A DNA stretch of 63,830 bases, the filler included, from Intoshia linei (lineage: Eukaryota; Animalia; Orthonectida): assembly GCA_001642005.1 (NCBI GenBank). It is 6 parts of 6 records of this genome, joined end to end, with 100 filler letters (N's around TTAATTAATTAA, not from the genome) between each part and the next. Parts side by side here need not be neighbours in the genome. Positions count along the whole stretch, not along the records: positions 10,293 to 22,921 come from LWCA01001063.1; 5 more parts are not named here. One strand, written 5' to 3'. The translations under genes and the position numbers were made by a program. The notes beneath the pieces were generated by a model, which saw nothing but the letters and a program-made list of their open reading frames with translations, was not told the origin of the DNA and ran no database searches. Each line of letters starts with the position of its first letter. The first letter of the stretch is position 1. Of this stretch, positions 1 through 63,830 are shown piece after piece.

Positions 1-594
1 ACTAATATATGACAATTTTCTTAAAAATATTATTTTAAATATAAAAATTTTTATGCAAAGAGCTATAAAGATGCGCAAACTTATCGTCTAGCGAATCATG
101 AACGCCTAATTGATAAAAAACCGATTACAATGAGAAAACTGAATAAATATATAAAAAAAATATAAATTGAAATAGATACCATGAAATTTACTATACAAAA
201 TAAATTAAATTTTGCTCATTATTCATATTTTCAAGTGCTTTGTCCCAGGGTTTTTTTAATTTTTTTTATATAATTTTTTGATAATTGTGTATCATTCAAC
301 ACCGTCTACCACGTATGGGGTGTTAATTATTAATTGATCAACGCTGACTCATTAATGAGTATTTTACAGAATTAGTCATCGGAGTGTCATTTTTTTTTTT
401 AAATTACATCTAATCTACTGGGTATGTTTTTGAATTTCTTAAAAAAAATATTTGATGTGACACTCTACTGCATATGCAGTTCTCGAGTCTTAACTGTTAA
501 TATAATTTTAATATTGTTAAATAAATCTTAAAAAAATTAAGATTTATTTTTGATAACATTGCTTCATCTCAAATGAGTGATAGAATATAGTATA

Positions 595-660
595 CTAGCT
601 TGACTGTTATGTACTTCGTACAAACAGCATCCTAGCTCTGCCGAGGGCGGACATTTTTGT
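595..660 (-). mobile_element. Helitron 3' terminus (hairpin + CTAG) of the dominant non-autonomous family
   Basis: Minus strand reads gccctcggcagagctaggatgCTGTTTGTACgaaGTACATAACAGtcaagCTAG|T. The same motif recurs near 22640, 26580, 27895, 30090-30145, 32635-32689, 39150 and 62620. Confidence 0.75.
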
Positions 661-1220
661 TCTACTAGAAAAATAAATTCAATAAGAATTAAAAATACTA
701 ATTATGTATCAATAATTAACGGAATCAGCACTTGTGAAACATTTCAAGTGAATTTTACTAATATTGCAAAGAATTATAATAAATATAAAAATGATAATAA
801 CAAAGTTGTACTTTTAGTTTGTTGTAATTTTAATAAATTTCGTAAATTTTTTGAAAATGAATATGAAAAATTGCGTAGCAATAAAAAAAAATCCGAAGGA
901 ATGAATTATATACAATGTATATTATACATGTTCACGAAAATTTCTCTTTATTGGAAATGTGTAGACGTTCAATGCACATTTTTTTTTAAATTGTAGGATT
1001 AATTGTATATTTTCAATTTTATTTTAATCGAAATATTTGAAAAATATAAATATTACATTAGCGACATGTTCAGGTTTAAGGGGATTTTTTTTAGAAAATT
1101 ATGTGGTCCACACATTTTTTTTGTGACAAGTGGTCCATAGTAAAAAAAGTTTGGGAACCACTGTATTAGACTTAATCTGTCGCTGCTGTATATGTTTTCT
1201 GATTATATATTCTTTTAGTA

Positions 1221-4007
1221 ATGAAGACAAATGAAATTTCTTCATATGTAAATAAAAGCGATAAACCAAAACCAAAATTCACATACCTAAAAAAAGGTAC
1301 TGGACTTGGTCGCTTTGGTGGAAAAATCACCCCAAGAAAATGTAAATTTTATAAAGTTTTGAATGTAAGTAAGTAATGTAAGTTGGTGGTTAAATTCAAA
1401 TATATTTTACAGTTTGGTTTTACTGTTAAATCTTGAATCTAAAATTACCATTAACATTTCATCGTGAAGCCGAACAAATTTAATGGCTGATTATGTGTCA
1501 CTGTCTTTAGAAATTAACAATAATGATATTTAGCCGTAAAGAAAATTAACTCTGAGAAAATTACAGCTACAGCTAAAAAAGAAATTGATGAATTTGAAAT
1601 GCTTGAAAAAACATGCAAAAATGATAATTCCAATGGATATTCAGAATCTAAAGGTGTTTTTAATTTAACATTTGATATCAAATTACAGACCATATTTCAA
1701 ATTCCCTGTTTAATGATTGTATGAATTTGAATAGTGATAATGAAAATTTCTTTGATTCAGAGTCTTTTAAGGAAAATATATCTATTAATCATTCCGATAA
1801 GCCAGTTGTCAGCAAATTAATATCCAATTTATTTCCAGTTTTAAATGAGGTTGGTTATTTTGTAATTGTTATTTATTAAAATAAGTTTTTGTAATTATTT
1901 TTATTATTTATAAAACTGATACTCATTTTCATTTAGAATAAAATAAAAATAAATGCTGAAAAAATGAAAAGTGACCGAAAAAGTGATTTAAACGGTAATG
2001 AAATTGTTTCCGATTGGCCAAATATTGTTAATGAAAAAATTAAACTCCTTCAAAGCGAAATTGATAAGTATAAATCAGAGACTAGTCATATCGTAGATTT
2101 GCAAAATCTTTTAAGAAAGGTGTGTTTTTTTAAATTGTTGTATATTTAAATAGGAATTGGAGAAAAAAAATATCGAAGAAAATGAATTTATAAAGAAACA
2201 AAGTGTAATGGAACAAGATTTTGAAAAATATAAAAATGAAATTTTAAACAAAATTAACCACGAAAAACAAATGTTGATTGGTTTGAACCGACAATTAATT
2301 TCGAACAAGTCTAAAATTACTAATGTTGATAAATATGAAACTATTATCAAACAAGTAAACTTTTATTTTGTTTTGAATTAATTTTTTTAGTTGCAAGACC
2401 AAACTACAAATTATAAAGAAACCATCTCAAAATTAAAAATGGATAATGAAAGATTACAGAAAGCTTTGAGTGATTTGAATATATCTCATGAAAAATTAAA
2501 TCAAGAATACATGATTATCTCAAAATTGTATGCTGATTCTAAAATAACAAAAAATCAGACATGTTTGGTTAATGGAAATTCAAAAATTTATAAACAAAAT
2601 AGTTGTACAAATCTTCATAATGGAAATAATAAAATTACGTCTGATATTACTCAACGGTCTAATGTTAAATCCAATGCATTTGATATTTATCATAGAAAAA
2701 TTAAGATGGAATTGGGAAATGAAAATTGTTATGAAATTGTTCATCCAAATGGAGATGTAATTTTTTTAATTTCATTTATATTAAATTTTCATTTTAGATT
2801 GAAAGATTTTATAATGACAATTCTTATTCGATCACTTTTAAAAATGTACCAGAGTTTAATGTTTCGAATCAACCTCATACTGTAATACGGTATAGTAATG
2901 GTGATATTAAAAGATTATATCAAGACAATCGCGAGGAATATGAGTATGCTGCCAGTAAATCTGTTCTTGTTTCTTATGCTGGTGGTACTACAATAAAAAC
3001 GTTCAAAAGGTTATATATCTGTAATATTAATATATAGTGGTTTTTAAACCTGACTCAGTAGAATTTTCTGGGATATAGAAAAAATTTACACTACATCTAA
3101 TATGCATGTATATTAGGGGTGTTTCAAAATTTTATAAATTAGGTCCAAATACTAATAAATTTGCGTGATAGTTATATGATAATCGTGAAAAGAAGAAAAA
3201 TTTATGAAAATTTTTAGTGGAAGAGCTTGCCATTTTAAAAATTTCATACAAAAACTAAAATATAACTTTATTTACTGTTTACTTATTATTTTATAGATGT
3301 TGAAAGTTCTTTTTATTTTATAAAAATTATTATTTTTCATTGATAAAAATTTTCACTAAAAACTAAAATAAATGAGGTAGAATTGAATTTAAAGATGCAA
3401 AGTGAATAACCAAACATGACGAACAAAACATAACTACAGCATCTCATTGTAATATTCCAGTAAATAAAGTTATATTTTAGTTTTTGTAGCACATTTTTGT
3501 ATGAAATTTTTAAAATGGCAAGCTCTTCCACTAAAAATTTTCATAAATTTTTCTTCTTTTCACGATTATCATATAACTATCACGCAAATTTATCAGTATT
3601 TGGACCTAATTTATAAAATAAAATGTTTTAATCACTCACTAGTTGTCAAAACGAGAATATATAATAATCCAGACGACAGACAAATTTTATATTTAATTTT
3701 GTGTCGAGTGTTTTTTTTCACAGAGCTGGTTACTTTGTACAAAACAAGCTTGTAAAAAATACAATTTAAATTATTATTGATAGGTATTTATACATTTTAT
3801 TTTAAATTTAGTGGACAAATTGAAAAAACATTCCCTGATAATCACAAAGAAATTTTGTTTCCATCAGGTCGTAAAAAAGTGATACACCAAGATGGATCAT
3901 TTCATATAACATTTCTCAACGGAGAAACTAGATTATACTCCAAAGAAGATGCAGATAAATTGCAAAAATATGCTCATTCTATTCAAGTAAAACAGTCTTT
4001 GCATTGA
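1221..4007 (+). CDS. CENPJ: SAS-4/CPAP (CENPJ) centriole protein with C-terminal TCP10 (G-box) domain; multi-exon, 5' end uncertain
   Basis: First visible exon MKTNEISSYVNKSDKPKPKFTYLKKGTGLGRFG resembles the CPAP PFLKRGEGLARF motif. Coiled-coil exons lie at 1940-2500. Spliced C-terminus EIVHPNGD|IERFY...TVIRYSNGDIKRLYQDNREEYEYAASKSV...TFK|SGQIEKTFPDNHKEILFPSGRKKVIHQDG is the TCP10 beta-repeat. Introns are GT-AG, ~33-40 nt, plus a long one at 3010-3810. Confidence 0.85.
3115..3640. repeat. Long-TIR foldback/MITE in SAS-4 intron
   Basis: 3129-3277 is a near-perfect reverse complement of 3458-3619. The left end starts TAGGGGTG. Confidence 0.8.
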
Positions 4008-4575
4008 ACCATTTCTTGTACAAATTAATTAAAATTAACTTTAATTCTATTTCTTATTATGTAGCATTACATGGTCTTTTTTACTGTCTAATGTAATGAT
4101 TCGACTTTGAAGCATTTTTTGAATAAAATCTTGATTGAATATCAATTTCATTCTTAATATTTTCACATTGTTTGTAAATATTTAATATTTTTGGGATTTA
4201 AAACAAATTGAAGAAATTTTTGGCCAAATACGACAACTAACGTACATTGTACATATTTAATATATTGTGGTAAAAACAATTTTTACTAAACATATTCAAA
4301 TCTATGTTGAGTTAACGATGCAATAAAAACAGTATTGCTAACAAAACTAATAAATTATTTTCTTTATTTGGTAATTATTTTAACACTTTTATCAGTATGA
4401 TTTGAATTACATAAAGTTAGATTACATTACATGAAACAGTTTTAATTGTTAAATTAAAATTAGTAGTTATTAACTCACAAAACAAAGTATGGATGACAAC
4501 GTAATAAGCTAAATTGCCTTTAGCAAATATCAGCAGAAATAAATTCTAAATAATGTACTAAAGTTTGAAAGCAAA

Positions 4576-4648
4576 GCCTCCTTAGCTCAGTGGTTAGAGC
4601 GTTCGACTGTTAACCGAAAGGTCGTCGGTTCGACACCAATAGAAGGCG
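4576..4648 (+). tRNA. tRNA-Asn (GTT), possibly degenerate
   Basis: GCCTCCT-TA-GCTCAGTGGTTAGAGC-G-TTCGA CT GTT AA CCGAA-AGGTC-GTCGG TTCGACA CCAAT-AGAAGGC-G, followed by a T-run Pol III terminator. Confidence 0.85.
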
Positions 4649-6259
4649 GTTTTTTTATTAACATTGTAAATAAAAATATACAAATTTGTTTTTATTATAT
4701 AATCTCATAAATACATGTTATTATTTGTATATTAAATTTTAAAAACATTTACACACTTAGATGACATTAGAAATTTTTCTTTGTTCCTAAAATATTATTA
4801 GTAAAGATGTTAGGTTAATTGTTTTCGAGAGTCAGATTCTATACAAATTTCATTTTCAGAAATTGAGTCCGTCACGATCAAAAGAACAAATTACCTTTTT
4901 TTTAAAATAAAATGAGACCTACAAATTTTTATACATTTTGATACACATTTTAAAATCACGAGCATTATTATAAATTTCAACCTCAAAAACATAAATATTC
5001 CCTGCCAAAACCACAAAATACCCATTATTTTGTAAAATGTAAACAAAACTAGTATTCTTACAATTTAATAAAAGTAGAAATTTAATATAGTTTTTCGAGT
5101 TAACATGTCTAAAAAATTTCAGCATCGCAAAGTTAAGCCTTGACGGTCAAAAAATCATTTACTATTTGTGTTTTTTAGAAAATTATTTAATTAATAATAA
5201 ATGTAAAATAAAAAATATGAAGTAATTAATTGATTCTTGAATTAAAAAATGGACTATTTTGATACAGATTTATCAAATTGTGTTTGTTCATATTGTTAGT
5301 ACGACATACATGATATCAGTGACGAATCTAGAATTTTCTGTCAGGGGCCAAAATCATATTTTGTATTTAAATTAGAATTTTATATTAACAGTGCGCTACA
5401 AATATTTAACCTTTCTCATATGAATTCAAATATTTATTAGTATTATGTATATTTAGACAGCACAAATAGTTTTAAGCTCAAGGTTACGCCAATTAGTGGT
5501 AGAGCAGAATTTAAACCTTTAAACTTTAACCCCTACACCACCTAGATTTTCTACTGCATGACAGTGAATTCAGTGTATAATAAAATAACATAATCTTACG
5601 ACAATAGATTCCTTTGACTATATTGTATTCATTTTTGCAATTGATGCAGTAATTTCCATTACATGTAATGCATCCAATGCAACATGCTAAATGTAAATAG
5701 CTAATACATCCAGTTTACATAGATAGGCGAAAATAGATTAATGTCGTTACTCACGTGGGCAAGGTCGAATATTTCAATAAAAAGATAAAAATCATTTTTA
5801 GTCGAACCATAGTTTTTACTAATTGTTTCCTGGTCAAAATTTACAGACATTTGCATTTCACTCACAATTAATAATAATCATGATTAGTGCAAAAATTGAT
5901 AAAATTTTCTAAGAACGATTTATAATTTAACGTTTTAAAAATCTTCACAAAATTTTTTATTACAGTGCACCATAGCGTGGAGAGCCAGCATTAAGTTTAG
6001 ACCAGATGGTAATAAGACTCTATACATTGCTTAATCGATCGTTCTTAATCTAAAAATTAAGAATAAATAATTGGACTGTTGAAAGAACATTTTATTATAC
6101 GATATATTTGGTATACTTAAGAAACTTTCCAACATTTCCTAAATCAAAAAAATAAACCTATTATGATTGTAGACCCAGCCATATGTCCCTAGCCTTTTTC
6201 AACGGCCCTGCTGTCAACACATTATTTTTATTGCATGATGATATACTTATTACGTTTAC

Positions 6260-6947
6260 AGAAATTATCTCGAACATAGAATCCCGGTGAACATATTGAA
6301 CGAATGTTTCCAGCCCAAACAAAACATTTTAAAATCCTACATTCTAAACAAAATTTCATCATCAGTATAAAATCGTCATGATTTATACTTAAATAGTATA
6401 ATCTTCATAATATTTCGCGGACTCTTAGAAAACTCCTAGAAAATTGTATGCATCCAGTGGTCTGGTTCACTCATGTTTAACTTTTGAAGACATAAACCAT
6501 CATTTACAAGGACAACGGGTTTGTGGTTGCTACTAAATTTATTTTAATCACCATGAGTTTTTTAATACACAATAGCAAAGTTTAATAAAAATCATATAGA
6601 TACAAACTATTAATGTCTTCTAGATTGCGACAATTATTCGAATAATAATCATAGATGGTTGAAAACTTAGAATCTTCTAAAAAATGTGGCCAATTTGTAG
6701 TAAAATTTTGATTTATAATCAATCCCAAGTTGTAATTTTCCATATTCCTAGTGCCATCACCATTATATTTTAACACAAACGACATGTGCATACCAAAAGT
6801 AACCTTATCGCAATATGACGTTACAAATTTGTTATTCCATCCATTATCCCCATTTACCAATCTTAGTAATCCGTATAGTCCCATTAATGCATGTTCATTA
6901 ACGCAATGGTATTTTAACACGTTATGTCTAAAAATTGATATTATCAT
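6260..6947 (-). pseudogene. Decayed intronless paralogue of the 19142-22552 capsid-like ORF
   Basis: YGLLRLVNGDNGWNN...VTFGMHMSFVLKYN aligns by eye with YRLLNHKMYGDNQYN...VKISFHFNFNLKIN of the 1136-aa protein. The continuation below 6582 has frameshifts and stops. Confidence 0.55.
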
Positions 6948-7479
6948 ACATTTTACTTTTCAAATGGCTTATAAATACAATACAATATACATTAGGGTTG
7001 TGACAAGATTTTAAAAATTAAATGCAGGATCGAAAAAAGTTGATTAATTAATCAAAAATTACAATACAAAAAAAATTATAAAAACCTATTTTGTCATTTT
7101 CAATATGATAATATATATTCAATATCAATTAATAAATATTCAAAAATAACAATTATGTATCAATAACTAACGGAATCAGCACTTTATAAACATATTAGAG
7201 GTGAATTTTACCAATATTGCAAAGGATTGTAATAAATATAAAAATGATAATAACAAAGTTGTATTACTTTTAGTAATTCGTTCTTGTAGTTTTAATTTAA
7301 ATTTTCAACAAAATGTTTTGAAAATGAGAATTTCAGATTTAAAAATTGCGTAGCAATGAAAAAAATTCCAAAGGAATGAATTATATAGATTTTCACACAT
7401 ATTTCTTTATTGAAAATGTGTAGATGTTCAATGCAAATTTTTTTTTGAAATTGTAGGATCAATATTTACATTTTCAATT

Positions 7480-7962
7480 TTTATTTTAATCGAAATATTT
7501 GAAAAATATTGGTGGATAATATATTAAAAATTATTTTTCACCGGGATTGCGCAGATTCCTGGGATTAAAATTTTTTGTATGTGTTAACAGGATACAACTG
7601 TACCACATGTAAATTTTTTTAAATTCTAGGGCTGTTTTCATTAAAAAAAAAGTGTCATTTGGGATTTTGGCCCTGAAGATCTATTTTTTTTAAGTTTAAA
7701 TTTATGATAATATTTATGATTTTAAAATCCGTATCAGAGAGTATATTTTTTTAAATTCTCGAACTCGTTTGATTTTCAAAAAAAGGATAATTGGGCTTTT
7801 TGACCCGTAAGATGTGAGTTTGGCAGGTTGAAATTTATCTTATTAACACCCGGAAAAAACTGTAATATAAATGTGTACTTTATAAAATTCTAAGACTGGT
7901 ATTTATTGGAATAAACGATAACACACACACAGACAAACAAAGCATACTATATAATTTAGGAA
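7480..7962 (-). mobile_element. Non-autonomous Helitron fragment (5' part)
   Basis: Reverse complement of the 32092-32550 and 50062-50620 repeat, including the TGTTTGTCTGTGTGTG leader. Confidence 0.6.
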
Positions 7963-9942
7963 AATACATAATGTACGCAATGTATGCCTTATAATTACAC
8001 ATGTAAATGGAAATTTGGCTCTATTTCAAAATGTACATTAAATATTAATATTTACATTTTTTTATCATTTATATTACATTTAATTACTTTTCATTATATT
8101 GATGTTTAATTATTCTATCTTTCATATTTGTAAGCATATTCATAAATAGAGGGCATGCTGTATTATTTCTATATCCCAGATTATACTCGTTAAAGGCCTA
8201 AATGTAGTTGAATAAATATAAATTTATGAGAATAATCGATTTTTGAAACGATTAAAAACCAATGTTCTTAGAGGGTCAAATACTTTAATACTATCCATTT
8301 AAGATGAGAATTTTGATTAATTTACTCCGTTATTTAATTATAATTAATTATTTGGTTAATAATTGTCGTTTACCAAAAACCAATCAATGATTAGTTTGTT
8401 ACGTTGTTTAATTTACATGTTAATTATATTTTAAAATTAATTAAGTAAATATTATGATGGTTCAACATTCTATCTGTAAACTAAAATTTACATACATTTT
8501 ATTTTATTATTCAAAATAAAGCAAAATTATTTTGAATACATAAAACGACAATATAAGACAGATGTTATAAAAGACATCAAAGGATTTCTGGATTTGAGTG
8601 TTACACGCTTAAAGAAGTCAATTAACATTGATATTGAAGTTGAAAATTTAATAGTTACACTGTAAAAAGTCAAGAGAATTATCAAATAATTGTGGTTCAT
8701 GTAAATCGAATTAAAAAATCAAAAATTTTATATTTACTTTACATTTATATTTCTACTTTTTTTCAAGTTCATTTTTATATACAGATCAAAATTTTCAGTA
8801 TAATAAAATTGATCTCTAAAAACCAGTTATAACTGAAGAAGCAACTAATATCACAATTTGTAAAATTTGCAATCATGATTTACAAAACAAATTTGATTCA
8901 TTTTTATTAATTTATTATTTTTTTGTATCAGTTAAAATTAAATAATAATTACTCGTATATTCGTGATATTGTTAAGTGCTTCCAAATCTCTTCGATCAAA
9001 TAACACATTCCCGTTAGAATCGAAAGGTTCTAACCATTTACTAGTTTTATGAGTTGCGTATTCAATCGATATTAAATGATACAGACTTTTGACAATATCT
9101 AAATGTATTAAAGTAAATATGGTTGATTTTTATTATATTACTTAGTGCTTTCGAACAGGCGCAGGTAATTCTAGATCAGGGTTCTCAACGGCCGAACGAG
9201 CGAATCGCCCAAATTGAGTTCGAATGAAACAGAACTGAACCAACCATGCTTTGCAGCCATGCTCTACGCCCACAAAATCAAAAATAGGTCCCTAAATGAC
9301 TTATTTAACGATGCATAATGAAATACAAAAATTAATAGACCAAAATAAGTTAAAATTTGAAAGATTTTTAATAAAGTTTTTAATTGATAATACAGATGAC
9401 ACATCACGAAGCTGCTAAAACGTTTACCTATATGCCACGTTTATTTTCAAAATTGAGTCAATATTTCATTGATAAATTAAGAAAAACTTGGTGGGAATGC
9501 ACCAAAAAAGTAAAAGTAGAGTTAAAAAAGTTTAATTAATGATTTGTGTTTTCTCCATGTACCCTAAAAACATCTTATATTCAAGGGCAATTTAAAATAT
9601 TTTTATCAAAACTTACATTACATTTTTGACTCTCAATGTTAAAGTAAATTTTTTTCGGCCGTGGTATCGTAATGAGTAAAGTAGCTTTACTGCTTAATTG
9701 GTAGAAAGGTGTGCACTAGAGGTGTGACAAAATTTTAAAAATTAAGTGCAGGATCGGAAAACGTTAGTAATTAATTAAAAATGACAGTAACGTAAATGTA
9801 TTCATTACTATACCTAACAATATACTTATAGTCGAATTCTGGCAACACCAATTATTGAAATATAAAGATACAAGATTATATTATTTTGTTGAACTAATTA
9901 ATCCATATTAACGATACACACTACTAATATAATCTTTTGAAA

Positions 9943-10192
9943 ATGGAGACATAACCAATAACCATCGTAAATTCAGAAGTCACAATCAATGACATCGAAC
10001 TAATGTCAACCAGATTGAAATACATATTCAAAACTGATGAAGAAAGACTACCGCATCTCATGAAGGTAATATCAGACGATGATTTAAAATACCTGATGTT
10101 AAATTTACCCTCAGAAAACCTAAGGAAATATACGGAAGTAATTAACTGTTTGAAACTGAGAAACCACTCTGTATCAATTCGATACATCGAAA
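9943..10192 (+). pseudogene. Intronless ORF fragment at contig end, possibly retrotransposon Gag-like
   Basis: MET*PITIVNSEVTINDIELMSTRLKYIFKTDEERLPHLMKV... has an early in-frame stop and is truncated by the spacer. No diagnostic motif. Confidence 0.25.
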
Positions 10193-10292
10193 NNNNNNNN
10201 NNNNNNNNNNNNNNNNNNNNNNNNNNNNNNNNNNNNTTAATTAATTAANNNNNNNNNNNNNNNNNNNNNNNNNNNNNNNNNNNNNNNNNNNN
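10193..10292. other. Artificial contig spacer (N-TTAATTAATTAA-N, 100 nt)
   Basis: Identical 100-nt six-frame-stop linker found five times in the window. Confidence 0.97.
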
Positions 10293-10532
10293 GTAATTTA
10301 TAAATTTTTCGGGTCGACATATTTTTTGAACCGTTTGGACCATGTGCAAAATTGACGGATATATTTCCGGTTTATCATTAGTCAATTGCACCAGTTCTGG
10401 AACACTACAGTTTCCCACGCTGTCGTGTTTGTACATTCTCGTTTTTTTAAATTTGGCTGGATTAAACTGATCCAAAGGTATTGACGTGTAATTAAATGGG
10501 TTCATTAGGCCATCTTGAAATGTTCGTTCCAT
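10293..10532 (-). CDS. Putative coding exon of unidentified gene, running off the contig end
   Basis: Open 80-aa frame MERTFQDGLMNPFNYTSIP... directly after a tttag acceptor, with higher GC than the flanks. Confidence 0.4.
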
Positions 10533-12403
10533 CTAAAATTATATATTTATATGTAAAATAGAGATACAAATTAAATTCAATAATAAAAGCTTAGTAAAAA
10601 TTATAATTTAATGAATGAAAAAAGATATGCATAAATATAAATTTTGATACTCGCAATAAAAAAGTATTACAAATACATATACTTCACTTGAATTAATATA
10701 GTTAATAGATTCACTCAGTATATAGTAATATTATTAATAAAAAATTACAGTATTTAATTTTTTGAAAATGATGTTGAAGAGTAAATTTAATAATGAATTA
10801 CTATGTAGAATACACATTTTGCATGATTATAATTATCATCATTATTATGATGTCAAATTGATTTGTTGATGTTTATTAAATGCGTAACTATGTTCAAATT
10901 TTATTATAACCTATAAAAGTGTTGAAAGTGAAAAAATTGACTCTACGACACACCCATTGTTTACAAATTGTATTAATAGCACTATCTAAGAAAGCGGCAT
11001 TATTTATTACTATTATAGATTTATAACGTATTAATGTTATTAACTAAATGTAAAATGTTATTTTTCTATTTTAATGATTTAAAACCACCTCATCATGATT
11101 TCAATTATGAATTTATTTAAAAATATATATTAAGTTAAGTTAACTGGTTGTGATTTAAATCTACAATAATATTCTATTATAATAGTTAGATAATTATCTA
11201 TTTATATGATACTAAGTAAGTTAACATTCCATAATGATACATTTATATATTGGTACAAAATATGTAATTTGTAATAATAATAACTAATATTTAATAATAG
11301 TATTGTAGTTTCAAATTGAATTTGATATAAATATATAGCAATGACTCTCAAAAAAATATTGTCGCATCTAACAGTATACCCACTTGGAACTCAAAGGGTT
11401 TATTGTGATAACATAATTTGTGATTTAATCAAAGGAATTATAATCCAAAATTAATCCTTACCCTAATTTTCACAACATTTCAATTAAATATCAAAGTTAT
11501 TCTCACCGATTCTAATTTGATTAAATTTCAGGCTCTGTAGACCCCATTTGGGAACTACTGCCTTGTAATACATCACATATTCTTTTATTTAATGTTCAAA
11601 TTAACCAACTAAGTGACGATAAACCCATTAATACTATTACTATTCTACTTAATATATAAATAATGCAAAAAAATTACTTTATCAGTTTCTTTTATTAAAA
11701 TGATCCTTATTCAAATGAATTTAAGTGATAATGATTTGTGTATTTACATGATTCATTATTTTATAATTATAATCAACAAAAAAATATAATTAATGATCTA
11801 AAATTTTTTAGGCCTAGAAAAAATAACGTCAAAAATTGTTGATCATGTCATCAACTAATTAATTTAGCTTTTTAGTTAATTTAATTTTAATTTATTTAAT
11901 TAGTCTAATTGGATCATTAAAATTATACGATTCTACATTGTAGCTATTTGTATTTACAAGTTAGAATTATATATTGTTTAACTCGTATAATAATAATAAA
12001 TAATGTCAAAACAATGCTATAATTTTTTTTCAAATTATCTATCACGTCAATTAATACTTTAACAATAGATCTTTCACCAACAAACAAATTAAAAATATAT
12101 CTCTCAATTAGAATCAACAATTTCTCATCTTAAAAAAATTTAATGATATTTCAAAAATAATGATTGTCATGTCGGCAGCAGTAGCTAATCTAGATAAGTG
12201 CAAGGGAGCGGGCGCCCCTGGCGTGCCAAATGTGACCTAAAATATTTTAATTTGTATAAAATAGTGTAAAATTTAAAAAATTCCTTGGACACATTAAATT
12301 AAATTGCTTTTATTGACATGTCAATGTGAATTATGTTTGTTATCATTGTTTACGTTTTATGTATATTTATTTGTTATCGGAGTTTAATGGAAATAACGAT
12401 ACC

Positions 12404-12503
12404 AATTTAACGTTATTGATAATCGAAAGAGAACTTGTGGAAAATGTTGATTGTGATGATGTTTTTGAAAAATTTAGTATAATGAAAAATAGAAAAAAAA
12501 TAT
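12404..12503 (+). pseudogene. hAT (ZMYM1-like) transposase C-terminal relic
   Basis: NLTLLIIERELVENVDCDDVFEKFSIMKNRKKI* matches the typical L..L.IE.E....D...I..F...K.RK tail. Confidence 0.55.
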
Positions 12504-13846
12504 AAATTACTATAAAGAAATTATTAATAAACATAATATATAAATAGATTATATGAATTTGGTTTGTAATAATTAATAAATTAATAAAAATTTAACAGCA
12601 AAAAAATATTTTATAAATTTGACGATCCTCTGTAAGAAGGTCGGGTCTAGTAAATGTAATAAAAACTATTATTTTATAACGTAATTTTGCTTTATTCAAG
12701 ATTGTTATCATATCATTTTTGGAAATTTCTACAATGACAGAAAATAATTTATAGATCTAACAAAGTCAGTAAATTTAGACGTTTAGATTGTTAGAAAAAT
12801 AAAAATGATATGTAAAATCTTTATTAACGGAAAGATGGTTTAAAGCAGGCATTCTCAACGTTTTATGAACCGTTCCCATATTAAAAATATTAATTTTTGT
12901 TAAATTAATCTAAAGTTTTTATAATCCTATAAATATGTAATATTTTCCAGGCCTACCCAATTTGTTAAGACCTCACTAAAAATTTCGTCATGTTTACCAG
13001 TGGAGCCTGGTCCCACAATTGGGAAACACTGTTAGAGCGACAAAATCATCGATTTTCTTAATTGATCATAATATTTATATTTTAGCAATATTTTTGAATA
13101 ATAATTACAATGACCAAAATTTTATAAAGTTTTCAAAAGAATATTTTTTTCTACATTTTGTAAAAAATTTTGTAAGGTTTTGAAGAGCATATCTTTAAAA
13201 TTTTATGGGATCTTCTATCATATGAGGGATACATTTATTTTATTTTAAACAACGTATTTTCCAAATTGAAGTTGATAATTAATAAATTCATATTTTATTT
13301 TTCTTGCTCTAGAGATGCTTGCTCTTTGTATACGATGTATACGACAATAATTGATTCATACAGATCAAAACAAATATTATTTTAATGTTAGCCTACTAAC
13401 GTATTAAGCAACATAGCCTATGGCGGTAACGCAAATTGTTTATTTTACAAGTGGTTCATTGTCATTTATGCCAATATTTATGATTTAAAAAACTATCCCT
13501 GAATTTATCTTCTATAAATTTCGAGAATTTTTTTCATTTTTAAAATGACGAGTAATTCAGGGTTTCAGACGTTAAAATGTAAGTTTTTAAAATTAAAATT
13601 GTTAAATTTTTAAAAATTAGAAATTTAAGATTAAACCTCATACTCAAAAAACTGTATAAGAAATTGGTATTTTTAAAACTCTACGTCTATTATATTCATA
13701 AATAAATGGTAACAGATATAAATTTTTAGCTTAATAAAAAAAATATTATGATAAGTAAGGATAATAATAACATAAACATTAGTTCAAACCTAAATTTAAA
13801 GTTTCATGATTTATTTACACATAATAAAGTAAAATGATAGATTAAA

Positions 13847-15735
13847 TTAAGGTTTAACTTTGATTCTAATTTTTTGTTTATTTTTTTTGGTATTAAAGTG
13901 CAAAATTTCGTCTTTATTGTTTTCAATCAAAAAATTGCGTGCACTAAGAGTAATTTTGTCTGGGTTTATTTTAGACAATACAATAAAAATAATGTCTGAT
14001 CTAGACTTGATGAATTGTTGAATAAATTTTAATTTAGACTTTATATTTTCAACCGATGAAATAGTGTCTAAATGTAAAATATAAAATTTGAAAATTACAT
14101 TGTACAATGTACAATATTCTAACTTATATAATATACTTTGATTGTCTCTGTGTGTATGTGTTATCGCTAATTTCAATAACTACCAGTCTTAGAATTTTAT
14201 AAAGTCTACATTTCAATTACAGTTTTTACGGCGGATGTTAGCAAAATAAATTTCATCCTCCCAATTGCCCAATTGTCCTTTTTTTTGAAAATCAAACAAG
14301 TTAAAAAATTTAAAAAAATTAAAAAATATAAATATTGATCCTACAATTTCAAAAAAGTTCATAAAGTTGAGTTTTACGATAATGTTAATGCTTTTAAAAA
14401 GCATACTAGAATTTATATTATTTAAATACATAACATCCTCCCTAGAATTTATATTTTATAAAATTTTAGTACATGTTTTATTTTTGAAACATAGGGTATT
14501 TATGGTTTTGACCATGAAGGTGTGCGTTTCTGAGACTGAGATTTACGACAATGTTAATAATTTTATTATGGGTTCCAGAATGTATGTTTTATTCATTTTT
14601 GGGCTCATTGTTTTTAACAAAAGGGTCAATTGGGTTTTTGATCCTGAAGGACTCAAATTCGGAAACTGAAAAATAAATATAGACACGCCCTGGGAAAAAC
14701 TGTATTAGATATTGTGGTTTATTAAATTAGTATTAATATATTCTACAACTGTCAATTTTTTAACTAAACGGTAACACACACAGAAATTCTATTTTATATA
14801 AGTAAAGTACAATCTGTCACTATATATAAATCGACATAGTGTACCTTGTGAGTTGTAAAAAATTTTTTGATTAATTTTGCACATTGAATATATGTTGATA
14901 ATTGACATGTTTATTTTACCTAGACGGGTTCTCATTCTATATTCTTTATCAAGATTAACTTGTCTAAAACGTTCCATACGAGAATTTTTCATTTCAGTCT
15001 TTTCCAATAATTTTTCAAGGTTATTTTTTTCAATATTTAATTTCATAGCAGTTTCTTGGTGAGCTTGTCTATAACATTCTTTCAATTTTTTTTCCTTTTC
15101 AAAATTAGAATAATTAACCTCTATACTTTCTTCTAAATCTTTATTAGTATCTAAAATTGTTTTGAATCGTAGACGCAGAGAATTTAAATTTGATTCTGAA
15201 TGATCATCAGTATAGTTTGCTGGAAATAATGCTGCAACTTGTAGAAGATAATTTTCGTAAATTTTGAAACGACTAATGAAATTTTTTAGTTTGATTAATT
15301 TTTCCTCAAAAGTGCATTTTTTTATTTGGATAGATGCAATTTCGGAAACACATGTATTGTAATCTCGTTTCTCTGAATTGTATTTATCTAATGCTCTTTG
15401 TTGTTTGAATTTAATAGTGTCTATAAAACTTTGAAATTTTAATTTTCTTTCATTTAGTTGGCTAGTGATTTTCATTAGTTCAATGTTTTTCTTTTTACAT
15501 GCCTCCATCCTTTTTAAATATTCTTGTCTTTTCATTTTTAATGCTATAGTCATTTTATTTAGATAAACTGTTTTTCGAATCACTAGAGTCTTTTGTAATG
15601 TATGTCTACTGTTTTCTAGCAATTTTATGGCTGTTTCATCAAATTTTGTTTCACCATCATTTACTCCCATACATAAATTCTCAATCTCTTCTAATGTTAA
15701 TTCTTCATCTTTTTCATTCTTACCTACATTTTCTT
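13847..15735 (-). CDS. CCDC42/CFAP73/CCDC197-family (DUF4200) coiled-coil ciliary protein, at least 2 exons; start uncertain
   Basis: TLVIRK..L..KRQEY..RME..KF.SFI..K.QRA..KY..YENYLLQV pattern. An in-phase splice (donor 14844, acceptor 14068) joins to D-TISSVENIKSKLKFIQQFIKSRSDI, the family C-terminal motif. The frame is open upstream of the ATG at 15670. Confidence 0.7.
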
Positions 15736-17904
15736 TTTAATATTTTTTTATTATTTTATTTAATTATTTAAATTCTAGGACTCTTTAGTTATTGTACGTA
15801 AGTATTAAAAACGGTAATGTACTAATATATCTTATATTTTTTATACGTTTTGTATACTATACATATTATTTTTAGCATTTTTTGATAACATGGGTAATGA
15901 TCATACCTTTCTGGTTCTTTTCGTTTATTAATTGAGTCAAAAATATGCTTTTCACATCATTAGTATTATTTTTTTCTTTTTCTTCCATATTAAATATGAT
16001 TTGTTATTATGTTTAACCTTGGTTACACACATGTATGTATTTTTTGTATGTTGCTTTAATGATCTGTTTTATAGAAAATTTCTATTATATCAATATTATA
16101 GATTTTATAATTCACGTAATGTTACTAGTATGAGTAGATACAGCTCATAAATAAAATATGGACACAGTTTGTAATCTAAAAGAATAAATAACCAATCGCC
16201 AACTTAATAAATTTCCTAATGTAACTAATGTAAACGTAACTCACTAGTTCTGAGAAAATGTCAGATAAAAAAAATAATTAATAAAATATCTTTTGTTAGA
16301 AGCACATGGTAATGAAATTAGCAAAATAATAATAATAACAGTAATAAATTACTTTAAGATTGAAACCAATATTTCAATATTTCAAATTTGTATAATGTAG
16401 TCAATATGCATTTTTATCGAAAATGTAAGATGAATATTTTGATTCTTAATTTGAATTAAAAAATAAAAGACATTTTCACCGGTAATACGTAGATTTCCGT
16501 ATAAGATTTATAAGATTACGTAGATTTGACAACGCTCCCAGAATTTATCTTTTATTAAATTTAGAGACTGATTTTATTTTTAAACAAAAGATAAAATTGG
16601 GTTTTTGATCCTGAAGGAATCATTTCGAAAAAAGCAAAATTGAAATTTACGATAATGCTTCACTCTCGAAAAACTGTATTAGAAATTAAATCTTTTTAAA
16701 TTGTAGAATTGTTAAATGTTTTAGATAAACGGCAACACATTCAGACATTCAATTTTACTAATTTATATTAGTAATGAAGAAAATTTAAAATGAAAACAAT
16801 TTATTCTATAATTTTTAATTTATAATCATATTATATTATATTAACATGTATATTAAATATTGATACACACGTGTAATATGTATTTTTCAAACAAGTTAAT
16901 TATTTTTCCACATACATTCAAAATTTCGATTGCACCATGTTGACTTTGTATGCCAATTTAAAAACGACCGTATTTTCTGGTTATGATCCCCATATATTTT
17001 AAATGGATTTAATGTCTGGGGAGAGCAACCCAGTTCATAACCTCGGTAGAGTGACCTTACAAAAATTTATTAACGATAATGTGACAATTTATAACTAGAA
17101 TTATCTTATTGTAATACTTGATTGCTCTTATAACCAAAGATTTAGAAAGATTTATATCTTGAACACATAATTGTATCAACTAAGTTATTATCACCCTTGA
17201 AAACAACGAAATCACGCTAGTTAAATGTCACTACAAACCAAAGTTAAAACTGAGAAACTGAAGAACCAAGTTGGTTAAATTAACTAATATTATAATATTA
17301 AAACATTTTACGGTGTTTACACCAGAAAATATATGAATTATTAATTTTTAATTATAAAATATATACGCTGATACAAATTTTAAAATCATAAACATTATCA
17401 TAAATTTAAATTTAAAAAAATTATATCTTCAAAGCCAAAACCTAAAATTACCCTTTTTTTTATGAAAACAGCCCTAGAATTTAAAAACATTTACAGGTGG
17501 TACCAGTTGTATCCTATTAACACACACAAAAAATCTGAATCTGAATGTGTGACGACTTTACGGTCAAAAAAGCATTTTAGTATTCATATATTTTTTTCCC
17601 GAAATATTTTATTGAAACAAAAATCTGAAATAATTAACGGTCCGAAAATTAAAAAAAAAGATTTCTATGATAGAGCTTATTTCAGTTGATATAAATACAA
17701 AATTTCAACCCCAGAAATCTACGCGTTCCCGGTGAAAAATAATTTTTAATATATTATAAACCAATATTTTTCAAATATTTCGATTAAAATAAAAATGATA
17801 ATGTAAATATTGATCCTACAATTTCAAAAAAAATCTGCATTGAACGTCTACACATTTCTAATAAAGAAATATGGGTGAAAATCTATATAATTTATTTTTT
17901 AAAT

Positions 17905-18399
17905 TGACAAATCTTCAATGATATCATTTCCAACAATGGTATTGGTTGAAGCCACATTTTCTGTATTTAATTGCTTTTTCACAAACAAAAGAAATCAACT
18001 GGATGACCGAGGTACAATAAGATTGCAGTTTAATCAATATTTTGTATAAATATAAGTTTAATTTTTTTCGTGTAACTCGTTTAACAACGTTAGTATAAAT
18101 ATATAACTATTGCAATTAAAGTAAGAATATTCGTTAATATATAATTTCAATTTTGTAAAAGGGATTTCCAATTAGGAACGTGAAATAGTGCTTATTCTGA
18201 AGACTTTCCCAATACCAGTATCAATGAATAATTATAATTATTATTTAGTTTTGAAATTATGTACGGCTATATTTCGATAAATAACCATGTAGCTAGGTCA
18301 TAATTTGATCAAATTAAATTTGTTCGTAATAAAGGGAAAAGGTCGTTAAAATTTTTGTTGTTCAGAGGTTCGCGAGGTATAAAAGGTTAGAACCACTGG
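17905..18399 (+). mobile_element. Buster/Charlie-type hAT relic with 3' TIR
   Basis: SFPTMVLVEATFSVFNCFFTNKRNQLDDRGTIRLQ resembles FPTSYLVE.GFS...K.RN.L..RGDLRL. Ends in AGGTTAGAACCACTG. Confidence 0.55.
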
Positions 18400-18444
18400 T
18401 ATATACCATGATGAATTCAATATATAAAAATATTTTAGTGTATC

Positions 18445-18939
18445 CAGAGCCGTTTTAAGGCATGGGCAATATGGACTGTAGCCCAGGGCCACTCATTAAA
18501 AAGGCTCCCAAATTAATAAAAGTACTTCACACTTATATCTTAAAAAGAGGGCCCCAATTTATTAAAAAATACTTCACATTTATATCTTAAGAAACAGTTT
18601 ATAAGTTTTGAAGTGTGGGAATTCAAATAGCTAGAAAGAAAATTGTTTAAAGAATCAAAGTTCTGGTAAATTATTCAATTTAAAATATATTCTACAATAT
18701 TCATCATATAATATTGATATAAAAACTGTTTCAAATGATAATATTAAATATTATAACCTTTCTATTAAGTGAATATTCAAAACAGAAAGTAGGAAATCTT
18801 TGATTTCCTCTTATTAATATTCAAAAAAGGGGCTTCTAAAAAGAGGCCCTAAATTTTTTTTATCGCTTCGTTCAAAACTTTAAAGGACCTCCGGGCCTTT
18901 GCTTAGCCCAGGGCCACGAAGTGGCTTAAGGCGGCTCTG
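18445..18939. mobile_element. hAT non-autonomous element/MITE
   Basis: TIRs CAGAGCCG...TTAAG / CTTAAGGCGGCTCTG, perfect 8-bp TSD AGTGTATC on both sides, subterminal GCCCAGGGCC repeats. Confidence 0.9.
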
Positions 18940-19141
18940 AGTGTATCCCTGATAAATAATTTTTGAATTTTTAGGGTCCACGACGTTTATTAATTTTGGA
19001 AGCAATGTACAAGACGCTATAAATTGTTAAATACATTTGATATAACCCGGATTATTCATTATTGTTTGATTAACTATTTAAACAGTAAATAAATAATGAT
19101 TATGTATATTATTTAATATTGGCATAATTTAAAACTATTTC

Positions 19142-22100
19142 ATGTCGATGAAAGCTAAATTAATAGAAATTAATAAAAAACTGAAAAAATCGTATATTTC
19201 AATACCGAATCCAAATGAAAAAACAAGAATCTCTCAATTATTGTTAACTCTAACAGAAAATAATGTCATTAACTACATTAAAGATTTGAACATAATTAGC
19301 GAATTGGAATTAAAACCAGAAAACGATTCAATTTGGAACAATAACTACATGTTGGATAAAATTTCTAAAGAAATGTGTACATATAATGTTGATAAAAATA
19401 CTAATAATATAATAATAATGATTATTACGAATACTCAATCATTCATGTCCACTTTTTATTTATGTTTGCTCGAAATTTTAAATTTCATAATTGAACATCC
19501 GACATTATTGATAATATACGCCCATGAAATTGGTAATTTATCTGAAACCTGCAAATACCTGATATCTATGTTATCAAAGATTAACGTACTACAAAAAAAT
19601 GAGATTAATATTTTAACTTGGGCAACTGAAATGGAATATACTACTTTTGATACAATTGATTCGAATTTAATTGAAAAGTATCGTTTATTAAACCATAAAA
19701 TGTATGGTGATAATCAATATAATATTAGAGTCGACGAAAATGTTAAGATATCTTTTCATTTCAATTTTAACTTAAAAATTAATAATAATCTTACAAAGCT
19801 AAAAATTCCTTACACGACGACGAATAATTGGATACATCAAGATGACACTAATGAAAAAAAGAATTGTTCATTTATTGATTTGAAATATAAAAAAAATCAA
19901 AAGAATTTTTATGCTTCGAATGAAAAATGGGATAAAATATTAAAAGATGATTCATTTGAATTAAATTATTATGAAACATTGGCTAAATCTTTAAATGTTG
20001 AAAATAGTGATAAATTTTACAAAGTATTGTTAACATGGAATGATATTATTAAAAAAAATCGAAATGCAGATAATCACATTTATATTTTATTTAAAATGTG
20101 TTGTTTTGTTCAATTGGATAGTTTTATGCCATGTTCATTAAATAAGGTGTACAATATACCATATCAAAATGTTGAAGGTTTAAACTTACAAACAGATTTT
20201 GGACCTTATATAAATGCTCCAGTTTTGAATTGTGGTTCATTTTTTGATCATTATTTATGCAAAACCTCAATGGAGTCTGGTTTTGGGTGTACTAAAGAAC
20301 AACTAGATGAATTATACGCAACAAGAATGATAAATTTGGATGGCATTCCAGACAAGTACATTCCAATATTAGTAATGATTGCTAATGGAAGTGATAAAGC
20401 TTGGTTGGGATCAAAATTGTACAAAGATGATTCAATCGATTTGGATGATATTAATGATTACATAACTATTACTGATTCTGATGCCAGCTATATCGGTCCC
20501 AGCGTCATACATTATTACAAGGATTTAAATGCAAAATTTATCACTTATGTAAATACATTTAAAAATATAGAAAATGACAATGACATTAATATCAAAGTAA
20601 TTATTTCTGATTGGTTATTTGTGTCGACCAAAAATTGTAAATACACAAATATTTGTAAAGATTGTGGAAAACGTATTTATTATGATTTCGTACAACTTCC
20701 GGTAAATTCTAAATTAAACGATAAAAAAATGTCGAATCATTATGACGAATATGCCCTCACTGAATGCTATGACCCCGAATATACATACGGGGTACTGAAT
20801 TCATATGTATTCTCTCATAATTTGCACAATCAGTTGAATATCGCTATGCAATTGGTACATATCGCATACCTTTTAGTCGGTCATCCTATATCTATATCAT
20901 TACCAACACCAAATCACTGCATGGATAATATGATGATTTTTAATAAATCGTTATATCGTATGGACGTTGATAATGACGCTTGTTTTGATCCAAATAATCA
21001 AAAAGATGTAATTTATGATAATTTTTATAATAATGCCAATACCGTAACAAAAAATTTACTATGGCAGCAATTATTGTGGTTTAAGCACAGCCTGCTTAAA
21101 ATTTCCAAAATAAGCCCAAATAAACTATTGGAAGAATGTACCCATTACGATATGATTGATTTTTACTTTAAAAATATAATGTTGTGTACTGGTATCGATT
21201 TTTGTAAATTTAAAAGATATTTTAAATATTCCGATAAAAAAATTTTTTCTATGGTAAAATCAAGTCAAATTTGTCAAGAATTGACAATTACCTCTTTGTT
21301 AATGTGCAAAACCTTTTTCGTTGGGGACCCTTTATCTAATCTGAACGGTAAATTTAAAATTTTTAACGATTGTGATTTATTGAAAAAGTTGATAGATAAA
21401 AATCCTAAAAAATCAAGTTTTAAAATAATACCATCATTTTTTAAGAACAAAGATAGTTTTGAACAATTTAATAATTTAATTTTGCTGTCAAAATTAAAAC
21501 CCTCACAGTGGGATTTTGAAAATTTTCCCAAAAGTATAACTTTAAATAATGAAGTGGATATTGTAGAAGATTTATACAAGTTTAAAAACATGCATTCTAC
21601 TACATGTATACATCTCACCCTTGCCGAATTAAACTGTATAATTGAAACTATACTTATATTTAAAAAACGAGACATGGCAGAATGGAATCTTTGTGGATTG
21701 CAGAGTATCACTGAATTAAAAAAAGAATGGATTACTGGTAATAATTTCAAGCATTCAGTATTATCTGAAAATGTTGAATTAATTAATAACGTGCAGATTG
21801 GAACATGGAAAAATGAAATTGTTGATCCTAAACATAATTACCATTTTACAGAATGTTATAATAATTTAGGTCATTATTTGTATCAATTGAATAATAATGG
21901 CTACAGTTTTATTGAACACGTTAAAAACGTGATTACACCAAAAAAATCAATTTTGAGACCATTGTTTTATAACGTTCCGAAAGATTCAGTTTATAAGTAC
22001 GCTAAATACCCCAATATTAATGAATTGTCAACTTGTCAAATTGTAGCTGATTATATATTTTATAAATACTATAGTTATACTATGCTTGACGGGAATGCTA

Positions 22101-22552
22101 ATATTAAATATGGTTACAAACGAAATTATAGTTCCGATTTAGGTGTTTATGAATTTGATAAAAAGTCTGCGAATTTAAAAAGTCAAGTCATGAAAGGAGC
22201 ACAGTTCAATAATAAATTGCGGATGAAACCTTATAATTATATTAAAAAACTTTATAATCATATTATGGAAGTGTTTCAATATTTGAAAGAATCTACTCAA
22301 ATTGATAAAAAGAACCTATTTTGCAAGTCTAAAGATACAATTAATCAAGTCATCGAATCTTTAAATTACAATATGTTTGATTACCCTATACATTTTTTAA
22401 GGTTGAATGATATAGAAAGATGTATATTTATTGATTTAACCATTGTTGAGTGTACAGAAGGTAAAGAAGATTCCAATTTTATTTTTAATAAGAAATTATT
22501 CAATGAAGCAGTATTATTTATTCAAAATTTCCAATGCTATTTTCAAAATTAA
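19142..22552 (+). CDS. Intact intronless 1136-aa protein; probable endogenised totivirus-like (Ghabrivirales) capsid/Gag
   Basis: The ORF itself is certain (3.4 kb open in very AT-rich DNA). Ordered motifs NADNHIYILFKM, MINLDGIPDKYIPILVMIANG..DDSIDL, YGVLNSYVFSHNLHNQLNIA and ISLPTP recall L-A-like coat motifs (from memory). No RdRp motifs. Confidence 0.6.
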   Translation: MSMKAKLIEINKKLKKSYISIPNPNEKTRISQLLLTLTENNVINYIKDLNIISELELKPENDSIWNNNYMLDKISKEMCTYNVDKNTNNIIIMIITNTQSFMSTFYLCLLEILNFIIEHPTLLIIYAHEIGNLSETCKYLISMLSKINVLQKNEINILTWATEMEYTTFDTIDSNLIEKYRLLNHKMYGDNQYNIRVDENVKISFHFNFNLKINNNLTKLKIPYTTTNNWIHQDDTNEKKNCSFIDLKYKKNQKNFYASNEKWDKILKDDSFELNYYETLAKSLNVENSDKFYKVLLTWNDIIKKNRNADNHIYILFKMCCFVQLDSFMPCSLNKVYNIPYQNVEGLNLQTDFGPYINAPVLNCGSFFDHYLCKTSMESGFGCTKEQLDELYATRMINLDGIPDKYIPILVMIANGSDKAWLGSKLYKDDSIDLDDINDYITITDSDASYIGPSVIHYYKDLNAKFITYVNTFKNIENDNDINIKVIISDWLFVSTKNCKYTNICKDCGKRIYYDFVQLPVNSKLNDKKMSNHYDEYALTECYDPEYTYGVLNSYVFSHNLHNQLNIAMQLVHIAYLLVGHPISISLPTPNHCMDNMMIFNKSLYRMDVDNDACFDPNNQKDVIYDNFYNNANTVTKNLLWQQLLWFKHSLLKISKISPNKLLEECTHYDMIDFYFKNIMLCTGIDFCKFKRYFKYSDKKIFSMVKSSQICQELTITSLLMCKTFFVGDPLSNLNGKFKIFNDCDLLKKLIDKNPKKSSFKIIPSFFKNKDSFEQFNNLILLSKLKPSQWDFENFPKSITLNNEVDIVEDLYKFKNMHSTTCIHLTLAELNCIIETILIFKKRDMAEWNLCGLQSITELKKEWITGNNFKHSVLSENVELINNVQIGTWKNEIVDPKHNYHFTECYNNLGHYLYQLNNNGYSFIEHVKNVITPKKSILRPLFYNVPKDSVYKYAKYPNINELSTCQIVADYIFYKYYSYTMLDGNANIKYGYKRNYSSDLGVYEFDKKSANLKSQVMKGAQFNNKLRMKPYNYIKKLYNHIMEVFQYLKESTQIDKKNLFCKSKDTINQVIESLNYNMFDYPIHFLRLNDIERCIFIDLTIVECTEGKEDSNFIFNKKLFNEAVLFIQNFQCYFQN

Positions 22553-22695
22553 TAAATTTTTTTTTAATGTCTTCTTAATTTTTCTTTTGTCTTCAAAAAT
22601 GTAAAAATAAACCAATTTATTGAAAATGAAACAAGCTTGGCTGTTATGTACTTCGTACAAGTAGCACTGCTTATTGAGCAGCTATCTGTCGAATT

Positions 22696-22921
22696 TTGAA
22701 GTCTTTTGTCAGTATTTTGAAGAAACACGCTAGAAATTTAGGCAACGACGGGGTTGTGTCCTATCACTGCATGATTTACCAGGAAGCTTTATGTGCCAAG
22801 TCGCTTGAGATGGTGAACATGACAAGCGCCATCATTAGAGTTGTTAATTTTATTAGAAAGAATAGTACAAATCATAGGCAGTTCAAAGTCAGCATTGAGG
22901 ATTTCGACGAGTGTGATGTTG
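22696..22921 (+). pseudogene. hAT transposase fragment (SPIN/GTF2IRD2/EPM2AIP1-like)
   Basis: HCMIYQEALCAKSL...VVNFIRKNSTNHRQF matches HCIIHQEALCAK...VNFIR...LNHRQF. Cut by the spacer. Confidence 0.85.
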
Positions 22922-23021
22922 NNNNNNNNNNNNNNNNNNNNNNNNNNNNNNNNNNNNNNNNNNNNTTAATTAATTAANNNNNNNNNNNNNNNNNNNNNNN
23001 NNNNNNNNNNNNNNNNNNNNN
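22922..23021. other. Artificial contig spacer
   Basis: N-TTAATTAATTAA-N, 100 nt. Confidence 0.97.
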
Positions 23022-23628
23022 ATTAATTTTGATCTATATTAAAATGTAGTATGTAATATTAAAATGGAACATTCATAATGTATGTTGAATCAATAGCGTT
23101 ATTAATATGTTATATTAGTCTGTAAATAACTAAACATATATACCATATTGTATTAAATATAACTTTTACAAAACGGTAGTAATACGTTTAAATAGGGGGT
23201 ATTTTACCGTTATAATTATGTATATAATTAATATTATTAAGTATAAATTTATAATAAATAAATGCAATACTTGTATTGAATAGTATATGATTATGATTTA
23301 AATGTGTCATTTTAAGCAGGTATGCTATTATTGGATTCTTTTCATATTAATTTTTGTATACATTTATGTATTATTAGGAGGTATACGAGCTTGTATTAAT
23401 CATATTAAATATATTATAATGGTTAAACATTTTAAGTTGGTATGATTCCCATTATTTAGTATACATTAGAGTGTTAACTTTTTTATCGAATTTTAGAAAT
23501 TAATAAAATACACCCCCGTACGACATGAGAAATGCCTTCTAAATTAACACCATAATTTTTGTTTCACATATAATGACAAAAACACAGGCCCACTTTTACA
23601 TTTAAATAATATCCTTTTGCAATTTGAG

Positions 23629-24850
23629 CTAATGTTTATTAATTATATCTATGGTATCTTTAACTGACTCATCGTCAATGTACTTAAGTGACGCCCTATC
23701 TCGTAACACTTGGACTCGATGAATGGCTCGTTCGGGGACCTCATTGGTCATGGCTACATTTAAAGGAGGAATTGAAGTATAAGCGTGTCTTTTCAAAAAA
23801 CATAAGCAACAATTACACCTTTGTGGGAAAATACAATATGGAACTCCTGTCACGGCTGAATAGAGGGACTGTTGATATGAAGAAATGTTTTCGTATACGG
23901 TAGCATTCAACCAACAATGAACGAATGTGTTTGCAATAAATGTGCAACACTATTCCAACCCCGTTTGCCGAATACCTATTGTAAATATTGTACAATAAAT
24001 TATAATAATTACCTAAAATCCATGCTTGCAACGCTTATATAGCTCTCGAATTCCATTGAGCATTGCTTAATGATCTCAATTTAAGCCACTTAACTTTAGG
24101 CCAATCTCCAGTTTGCATAATTTTATATGCTGATGATAAATGTTCAAGTTCAAAATAGTCATCACGAATCCAATTGGAGTTTTTAGAAACACATTGAAAG
24201 TCATGAGACATTTCAGAATATGATTTGGTTAGTTTATCATAATTTGAATATAATTCATCTATAAGTTTATGTTTTTAAAAGATTAAATATAAATTTTTAC
24301 TTATGAATTCATAACCGATGTTTGGAGATTTGTTCATGCTTCCTAATTTCGCATCCATGTATAGCCGTAATAATCGATCTAGTATGTGTCGCTGACATCC
24401 AAAATATGGAATACTTCCAATAACATTTTTTTGTAATTTTCAAATTATCCCATTACGCCCCGTATTTACAGAACATGTTCAGATATTACCATCTTAATAT
24501 TATCTTGGATGGAATATCTTTCAATTATATTTTTTATAGCTTAATAAATAGTTTCTGCTTTACCGTTTGGTAGATATGCAACTCCAATTGGTAATCCTGT
24601 TTTCATGTTTTCGGATTCAAAGCATACTACTTGCATTTCCATTCCATCAACCCGCTTTCCGTCAAAATGAAGACTTAATTTTCGATCTGGAGCATTCTAT
24701 AACCGCAAGGTATTTTCCAATAATGGATTTAATGTTTGGAACTCGTATTAGTTTTTCAAGGCTTGCCTCCAATCGAGGAAAATCAGAACATCTCTTAACC
24801 TTTAAATTTATATTACCGGAACGCTCTTTCTGACTTTTAGTTGTAGTATT
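23629..24850 (-). pseudogene. Degraded hATm-like DNA transposase
   Basis: Across frameshifts and stops: TCSVNTGRNG, FGCQRHILDRLLR, IRDDYFELEHL, LSNAQWNSRAI, AMTNEVPERAI. Confidence 0.7.
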
Positions 24851-25280
24851 AGAAACATTAAAATATCAATAAAATCAATAATCACAATGCGCAAAATATC
24901 ATTATACAAAATCAAATTAAATGAATTGTTTATGTTGAATTAATAATAATGAAACAAGTATAATCGGTGTCTGATTATTCATGTATACTATACATACATA
25001 TTATGTATACTTTATAATAATTATAATTAATAATTCATTAATTTGCTCATATTAGGCGGTATAACATTACAGAAACATTTGTTTAGTTTGAAATTTCCAT
25101 TTAAATATTCTACTTGAAAAAATTGCATTTTAAATTCTAAATTTAAATTTAGAATGTAATGAAAATTATCTTAGAATTTGACAATTATATTATTTTGATA
25201 TTTTCAGTAAGTAATAATGCATCTGAATTGTATTTATAAATTTAAATATAAATGTATTATTTGAAGTCCATTCTCTAGAG

Positions 25281-25374
25281 CAGTGGTCACCAAACTTTTT
25301 GGCATGGAGGCGGAATAACTAAAAAAAATAATAATAATAAAATTCAACTGCGGGCCGGTGTTTGGTGACCACTG
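25281..25374. mobile_element. 94-bp hAT MITE
   Basis: TIR CAGTGGTCACCAAAC / GTTTGGTGACCACTG. TSD CTCTAGAG / CTCTACAG (7/8). Confidence 0.8.
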
Positions 25375-26005
25375 CTCTACAGCGACATTTATTTCAGCGA
25401 TGTATTGTTGGATCGATACATCATATATCGGCATAATCATAGATTTTACTAATTTATCGTATCTTTGATTTTTTCAAGAGATTTTTGTGGGTTTCTTTAG
25501 GGAAAATTTTGGGTCCAAAAATTAGTTGGGTTTTTAAGGGATTTTTTTAACCCAATTTTTAAAGATTTTTATAATTTTTAGACAAAAATTTAGAAGGGTT
25601 TTTAAGGAAACATTTTTTTTTATTTAATTTTTAAAAATTTTGAAGATACGTTGAAATATTTAAAAAAATTTCCCTTAAAAACCCCAGGTGTGCCCAACAC
25701 GGGGTTATACTGTAGTTTAATCAATAATTATTAATATTTTAGGATGTAATAGATTACATTAAATTTAATATCTTCTATAAAACTTAATCTAATTCATATT
25801 TACCTTTATAGATGCATTATTTGAGGTATTAATCTATACTAATAATATACTATATATAATTACTAATATACTAATTACATTGTATGATTTTAGTCAATAT
25901 TCGGAAAAAAAGAAATGAAAATTGATGACGGTGGTCTTTCTGCCAATAGTACCGTCGAAAAAGTCGCCAAATAGTAAAAAATGATGAATTAAATTTTTAA
26001 AAAGT

Positions 26006-29000
26006 TTATTTAATAGTTTTTGAGATTTCGCGATATTTTCTTTCTTCTTTTTTATTTTTTTTGTCGCCCATGGCTAGTTCTCTAAATTTTTAATTAAAAT
26101 TATTGAAAATGGTATTTACATTGTTAAACGATTAATTTTCAAATAAAAAATACTTGTAATCGATACTTCCATCATTATCAATATCCAACTTGTTGATCAT
26201 TATTGTCATTTCCTTTTCCGACAATTCTAATCCAATTTTCTAGTTTAAAGTTGACAAATACAATTATTTTATTTTACTTCGATTCCACTCTTCAATTCCT
26301 CGTGGGTAATTGACCATGATTGGTCTCTATCAAATGAAACAAAAAGCTAAAAAATATTAAATTTAAATGTTAATTAAAAGTTTCTTACATCTAATAATCT
26401 GTAACCTGCTTTATCAGCATAATCGCGAAGTTTTGTCATTGGATCATTTCTAATTTAAAATATAATAAACATTAATATTTTAGTTTATTTAGGTATTAAT
26501 TGTAGAGTCCTGCAATGGGTGATTTTTTTTAAATATCAAAATTAATTTATCTCTATAATTTATTTAAACACCACCTACGTACAAACGGATCTCCTAGCTC
26601 TGCTGAGGGCGAACTTTTTTAATTCTATCAAAAAAAATTAAAAAGGGTAATCTAGGGTTTTTACCGTGAAAATGAACTTTTTTGAAATTATCATTTATGA
26701 CTATTCATATAATTTTAAAAACTATCTCAAAATTTATATTTTTTTAAAAAAAGGTATTTTGGGGTTTTGGTTCTGAAGATATACCGTTTTGAAATTTAAA
26801 TTTATGAGAATGCTCATGATTTTAAAATTTGTATCAGAAATTATACTTTTTTATATTCTAGGACTGGTTTGATTTTCAAAAAAAGGACAATTGGGTTTTT
26901 GACCGGTAATATGTAAGTTTCAGAGACTGACATTTATCGTACTTATCTCCCGAAAAAAACTGACTAGAAATTTGTGTTTGTTAAAATTTTCATTATGTTT
27001 GATTTCAATCAAATAAATATTTTAGGCGTTCACTGGCTGTTAAGAAACATTTTGACAGACACCGTGGGCGAGAATTGTAAATTTGGATGGGCAGGGCTCT
27101 AACTAATTTTATTTAATTAAAACCTAAATCTTTCTTCATTTGTCATTTCCGTCATTTTTAGGAGACCTTCTTTGGATTTAATACCTGCATATACCAACTT
27201 AAATGTTCGGTAAGATTTAATTTTTTCGTATACTTCTTTGCCATCTTCATTTATAAAACTGGTCTGAACGTATACATTTATTTATTATAAAAAATATATT
27301 TTATTTGTAATTTTAAGAAATAACCGATAAATTCACATATTCCATTTCTGTTTTGTCATTCTTATTTAAACTTTGTAGCATGTAGAATACTGATTCAGGA
27401 GAAATATCATTGTAGCTCACCTTTAAATACAAAATTTACAGATAAAATGAAATTTACTAAAAGTGATCTTAACACATCATTTTCCGTTAAACCGTTGGAC
27501 AACATTTGAAATGTTTTTGAATTTATTCTATTTGTATGCAAGTTTAATTCAATTAAAGATTGATTTCTTTTTAGTGCTTCACCAAACGAGGCTACACCTT
27601 CCGCTAATCCGTTCATTGCAAGATTTAATTCTTTTAATCCATAATTTTCCTATTTGATTATAGCTTATCTACACAAAAATTACGCGGATAATTTCGGCAA
27701 GATACGGGCAAGTGGATTTTCGCATTAAATTCCAACTCAAATCCAATATTTTTAGCGATTCATTATGTAAAAGAGCTTCTTTAATCCAATATATTGATTC
27801 CTTTTCGAGTTTATTGTTTTTTAGATATAAAAATCGTAGTGTACTATTGTTCTAAGTTTATACAAAAATTATAATTATACACCATTATTGAATACTAACT
27901 TGACTGTTATGCTTTGTACAAACAACAGCTAAGTCTACGAGGGCGCAATTTTAATTTTATATTTCAATCGTAATAAATATTAATAAACAATGTTTTCCAG
28001 TAAATCGTATTTAATAATTTATGTGGTAAACATATCAACGAGTTTATTAAATGACATAAAAAAAATGCAATCAGGATCCGAAACAATAAGAAGCATTCAT
28101 TTACGTAATATATTATAATTTCCTAAAAATTACATGTAACAGTTCATATAATGATTCACCAATATTGTCCGTTAGATTATTACCTTATTTATTATTAAAA
28201 TAAGAGTAAATTTTATGAATTAAATACATACCAGATAAGTCTAAAATGACAATTGATTTGTTTATTTTTAAATTATTGAACAAGTGTTTGCAACCCAAAT
28301 CGCCAAATAAATTTTCTGATACATTCTAATCATGCATAATTATATACGAATATTAAAAATTACCAGATCATGAAGTGAAATATTATCACGTAAAGTATAT
28401 GATAATTGAGAAATGCCTTTAATATCTATGCAATTTCCTTGCAAATCCATTTTTTCAATTCTATTGTTAATCTAAACATTTGTTTTTATTGTACAAGTTA
28501 ATTTTTCATGTCCACAGAAAATTATTTATTGATTTCATAAATAAATAATTATTCCAATTTTGATATAAAATGGGAAATAAAGACATTTCCGTTGAAATTA
28601 TTTCATAGTTTCTTATTTTTATTATTATTTATTTTCTATTTTTGATTTTTATTAATGACGGAAAATAGTTGAAATTTACCCCCGGGGTACACATAAATCA
28701 CATTTAATGTCTCAGATATTGATATTTCAGAATTTTACCTCTAGAGCCTTAGTCATGGCAACACATGCTTTTCCAGATAACCCGTAATACTTCATGGACA
28801 TTTTTTTATCCATTATGCGTTTGATGAATATAGATATAGGCACCTCATTAAGTTTTTTGCATTCTATCAAATATTGGTCAATCCCGGTTGGATCGTATGG
28901 CATGTTTGGAAACATATTAGCTAGTATATAATGATTAACAGTGCGATTGTATGACATTGAAACTAGCCATAACATTTAAAAATTAAAATAATAAAAATAA

Positions 29001-30709
29001 GCAAATATAATATGCAAGTGTAATTTTTCGGTGCGGTTAGAATTATAATTGTATTTATATTATAATTCAATTTGTGCAGTTCAATTTTTTTATTTTCAAA
29101 TATTTTCATTAGTATAATACATATTTTTAACTATAATATTATTGTTTTACTGAAATATATCGCCAAAACTTTTGAATTACCCAATTTGACCAATAATTGA
29201 GGCTTTATTGTCAAAGCAGGAAATTATATTATCAATTATATTTAAATATTTTTTCAAATGTCGCACAAATTGGTCATAGGACCGACAGTGCACTATCTGG
29301 GACTTAGCCATATCCCTGTGTTTAAAAATGTTATATTGGGCTTTCAAAAAAAAAATATAAAACTATACATAGTTTTATATTTCATCTCATCTTTTATAGT
29401 AAATCCAAATAATACATATATATTTAAACGGCACTGATCAGTTATCACGCATATATGATTTATAATTACATAAAAGTGTATGGAATTCTGAGGCTTGTTC
29501 ATTAGACTCTAAGTATATTTATAAATACATATATTACATTGATATAATATGCTATAAAAATATATATCAATGTTTACAAATGTAACATTTAAAATGTTAA
29601 TAAATATAGTGACTAAGGAGTTTCGTTAAATCTATAATGCAGGGCGTACAACCTACACTGTGGGCAATCTAAGTGATTATAATAATTTTGTTGAAAAATG
29701 TATATATGTATAATTTTATGTCGCTATATAAAATCATAATAAAAGATGCACTGTGTGTTTCATAATACATGTACTTATATTTATTTATTTAATTATATAT
29801 ATATATATATTTAATTTTGTAAATCATTTTTGTATTTATTACAATGATTTGCAATGTTGGTAAAATTCATCCAAAATTTGTTTCTAAAGTGTTGATTCCG
29901 TTAATTATTAATACAAAATTGATATTTTTAACTATTCTCGAAAGTGCATACTGGATAATATTCAGTGAATATATATCATCTTTAATTAAGGTTAATTATT
30001 CATAAAATTCTTTACGCAAATGTTAACAAAATAAAATTAAAGTGGAATAATTAGATTTTAGTGAATTTATTTTTTTTGTGGAATAAAAATGTCCCTCTTG
30101 GCAGAGCTAGGTGTTGTTTGTTTGTAGTACATAGGAGTCAACTAGTTCATAAATAATTATCAAAAAATATAAATATTGTGCTTCCATAATCTGAATAAGT
30201 AAAGTAGATTTGCGGCCAAATTGATGAAAAAATTGTACAGTGTACAATGACTACAACAGTAATCAATAGAAAATATTTTTGATGTTTTATTACTTAATCA
30301 GTCATTACAGTTTGGAAAAAAACCGTAACTTAACAAAAATTATTAAGTCTGCAAAAACTATTTCTATGAAGTAGGGGTCCATCCATTTCAAAACATTGAC
30401 AGTTCATGATTTAATCTAAATTCTAATACCTGACTGAGATTCATGCCTGTCAATTTTATTGTCATCGTCATTGGTTTGGTTAATTTCACAATTTTTGACA
30501 AAATTATCGAGAATGAATTCATTAAAATGTTGTGTCTGACCAGTTTGTTGCCGTTCATATTTTTTGTATATGCTATCTTCTTTGTTGTAGTCAGTTTGCA
30601 CTTGATTAATTAGTGTGATTGTTGAATCAGCCAAATCCTTATTATTCTTAACGGGGTGATCAAGATTAGTAGCGGTAGGTTTTTCATTTGAAACATTCGT
30701 TTCAACCAT
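26006..30709 (-). CDS. LRRC74: LRRC74-like protein (RI-type LRRs + C-terminal EF-hand pair), multi-exon
   Basis: YDPTGIDQYLIECKKLNEVPISIF...YYGLSGKACVAMTKALE, LRR exons (NDSLKILDLSWNL, NQSLIELNLHTNRI), then DPMTKLRDYA..., FDRDQSWSITHEEL, LDIDNDGSIDY|KELAMG, and TAA at 26006-26008. The first exon assignment (30709) is less certain. Confidence 0.8.
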
Positions 30710-30907
30710 TTTATTGGATTAATAGTTTATTAATTTCCGAAAAACAGCACAATGCATATATTATTTAGTTAATCATGTTCTATTTATTATATGAATAGAA
30801 TTAGGATTATTGGAATAGATCATAGACCTATTGTAAAAATTAAATATATGGGTAAAATGTTAGAATGCTAAAATGCTAAAATTTTATTGAATATTACATT
30901 AAGTATA

Positions 30908-35607
<4,700 letters not shown>

Positions 35608-36140
35608 TCCCAGTTTATTAATGAGATTATAGGTTAAATTAAAATAAATTATGTCACGCTACAATAAAATTCATTTAGTAAAAAATGTTGAATGTAATAT
35701 TTATTCAGCCAGTGCAAGCGTATATTTTGTTCAATTTTAAATTTATAGAATGAAGTATTTTAAATTCGACTTTAAAATGGATTTTTCAAATTGATTATAT
35801 CGATTGGTCGAACATGGTTATTAAACTTTCTCTTTTGTGCCAGATTTTTTCATCTACAGATATATTTTGCCTTTAATGACTGTATTAACCCCGATTTTAC
35901 ATCAATTTAGGTTTAAAATTGTTAATGACGATTGTACCATTTCAATTACATAATTACATTGACAATTCGTTTAAGTATTGAATATTATTGCAATTATTTA
36001 ATCAATAGTGTTCTCATTTTATTGAGTATCGACTATGTATCAAAATATGTGCCAGTAGAAATTTTCCAAATTTAAAATTCAAATAAGGTTACACAAGTTT
36101 TAAATTAAATTGATAATTAGACGAGCGATTTCTTTTGAGT

Positions 36141-36297
36141 TAAAGTGGCTAGAAAAATACGTACTATCACTTTTAGTTTATTTGGTGCTAAATGTAAAGC
36201 CAAAACTACTTATCTATGATGATGAATAAAAATTTTCGGCTTAAAATTTATTTCAAATAAACTAAAAGTGATAGTACGTATTTTTCTAGCCACTTTA
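36141..36297. mobile_element. MITE with perfect 44-bp TIRs
   Basis: 36141-36184 is the exact reverse complement of 36254-36297. Flanked on both sides by TTTGAGT. Confidence 0.8.
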
Positions 36298-36947
36298 TTT
36301 GAGTAAAAACCAGGGTTGATTGATGAGAGTTGGATTTAGTACAATAAGATTTAAAATTATTAAAAGCTAAGAAACCTAGAGTATTATTTTTTTGTACCTG
36401 GAGTTTTTTTTTAAAACATAAATACTAATATAGTTTACAAGATTTATACTGACTATACATTTCATTATCTGAAATTTGCATATTTATGGTCAAAACTAAA
36501 ATTTGGCACTATTTTGAAAAAAAAATTGAAAAATTTTAAAATTATAAAAAATACCAACTATAGTAGTTTTTTCATTTAACATTACGATTGGGAATCGATA
36601 AAAAATTATCGGTAAAAATGTTCGGTAAAATTATCGGAAAAATATTTTTTTAAATTTATAACGGTAAATGAAATTATAATAATAATATTTTAAATTTAAT
36701 TTTATTAATCTATTTATTCTTAAATCTATTTTATTGCAATGGCTACAATATAGTAATTGTTTGTTTTAAGTACATATTTTAAGTTAGTATTCCTAACTTG
36801 CGATTTTTGTGTTTGTCTGTCTGTATGTTATTGTTTATTTCAATAACAAAGAGAAATAAAATTTTAAAAAAAATACATTCCAAGTTAGTTTTTTCCGGGA
36901 AAGAAAGTAATATAAATTTCAATCTCAGAAACTTACATAATACCGGT

Positions 36948-37166
36948 AGTAACGATAGAGCACCATTAGAGTAACCATTGTTAAACTCACTTCACTCTAG
37001 AATGAATATATTATGTAAATTCATTTTCTACATGAAATAACATGTTTGATATATAAGTTTATATTAGTACAATATTTAAGTTACTGCTAGTACTTAATAT
37101 CATTATCTCGTTACTAAATGTATTTATAACTTCCTTTTTTTGAGTTATACACCCGATTACGCTACT
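36948..37166. mobile_element. 219-bp insertion with 5-bp TSD; solo-LTR candidate
   Basis: CCGGT|AGTAACG ... CGCTACT|CCGGT interrupts the Helitron motif ACTTACATA.TACCGGTCAA. Confidence 0.55.
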
Positions 37167-37619
37167 CCGGTCAATCCTATTTTTTTGAAAATTAAATGAG
37201 TTCTAGAATTTAAAAAAAGTAGACACTCTGATACAGATTTTGAAATCATGAACATTCTCATAAATTTAAATTTCAAAAAGGTATACCTTCACAACCAAAA
37301 CCAGAATATATCTTTATTTAAAAAATAATTTGATCTCACTAAAAATTACATTAAATTGACATTAAAATCCTATTATTAAAAATTAACATAACATATTTCA
37401 TAAATAACAAATGTAACATAATTAATGGTCCTAGAATTTAAAAAAATATGATTCTAACACAGTTTATATCAGCTCATCTTGAGAAAAAATTTCAACCTCA
37501 GAAATCGACATAATCGTGATTAAAAACGCACTTCAAATTTTTCAAATATTCAATAATTGTTGAAAATTTAAACGTTTATCATACACAATGTAATCTCTTA
37601 AATGTAAACCTTTCCTACA

Positions 37620-38612
37620 TGTATGTGTGGGTGTTATCGTATACTTAAAAAATTCAAAGTTGTAGAATTTTAAAAAACCCAATTTCTGATACAGTTTTTG
37701 CTGGGGATGTCTAAATTTATTTTCCAGTTTCCGAATGTGAGTCCTTTAGGGTCAAAAACCCATTTGGACCTTTTGTTTATAAATAAAATTAGCGCAAAAA
37801 TGAAATAAAACATAATTTCTGGGACACATTGTAAAATCATTAAGATTGTCGTAAATCTTAGCCTCAAAAACGTACACCTTTATGGTAAAAACCACAAATT
37901 ACCCTTTGTTTTAAAAATGAAAAATGTCCTAAAATTTTATAAAACATAAATTCTGGAATAGTTTTTAAAATCAAAAGTATTATCATAAATGGCAACCTCA
38001 AAAAAGTACATTTTCACGATGAAAACCACAGATTATTCTTTTTTAAAAAATTAAAATAGTCATAGAATTTTAAACAAAATTACAGTTAATATAACTATAT
38101 CCATTTAACACACACGAAAAATTTCAATCTGAAAAAGTGACGTAATTCTATCTGTAATTTTTTTTAAATTCTAGGGACATTTTCATTTTTTAAAAAAGGG
38201 TAATCTGTGGTTTTCATCGTGAAAATGTACTTATTTGAGGTTGCCATTTATGATAATACTTTCGATTTTAAAAACTATTCCAGAATTTATGTTTTATAAA
38301 ATTTTAGGATATGTTTCATTTTTAAAACAAAGGGTAATTTGGGGTCGTTCTGAGGCTGATACTAACGACAATGTTAATGATTTTAAAATCATCCCAGAAT
38401 GTATGTTTTATTAAATTTTTGGGCTGATTTTTTTTAAACAAAATGGAAAATTGGGTTTTTGACCATGACTCAAATTTTGAAACTGAAAAATAGATAAAAT
38501 ACACTCTGGATAAAACTATATTAAAAATTGGGTTTTAGTAATTCCGACGACTGTCAATTTATTCAATAAATGGTTACACACACTGACATTCATTTTTATA
38601 TAAGTAAAGGAT
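37620..38612. repeat. Foldback (inverted) Helitron pair
   Basis: About 37895-38085 is the reverse complement of 38152-38340. Weaker inverted similarity extends to Helitron 5'-type leaders at both outer ends. Confidence 0.65.
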
Positions 38613-39149
38613 ACTGAGAATATTTTAATATACGAAGTACTAGGGTAGCAATTTAACAGTAAATTTTGTTTAAATATAAAAACTGTTAAAAGAATAATTG
38701 AGGTTTTTTATCATGAAGGACTCAATTTCTCAAAATAACATTTGCGATGCAAGATATCCTTCGAAAAAATATATAAGAAATGAGATTACTTAAATCTCTA
38801 AGCCTCATACTTTTTTGACGGAACAAACAAATAAATAAACAGACATATATTTAACCAAATTATTATACATAATAAGTATTTACCGTTATAAATTTTTACC
38901 TATTGCCAAGCCTAGTAAGTAATAAGTAAATATTGTGGCGTAATAAAAATATTTAAAGGTGGCATTTAAAGTTTACAGAGTGACCTACCAACGTCGAGGT
39001 CAACATGCAAAAAATGAAAATGCAAAAATAATAGATTTTTGAAGACGATATGAAGTGTCACATAGCTCTAGTCACCTGTTAAATACTCTTGAATTGAAAT
39101 TTTAAATTTAATACACCAAATATTTATAATATTCAAGAATATAATTTAA

Positions 39150-39538
39150 CTAGCTTGACTGTTATGTACTACGTATAAACAGCACCTAGCTCTGCCGAGG
39201 GCACATTTTTATTATATCAAAAATTAAATTCATGTTGAAAATCTAACTTAAAAATCATACTATTCATTATTATCAATCCTTAAAAGGAGTGGTTCCCAAA
39301 TTTTTTTTAGGTGGAACCATCATATCACATTACTTTTTACTTTAAAGTGAATTATTCCACTTAATTTTTTGTTTGTTAACATTTGTGTAAAAGAATTTTA
39401 AAAACAATATAAAGTAAAAACAGTCCAATCCTTTTTTTAAATTTAAATTTACAGACAGATTTAACATTTTCACATTTAACAGATAAACAGACATACACAC
39501 ACAAACAAAAATCGCGTAGCATATTAAATAAGTTAGAA
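39150..39538 (-). mobile_element. Complete short non-autonomous Helitron
   Basis: Minus strand A|TTCTAACTTATTTAATATGCTACGCG... to hairpin + CTAG|T. Confidence 0.8.
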
Positions 39539-40422
39539 TAATAAGCGAATAATCTAATATGAAATGAACGATCAGTGCAAAACGATTTTACCAACTCTGT
39601 TTGAAGGGATCGGTAAAACGTGTATTGTAATTTTGACATTTTGGCAAAATTGAAAAAGTCCGCCCTTGGCATCCCTCGTTACTGTTTGTATATTGACTTA
39701 AATTAAATTAAACATACATATGTAACAGTCAAGCTATAATAAATATTTTTAAATGATAAAGAATTATAAACTTACACAGTGTGTCCCATCAGAAGACACC
39801 ACTTAAAAACACAAAAAAGTGGACACCCTATTAATCACTGATCATGTTTAATTTAAAAAACTTATTGAATTGGGCTATATTACTCGAATCAATTATTATA
39901 ATCTTAGTAAAGAAAACTGAAATAATTGTTTAAATTTTTGAACACGTAAACTAAATTTTCTGGGTTAATTTCCAAAATTTGTGCACTTGAAGTATAGTAA
40001 ATGAAACATTAATTATAGTAAAAAATAGTTAATAAATTATAATGAATTTTTTAAAATAATTGAAACGTAAATAATAAATTACGAGACAATAAAGGGTTAA
40101 TTAACTGATAATGACAAAAATATAGTAACCTTATTTGTAAAACAAATCAATCGAAAAATTGTACACTCTGAAGTATACTTTTCCAAGAAACATGCATGGT
40201 CGCTTGTAAAACTATGTGTTTCCAAAACAAAACTAGATCACTTTTTGTTAGCCAAGCCAGTAATGTTGATTGGTCATTGTTTTGACCCAAGAGATTTATT
40301 TAAACATTCCATTTATAACCAAGTTAATGTTATAAATAACGAAATGAGTATTCGTAAATGGTATACTTTAACACAATTACATTTCATTTTAAATTTTATA
40401 GAGAATTTTAATTTTAACAAAT

Positions 40423-43400
40423 ATGAATATTTCAGGATTTTTTTGTATCGGTAAATACTTGGTAAATTAAATGTTAATTATCACTTATAGTTTTTATATC
40501 AATTTGCGCATTTGGAATAGGTAATTAAAACATTTATAAGGGGTATTTCTAAGGGTTTATTTTTTATCTGAAATTTTCATAAATAATATAACTTATTATT
40601 ATTATTAATAAGTACTTAAAAATGTTTTATTTGCCATTTATAGATGCACAAACAAAATGTAGTATAACAAATTGTGCCGATTGTTTGAATGTCGATTTGA
40701 AATGTGAGGGATGTTCTCCTAAATATTATATGGACAATTCAACTGCGCTATGCAAAAGTAATTTTTAATTGGGTTATATTTAATATTATCCAGGTCATTA
40801 AAATTTTATATTTCAATAATAACGTTTTATTTTTTGATACAACTGTGTGATATAGATATTGAAAGTTTTCACTATAATTCAAAATTCTATTGGATTATAA
40901 TAGTTTAATAAATAACAATACTTATTTTATAGGTTGTATTGGAAATTGCGATGCTTGCTCAGCTAAAGCTTCTTGTACAAAATGTTCAACAAAGTATTTT
41001 TATGATACAAAGAGTACAGCCTGTATAGGTATGACAATTACAAATGAAATCACATCATCATTCTAGAATGCGTTCCAAAATGCGATTCTTGCCCAAATGC
41101 ACTCAACTGTGATGCATGTTCGTCAGGAAACTTTAAAGTGACCGCTGGCGTGAAATGCTTTAGTATACATTTTTTCTTAATAAATTAATTAAAAAACTAG
41201 GCTGTTCTTCCAACTGCATGAAATGTCGAAGCAATACAGACTGTACTATGTGCGCTACAGGATATTATTTGAACGCCAAAGCCTGCATTCGTAATTGTAT
41301 TTAATGCAAAAATAATTTGGTTTAGAATGTCCAACAAAATGTGACAGTTGTAGTGCTGCTGCAAGTTGTACCACCTGTGCAAAAGATTATTACTGGGATA
41401 CAGTTTCTCTCACTTGCTTGAGTACAAAACAGTTTTAATTTAATTATTATTATTTAGCTTGTGGAGTAAATTGTGCTTCAGGATCTTGCAGCCAAAGTAA
41501 TGGATGTACGAAATGTAATGTCGGATATTTAATTGACAATAAAAAATGCAGAAGTAGATTTAATATTTTGATCATCTTTATCAAATTTAGAATGCGAAAC
41601 ATTAACGTCTACCAGTTGTCCTAAATGTTTAACTTCTACTTTCGGGCACTTTTGGAATACTAATGTTTGCTCACGTACGGTCAATTTTTAAACAACGTTA
41701 TCATTATTTAGAATGCACAGCAAATTGTTTATCTTGTACATCCACCACTACCTGTGGTATAACAAATGTTGACTCTTGCTCAAGCGGATTTGCATTTGAT
41801 TCCACCACAACCACTTGTAAAGGTACGTAAAATATTAATCAGTATTTTTAATGGTATGTATAGCATGCAGTACTTACGCTACCGTTAAGACAGGATTGAA
41901 TAGTAAAGCCGCAAGTTGTCATAAATGCCCTGGATTTTTCCATGCCACAACATGCCAAGGTTTATATTATCATTTTATTACATGAAAATATTTAAATATC
42001 GCATAGCTTGTACCACTGCTGTTGAAACTCAAACTAAATGTGAAAGATGTGCTGACAATGCAAACTCTTATGTACGAATTGGATATTGGGCAACTGGGTA
42101 TACTTGCAAAGGTATCTTAAACATAATTATTATAATGAGAATTAACAAAGAAGAATTTTTAAGAGGTGGTAGAAAATATTCCCTTCAATATTTTTAAATT
42201 TTGGATGTTTAAGTATAGTTTACCAAAAAGGATTCGGTTTTCATTGACGGTTGATAAACTTAAATTTATTATTAGAAATAATAAATTTTTTATATAAATA
42301 TTTATTAACATAAATAATATAAAATACATTTTTTATTTTAAAATTTTAATATCTAAGGGTAAAATGGATTTTCCGTTACAAGTTTGAAAAAGTAGATTTT
42401 TTAATCCATGTTCGTGAGAAGGGAGATTTTGTATTAACATTCTAAAATTTTATTTTTGAAGGGTTGGTACAATGGATTTTCACTGTTAATGGCTTGAATG
42501 GTTGAATAAATGAAATATTTGAGAAACTGATATATTATAAATAGTATATATACAATGTATATTATTATATTATATAAATGTATATAATTATATATTGTAA
42601 TAATATATAGATAAATAAAAAATAAATAAATATAAAATCTTTTAGCCGTGGATTGTACCAATACTGTAGTGGCCACAGCATTAGGTTCTGAAGTTGAATG
42701 CGTTTTCTGCTCAGATTACTTTTTCAGTACAACATGTCAAAGTAAACTTTTTATTAAAATTACTCTATATCAATTTAAGAAATGTCCACCGCTGAAGGAT
42801 GTGCTTCAACTACCGTAGACATTGAAGGCTTAGCTGCAATTAAATGCAAAAGTTGCGATAACAGAGTTTTGAGTGACGGCAGTAAAAAAACATGCCATAG
42901 AAAAGGTTCCTTTTGCGAAAATCTAATATAACATAATTTAGTTGCATGCACTGGATCTTTTGATCATGCTGATAAAGCTCTTCATTGTGGTCATTACGTA
43001 TCTGCAACTAGCTGCTTACGTACATTATATTGTGATAAATACACAAAATATAATTTTTAGCTATTGATTGTGATAATTTGGCAGGGTTAAACACTCTTGC
43101 AAAATGCACAGGATGTGTCAATCGATACTGGGATGCTGCTACTACGAGTTGCAAAAGTAAAATATTTTAAAAATTATAATTATATAATTACATAAAAAAT
43201 TTAAACGTGATTTAGTGATCAATTGCTATGATGTTGATGCAGTCAAACTGTTGACAGTAGAGAGTATGTGCTTTGGTTGTCGAAGGGTAGGATTTTATTA
43301 TGACGGAACAAAATGTGCTCAACTTGCTAGTAATTAATTAAAAAATTGACCAAATCTACAATTTTTATATACAATTACAAATACAATTTATATTAGTTAA

Positions 43401-46400
43401 TCAATGTACAACATCAGCAACTCAAAAGATATGCGAAAGTTGCGAAGGATTCAAGTGGACAACTAGCTGCGTCGCGGAAGCTTGTACTGGCGCCATAAAT
43501 GTAATATTTTTTTCATTTGTAAATTGTTAATATTGAAAAATTAATAACCCATAATTGGAATTATTATAACTCCAAAAATGATGCTTATCGTGATATCATT
43601 TTTTAATATAAATTAGTCATTATGAAAGGAGGCCTGCGATTCCAGGGTGTAAAGAAAAATTCTATTTGTAAATATAAATTATTTTTAATCTCAGTCTCGT
43701 TCAAGTTATGTTAACTTAAATTGGTGCACAGTTTAAACAATCTAAGCGTTAAGCAATCGCCAGCCAAATATGTTGCAAGTTTACCGATCTGCAAGAAAGT
43801 AAAATTTGGGAAACGCTGGTGAACATTATTAAGATTAATTTATAGCATTATACATTTTAATGTACAATGTACATTAGGGCTATTCCATTTTTTCAATATA
43901 AAAATAACATATAGAAAATAAGCCTGATTAATTTACTGCAGAATGATATTAATATTTTTAATTTTTATCCAAACAAAACCCCGCGTCTTGACGTTTAAAG
44001 TTTTTATTTTATGCTTTCTTAGTTGGATTATTGAAAATTTTTACAATTTGTAAATTAATAAATTTATATATACAAATTCTCACCTTATCAGATTCAAAAT
44101 TTATAAAAGTTTACAAGATATGTGCGAAATATTTTTATATTTTTTTGAATCAAATGGGATAATAATGACTATTGAATATTTTGAAAGATAATTTTCGACA
44201 TTAATTAATGTTTGTAAATTCACTATTAAAGTTGAAAATGTACATATGTGTTCAAAAATAATTATAATTCAAAAACTATAAACAAATTTAAATCATATTT
44301 GTTTGTTAAATTCGTACTAAAGCTTTTTTTGAGTAAACAATAAGTAGCCCACGGGGAAAAATGAATAATTATGTGTAGATTACGAATATGTTATTTAAAA
44401 TTTTTGAAATCAAAAAAACCATAAAATATTTCTATTTTTTTTGTAATTTGGTTTGTAGGTATAATATTGTATCTTAATGTTTGAGTTTTAACTTGGGTTT
44501 GTAGATCTACGATCAAATATTATCATATATTAAAATTAACATTAACTACGATTATAAAATACGATCTTTTGATTTACAATCAAAAAACTACTATAATGTG
44601 ATTTTACCATCATTTGAACGGACACGTATAATTATACATCGCCTCTAGAACACTTATAGTTTAAAAAAATGATAAATTACCCCTTGTGTAGATTTCTTCT
44701 GCTAAATCTATAGATATTCGATCATTTTTAACATTTCCAGTAAACATACCACCGATTAATTGATATTTTTTACGGTATCGCATCGAATAAATCTCTAAAT
44801 TTTATATACAATTTTTTTCTTTGAAATACAGAACGAATTCGTTTTATAATGGCTCTATTATTTTGAACGGGTATATCATGCTTAGTCCAGCATTGATATA
44901 TCTCACTGGCTAAAATTGGAATTATCTGGGACAATTGATATTCATTGTTAACTTGTTGCCCACATGAATTATACTTAAAACTTGTTCTATGGTTGGTAAG
45001 GTTTTTAATTCTACTAATGAATTTTGAAAATCTGTCCATAATCTGAACCCCTATTTCAATCGTTTAAATGCGGAAATATTCTATTTTCTAAAATTTCTTA
45101 TTATTAATATTAATTAATTTTCATTCGCTTAACTAAGTTTTGTATATGGCTATATTAATTGACATCAATAATAATATACTTAAATAGGCTGATAAATGTA
45201 CATCATGCTATGGTACCGTATATGCATCATCTACACATACGGCCGTAAAATGTGCCCATGCGACTGGTAACACAGCAGCTAGCTGCCTTGGACGTACAAA
45301 CGCCGCTGGTGCCAGTATGATTTTTATTAATAATATTATTTTCATTGATTTAAGTTAACAATGAACCAATTAATTACATTGAAATTTAGCTTTCTTTGCT
45401 ATGACCAAAACAGCAATAATTGGTTCATGTACAAATGCTAATATTATTGCTAGATTGTTTTACGACTATGTATTTGAAAGCAATGCATGTGCATTCAGAG
45501 CATCGGTTTGTAGTTATCATGATGATGAGAGTCACTGTTCTTGTTCTAATAGGGTATTCGCTGTGGGCGTAAAATGTGTAGGTAAATTAGTACGTTAAAT
45601 AAAATAAACATTTTTATAGGAATGACCTGTGGAAAGACAGAATTAAATGCAATTCTTAATATTGATGTAAGAAAAACTGCTGCTGTACGTTGTGGAATTT
45701 TAAAAAAGGGAGTATATGTTCACACTGATAATCTTGCTTACGGTATTCTTTATTAATAACATATGTCACCATTGATCAATAATATTGTTTTCAATTCTTA
45801 TATTAAATTTTTGAAAAGGGTATAATAAGTATAGGGTTTTATTTTTGAAAAAGTTAAAAGCCAAAATGTAAACCAACACTTATTGCATGAAAGTTTGATT
45901 TCGTTTTAAAATTTATTTGACATGTTAATAATAGACGCTGATTGTACTGATGTAACAAAGAATGTCCTTGAACCTGCATGTATATCTTGCCCTAAAGCTT
46001 ATTGGGACGCTGCAGCCACAGTAAAATGCATAGGTATTTAATGAGAGTGAGTGTTTTTACACATTTTTAGCTGTAATTTGCAGTGATCAACCTCTTAATA
46101 CTGCTGTAAAATGTAATTCTTGTACCAACTATTACGCTGGAAGTGGAAATACTTGCTACAGTAATTATTTTTAATTATACAAATATAAAAATGTTTTATT
46201 ACATAGAATGTCCACAATATAGTAGTGCATGTACCGCTACTGGAGCAACCTGCAATGCTAATTACGTTTTCGATAGTGCCACGTGGACTTGCAAAGCAGC
46301 CACGTGCACTGGTACTTTAATTCAAGCTACTTGTGCCGCTTGTGATTCAAAGTTCTGGGATGGAACAGCATGCCAATGTAAATGATTGATAAATCACGTG

Positions 46401-48940
46401 TAAATACTTATCTGAAATTTAGTATGCCCCGATAATTGTCTGACTTGTACTTCTGCCACAACTTGTACAAAATGTAAAGATACTTTCGTATTTTCATCCA
46501 CCGAATCGAGTTGTGTAAGCTGTTACGCCAGTTCAGCTACACCTTGTGATCAATGTTCAACTACCACTATTGGAAAGTATTACGTTTCTACCACAAAATT
46601 ATGCCTACGTAAGATTTAGTTGTTTAAAGTTTTCACCGTTTTTATTAGCTTGTGCCGCTTTATCAATGGCAACTATTGCTGATACTGCTGTATGTAGTCG
46701 TTGTGGACCAGTACTTTCCAGTAAAGCCGTATATTGGTCAGCAACAGCTTCACCAAAATGCCAAAGTTTGTCACATTTGTTCGTATATACATAATTTATT
46801 TTAGTGTGCATAGCAAATTGCAATAAATGTAGCGATTCAATTGGTTGTTCAGAATGTGCGTCAGGAAGATACCTTAAAGCTGGTGCTAGTGGAGCTGCCG
46901 GGTCCTGCGATGGTAATATATTAAAATCAAGTATATTTATAATGTATAGCTTGCATAACCGACTGTAGCTCATGTGGTGATGCCACCAGTTGTTCTACTT
47001 GTGTTTCCGGAACTTATTATGATTCTTCAGCCAGCCCAGCCAGTTGTAAAAGTAAGTAGTAATACAATTTATTTGAAAATTTGTTGCATTCCATAAATCT
47101 TTGATTATTTTAGAATGTCCAACCGACTGTACACTTTGCTCTGTAGCCAAGAAATGCGATAAATGTGTCACCAACAAGTATGCTGATGTCACCACTGGAG
47201 TATGCGGAGGTTTTATTGATATTTATTGCTGTTTAAATGTATTTAATTTCAGCTTGCATAACTAACTGTGCTACCTGCGACACTAATACCCCATGCATAA
47301 AATGTAACTCTGCCTACTTCCTCAATGCCGCTAAAACCCCAAACGTCTGTGAAGGTAATATAACGTTTTAGTCTTACATGTAAAATAATTATTTAACTTG
47401 TACAGCATGTCCATCCAACTGTAAAACATGTACCAGCGGAACTGTTTGTACCGAATGTAATTCATCCTTCTGTTTGAACCAAAATAAATTGTGCAGCGCA
47501 AGTGCCAACAAATGTAAGACTTGCACAGTTAGTGCTGCTACACCAGCAGTCGTAAGCTGTTTAGACTGTGTTGTCAATCACGTATTGGATATATGCAACG
47601 GTTTTTACAATTTTTTCTAATTAATATTAGTCTAGCTTGTTCTGCCAATTGTCTCACTTGTACCAGTGCCACAAAATGTACAGCTTGCGCAAAAGCTACC
47701 TACTTGAGTACTGATGTTTGTAAAGGTAACTTTTGTACCATTCTACTTTATTGAATGAATTATCTAGCATGTGGAGCAAATTGCGAAACTTGTACTGCAG
47801 ATACCAATTGCAGCAAATGTACTTCAAAGACGATGTTCTTTGATGTCGCAGCAAAAGCATGCAAAGGTATAATTTAGTTATGGATTATGTATAACAATGT
47901 TTTAGTTTGCGATGCCAATTGTATTTCATGCATTGATGCCACCAAATGTGGAACCTGCGGTAAAGGATACTTTGTTAAAGCTGATAAATGCGTCGGTAAA
48001 TACTTATACATTTCACAAGTTTTATGACATTATAGCTTGTCCTACAAATTGCGTCGCTTGTTCGTCAGCAGATACTTGCAATACATGCAAAACAACCGGA
48101 ATGAACTTTGATGCAACAAAAAAAAGCTGCGTTGAATGTGGACCCCTATGTAAAACATGCTCCAATAGCACTGTATGCAGTCACTGTGAAGCAAGTGGAT
48201 ATATGGACACTGCAGCTAAACCAATAGCCTGCAAAAGTATGAAAAGTTTAACTTAAATTTACCGTGTTTAGACTGTGTCGATTCAATTACAAATTGTTTA
48301 ACTTGTGGGTATGATGTAGCCGGAACAGTTTTACTGTGTAAAACTTGTAAAGCCGGTTACACTTTGAAGGAAGACGGAAAATCTTGTGTAGGTTAGTAAA
48401 ATTAATTATCTAAACTAATATTGGTAAATTCAGCATGTTCAAGTGGATGCAAATCGTGCATTGATCCAAAGCCAATATGCAAAACATGCTCTACTGGATT
48501 TATCCCAAGTTTTAAACAATTAAATTGTGGAGCTAAATCTTGTTTCTTGTGTGACACTCTTAAAGGCGCAAATTGTACCAGTGGAGCTGCCAACTTTACT
48601 CATGGCGGATGTCCCTATGATTGTTTGGTAATATTTTAAATTTTCACATTTTTAATTTCAAATTTATAAATCTTTTAGATTGAAGAAAATTTAAAGACTA
48701 AAAGAATGTTCAGAGGATGTTCGAAAGGAAAATGTACTCCTGAAAATAAAATAAAAATGTGTAAAACTGTAAAAAATATAACGGTAGTATGTCATTTTAT
48801 ATCCATAATTTTTTTTCTAGGTATGCGAAAGGTGTTGTGATACACCATTGTGCAACCACGGTGGAATTTCTTCCAGCTTTAATGTCGCATACAATTTCTT
48901 TATTGTTATGTTTATTTTGATTTTAAATGTAGTTTTATAA
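40423..48940 (+). CDS. Large secreted CXXC/furin-like-repeat (VSP-like) surface protein with C-terminal Ly6/uPAR domain and GPI signal; about 39 exons
   Basis: Exons 40423-40450, 40491-40520 and 40644-40757 give the signal peptide MNISGFFCIVFISICAFGIDA-QTKC. Repeats follow as CxxNCxxCxxxxxCxxCxxxY..C, roughly one per exon. Terminus SCFLCD...CPYDCL|...RGC...|VCERCCDTPLCNHGG-ISSSFNVAYNFFIVMFILILNVVL*. Confidence 0.85.
43875..45060 (-). mobile_element. hATm-like transposon relic in a long intron of the CXXC gene
   Basis: ORF 44770-45039 EIYQCWTKHDIPV...IIKRI...LFDAI resembles the N-terminus of this transposase family. TAGGGC-type end at 43875. Confidence 0.45.
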
Positions 48941-49084
48941 ATTATATATCTAAAGTATAATCCAATATATAATCAATATTACACACCTTATTCGAAAGTT
49001 TATAAATTTACAAAGATGATGCAGAATTTGTATAAATATTATTCAAAATATAAGCTGTAGAACGTAAATTGTATTTCAATAAAT

Positions 49085-52000
49085 TTAAATTATATACTTT
49101 ACAATTTTTTCGCTCTTTTCGGAATTTTCTACCAAATTATATTTTCCAGTTTGCATCAGTCTTGTCACGCTCCATGCTATAATGATGAAATGGCAGATCC
49201 ATAAGGTTAAACTAGATAGTGAATTTGCGGGGTAAACATTCCAGCAAATTTCGATTAAAATTAGACAAATGTAACTATAAATGTAAATAATAATTTATAA
49301 AATTTTAAAAGATGTCAGTGTCGAAATTACAGTGCCGTAACTTAGGCCTTCTGGAAGATGAATAGAATAATTGGATGTTTTTAATTTCACATAATTTCAG
49401 GATATAACATTAATCTAAAACCAGTGCGAATTGGAAAATTTTACACACTATATTTACACTTATATAAAATACTTTTTATAATGAAATGTTACAACCTTAT
49501 GTTATTATACGTTGAGCCCTTGCTTTAATTTGTCTACTAATATACAATTTTAAATTATAAAGGCTAAAATAGGTTCAAATGGGTAGAGCTGAATCAGCCA
49601 TGCTCTAGACTCAAAAAATATTTAGTTAAACATGCCTAATTCCATAATGCCACCTCTCATATGGGTCTGGTTTTGACAGTTTAAAGAAGTTCCAAGATTA
49701 ACTTTGACCTACAAAATACAAAGTAGTTATCATACTCAATAATGTATTTTAATGATCAATTTAGAAAAATATATCCATTTTCGAGACCCTAACTGTGATC
49801 TCGTGTATAATAGTTTTGACGCCAATAGGCTCACTAAAAATTTGGGTTGAATTTTTTAAAATCATCAGGGAGTGAGATATACAAAAATTTTTAAAAACCA
49901 CTAGACTATGGCATGGTAGTTTCTACACCGAAAGGTTGACAACCTTACAACGACGACGAATAAACTGATTTAATAAATGAAAGGGTCTACAAACACGCGA
50001 GTTAAAAACAATATGAGATGATATTGTGATATTTATATATATATAGATATATTATAGTTTATCCTAACTTATATATATAATATAATATAATATGCTACGC
50101 TATTTATGTTTGTGTGTGTGTATCACTTTATTAAAATAACTACCAGTCTTAAAATTTTTTAAAGACCACATTTCAATTACAGTTTTTTTTGGAAAGTATA
50201 AGATAAATTTCCACCTCCTAATTTCACATCTTACGGGTCAAAAACTCCCATTGTCCCTCTTTTTGAAAATCAAACAAGTTGTAGAATTTGAAAAAATTAT
50301 ATCTTCACAGCCAAAACCCAAATTACCCTTCTTTTTTGAATGAAAACAGCCCTAAAATTTAAAAAATTTACAGGTGGTACAGTTGTATCCTGTTAACACC
50401 CACAAAAAATTTCAATCCGAATAAGTGACGACTTCACGGTTAAAAAAGCATTTTAGTATTCATATATTTTTTTTCCAAGATATTTTATTAAAACAAAAAA
50501 TGTAAAATAATTAACTGTCGGAAAATAAAAAAAAATTATTCTGATAGAGCTTATTCAAGTTGATATAAATACAAAAGTTAAACCAGAGAAATCTACGCAT
50601 CCCCGATGAAAAATAATTTTTTTTCCATAAACGCTTAGTTTCCTGATCACTGATAACATAACGGGTTAGATAGGTAGGTAGTTTCGTAAGTTGTCAACCT
50701 CTTTATTGGATCACTGAATTTTAAAATTTACACTGATTAACCTCTGTTAACATTAAATTAAAAAGATTAACAAATTGATCAAATTTAATTACCCTAAAAC
50801 TTTGTTCATACCGGAAGATTGAATTATAAACGGAATGGTATGATAATACCAAGAATAAAACTGGTAGTGTAAGGTCCTCGAAAAGAAAATTCCAATCAAA
50901 TTAGCTTGAAAAATGGGTAATATCGTTGATTTGTTTGATATCAACATAAATTTTTTGATTTTTATCAGGTGATGCGCATGATTGCTAAAAATAATGTTAT
51001 AATAAAAAAAAATAAAAAATTACAACTTCTTCATCCAATAAAAAAACATGAACATTAAAGAGATGACATGTAGTGACAATAATAATAAATGAAACGAAGG
51101 CGATTTAAATGTATATTCTGGTATCATTTTCCAATTAACAGTCCATTTGTAGATAAATATCCTTTTAATATTAAAAGCACCCTTAATATATGACACAGGA
51201 TGTGAAGACAAGAAGGGCAATGCAATAATTAACTAAAAGAATTAAATATACAAGTGCATGCAGTAAAATATATCAACCTGTACAACAGCACAAATAGAGA
51301 CATATTTTATAATCACGGAAACGCGCTTTCCAGTTTGAATGAGAGCAAAGAGATATCCCGGGGCAAAAAGCAAAATATTCATTTTTACTGAAACAGCTAT
51401 ACTAAAATGGTAAAAAATTAGAAATCAAATGTACCTGAATATACAGCAAGAAAATTTTAGATATTTCCGTATCAGCAGTACTATAGAGAAGTAAAAAAAA
51501 CACATTGCCACTCCATCATTGAACAATCGGAGACAAAAAATAGAATGAACTCTATAGGAAGTTACAACCATCCAAATCAGGAAATATTTAATTTTTTGAA
51601 ACTTTCATCAAAATTATTAATTAAAGTCTAATTTTTACCTTGAAACAAGACAAATATATATAGAAAACACTAGATATCGTGGCCAAGTAAATAAACATGA
51701 ATATGAATTGAGCTCTAACTATTTGGTGGCCATTTGATGTTATTGAGTAAAAAAAGGAAAATATATAGACAAATCCTGCAGGGTATCTAAATTTAGTCAT
51801 TTGTAAGAATTGACAAAAACACCATGAGGCCAGTATTTCCGTATATTTTACTATAATCTCGAACACCTCTTTTTACTTTGCTAATTTGTTGCATATACGT
51901 TTTCCAATCAATTTCAGTGTCTAAATTCTATTATCAAAAATTCTAGTTAATTTACATTTGACAAGAAATATAATGGCGACATTCAGAATAATTTCAAATA

Positions 52001-52103
52001 AAAATAGAAAAAAAATCAAATTATTCATTAAGAATTCATAACAATTTTTTATTTCTCGGTAGAGTATACTTTTTCGCATTTTTTTAGTAGTTCTTTTCAA
52101 CAT
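49085..52103 (-). CDS. ALG3: Dol-P-Man:Man5GlcNAc2-PP-Dol alpha-1,3-mannosyltransferase
   Basis: [11 protein letters not shown]...[13 protein letters not shown]|[64 protein letters not shown], and last exon [15 protein letters not shown] with stop at 49085-49087. Confidence 0.95.
50062..50630 (+). mobile_element. Non-autonomous Helitron fragment in ALG3 intron
   Basis: A|TCCTAACTTATATAT...ATGCTACGC...TTTGTGTGTGTG leader and the same body as the 32092 copy. Confidence 0.7.
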
Positions 52104-53169
52104 GGTATCTCAATAAAATTAAATTTAAATAAGCTTACAAATAGATATTTGATGTAATACTACTGTAATTAGTTACAATCAAAATTCCCACAAATTTTAG
52201 GAATCAATTATATAGATTTCCACCCATATTTCTTTATTGAAAATGTGTAGACGTTCAATGCACATTTTTTTGTAGTTGTAGGATAAATATTTACTTTGTA
52301 ATTTTTAATTTTAATCCAAAATTTGAAAAATATATTAAAAATTATTTTTTGTCTGGAATGTGTAGATTTATGGGGTTGAAATTTTGTAGTTATATCAATT
52401 GGAATAAGCAATATTAGAATAATTTTTTTTTAATAAAAAATAGTTTCGAATTAAAAAAAATAAATAAATAGCGTTTTTGACCATGAAGGCGTCACTCTAT
52501 CAAATTGATATTTATTGTGTGTGTTAACTGGACATAACTGTATCATCTGTATTTTTAAAAACATTCTAGGGCTGTTTTCATTTTAAAGAAATAAAAGGGT
52601 AATCTGGGTTTTTGACCATGAAAATTATCTTTTTTTAGGTTACCATTTATGATAATACTTATGAATTTATGTTGTATGAAATTCTAAGACTTTTTAATTT
52701 TTACAAAAAAGAGTAATTTAAGGTTTTAGCCGTGAAGATATGAAATTTTGAAATTGAAAATTATCATAATATTGATGATTTTAAAATCTTTACTAGATTG
52801 TGTTTTTTTTATAATTCAAGGCCGGTTTGAATTTAAAAGAAAAGGATAATTGGAGTTTTTGATCTTGAAGGACCAAATTTCTGAAAATGAAATTTGCAAT
52901 AAAATATCACTTTCGAAAAATTGTAATAGAAATATGTAATTTTTAAAACTCGACTAACTTCTTTCTTCATTAAATTAAAATACTTGTAATTCTTTTATTA
53001 AATTAAACTGGAACAAACAAATAAACAAACGGACATACATTTTTGACAGTGCGCGACACCTTACACTGTAAGGCTTACAGGGTACCAGAAAAATCTTTGA
53101 TGAAAGCAAAATCTTTACATTCATATCATGTAAATGTTAAGTAACATTAAAATAAGAATAGCTCAAATA

Positions 53170-53541
53170 TTAGGTCGTTTCATAAATAATGTCGTTTTTT
53201 TAACAAAATTAAAAAATTTATTTGATTACATTAAAAATAAATTTATATTATAAAATATTCACCATTGCCTTCCACAGTCTTTTTCCAACGTTCCGGTAGT
53301 CTATTTATACCATTAGCATAAAAAATCGCTACTTTATTGGACAAAAACTTTTCTATGTCCAATTTTAACCCTTCATTTGAAATGTATTTTTTATCATAGT
53401 AATGGTTACTCATAGCTTTAAATAGGTAATAATCAGATGGTGCTAAGCCTGATGAATACGGTGGATGTGGTAATACTTCAAATTTTTACTCCTTTAGAAG
53501 CTGAGAGGTTTTTTTAGAAGTGTGAGGTCTAGCATTGTCTT
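53170..53541 (-). mobile_element. mariner (DD34D) transposase 3' fragment with TIR
   Basis: DNARPHT...VLPHPPYSSGLAPSDYYLF...GINRLPERWKKTVEGNGEYF with one in-frame stop. TA|TTAGGTCGTTTCATAAAT TIR. Confidence 0.92.
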
Positions 53542-53641
53542 NNNNNNNNNNNNNNNNNNNNNNNNNNNNNNNNNNNNNNNNNNNNTTAATTAATTAANNN
53601 NNNNNNNNNNNNNNNNNNNNNNNNNNNNNNNNNNNNNNNNN
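53542..53641. other. Artificial contig spacer
   Basis: N-TTAATTAATTAA-N, 100 nt. Confidence 0.97.
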
Positions 53642-54135
53642 CTCTTGAACTAAATAATTGTTTCCTACCTGCACCAACTTTTCATTCAATTCCATCTCCA
53701 TTTTTAAATTTTTTTAAGAACATTTTAAACGCTTGATCTGCAAACCCCGGTTTTCCTCGAAATTTCAGATTGGTTCATACCGCTTTAGAAATAATTTTCA
53801 ATGTAATGCTTTATAATTTTGTTAATTATCGCCATTTAAAATTTAGTTACAATTTAAAATTTATTAATAATTTAATTAAACTTTAATTGACATGCCAGTT
53901 TATTTTGCACAATTGTTTATTTTTAATAAATTCATTATCATTTTTAAATTGCCTGTATTTCAATTAAAATATTGTGCATCAATTACAGTATTCACTTAAA
54001 TATATCTCCTTATTTGGATGTACGATAAATTTTTATTTTTATATTTTAAGTATTATTTAATGTTTTCGGATTTAATAATTGTTTATGAAGAAGTATAATT
54101 TTTTAACAAGTGCCAGTTTATTTTGCACGGCACTG
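53642..54135 (-). mobile_element. Tc1-like element 5' end with IR/DR-type TIR and HTH relic
   Basis: TA|CAGTGCCGTGCAAAATAAACTGGCA on the minus strand. The 18-bp DR TGCCAGTTTATTTTGCAC occurs at 53893 and 54111. MNQSEISRKTGVCRSSV* is an HTH fragment. Confidence 0.75.
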
Positions 54136-55226
54136 TAAATATTTTTGATAATCTTAATTATAAATTTATACAAATGTAAATTATTTTAATTTTTAATTAA
54201 ATTAACTGATGTATTCTCCAGAAGTACTCACCAAGTAAGTTTTCCATTTTTTTCGAATGGAATGATTAAATAAATTAGTAATATAATAAAAAAAATAACG
54301 CACTTACAGTAAATATTCGTAAAGATAGTGATTTATAATAAAGTTACAATAAAAACGACTTATAAAACGTATTATTAGTATTTTATTAATTAATATAGCT
54401 CAAAAACTACTCTATAAAATTGTTTAAAAATCTAGCAAATACTTTATAATTATTTATAGTATATTTTATACTATTTTTGATTGAGTAGGATTTTTCAGTG
54501 TTGAACAGTGTAATCGACTGTATGTATGATCGAGATTTCACTGTACATATAACAAAAATACCTCTGCATTAAGTTCTAAATTAAACAGATAAAATAAAAA
54601 ATAAAAAATTAATACCCATTCTCTTACTCAATGGAAAATACTGAATTGTTAATCGAACAAATTCCACATGTAAATGATCTTAAAAGTAAAAAAAATTAAT
54701 TAAAATTAATTAAAATTTGAAAAAAATTTACATTTTTCACTTTTAAAAACAGACATAGCATAATCATCGAGAATTTGTTTACTGATCTAAAAATTAAAAT
54801 GCAATTAAAATTAAAACTACAAATGTATAATACAAATAATATAATTACATTTCCCATTCGCCATTTTTTAACTTCATTTATATAACTAAAATAAAATGTC
54901 AAGATAACATTAGATAAGAAAGAAGCCAAAAACATGAAAATGTTAAAAAAAAAAGAAAAAACTAAACAAATAATATTAACCTCGTTACCTAATGACGGCC
55001 TCGCCCAATTCACGCCACATTTCATTTTTAAGATTAATTAGAGTCTGCTGACGTGTTTTGTTCTTAACTTTATCCATTGATAATAGACTTGTATTTAAAA
55101 TTAAAAACACATTACAATAACAACCGAATTAAAATAACCACCGCAGTAACCAATCAACATAATAAGCATTTGTTGAAATTAAATTTATTAAAACTTATTA
55201 AAATCTTTTAAATTGAGTATATTAAA

Positions 55227-57718
55227 ATGGTAGATTCCAAAAAATTGCAAGGTGGATGGATTGTATTGTCCAATTAAAGTAATACTTTATTTAGTTGAAA
55301 TTGAAAAAACAATCAAGAAATCTGACGATTTGAATCTAAATTTCGATAATACCTTGAAAAAGGTTCATTTCAAAAATTTCAATAAAATTTACGTTGAATC
55401 ATTTTTTTGATGTAGATGTATATACCAACTAATAGCGAAAATAAAAAGAAAAAAATTATGACTGATTTGAGACGAGATGTTAAAAAAATGCATGTAAGTT
55501 TTAAAATTTTAATTTTATAATTATACGATTAATTAGAAATTTCTCGAAAATTTTAGAAATTGGCAAAAAAATGATATTTGTAAACAAAAAGAAATTTCTA
55601 AGCAAATTAGAGAAATTGAAGACGTAAGGATAATATAGATTAGTAATTTGTTTTAGTTAGAGCAGGGTGCACAACGTGCGGCCGTACGGCCGCATGCCGC
55701 CGTGAGAACGTTTATGTGCGGCCTTGGGAAATACATCTGATCATAATGCAATATATCATTTTACTTCAAATTTAAAAATTAAAATGAGATTTAATTCAAG
55801 GTCCATTTAAAATATTTTAATCAAAAATTTACATTTTTGACTTTGCCCCAGTTTCTCAAATGTTAGCGAAGGGCACATAAAATCAAGGCCGTTACTGATA
55901 TCTTTTTTTATGTCATTATTAATGTTTACATATTTTTTTATGTCTTCCACTCTAATGTATCAACAAATCGGTTTTTAATGGAACTTTTTTCTGTTGTCCA
56001 ATTATTATTAATTATTTACCGAAAAATTAATGATTAATGTTTTTTCAAAAAAATATCAGTAAAAGGAGATTTTTCAAATTTTTTTAAAATCAAGTTTTTT
56101 CTTATGGAATCAGTCAAAAGAATTATTGATCTAAAAATTTGGTAAAATGGAATTTTTTATAAAATATTTATAAAAGCGATTTTTTTTCGTTAAGGGTAGG
56201 TAAAATTTGGTTTTTTCTTTTGGAATCAGATAGGGTACTTTTTATTCTAAAACTATGGTAAAAATGGATTTTTAAAAAAAATATTGGTAAAAAGGGATTT
56301 CTTTTATAAGGGTTGGTAAAATTTTGGTTTTTTTTCATAAGGTTATATTAAATTGGATGATTTAATGAAATATGTTGAAAATTGTAGATTCGCCTACAAT
56401 TATCTAAATTTCGTATTTACCCCTTGGGGTGACTAGTCACTCCCATGAGAAGCACTGCATTAATCCTTCTATTGCTATTTATTACGATTCAGATAAATTA
56501 CAAATATGGTGTTAATTTAGATGAGTGAATTAAGGATTAATTTTAATTGAAAATTATTAATTAAAACTGGCTTATATTAAAATTTAAAGAAAACTACTTT
56601 ATTAGACCTAAAATTTAGGTTCAGAGTAAACTTAGAGTAATGTCGAAGTAAATTTTGTGCATGTAGTATCAATGAGAAAAGAAATTGTGGCTGAATTGGT
56701 GGAAAGGTTGTACACCCCTGAGTTAGAGGGTTCAATTAAGAGTAGTATAAGATGGTTTAGAAAATTAATGAATTAATTTCTCAATGAGACCAAATTATTG
56801 TACATTTTTATCACTCTTTATTTTTAATTTTAATTTCAGCGCGAAGTTAGTTTTAAGTCATTAGATTTAAAAACAGCCAATGCAGTCGTAGAGTCTGATG
56901 GAGAAGAAATAACCTGCTTATCGAATAACAATCAATTGGTTCGATGGATAGAACGATGTATTAAACAAATTTTATCTCATCAAGACAAAATTGTCATACA
57001 ATTGGACGGTCTTCAACACAGCAAACGAAAACGAGGCAGTCGTGAAAAACAACAAAAAATGGAAAATTATCGTAAACTTATTGAATGTCATGAATATCAT
57101 GCCAAATACTGTAGACTTATTCTTAAAGGTGTACATAATCATACCATAAAACTTTCTCAGGTAAATTTTTTTTATTTTTTTGGGTATTTGTCAAATAATT
57201 TGATGTGCAAGAATTTTTTTATTACCAAGAGTGTCAATATTCTAAAATTAGTATCTATTTATATAATTGTAGTCTAGGTTGAATATCTCATTCCCAAGCT
57301 TGATGATTATATTAGGAATAATGCTTACGATGAAAATAGCAAACTATTTTATGAAAGGTTGTATATATTTGAAGATGACTTGGATGCTGATAGTACTTCA
57401 ACTCAAAGTAAGGATTCTGATAAAGAACTGAATTCAGACACTGGTAAATATGCATTTAGTAATTCGTATGTGACAGTAGGTATGTTTTCTGGGTAAATAT
57501 TTTCGGGGGTATTTGATAAAAAATTAAAAAACTGGAATGGTTCTCTATGGAAATGATTATTTAATGATTTAATTAATGAAATGATTATATTCTTAGCTCG
57601 ATCTACATCTGTGGAATCTACAGTATCAAAACTAAGCAATTTAATTGCACCGTCTTCAAGTGAAACTATAGAAAACGAAACTAAAGATAATATACTTACA
57701 TATCTCTCAACCGAAGAG
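55227..57718 (+). CDS. CNOT3: Divergent CCR4-NOT subunit NOT3-like protein, N-terminal domain; 3' exons not in contig
   Basis: MVDSKKLQ|VEIEKTIKK...DLRRDVKKMH|KFLENFRNW...WIERCIKQI...HEYHAKYCRLILKGVHN...YIRNN is colinear with MADKRKLQGEIDRCLKK...DLKKEIKKLQR...W...HRYH..LETILR. Intron donor at 57719. Confidence 0.75.
55663..56720. mobile_element. hAT non-autonomous element in NOT3-like intron
   Basis: CAGGGTGCACAAC / GTTGTACACCCCTG, perfect 8-bp TSD AGTTAGAG, subterminal TGCGGCC repeats. Confidence 0.9.
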
Positions 57719-57737
57719 GTATTTTATATATATTATA

Positions 57738-58027
57738 CTCCCTCCGTTTCGAAATAATGTTTACAATATTATCATGAATTTTTGTTCCAAAATAATGTTA
57801 AAAATTCTAAACTTATATATTATTATTGAAAAACATTTATAGATTCTATTGAAATTAATTTTAATACTGTATTGGATAATTTAAAAAGGAAAAAATTATA
57901 TAAAAATTGTAATTTCAACAAATCAAAGAGCAGATCTAATTGAAAATAGAGTTTTAACGAAATTGTGTTAAAACTAGATTAAAAATGTATTTATAAGGAC
58001 AGTAAACGTAGATTTTTAGAGGAAGAG
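57738..58027. mobile_element. Stowaway-like MITE
   Basis: TA|CTCCCTCCGTTTCGAAATAATGTT left end. Degenerate right end AGAGGAAGAG|TA. Confidence 0.55.
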
Positions 58028-58036
58028 TATGTGATA

Positions 58037-58362
58037 TCCTTCTTTACTTATCTAATATGCTACGCAATATTTGTTTGTGTGTGTGTTCTACTTTATTTTA
58101 ATAACTACCAGTCTTATAATTATATAAAGTTCACATTTCAATTATAGTTTTTTCCGGGCGTGTTAGCAAAATAAATTTCAACCTCCCAAACTCACATTTT
58201 ACGGGTCAAAACACCAATTGGCGTTTATTTTGAAAATCAAACAAGTTGGAGAATTTAAAAAAATATATCTTCAGGGCCAAATTACAAATTACCACTATTT
58301 TTTTAATGAAAACAGCCCTATAATTTCAAAAAAATTACATGTGGTACAGTTGTATTTTGTAT
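58037..58362 (+). mobile_element. Helitron 5' fragment
   Basis: TCCTTCTTTACTTATCTAATATGCTACGC..TTTGTGTGTGTG leader and family body. Confidence 0.7.
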
Positions 58363-58369
58363 CCAGTTT

Positions 58370-59539
58370 AGTATTGTACTGTTGACAATGAAAGGTACCA
58401 TGAATTTTCATGTTTTTAGTGTCTCCATACCTCAATAAGTACTTCAATGTCCCTATTACCTCTTTTAACGCTTCCCTGAGACTGAAATTTTTTTAAAATA
58501 TTTCAGGAATCTGTTAAATCCTTAATATATTTTATTATGTCTCAGCGATATTGGTGCAAATACTTTTTTATTTTTGATATTCATGTCTTCGGCTAGTTCT
58601 TTGAATTTTGCAATACTTATCTTGTCTAAATTAAGTGTTTCAGTGTCAGGGTTGATGGTTTCTAATACACAGGTACGCATGGCAAAAAGAATTATCTGGT
58701 AATAAGAGGTTTCTTCAAATGTGTGGACTTTTTTAAAGTATAATCTCGTGACAAGGTACATGTAACAGTTCGGACTAGCAATAGCAAAGTAAGCGGATTT
58801 GGGGGCAAGGTTGAGGGATCTGTGATACCATACAAGACTTGTAGGCGTTTAATGCTTTGCTTTCAATAAAAGCATCTTTTTCAGTTCTGGGTGATCGAGT
58901 TTGTGAACATCATAGATACGATTCTAGAATGAGAACTACTGTCGTACATGGCCATGTATTCCGCCCACAAGTTGAGCGTTATAATGTCTTTCCCCCTCGT
59001 ACAGATGGTTGCCAATCGCAGAGATTTAATTGGTTCTACTATATTTGCATGCCCGAGGAATAAATCATAAATTGCGGTTAAAGTAATAATTGCTTGGTTA
59101 GAGGCAATAATCGACAATGAAATGTCTCCAACGTTCAAAGTGTCAACTTTGTCTGAAGGAAGCACCACATTACTGATTCTTAAGATTTTCATTAACCTTT
59201 TCAATCGTTCATGTCTTATAATTAGCTAAATCGGAATTGGAGTTTTTCTTAATCCTTAGGTGCGAAATATAGTATAATAGTATTCCGTATGTATACTTGG
59301 ACACATCTGGACAATCCACAGGATTTTCCAGAGTTTGGTTGGAGTCCTTTACATCAACAAATCTACCTAATCCTGACATTTCTCCTGCTTTGCATACACA
59401 TACAGTCCCCCAATTTACATTATATATAAAGGATACAAAATCTTTTTCGGTCAACAAAAACATGTAACTCGCGACAATTAATGGGTCCACTTGTTCGCTC
59501 GTCCCTATTTTAGCGTATAAGGATTATAAGGATAGCGAA
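58370..59539 (-). pseudogene. Endogenous rhabdovirus nucleoprotein (N) gene, disrupted
   Basis: Joining ORFs 59209-59490, 58881-59204 and 58522-58761 across stops and a frameshift gives IVASYMF...NW..VCKAGEMSG, LLYYISHLRI, LTAIYDLFL...SLRLATICTRGKD, ELKKML...TSLVWYHRSLNLAPKSAYFAIASP. These are colinear with vesiculovirus N motifs recalled as VNSYLY..W..GKAGDTIG, AAVDMFF..FRYGTIVSRFKD, EMVQMM..DSYMPYLIDFGLSSKSPYSSVKNP. Confidence 0.85.
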
Positions 59540-60103
59540 TTATATTATTGGATTTACTGATTTTAGTTTTAAATTTATATAAGCATTAACGAGATTGAAT
59601 AATTCAAGATAATCATCTCTCCACCTACCATTGATTTGCAGAAATAGAGAAATAGGAATAGTTCCATTATAATTGTTGGTTAAATTTATAAAGTTGTGTT
59701 TGAGAAAAGAAAGAAAAGGATAATTTATATCTGTATTAATGGATAAATTAAATATATCATTAAAAACATGTTTCACAATTAAATCTAAAATATGAAAGCG
59801 ACATCCTTCATACACAGGTATTTTATTTAAAGAATTTATTATCATTGTTACAGCTCCATTATTTGAACTCGTCGTATCTGTAATTATTATTTTTATTATA
59901 TTTTATATTCCATAAAAGGGGATTATCTCCATTACACTATCATGCATTGTAATTTCTCTCCCATCTGGCAATGCTTTTAATGCTATGCACATGGAAAAAT
60001 TATTTTCTCCTTACACACAAATAACAAACCTTTCCTGCCATTTATTTTCTCTGTTATAGTTTTGGGTTCTTTTAGCATCAAAATATAAGCACAGATTTCC
60101 ATC
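59540..60103 (-). pseudogene. hATm-like transposase fragment
   Basis: LYFDAK..ERFVICV, ITDTTSSNNGAV, YEGCRFHILDLIVK, WRDDYLELFNL. Same family as 23629-24850. Confidence 0.75.
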
Positions 60104-60203
60104 NNNNNNNNNNNNNNNNNNNNNNNNNNNNNNNNNNNNNNNNNNNNTTAATTAATTAANNNNNNNNNNNNNNNNNNNNNNNNNNNNNNNNNNNNNNNNN
60201 NNN
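60104..60203. other. Artificial contig spacer
   Basis: N-TTAATTAATTAA-N, 100 nt. Confidence 0.97.
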
Positions 60204-61540
60204 GAGAGTTGCCAATATAATTTTAATTTACATATTCCAAGTGTTTCGTTATTATAACATTTTTTTCGTAATTCCATCTTATTTAAATAAACTATTCCCT
60301 ATTTTATATTATAATTAAAAATCGAATCGCTTCGAAAACTGAGACCACTAAATGCTGTGTCAACCGTTTATATTTATCATAAAATCTTAAAGGATAGAAT
60401 CATTTTGATAAACCCTTTGTAAAGAAGTTTCGTGGTACCAATTTATTTTAGACTTAGAACTCTATTTTAGAAATACACACTTTTAGTGCTAATTGCCCAT
60501 CGAATTCTAAAATTTTCCAAAAAATGTGACACCCTAACGTGTACTGATGTACATACGTGTAGTGCAATTTATTTATGACCAAAAATTCAAAAGAAATATG
60601 AAATTTCCCAAAAATAATATGACTTTTTATGACAAATTCATTTATTATAGTACACCGAATCCCAAATGAAGATACTGGGACCCCTAGGGACTCAGAAAAT
60701 ATTTTAGAGTGCTAGCTCGTCTGATACTATGACTCATAAATTATATATATTTTTTAAAATTCCAAAAATGATTAAAAAAAATTAATTTGTAATAATATAC
60801 TTAGTTCCTTATGTATTTACGTCTATTTTAGTCTCTGTAATTTAAAGATTGTATATTAAATACAGATTACGCTCTTATTTCGTCAGTTCAATCATTAACG
60901 ATTTTTTAGATATCCATCTTGGGTCAAAGAGAGTTTTAACAATTTTTTAATTGATATGGTGTCATAGTTACACTAAATAAAATTATATAGGGTTCAAGAA
61001 TTTTTTTTAGCTTAGGATACTAACTGTGAAGTATGTTGGGAACCGCTGTTATAGTACAATAGAATATATTTACAAATATTTGTTTTAAAAAAATGTCTTT
61101 TGTCAGATATCTTCTTAAACCATGAAAACGGATCTTTTAACACGTGATGATGAGGTTTGACTGTTCAATAGCTGCGCAAAAGTTTTTGGTGATTTCATTT
61201 CACACAGTATAATTAAAAATTGTTAATTTATATTATCGGTTTAGGTATATTCGTTTGGGACAGTGCTTTCAAACCCATTTTGGTTGGCGACACACATTTC
61301 AATCTGAAAACTTTTTTCGACACACCAATCTATAAATATACTATTAATTCGTTAAAAAGAAATTTTTTCTAATAATAATCTATAATAAATATAAAATTAT
61401 TGCTTAACTATAGATTAAAAATAATTATATGTATAATGTTAATAAAAAAAATGTATAAATTGAAAGAAGTGTGAATAAAAGTGAATAAATACAAAAATAA
61501 TGAGATCATTTCAAATACATGTATAATATAAATGTTTATA

Positions 61541-61640
61541 NNNNNNNNNNNNNNNNNNNNNNNNNNNNNNNNNNNNNNNNNNNNTTAATTAATTAANNNN
61601 NNNNNNNNNNNNNNNNNNNNNNNNNNNNNNNNNNNNNNNN
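61541..61640. other. Artificial contig spacer
   Basis: N-TTAATTAATTAA-N, 100 nt. Confidence 0.97.
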
Positions 61641-62771
61641 TATTATTTTTGGGAAATGTCATATTTTTTTTGAATTTTTGGTCATAAATAAATTGCCCTA
61701 CTCATTATACATATATCATTTTAAAGGCAATATTCACATAAATATAGTATGAAATAATTAACTATGTATATTTATTTATGAAAAAATTATGTTAATTTAT
61801 ATTAATATTAATTTATGTTAATTGCATTTTTGTCAGTAAATATATTAACTACATAGTATTCATTAAAAACTGTAAGTAACTCAACAAAAAAGTATATAGA
61901 AATAAACAAATTTTATAAAATAATATTTTGTCAGTAAAAAAATTGAATTGTAATTTTGATGATTTTGGAGTGTCAGTATAAAAATTAAAAATCTAGTTTT
62001 TGAAATAATACATCATCCACTACAGACCCAAGTTAAAACTGAAATATTAAATTACTCTATTATACCTAAACCATATTACAAAAAAATTAGAAATATTCTA
62101 TGGTGTTCACACCAGAGAATATTTTTTTATGAAATATAATTTTTTGTCAGTTTCATTTTATACAGAACATTCAATTTAAATACTGACACTATATGTAAAG
62201 TACTAACAAAATAATTTTTTTTACTGCCCTTCTAATTTAAACACTGAAAATCAATTATTTATGCTGGCACCTTGTCAATTGGCACCTATAATAGTCTACA
62301 ATTAACCAACAAATCACCTACAATACTGAAAAATCAATGTTTCTACTGACAAATCAATAAGAAAAATACTGACGCGATAAATACACGCCATTTTAAAAAT
62401 TGTATGAATTTTCTATAGTAATTCCAAAAAACAAATTTCTTGTAGTAAAGTTTTAATTTGTACTGATTATCATAATGCACATTTTTCTCTATAAACAAAT
62501 TTCATATTTATTTTTTGTAATACAGGTTATTCTCGATATTTTGACAAAAATAGTTGCAAAAACTGTTCAAATAATCGCGAATAACTATAACAATCTAAAT
62601 CTTAATATTTATATAATAACTAGCTGACTGTTATGTACTACGTACAAACAGCACCTAGCTCTGCCGAGGCACATTTTTATTATACCAAAAAAATAAATTC
62701 ATGTTGAAAATCTAACTTAAAAATCCTACTTAAAGTATTATTTATATTAAAAATTATTTAATATTTTAGAG

Positions 62772-63140
62772 CAGTGTTTCCCAACCTATTTTGCGCTATC
62801 GCCCATTTTTTAGAATTTTATTTAATATAATATTTTTATCGCTCAGTCGCATTATTATTCTAACAATTCTTCTTGACATGCAATATCAGCAGAAAATGGA
62901 TCGGTCATCCAATCATTTATTTTTAGATCTAATATGTCAATTAATCTACCTTCTATGTTTTTTTTGAGATTATTGATGTGATTAACATATCTCTTTATAT
63001 CAGTACAATTTATTTCGTTTTTTATAGAAAGTAATCTAAGAAATTGGTATAATTCCTTTTTTGCTAAATTATAACTAAAGATTTCTAATTTTTTAATAAA
63101 CAGAGATAATTTTGTTGCACATATCAATAGCAATGCAATA
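62772..63140 (-). mobile_element. Buster/ZBED8-type hAT relic with TIR
   Basis: FIKKLEIF..NL..ELYQF..L...HINNLKKNIEGRLIDILDLKINDWMTDPF...QEELLE. TIR CAGTGTTTCCCAACCT at 62772. Confidence 0.75.
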
Positions 63141-63430
63141 TCAATATCAATAGAGTGTTAAATTATTTCCTACAAGGAAACATACTACACAGATAATTGG
63201 TGTTAGATAACTTATATTGTCAAACTCTTAATAAATTAATTATCGTTCAATTTAATTCAATTTTTTTTTATTTGATAAAATTAAAAATATATATTTTTTT
63301 ATATATTTTTGCATCGCTAAGTAAAAAAGTCAAATCGCAAACTAGTGGGCGATAAATTTGTATCGTTAAATCATTTGGATCAATTTAAAACTTCATTATT
63401 TTTAAAATCAAATTTAACCAGTCATATTAA

Positions 63431-63600
63431 CCCTTTCACTGTCTGATACTATTTTATGATGTATTACCACGTCTGGAATGTATGTTTTAATTTAAACTTG
63501 TATTATTTTTAAATTACCTATGTGAAAATGTATGAAAATAAAAGAATAAAGTTTTTCAAAATTATGCTGTGTATAGTATAGAATTTAGACAGTGAAAGGG
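63431..63600. mobile_element. piggyBac MITE
   Basis: TTAA|CCCTTTCACTGTCT ... AGACAGTGAAAGGG|TTAA. Confidence 0.92.
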
Positions 63601-63830
63601 TTAAAAAATATCGCAGTGTTAAAGTTATAATGTTCTATCTGCACAAACATAGTTTTTCATAAATCGACTTTAAAGTTTAAAAGTACTATATTGCCTAAAA
63701 TATAATTTTTATGTTGAATTTTAATTATACAATTTAATTTTTTAATATTTGTTAAAGTATATTTAAAAGTTTCGTTCGATAAAAATAAAAACATAAGGGT
63801 TTTTCAGAACTTAAATTTCACTAATGGAAC

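Follow-up and report, generated by a model that had tools for sequence, protein, structure and literature searches.

An intact open reading frame in the genome of the orthonectid Intoshia linei, here called P0001, is very probably an endogenous viral element derived from a toti-like virus capsid gene; we put the probability of this reading at about 0.88. The frame lies in a window of 63,830 nucleotides, by which we mean the whole stretch of DNA analysed. The initial annotation had proposed a toti-like capsid gene integrated in the host. Profiles built without the query and the junctions with host DNA bear this out, but the claim does not extend to the origin of the rest of the protein. Homology to toti-like (Ghabrivirales) capsids was found at aa ~280-690 only, and the alignments suggest that the capsid tie is likely confined to this part, about one third of the protein. 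This middle third likely goes back to the coat protein of a dsRNA virus with relatives among the fungal viruses; the likely donor, judged by the same comparisons, is a toti-like dsRNA virus akin to Ustilago maydis virus H1 (UmV-H1) and the botybirnaviruses.

The uninterrupted 3.4-kb frame first noticed in this DNA is real (Table 1). The window has four stop-free frames of 150 aa or more, and this is the only one longer than 315 aa; a frame this long has a chance of ~1e-40 at the composition of the window. Five contigs from run X2, together with contigs from run X1, cover it gap-free; runs X3-X6 contain small shares and were given no weight as to habitat. The description 'intronless' holds in the sense of an open genomic frame, the evidence being genomic DNA. 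The frame is also AT-rich like the host, as had been said, with a GC content of 26.0% vs 26.4% for the window. The four motifs quoted as capsid-like are found at aa 308-319, 396-416, 551-568 and 585-590, and the best-scoring profile stretches coincide with them. The scaffold also carries host genes. Their reported division into short pieces is seen in ALG3, which is split over three separate frames, and in the Not3 and Tcp10_C matches, which lie in short frames, but not in the neighbouring DUF4200 gene, which has a 293-aa frame without interruption.

Table 1. Features of P0001 and its flanks (positions in the window; aa, residues of P0001)
Feature	Position	Strand	Basis or remark
High-copy miniature inverted-repeat element, 495 bp	18445..18939	.	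Host repeat; terminal inverted repeats and 8-bp target-site duplication
P0001, intact ORF	19142..22552	+	ATG to TAA, 1136 aa; very probably a toti-like capsid-derived endogenous viral element
N-terminal part, aa 1-279	19142..19978	+	Pieces common to paralogues P0003 and P0004 (blastp)
Capsid-homologous core, aa ~280-690	19979..21211	+	Alignment with UmV-H1-clade capsid regions; ordered-block score
DNH helix block, aa 309-319	20066..20098	+	Best stretch of the L-A-type profile; opposite the GDNH block of UmV-clade capsids
N-x-x-G block, aa 396-416	20327..20389	+	Two alignments; alone not significant
Best-conserved block, aa 543-595	20768..20926	+	Profile score, hhalign, alignment
C-terminal part, aa 691-1136	21212..22549	+	Not detectably polymerase; overlaps the P0002-like stretch
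Multi-copy transposase-like relic	22596..22921	+	Depth and translation; truncated by scaffold gap 22922-23021

Capsid profiles were built from toti-like virus contigs with the query left out; an upstream ORF was present in 30 of 120 loci, and 29 of these were used. A profile of 11 capsid regions, eight UmV-H1-like and three botybirnavirus, scores P0001 at 17.5-19.1 bits, rank 1, vs at most 5.2 bits in 1,501 controls; this set was picked after a first look, and against a whole database such a score would be unremarkable. P0001 also ranks first against the same controls with the eight UmV-clade sequences alone (9.8 bits), with the three botybirnavirus sequences alone (8.7 bits), and when the two closest contigs are removed from the full profile (15.3 bits). 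The 11-sequence profile found nothing at E <=10 among 177,635 PDB sequences. The best block, aa 543-595 (hhalign E 2.5e-4, probability 43%), is a helix pair with Y555, L561 and Q564 followed by P588-x-P590-x-H592-x-x-D595, and it aligns gap-free to UmV-clade and botybirnavirus capsids. It is the only block significant on its own. The ordered-block score of 96.9 exceeds the maximum of 84.6 reached in 500 shuffles.

Three of the viral loci (L154, L136 and L003) were named by exact look-up. The capsid-polymerase proteins of the UmV-H1 clade (L154, L241, L242, L200, L243-L246), which we take to be the family Monocitiviridae, share collinear blocks with P0001 over aa 280-690 at 16-25% identity, and the length before the DNH block is similar, about 310 aa in P0001 and about 280 aa in UmV-H1. 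P0001 differs from UmV-H1 in having no fused polymerase, in several core insertions (the longest 32-39 aa) and in showing no detectable match beyond aa ~690; its first 279 residues did not match the N-terminal parts of three UmV-H1-clade polyproteins. Botrytis porri botybirnavirus 1 is a two-segment virus. Its capsid-polymerase protein (L136, with L157 and L247) has the H-N-L-x-x-Q helix and P-x-P-x-H-x-x-D in common with P0001, gap-free, but its upstream blocks are spaced differently. In the tree, P0001 groups as sister to the UmV clade with a branch support of only 89/77 and falls outside the 18 L-A-type rows (98/97); L244 is absent from the tree because it lacks the best block.

The initial annotation had likened the protein to the L-A coat. 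The toti-like part of that identification stands, but the nearest sampled relatives are UmV-H1-like viruses and botybirnaviruses rather than L-A itself. The suggested comparison with the LA-virus_coat family gave no Pfam match, and nothing significant was obtained with the L-A-type coat (PF09220) profile, which scored P0001 at 3.2 bits (2 of 500 shuffles scored higher) and reached an hhalign probability of 0.47%. The DNH block and the Y-V helix do align in order with Gag of Saccharomyces cerevisiae virus L-A (L003, PF09220), and it is at this same helix that the 11-sequence profile connects with L-A-type capsids (probability 75%, E 2.5e-5). The residues E309, W313 and R329, invariant in the 18-sequence L-A-type set, are unmatched in P0001, as is His154, which the available text of PMC6164181 gives as the decapping histidine of L-A. 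The His154 column holds L347 in one alignment and Y371 in the other, with H370 one residue off, and the UmV-clade rows likewise have no histidine there. Neither alignment thus supports the cap-cleaving activity once suggested for P0001.

A host gene that is lineage-specific, evolves fast and resembles viral capsids by chance would look much like P0001 in ordinary searches. Pfam gave no match for the whole protein and six fragments, and a PDB sequence search with the whole protein and two parts found no viral relative; one zeste-domain match there (E 0.007, 48 aa) was taken as chance. The ESM Atlas gave no relative, and phmmer over 1.84 billion representatives returned only three partial paralogues from I. 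linei itself. No homologue was found by a word-indexed search near full length, no related loci appeared in viral and metagenome contigs, and searching with the L-A-type alignment brought up 15 L-A-like proteins, none of them a bridge to P0001. In IMG/VR, a DNA pattern based on the helix motif matched two L-A contigs only; since the pattern had been drawn up with a view to L-A, this result is not counted. These blanks, together with the non-significant L-A-type profile, fit a host gene of this kind. Against it, the UmV-clade and botybirnavirus profiles, built separately, and more weakly the L-A type, pick out the same stretch; the blocks are collinear; and control profiles (victorivirus-type capsids, RdRp, middle and N-terminal parts of polyproteins) do not score P0001, a five-sequence profile of the victorivirus-type coat (PF05518) giving -3.6 bits. 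We therefore regard chance resemblance as improbable. As to an alpha-helical T=1 shell fold of the L-A Gag kind, two AlphaFold2 models had pLDDT of 29.6 and 33.1; Foldseek with the latter found nothing at E 0.001 in BFVD and PDB, a result without meaning because the model confidence is too low to weigh.

The absence of a downstream polymerase, noted at the outset, agrees with our searches: an RdRp profile of 56 toti-like sequences, run against the window in 908 six-frame pieces, gave no score above 4.4 bits, though only 369 bases lie between the stop of P0001 and the scaffold gap. An RdRp, fused or downstream, as in a complete or free toti-like genome, was not found. The single-ORF layout of UmV-H1 raises the possibility that P0001 is itself a capsid-polymerase fusion with a dead palm at aa 790-890, where, to the eye, the spacing is like that of motifs A, B and C and where weak phmmer matches (best E 0.2) link aa 794-861 with the region around motif A in several L-A-type polymerases. 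Two RdRp profiles, from the 56 toti-like sequences and from eight UmV/botybirnavirus palms, leave P0001 unranked (hhalign probability at most 0.15%), and the protein has no GDD motif. Since the profiles are silent we reject this reading, which we consider highly improbable.

Both flanks are host repeats. The inverted-repeat element ends 202 bp upstream of the ATG, with copies of its target-site duplication at 18437-18444 and 18940-18947; the depth of its left part is about 1,000-2,600 in runs X1 and X2. Downstream, X1 depth rises to 135-151 from ~22596, vs about 10. The relics had been described as hAT and Helitron. Repeats are indeed present on both sides, and the hAT label is plausible from the 8-bp duplication rule and a motif resembling a transposase. 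No support came for the Helitron label: Pfam gave no match in 12 read-through frames of both 2.4-kb flanks and no transposase match for the downstream relic. The host-ORF junctions are present in genomic sequence, both being bridged into host repeats by X1 contigs (spans 18901-19920 and 21450-22849), all from one DNA-like run that is possibly the assembly's own source. The viral sequence is thus joined to host DNA, as in an endogenous viral element of non-retroviral origin.

The composition of P0001 is that of the host. Among 247 fetched viral loci, mostly of fungal and environmental viruses, the minimum GC is 34%, and the 11 closest have 41-55%. Residues F, Y, M, I, N and K make up 0.46 of P0001 and 0.435 of the neighbouring host gene, vs 0.18-0.30 in 74 viral capsid-side ORFs. 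On the other side, GC3 is 0.237, near background and not so low as the 0.19 of the host neighbour. Given an AT-rich virus of this host, the composition would need no long residence. In one such alternative, an unsampled AT-rich toti-like virus of this host gave rise to an insertion that is recent and without function. Its youth would account for the open frame, the paralogues would be older independent insertions, and the purifying signal described below would be a legacy of the viral phase. That the copies sit among transposon relics would fit, as would the repeated independent insertions from one virus lineage in planthoppers described in the available text of PMC10636211. This alternative needs a virus with 26% GC and a host-like amino-acid bias, of which the fetched loci and capsid-side ORFs offer no example, and the window has no detectable polymerase relic. 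We consider it unlikely.

The partial paralogues P0002, P0003 and P0004 all belong to I. linei. P0001 aa 680-946 is 71% identical to P0002, and 41 of the 73 replacements between them are conservative, vs 31-34% in neutral simulation, where none of 400 runs attains the observed share with either of two settings. Divergence from P0003 is neutral-like, with 7 of 23 replacements conservative, and P0003 is internally deleted, jumping from aa 356 to 508; an X1 contig that skips 453 bp (20207 to 20661) matches this jump. P0003 is a decaying copy beside the intact P0001. Neither P0002 nor P0003 shows a stop, but gene prediction biases such counts and we gave them no weight. One X1 contig has 26 differences in 255 bases at 21149-21403; hand arithmetic that assumes this contig to be the P0002 locus gives a rough omega of ~0.3, from a P0002 comparison with 11 replacements in 75 codons, and was likewise left out of account.

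Comparison of the window with the run contigs listed 13 differences inside the ORF, 12 replacements and one silent. This pattern fits neutrality (P 0.10-0.26) and rejects omega <=0.3 (P <=0.006). None of the 13 is a stop. P0001 itself would be expected to have gathered about eight stops had it drifted neutrally by even 5%. The alleles are ~0.4% apart, too little to need selection for an open frame, and this too, like their neutral look, would suit a recent insertion. The same pattern may mean that a once-domesticated capsid gene has lately been released from constraint and has begun to decay in the manner of its paralogues, of which at least one already has a deletion; the purifying signal vs P0002 would then be old and the neutral signal present. 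The lack of stops, and of gaps in the five X2 contigs, speaks against this, and in small populations it is common for functional genes to carry segregating replacements that are slightly harmful. Loss of constraint seems to us doubtful, slightly more so than recent insertion. Taken together, the host composition, the conservative divergence from P0002 and the deletion in P0003 favour a long-resident capsid gene kept by the host. The domestication proposed in the initial annotation is thus favoured, by a modest preponderance, rather than demonstrated, because the allelic differences look neutral.

The explanation that best joins these observations, to which we give about even odds, is a host chromosomal gene with a likely capsid-derived middle third, probably long kept by selection, that would most likely act as a decoy capsid subunit. 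Reverse transcription by host retroelement enzymes is an established route for non-retroviral elements, and capsid-side viral RNA may have been copied in this way and inserted without the polymerase. The gene would then have resided long enough for its GC to come to the 26% of the host and for its amino acids to become AT-biased likewise. Duplication in the genome would have left P0003 to decay and P0004 and P0002 among coiled-coil host exons, and P0001 would be expressed and oligomerise through its retained helical core. Among possible functions we rank first, tentatively, a dominant-negative subunit that would co-assemble with and spoil the shells of related dsRNA viruses. Second, and somewhat less probable, is an unrelated structural or scaffold role, by analogy with planthopper NlToEVE14. 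RNA-packaging particles come third and are improbable. No more probable is an Arc-like particle protein of non-retroviral source that would package RNA and might move it between the cells of this endoparasite or into those of the animal it parasitises, the second copy being exonised into a coiled-coil host gene.

Co-opted dsRNA-virus capsid genes are documented, in the available texts, in yeasts (PMC2805616) and planthoppers (PMC10636211). NlToEVE14 of Nilaparvata lugens is, as far as the available text goes, also a toti-like capsid-derived animal gene of similar size (~106 kDa predicted), and like P0001 it has a diverged paralogue, 71% identical (PMC10636211). According to the same text it was shown to be translated and to have a part in development and fecundity, and its cognate virus was found by tBLASTn (PMC10636211), whereas P0001 is known from genome sequence and its viral link is seen by profile only. 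The totivirus capsid-like genes of yeasts are integrated, with copies under purifying selection, several of the copies having changed decapping residues (Taylor and Bruenn 2009, PMC2805616, available part). They have fungal hosts, L-A-type donors and Pfam LA-virus_coat matches, and some adjoin polymerase sequence (PMC2805616, same part). P0001 differs in its animal host, its lack of a Pfam match, its non-L-A donor lineage and its neutral-looking alleles. The literature covered on Intoshia and orthonectid viruses, horizontal gene transfer and annelid toti-like elements, a scope outside which most subscription journals fall, shows no description of P0001 as judged from the titles listed. Since P0001 is invisible to Pfam, phmmer and the ESM Atlas, further old viral genes may lie hidden among the long orphan ORFs of AT-rich animal genomes. 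If our reading is true, co-opted dsRNA-virus capsid genes would extend to a highly reduced parasitic worm, the donor lineage being one so far named from fungi, and P0001 would testify indirectly to germ-line infection by such viruses in this animal lineage.

The open reading frame (ORF) that encodes protein P0001 is in our view a capsid-derived element, with a probability of about 0.88. As the initial annotation had stated, the ORF is uninterrupted; the window has four frames that run for 150 aa or more without a stop, and the other three are far shorter. A stop-free frame of this length would arise by chance with a probability of about 1e-40. A scan of 68 frames identified ALG3 (split over three short frames), Not3, a Tcp10_C domain and cysteine-rich repeats among the host genes of the window, which also include a DUF4200 gene on the strand opposite to the P0001 ORF, head to head with it and 3.5 kb apart. 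The cysteine-rich repeats are found at 46416-48253, a GC-richer stretch (up to 37%) where the Giardia VSP model was matched below its cut-off; the host gene there is probably EGF- or laminin-like. The joins between parts of the window (10193-10292, 22922-23021, 53542-53641, 60104-60203 and 61541-61640) each consist of 44 N, a 12-base spacer and 44 N, and the spacer at 22966-22977 is palindromic and contains many stop codons.

Features in and around the P0001 ORF (positions along the window)
Feature	Position	Strand	Details
Intact ORF (P0001)	19142-22552	+	1136 aa, stop-free
DUF4200 host ORF	14789-15670	-	293 aa, uninterrupted; DUF4200 E 1e-12
Inverted-repeat element	18445-18939		495 bp; 8-bp target duplication; shortly upstream of ORF
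Short element	25273-25382		110 bp; 23-bp inverted ends, 96% complementary

The ORF had been described as flanked by host relics, and repeats do lie on both sides, although the Helitron label was not confirmed. The target duplication of the upstream element is exact, and the element is very high-copy, with a depth more than 100x that of the ORF in sequencing runs X1 and X2. Weakly supported X1 joints link its end to 19889 and 22047 inside other copies of the ORF. Shortly downstream is a multi-copy transposase-like relic. A broken frame on the minus strand at about 24400-24800, for which Pfam gave no match, reads like a relic of a DDE-type transposase and not of a Helitron, given its L-H-F-D-G-K stretch, which we take to be DDE-like; the 110-bp element is likely another miniature transposon. 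The host-ORF junctions are borne out by X1 contigs that cross both ends, joining the ORF to the upstream element on one side and to the downstream relic on the other, X1 being taken as DNA by guess and possibly the source of the assembly itself. One X1 contig spanning the ORF and its flank has a single gap, and X2, which comes from a different study, spans most of the ORF with five pieces free of gaps and bridges neither end. The AT-richness of the ORF is host-like, as proposed (26.0% GC, window 26.4%), whereas the 247 fetched viral loci have at least 34% and the 11 closest 41-55%; the composition of P0001 is host-like at the protein level too.

Searches of Pfam, PDB and the ESM Atlas with P0001 returned nothing, and two predicted models had pLDDT near 30, too low to judge the fold. 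The viral set consisted of toti-like IMG/VR contigs fetched via polymerase motifs (240 loci), of which the upstream ORFs were used. Contigs L146:226-4188 and L173:175-7308, from the same motif scan, carry large ORFs of 1321 and 2378 aa, which are outside the best matches to the P0001 capsid core. The proposal of L-A-like capsid motifs was supported in part: the two top stretches of a profile of 29 L-A-type capsids (PF09220 was matched by all six of those tested) fall in order on the named motifs, at aa 305-339 and 550-572, but the score is 3.2 bits, exceeded by 2 of 500 shuffles. The best single match among 74 capsid-side ORFs was contig L193 (aa 538-595, gap-free, E 7e-4), which groups with L154, the cap-pol protein of Ustilago maydis virus H1 (UmV-H1), a virus that presumably belongs to the Monocitiviridae. 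This clade is weakly linked to L136, Botrytis porri botybirnavirus 1. As the UmV/botybirnavirus set was picked after a first look, it was checked in separate parts, with controls made by shuffling P0001 globally (1,000 times) and locally (500 times) and by reversing it. P0001 scored 16.8 bits with a 6-sequence profile (best control 4.7), 19.1 with 10 sequences (4.3) and 17.5 with the 11-sequence set A5 (5.2); these profiles leave P0001 out, and they uphold the toti-like capsid claim. It also ranked first with botybirnaviruses alone (8.7 vs 6.1), with eight UmV-clade rows alone (9.8 vs 4.7) and with the profile minus the two closest contigs (15.3 vs 4.9), while one of 1,500 shuffles outscored it with the first four UmV-clade rows alone; a victorivirus-type capsid profile gave -3.6 bits. 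When the UmV-clade alignment was cut into fixed tiles and these were scored as an ordered chain, P0001 reached 96.9; 500 shuffles had means of 49-51 and peaked at 84.6.

In A4, the alignment of P0001 with the eight viral rows, the blocks are collinear across aa about 280-700 of P0001, at 16-25% identity. The hhalign value for A5 was 43% against P0001 and 75% against the L-A set, at the same helix. In a tree of 161 columns of the capsid block region (long branches flagged, midpoint-rooted for drawing only), P0001 falls with the UmV and botybirnavirus rows, separate from 18 L-A-type rows (support 98/97); its place as sister of the UmV rows is less well supported (89/77). Membership of the L-A coat family is rejected on this separation, the 3.2 bits and an hhalign value of 0.47%. 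Sequence comparison gives good support for deriving the middle third of P0001 from a toti-like capsid, through one strong block and weaker collinear ones. The UmV-H1-like and botybirnavirus capsid regions themselves lack a Pfam family (none of five such ORFs tested matches a coat model) and a PDB sequence match (A5, A1; A5 against 177,635 PDB sequences gave nothing at E 10), yet a single helix pair joins them to L-A Gag.

For P0001 residues 1-279 and 691-1136, the sampled viral polyproteins contain no matching stretch. The initial annotation saw no polymerase downstream, and neither P0001 nor 908 six-frame pieces of the window gave a polymerase signal; the ORF is not a complete virus. Its suggestion of cap cleavage finds no support, because His154, the decapping residue of L-A (PMC6164181), is unmatched in both alignments (L347 in one, Y371 with H370 adjacent in the other) and the UmV-clade rows likewise have no His at this column.

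A phmmer search of 1.84 billion representatives found four proteins with an E value of 0.001 or better: P0001 itself and three partial paralogues, the latter all named as hypothetical proteins of the orthonectid Intoshia linei. P0002 matches aa 680-946 at 71%, P0004 matches aa 163-248 at 52% and P0003 matches in three pieces. The locus tags of P0004 and P0002 are consecutive, their contigs are recorded with an identical length, and the rest of both is, judged by eye, coiled-coil-like host sequence (Pfam gives no support for these parts), so a second copy probably sits inside a host gene. The two models join viral-derived pieces to coiled-coil-like sequence, which is either an artefact of gene prediction across an intronic copy or a real chimeric gene. 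P0003 skips from aa 356 to 508, and because an X1 contig has the identical 453-base skip without GT-AG ends, this copy carries the deletion at the DNA level. A neutral model puts the divergence between the copies at ~12-15% of bases. Unless the virus that donated the gene already had an extreme AT content, the host-like composition would need far longer than this divergence, which would place the split of the copies within the host.

P0001 and P0002 differ by 73 replacements, of which 41 are conservative and 19 radical, a pattern reached in none of 400 neutral runs at each of two settings (31-34% conservative, 48-49% radical); this conservative divergence would fit past or present function. 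The comparison with P0003 (7 of 23 conservative) is neutral, as expected if a decaying copy took most of the change. Neutral drift of 5% would bring about 8 stops, and P0001 has none. Among the allelic differences listed inside the ORF, however, 12 of 13 change an amino acid, which fits an omega of 1 and rejects 0.3 or less; the list draws on 40 of 152 rows, and contig totals of 15 (X1) and 12 (X2) suggest that it is nearly complete. This excess is as clear as the purifying signal it contradicts, and may reflect a relaxation that is recent, diversifying selection of the kind seen in antiviral genes, selection that acts weakly in a small population, or an insertion that is young and neutral. 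That the ORF is a currently functional host gene is slightly favoured.

What we observe is an integrated, open, capsid-related gene without a polymerase and with degraded paralogues. Capsid-side RNA may have been reverse-transcribed and inserted, retained for long in the host and then duplicated. Its role would be at the protein level, since small-RNA defence would need no open frame of 1,136 codons. We read the retained blocks, which are those common to distant capsid families, as the structural core. We tentatively speculate that P0001 could act as a decoy subunit that spoils the assembly of related viruses; this role is unlikely in itself, and is favoured because it best unites the old purifying signal, the present replacement excess and the turnover of copies. 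In how it would work, P0001 resembles the co-opted capsid genes of yeasts (PMC2805616) and the planthopper gene NlToEVE14 (PMC10636211). We regard the ORF as a real gene derived from a viral capsid, one that had not been annotated before and that is carried by a reduced animal parasite.
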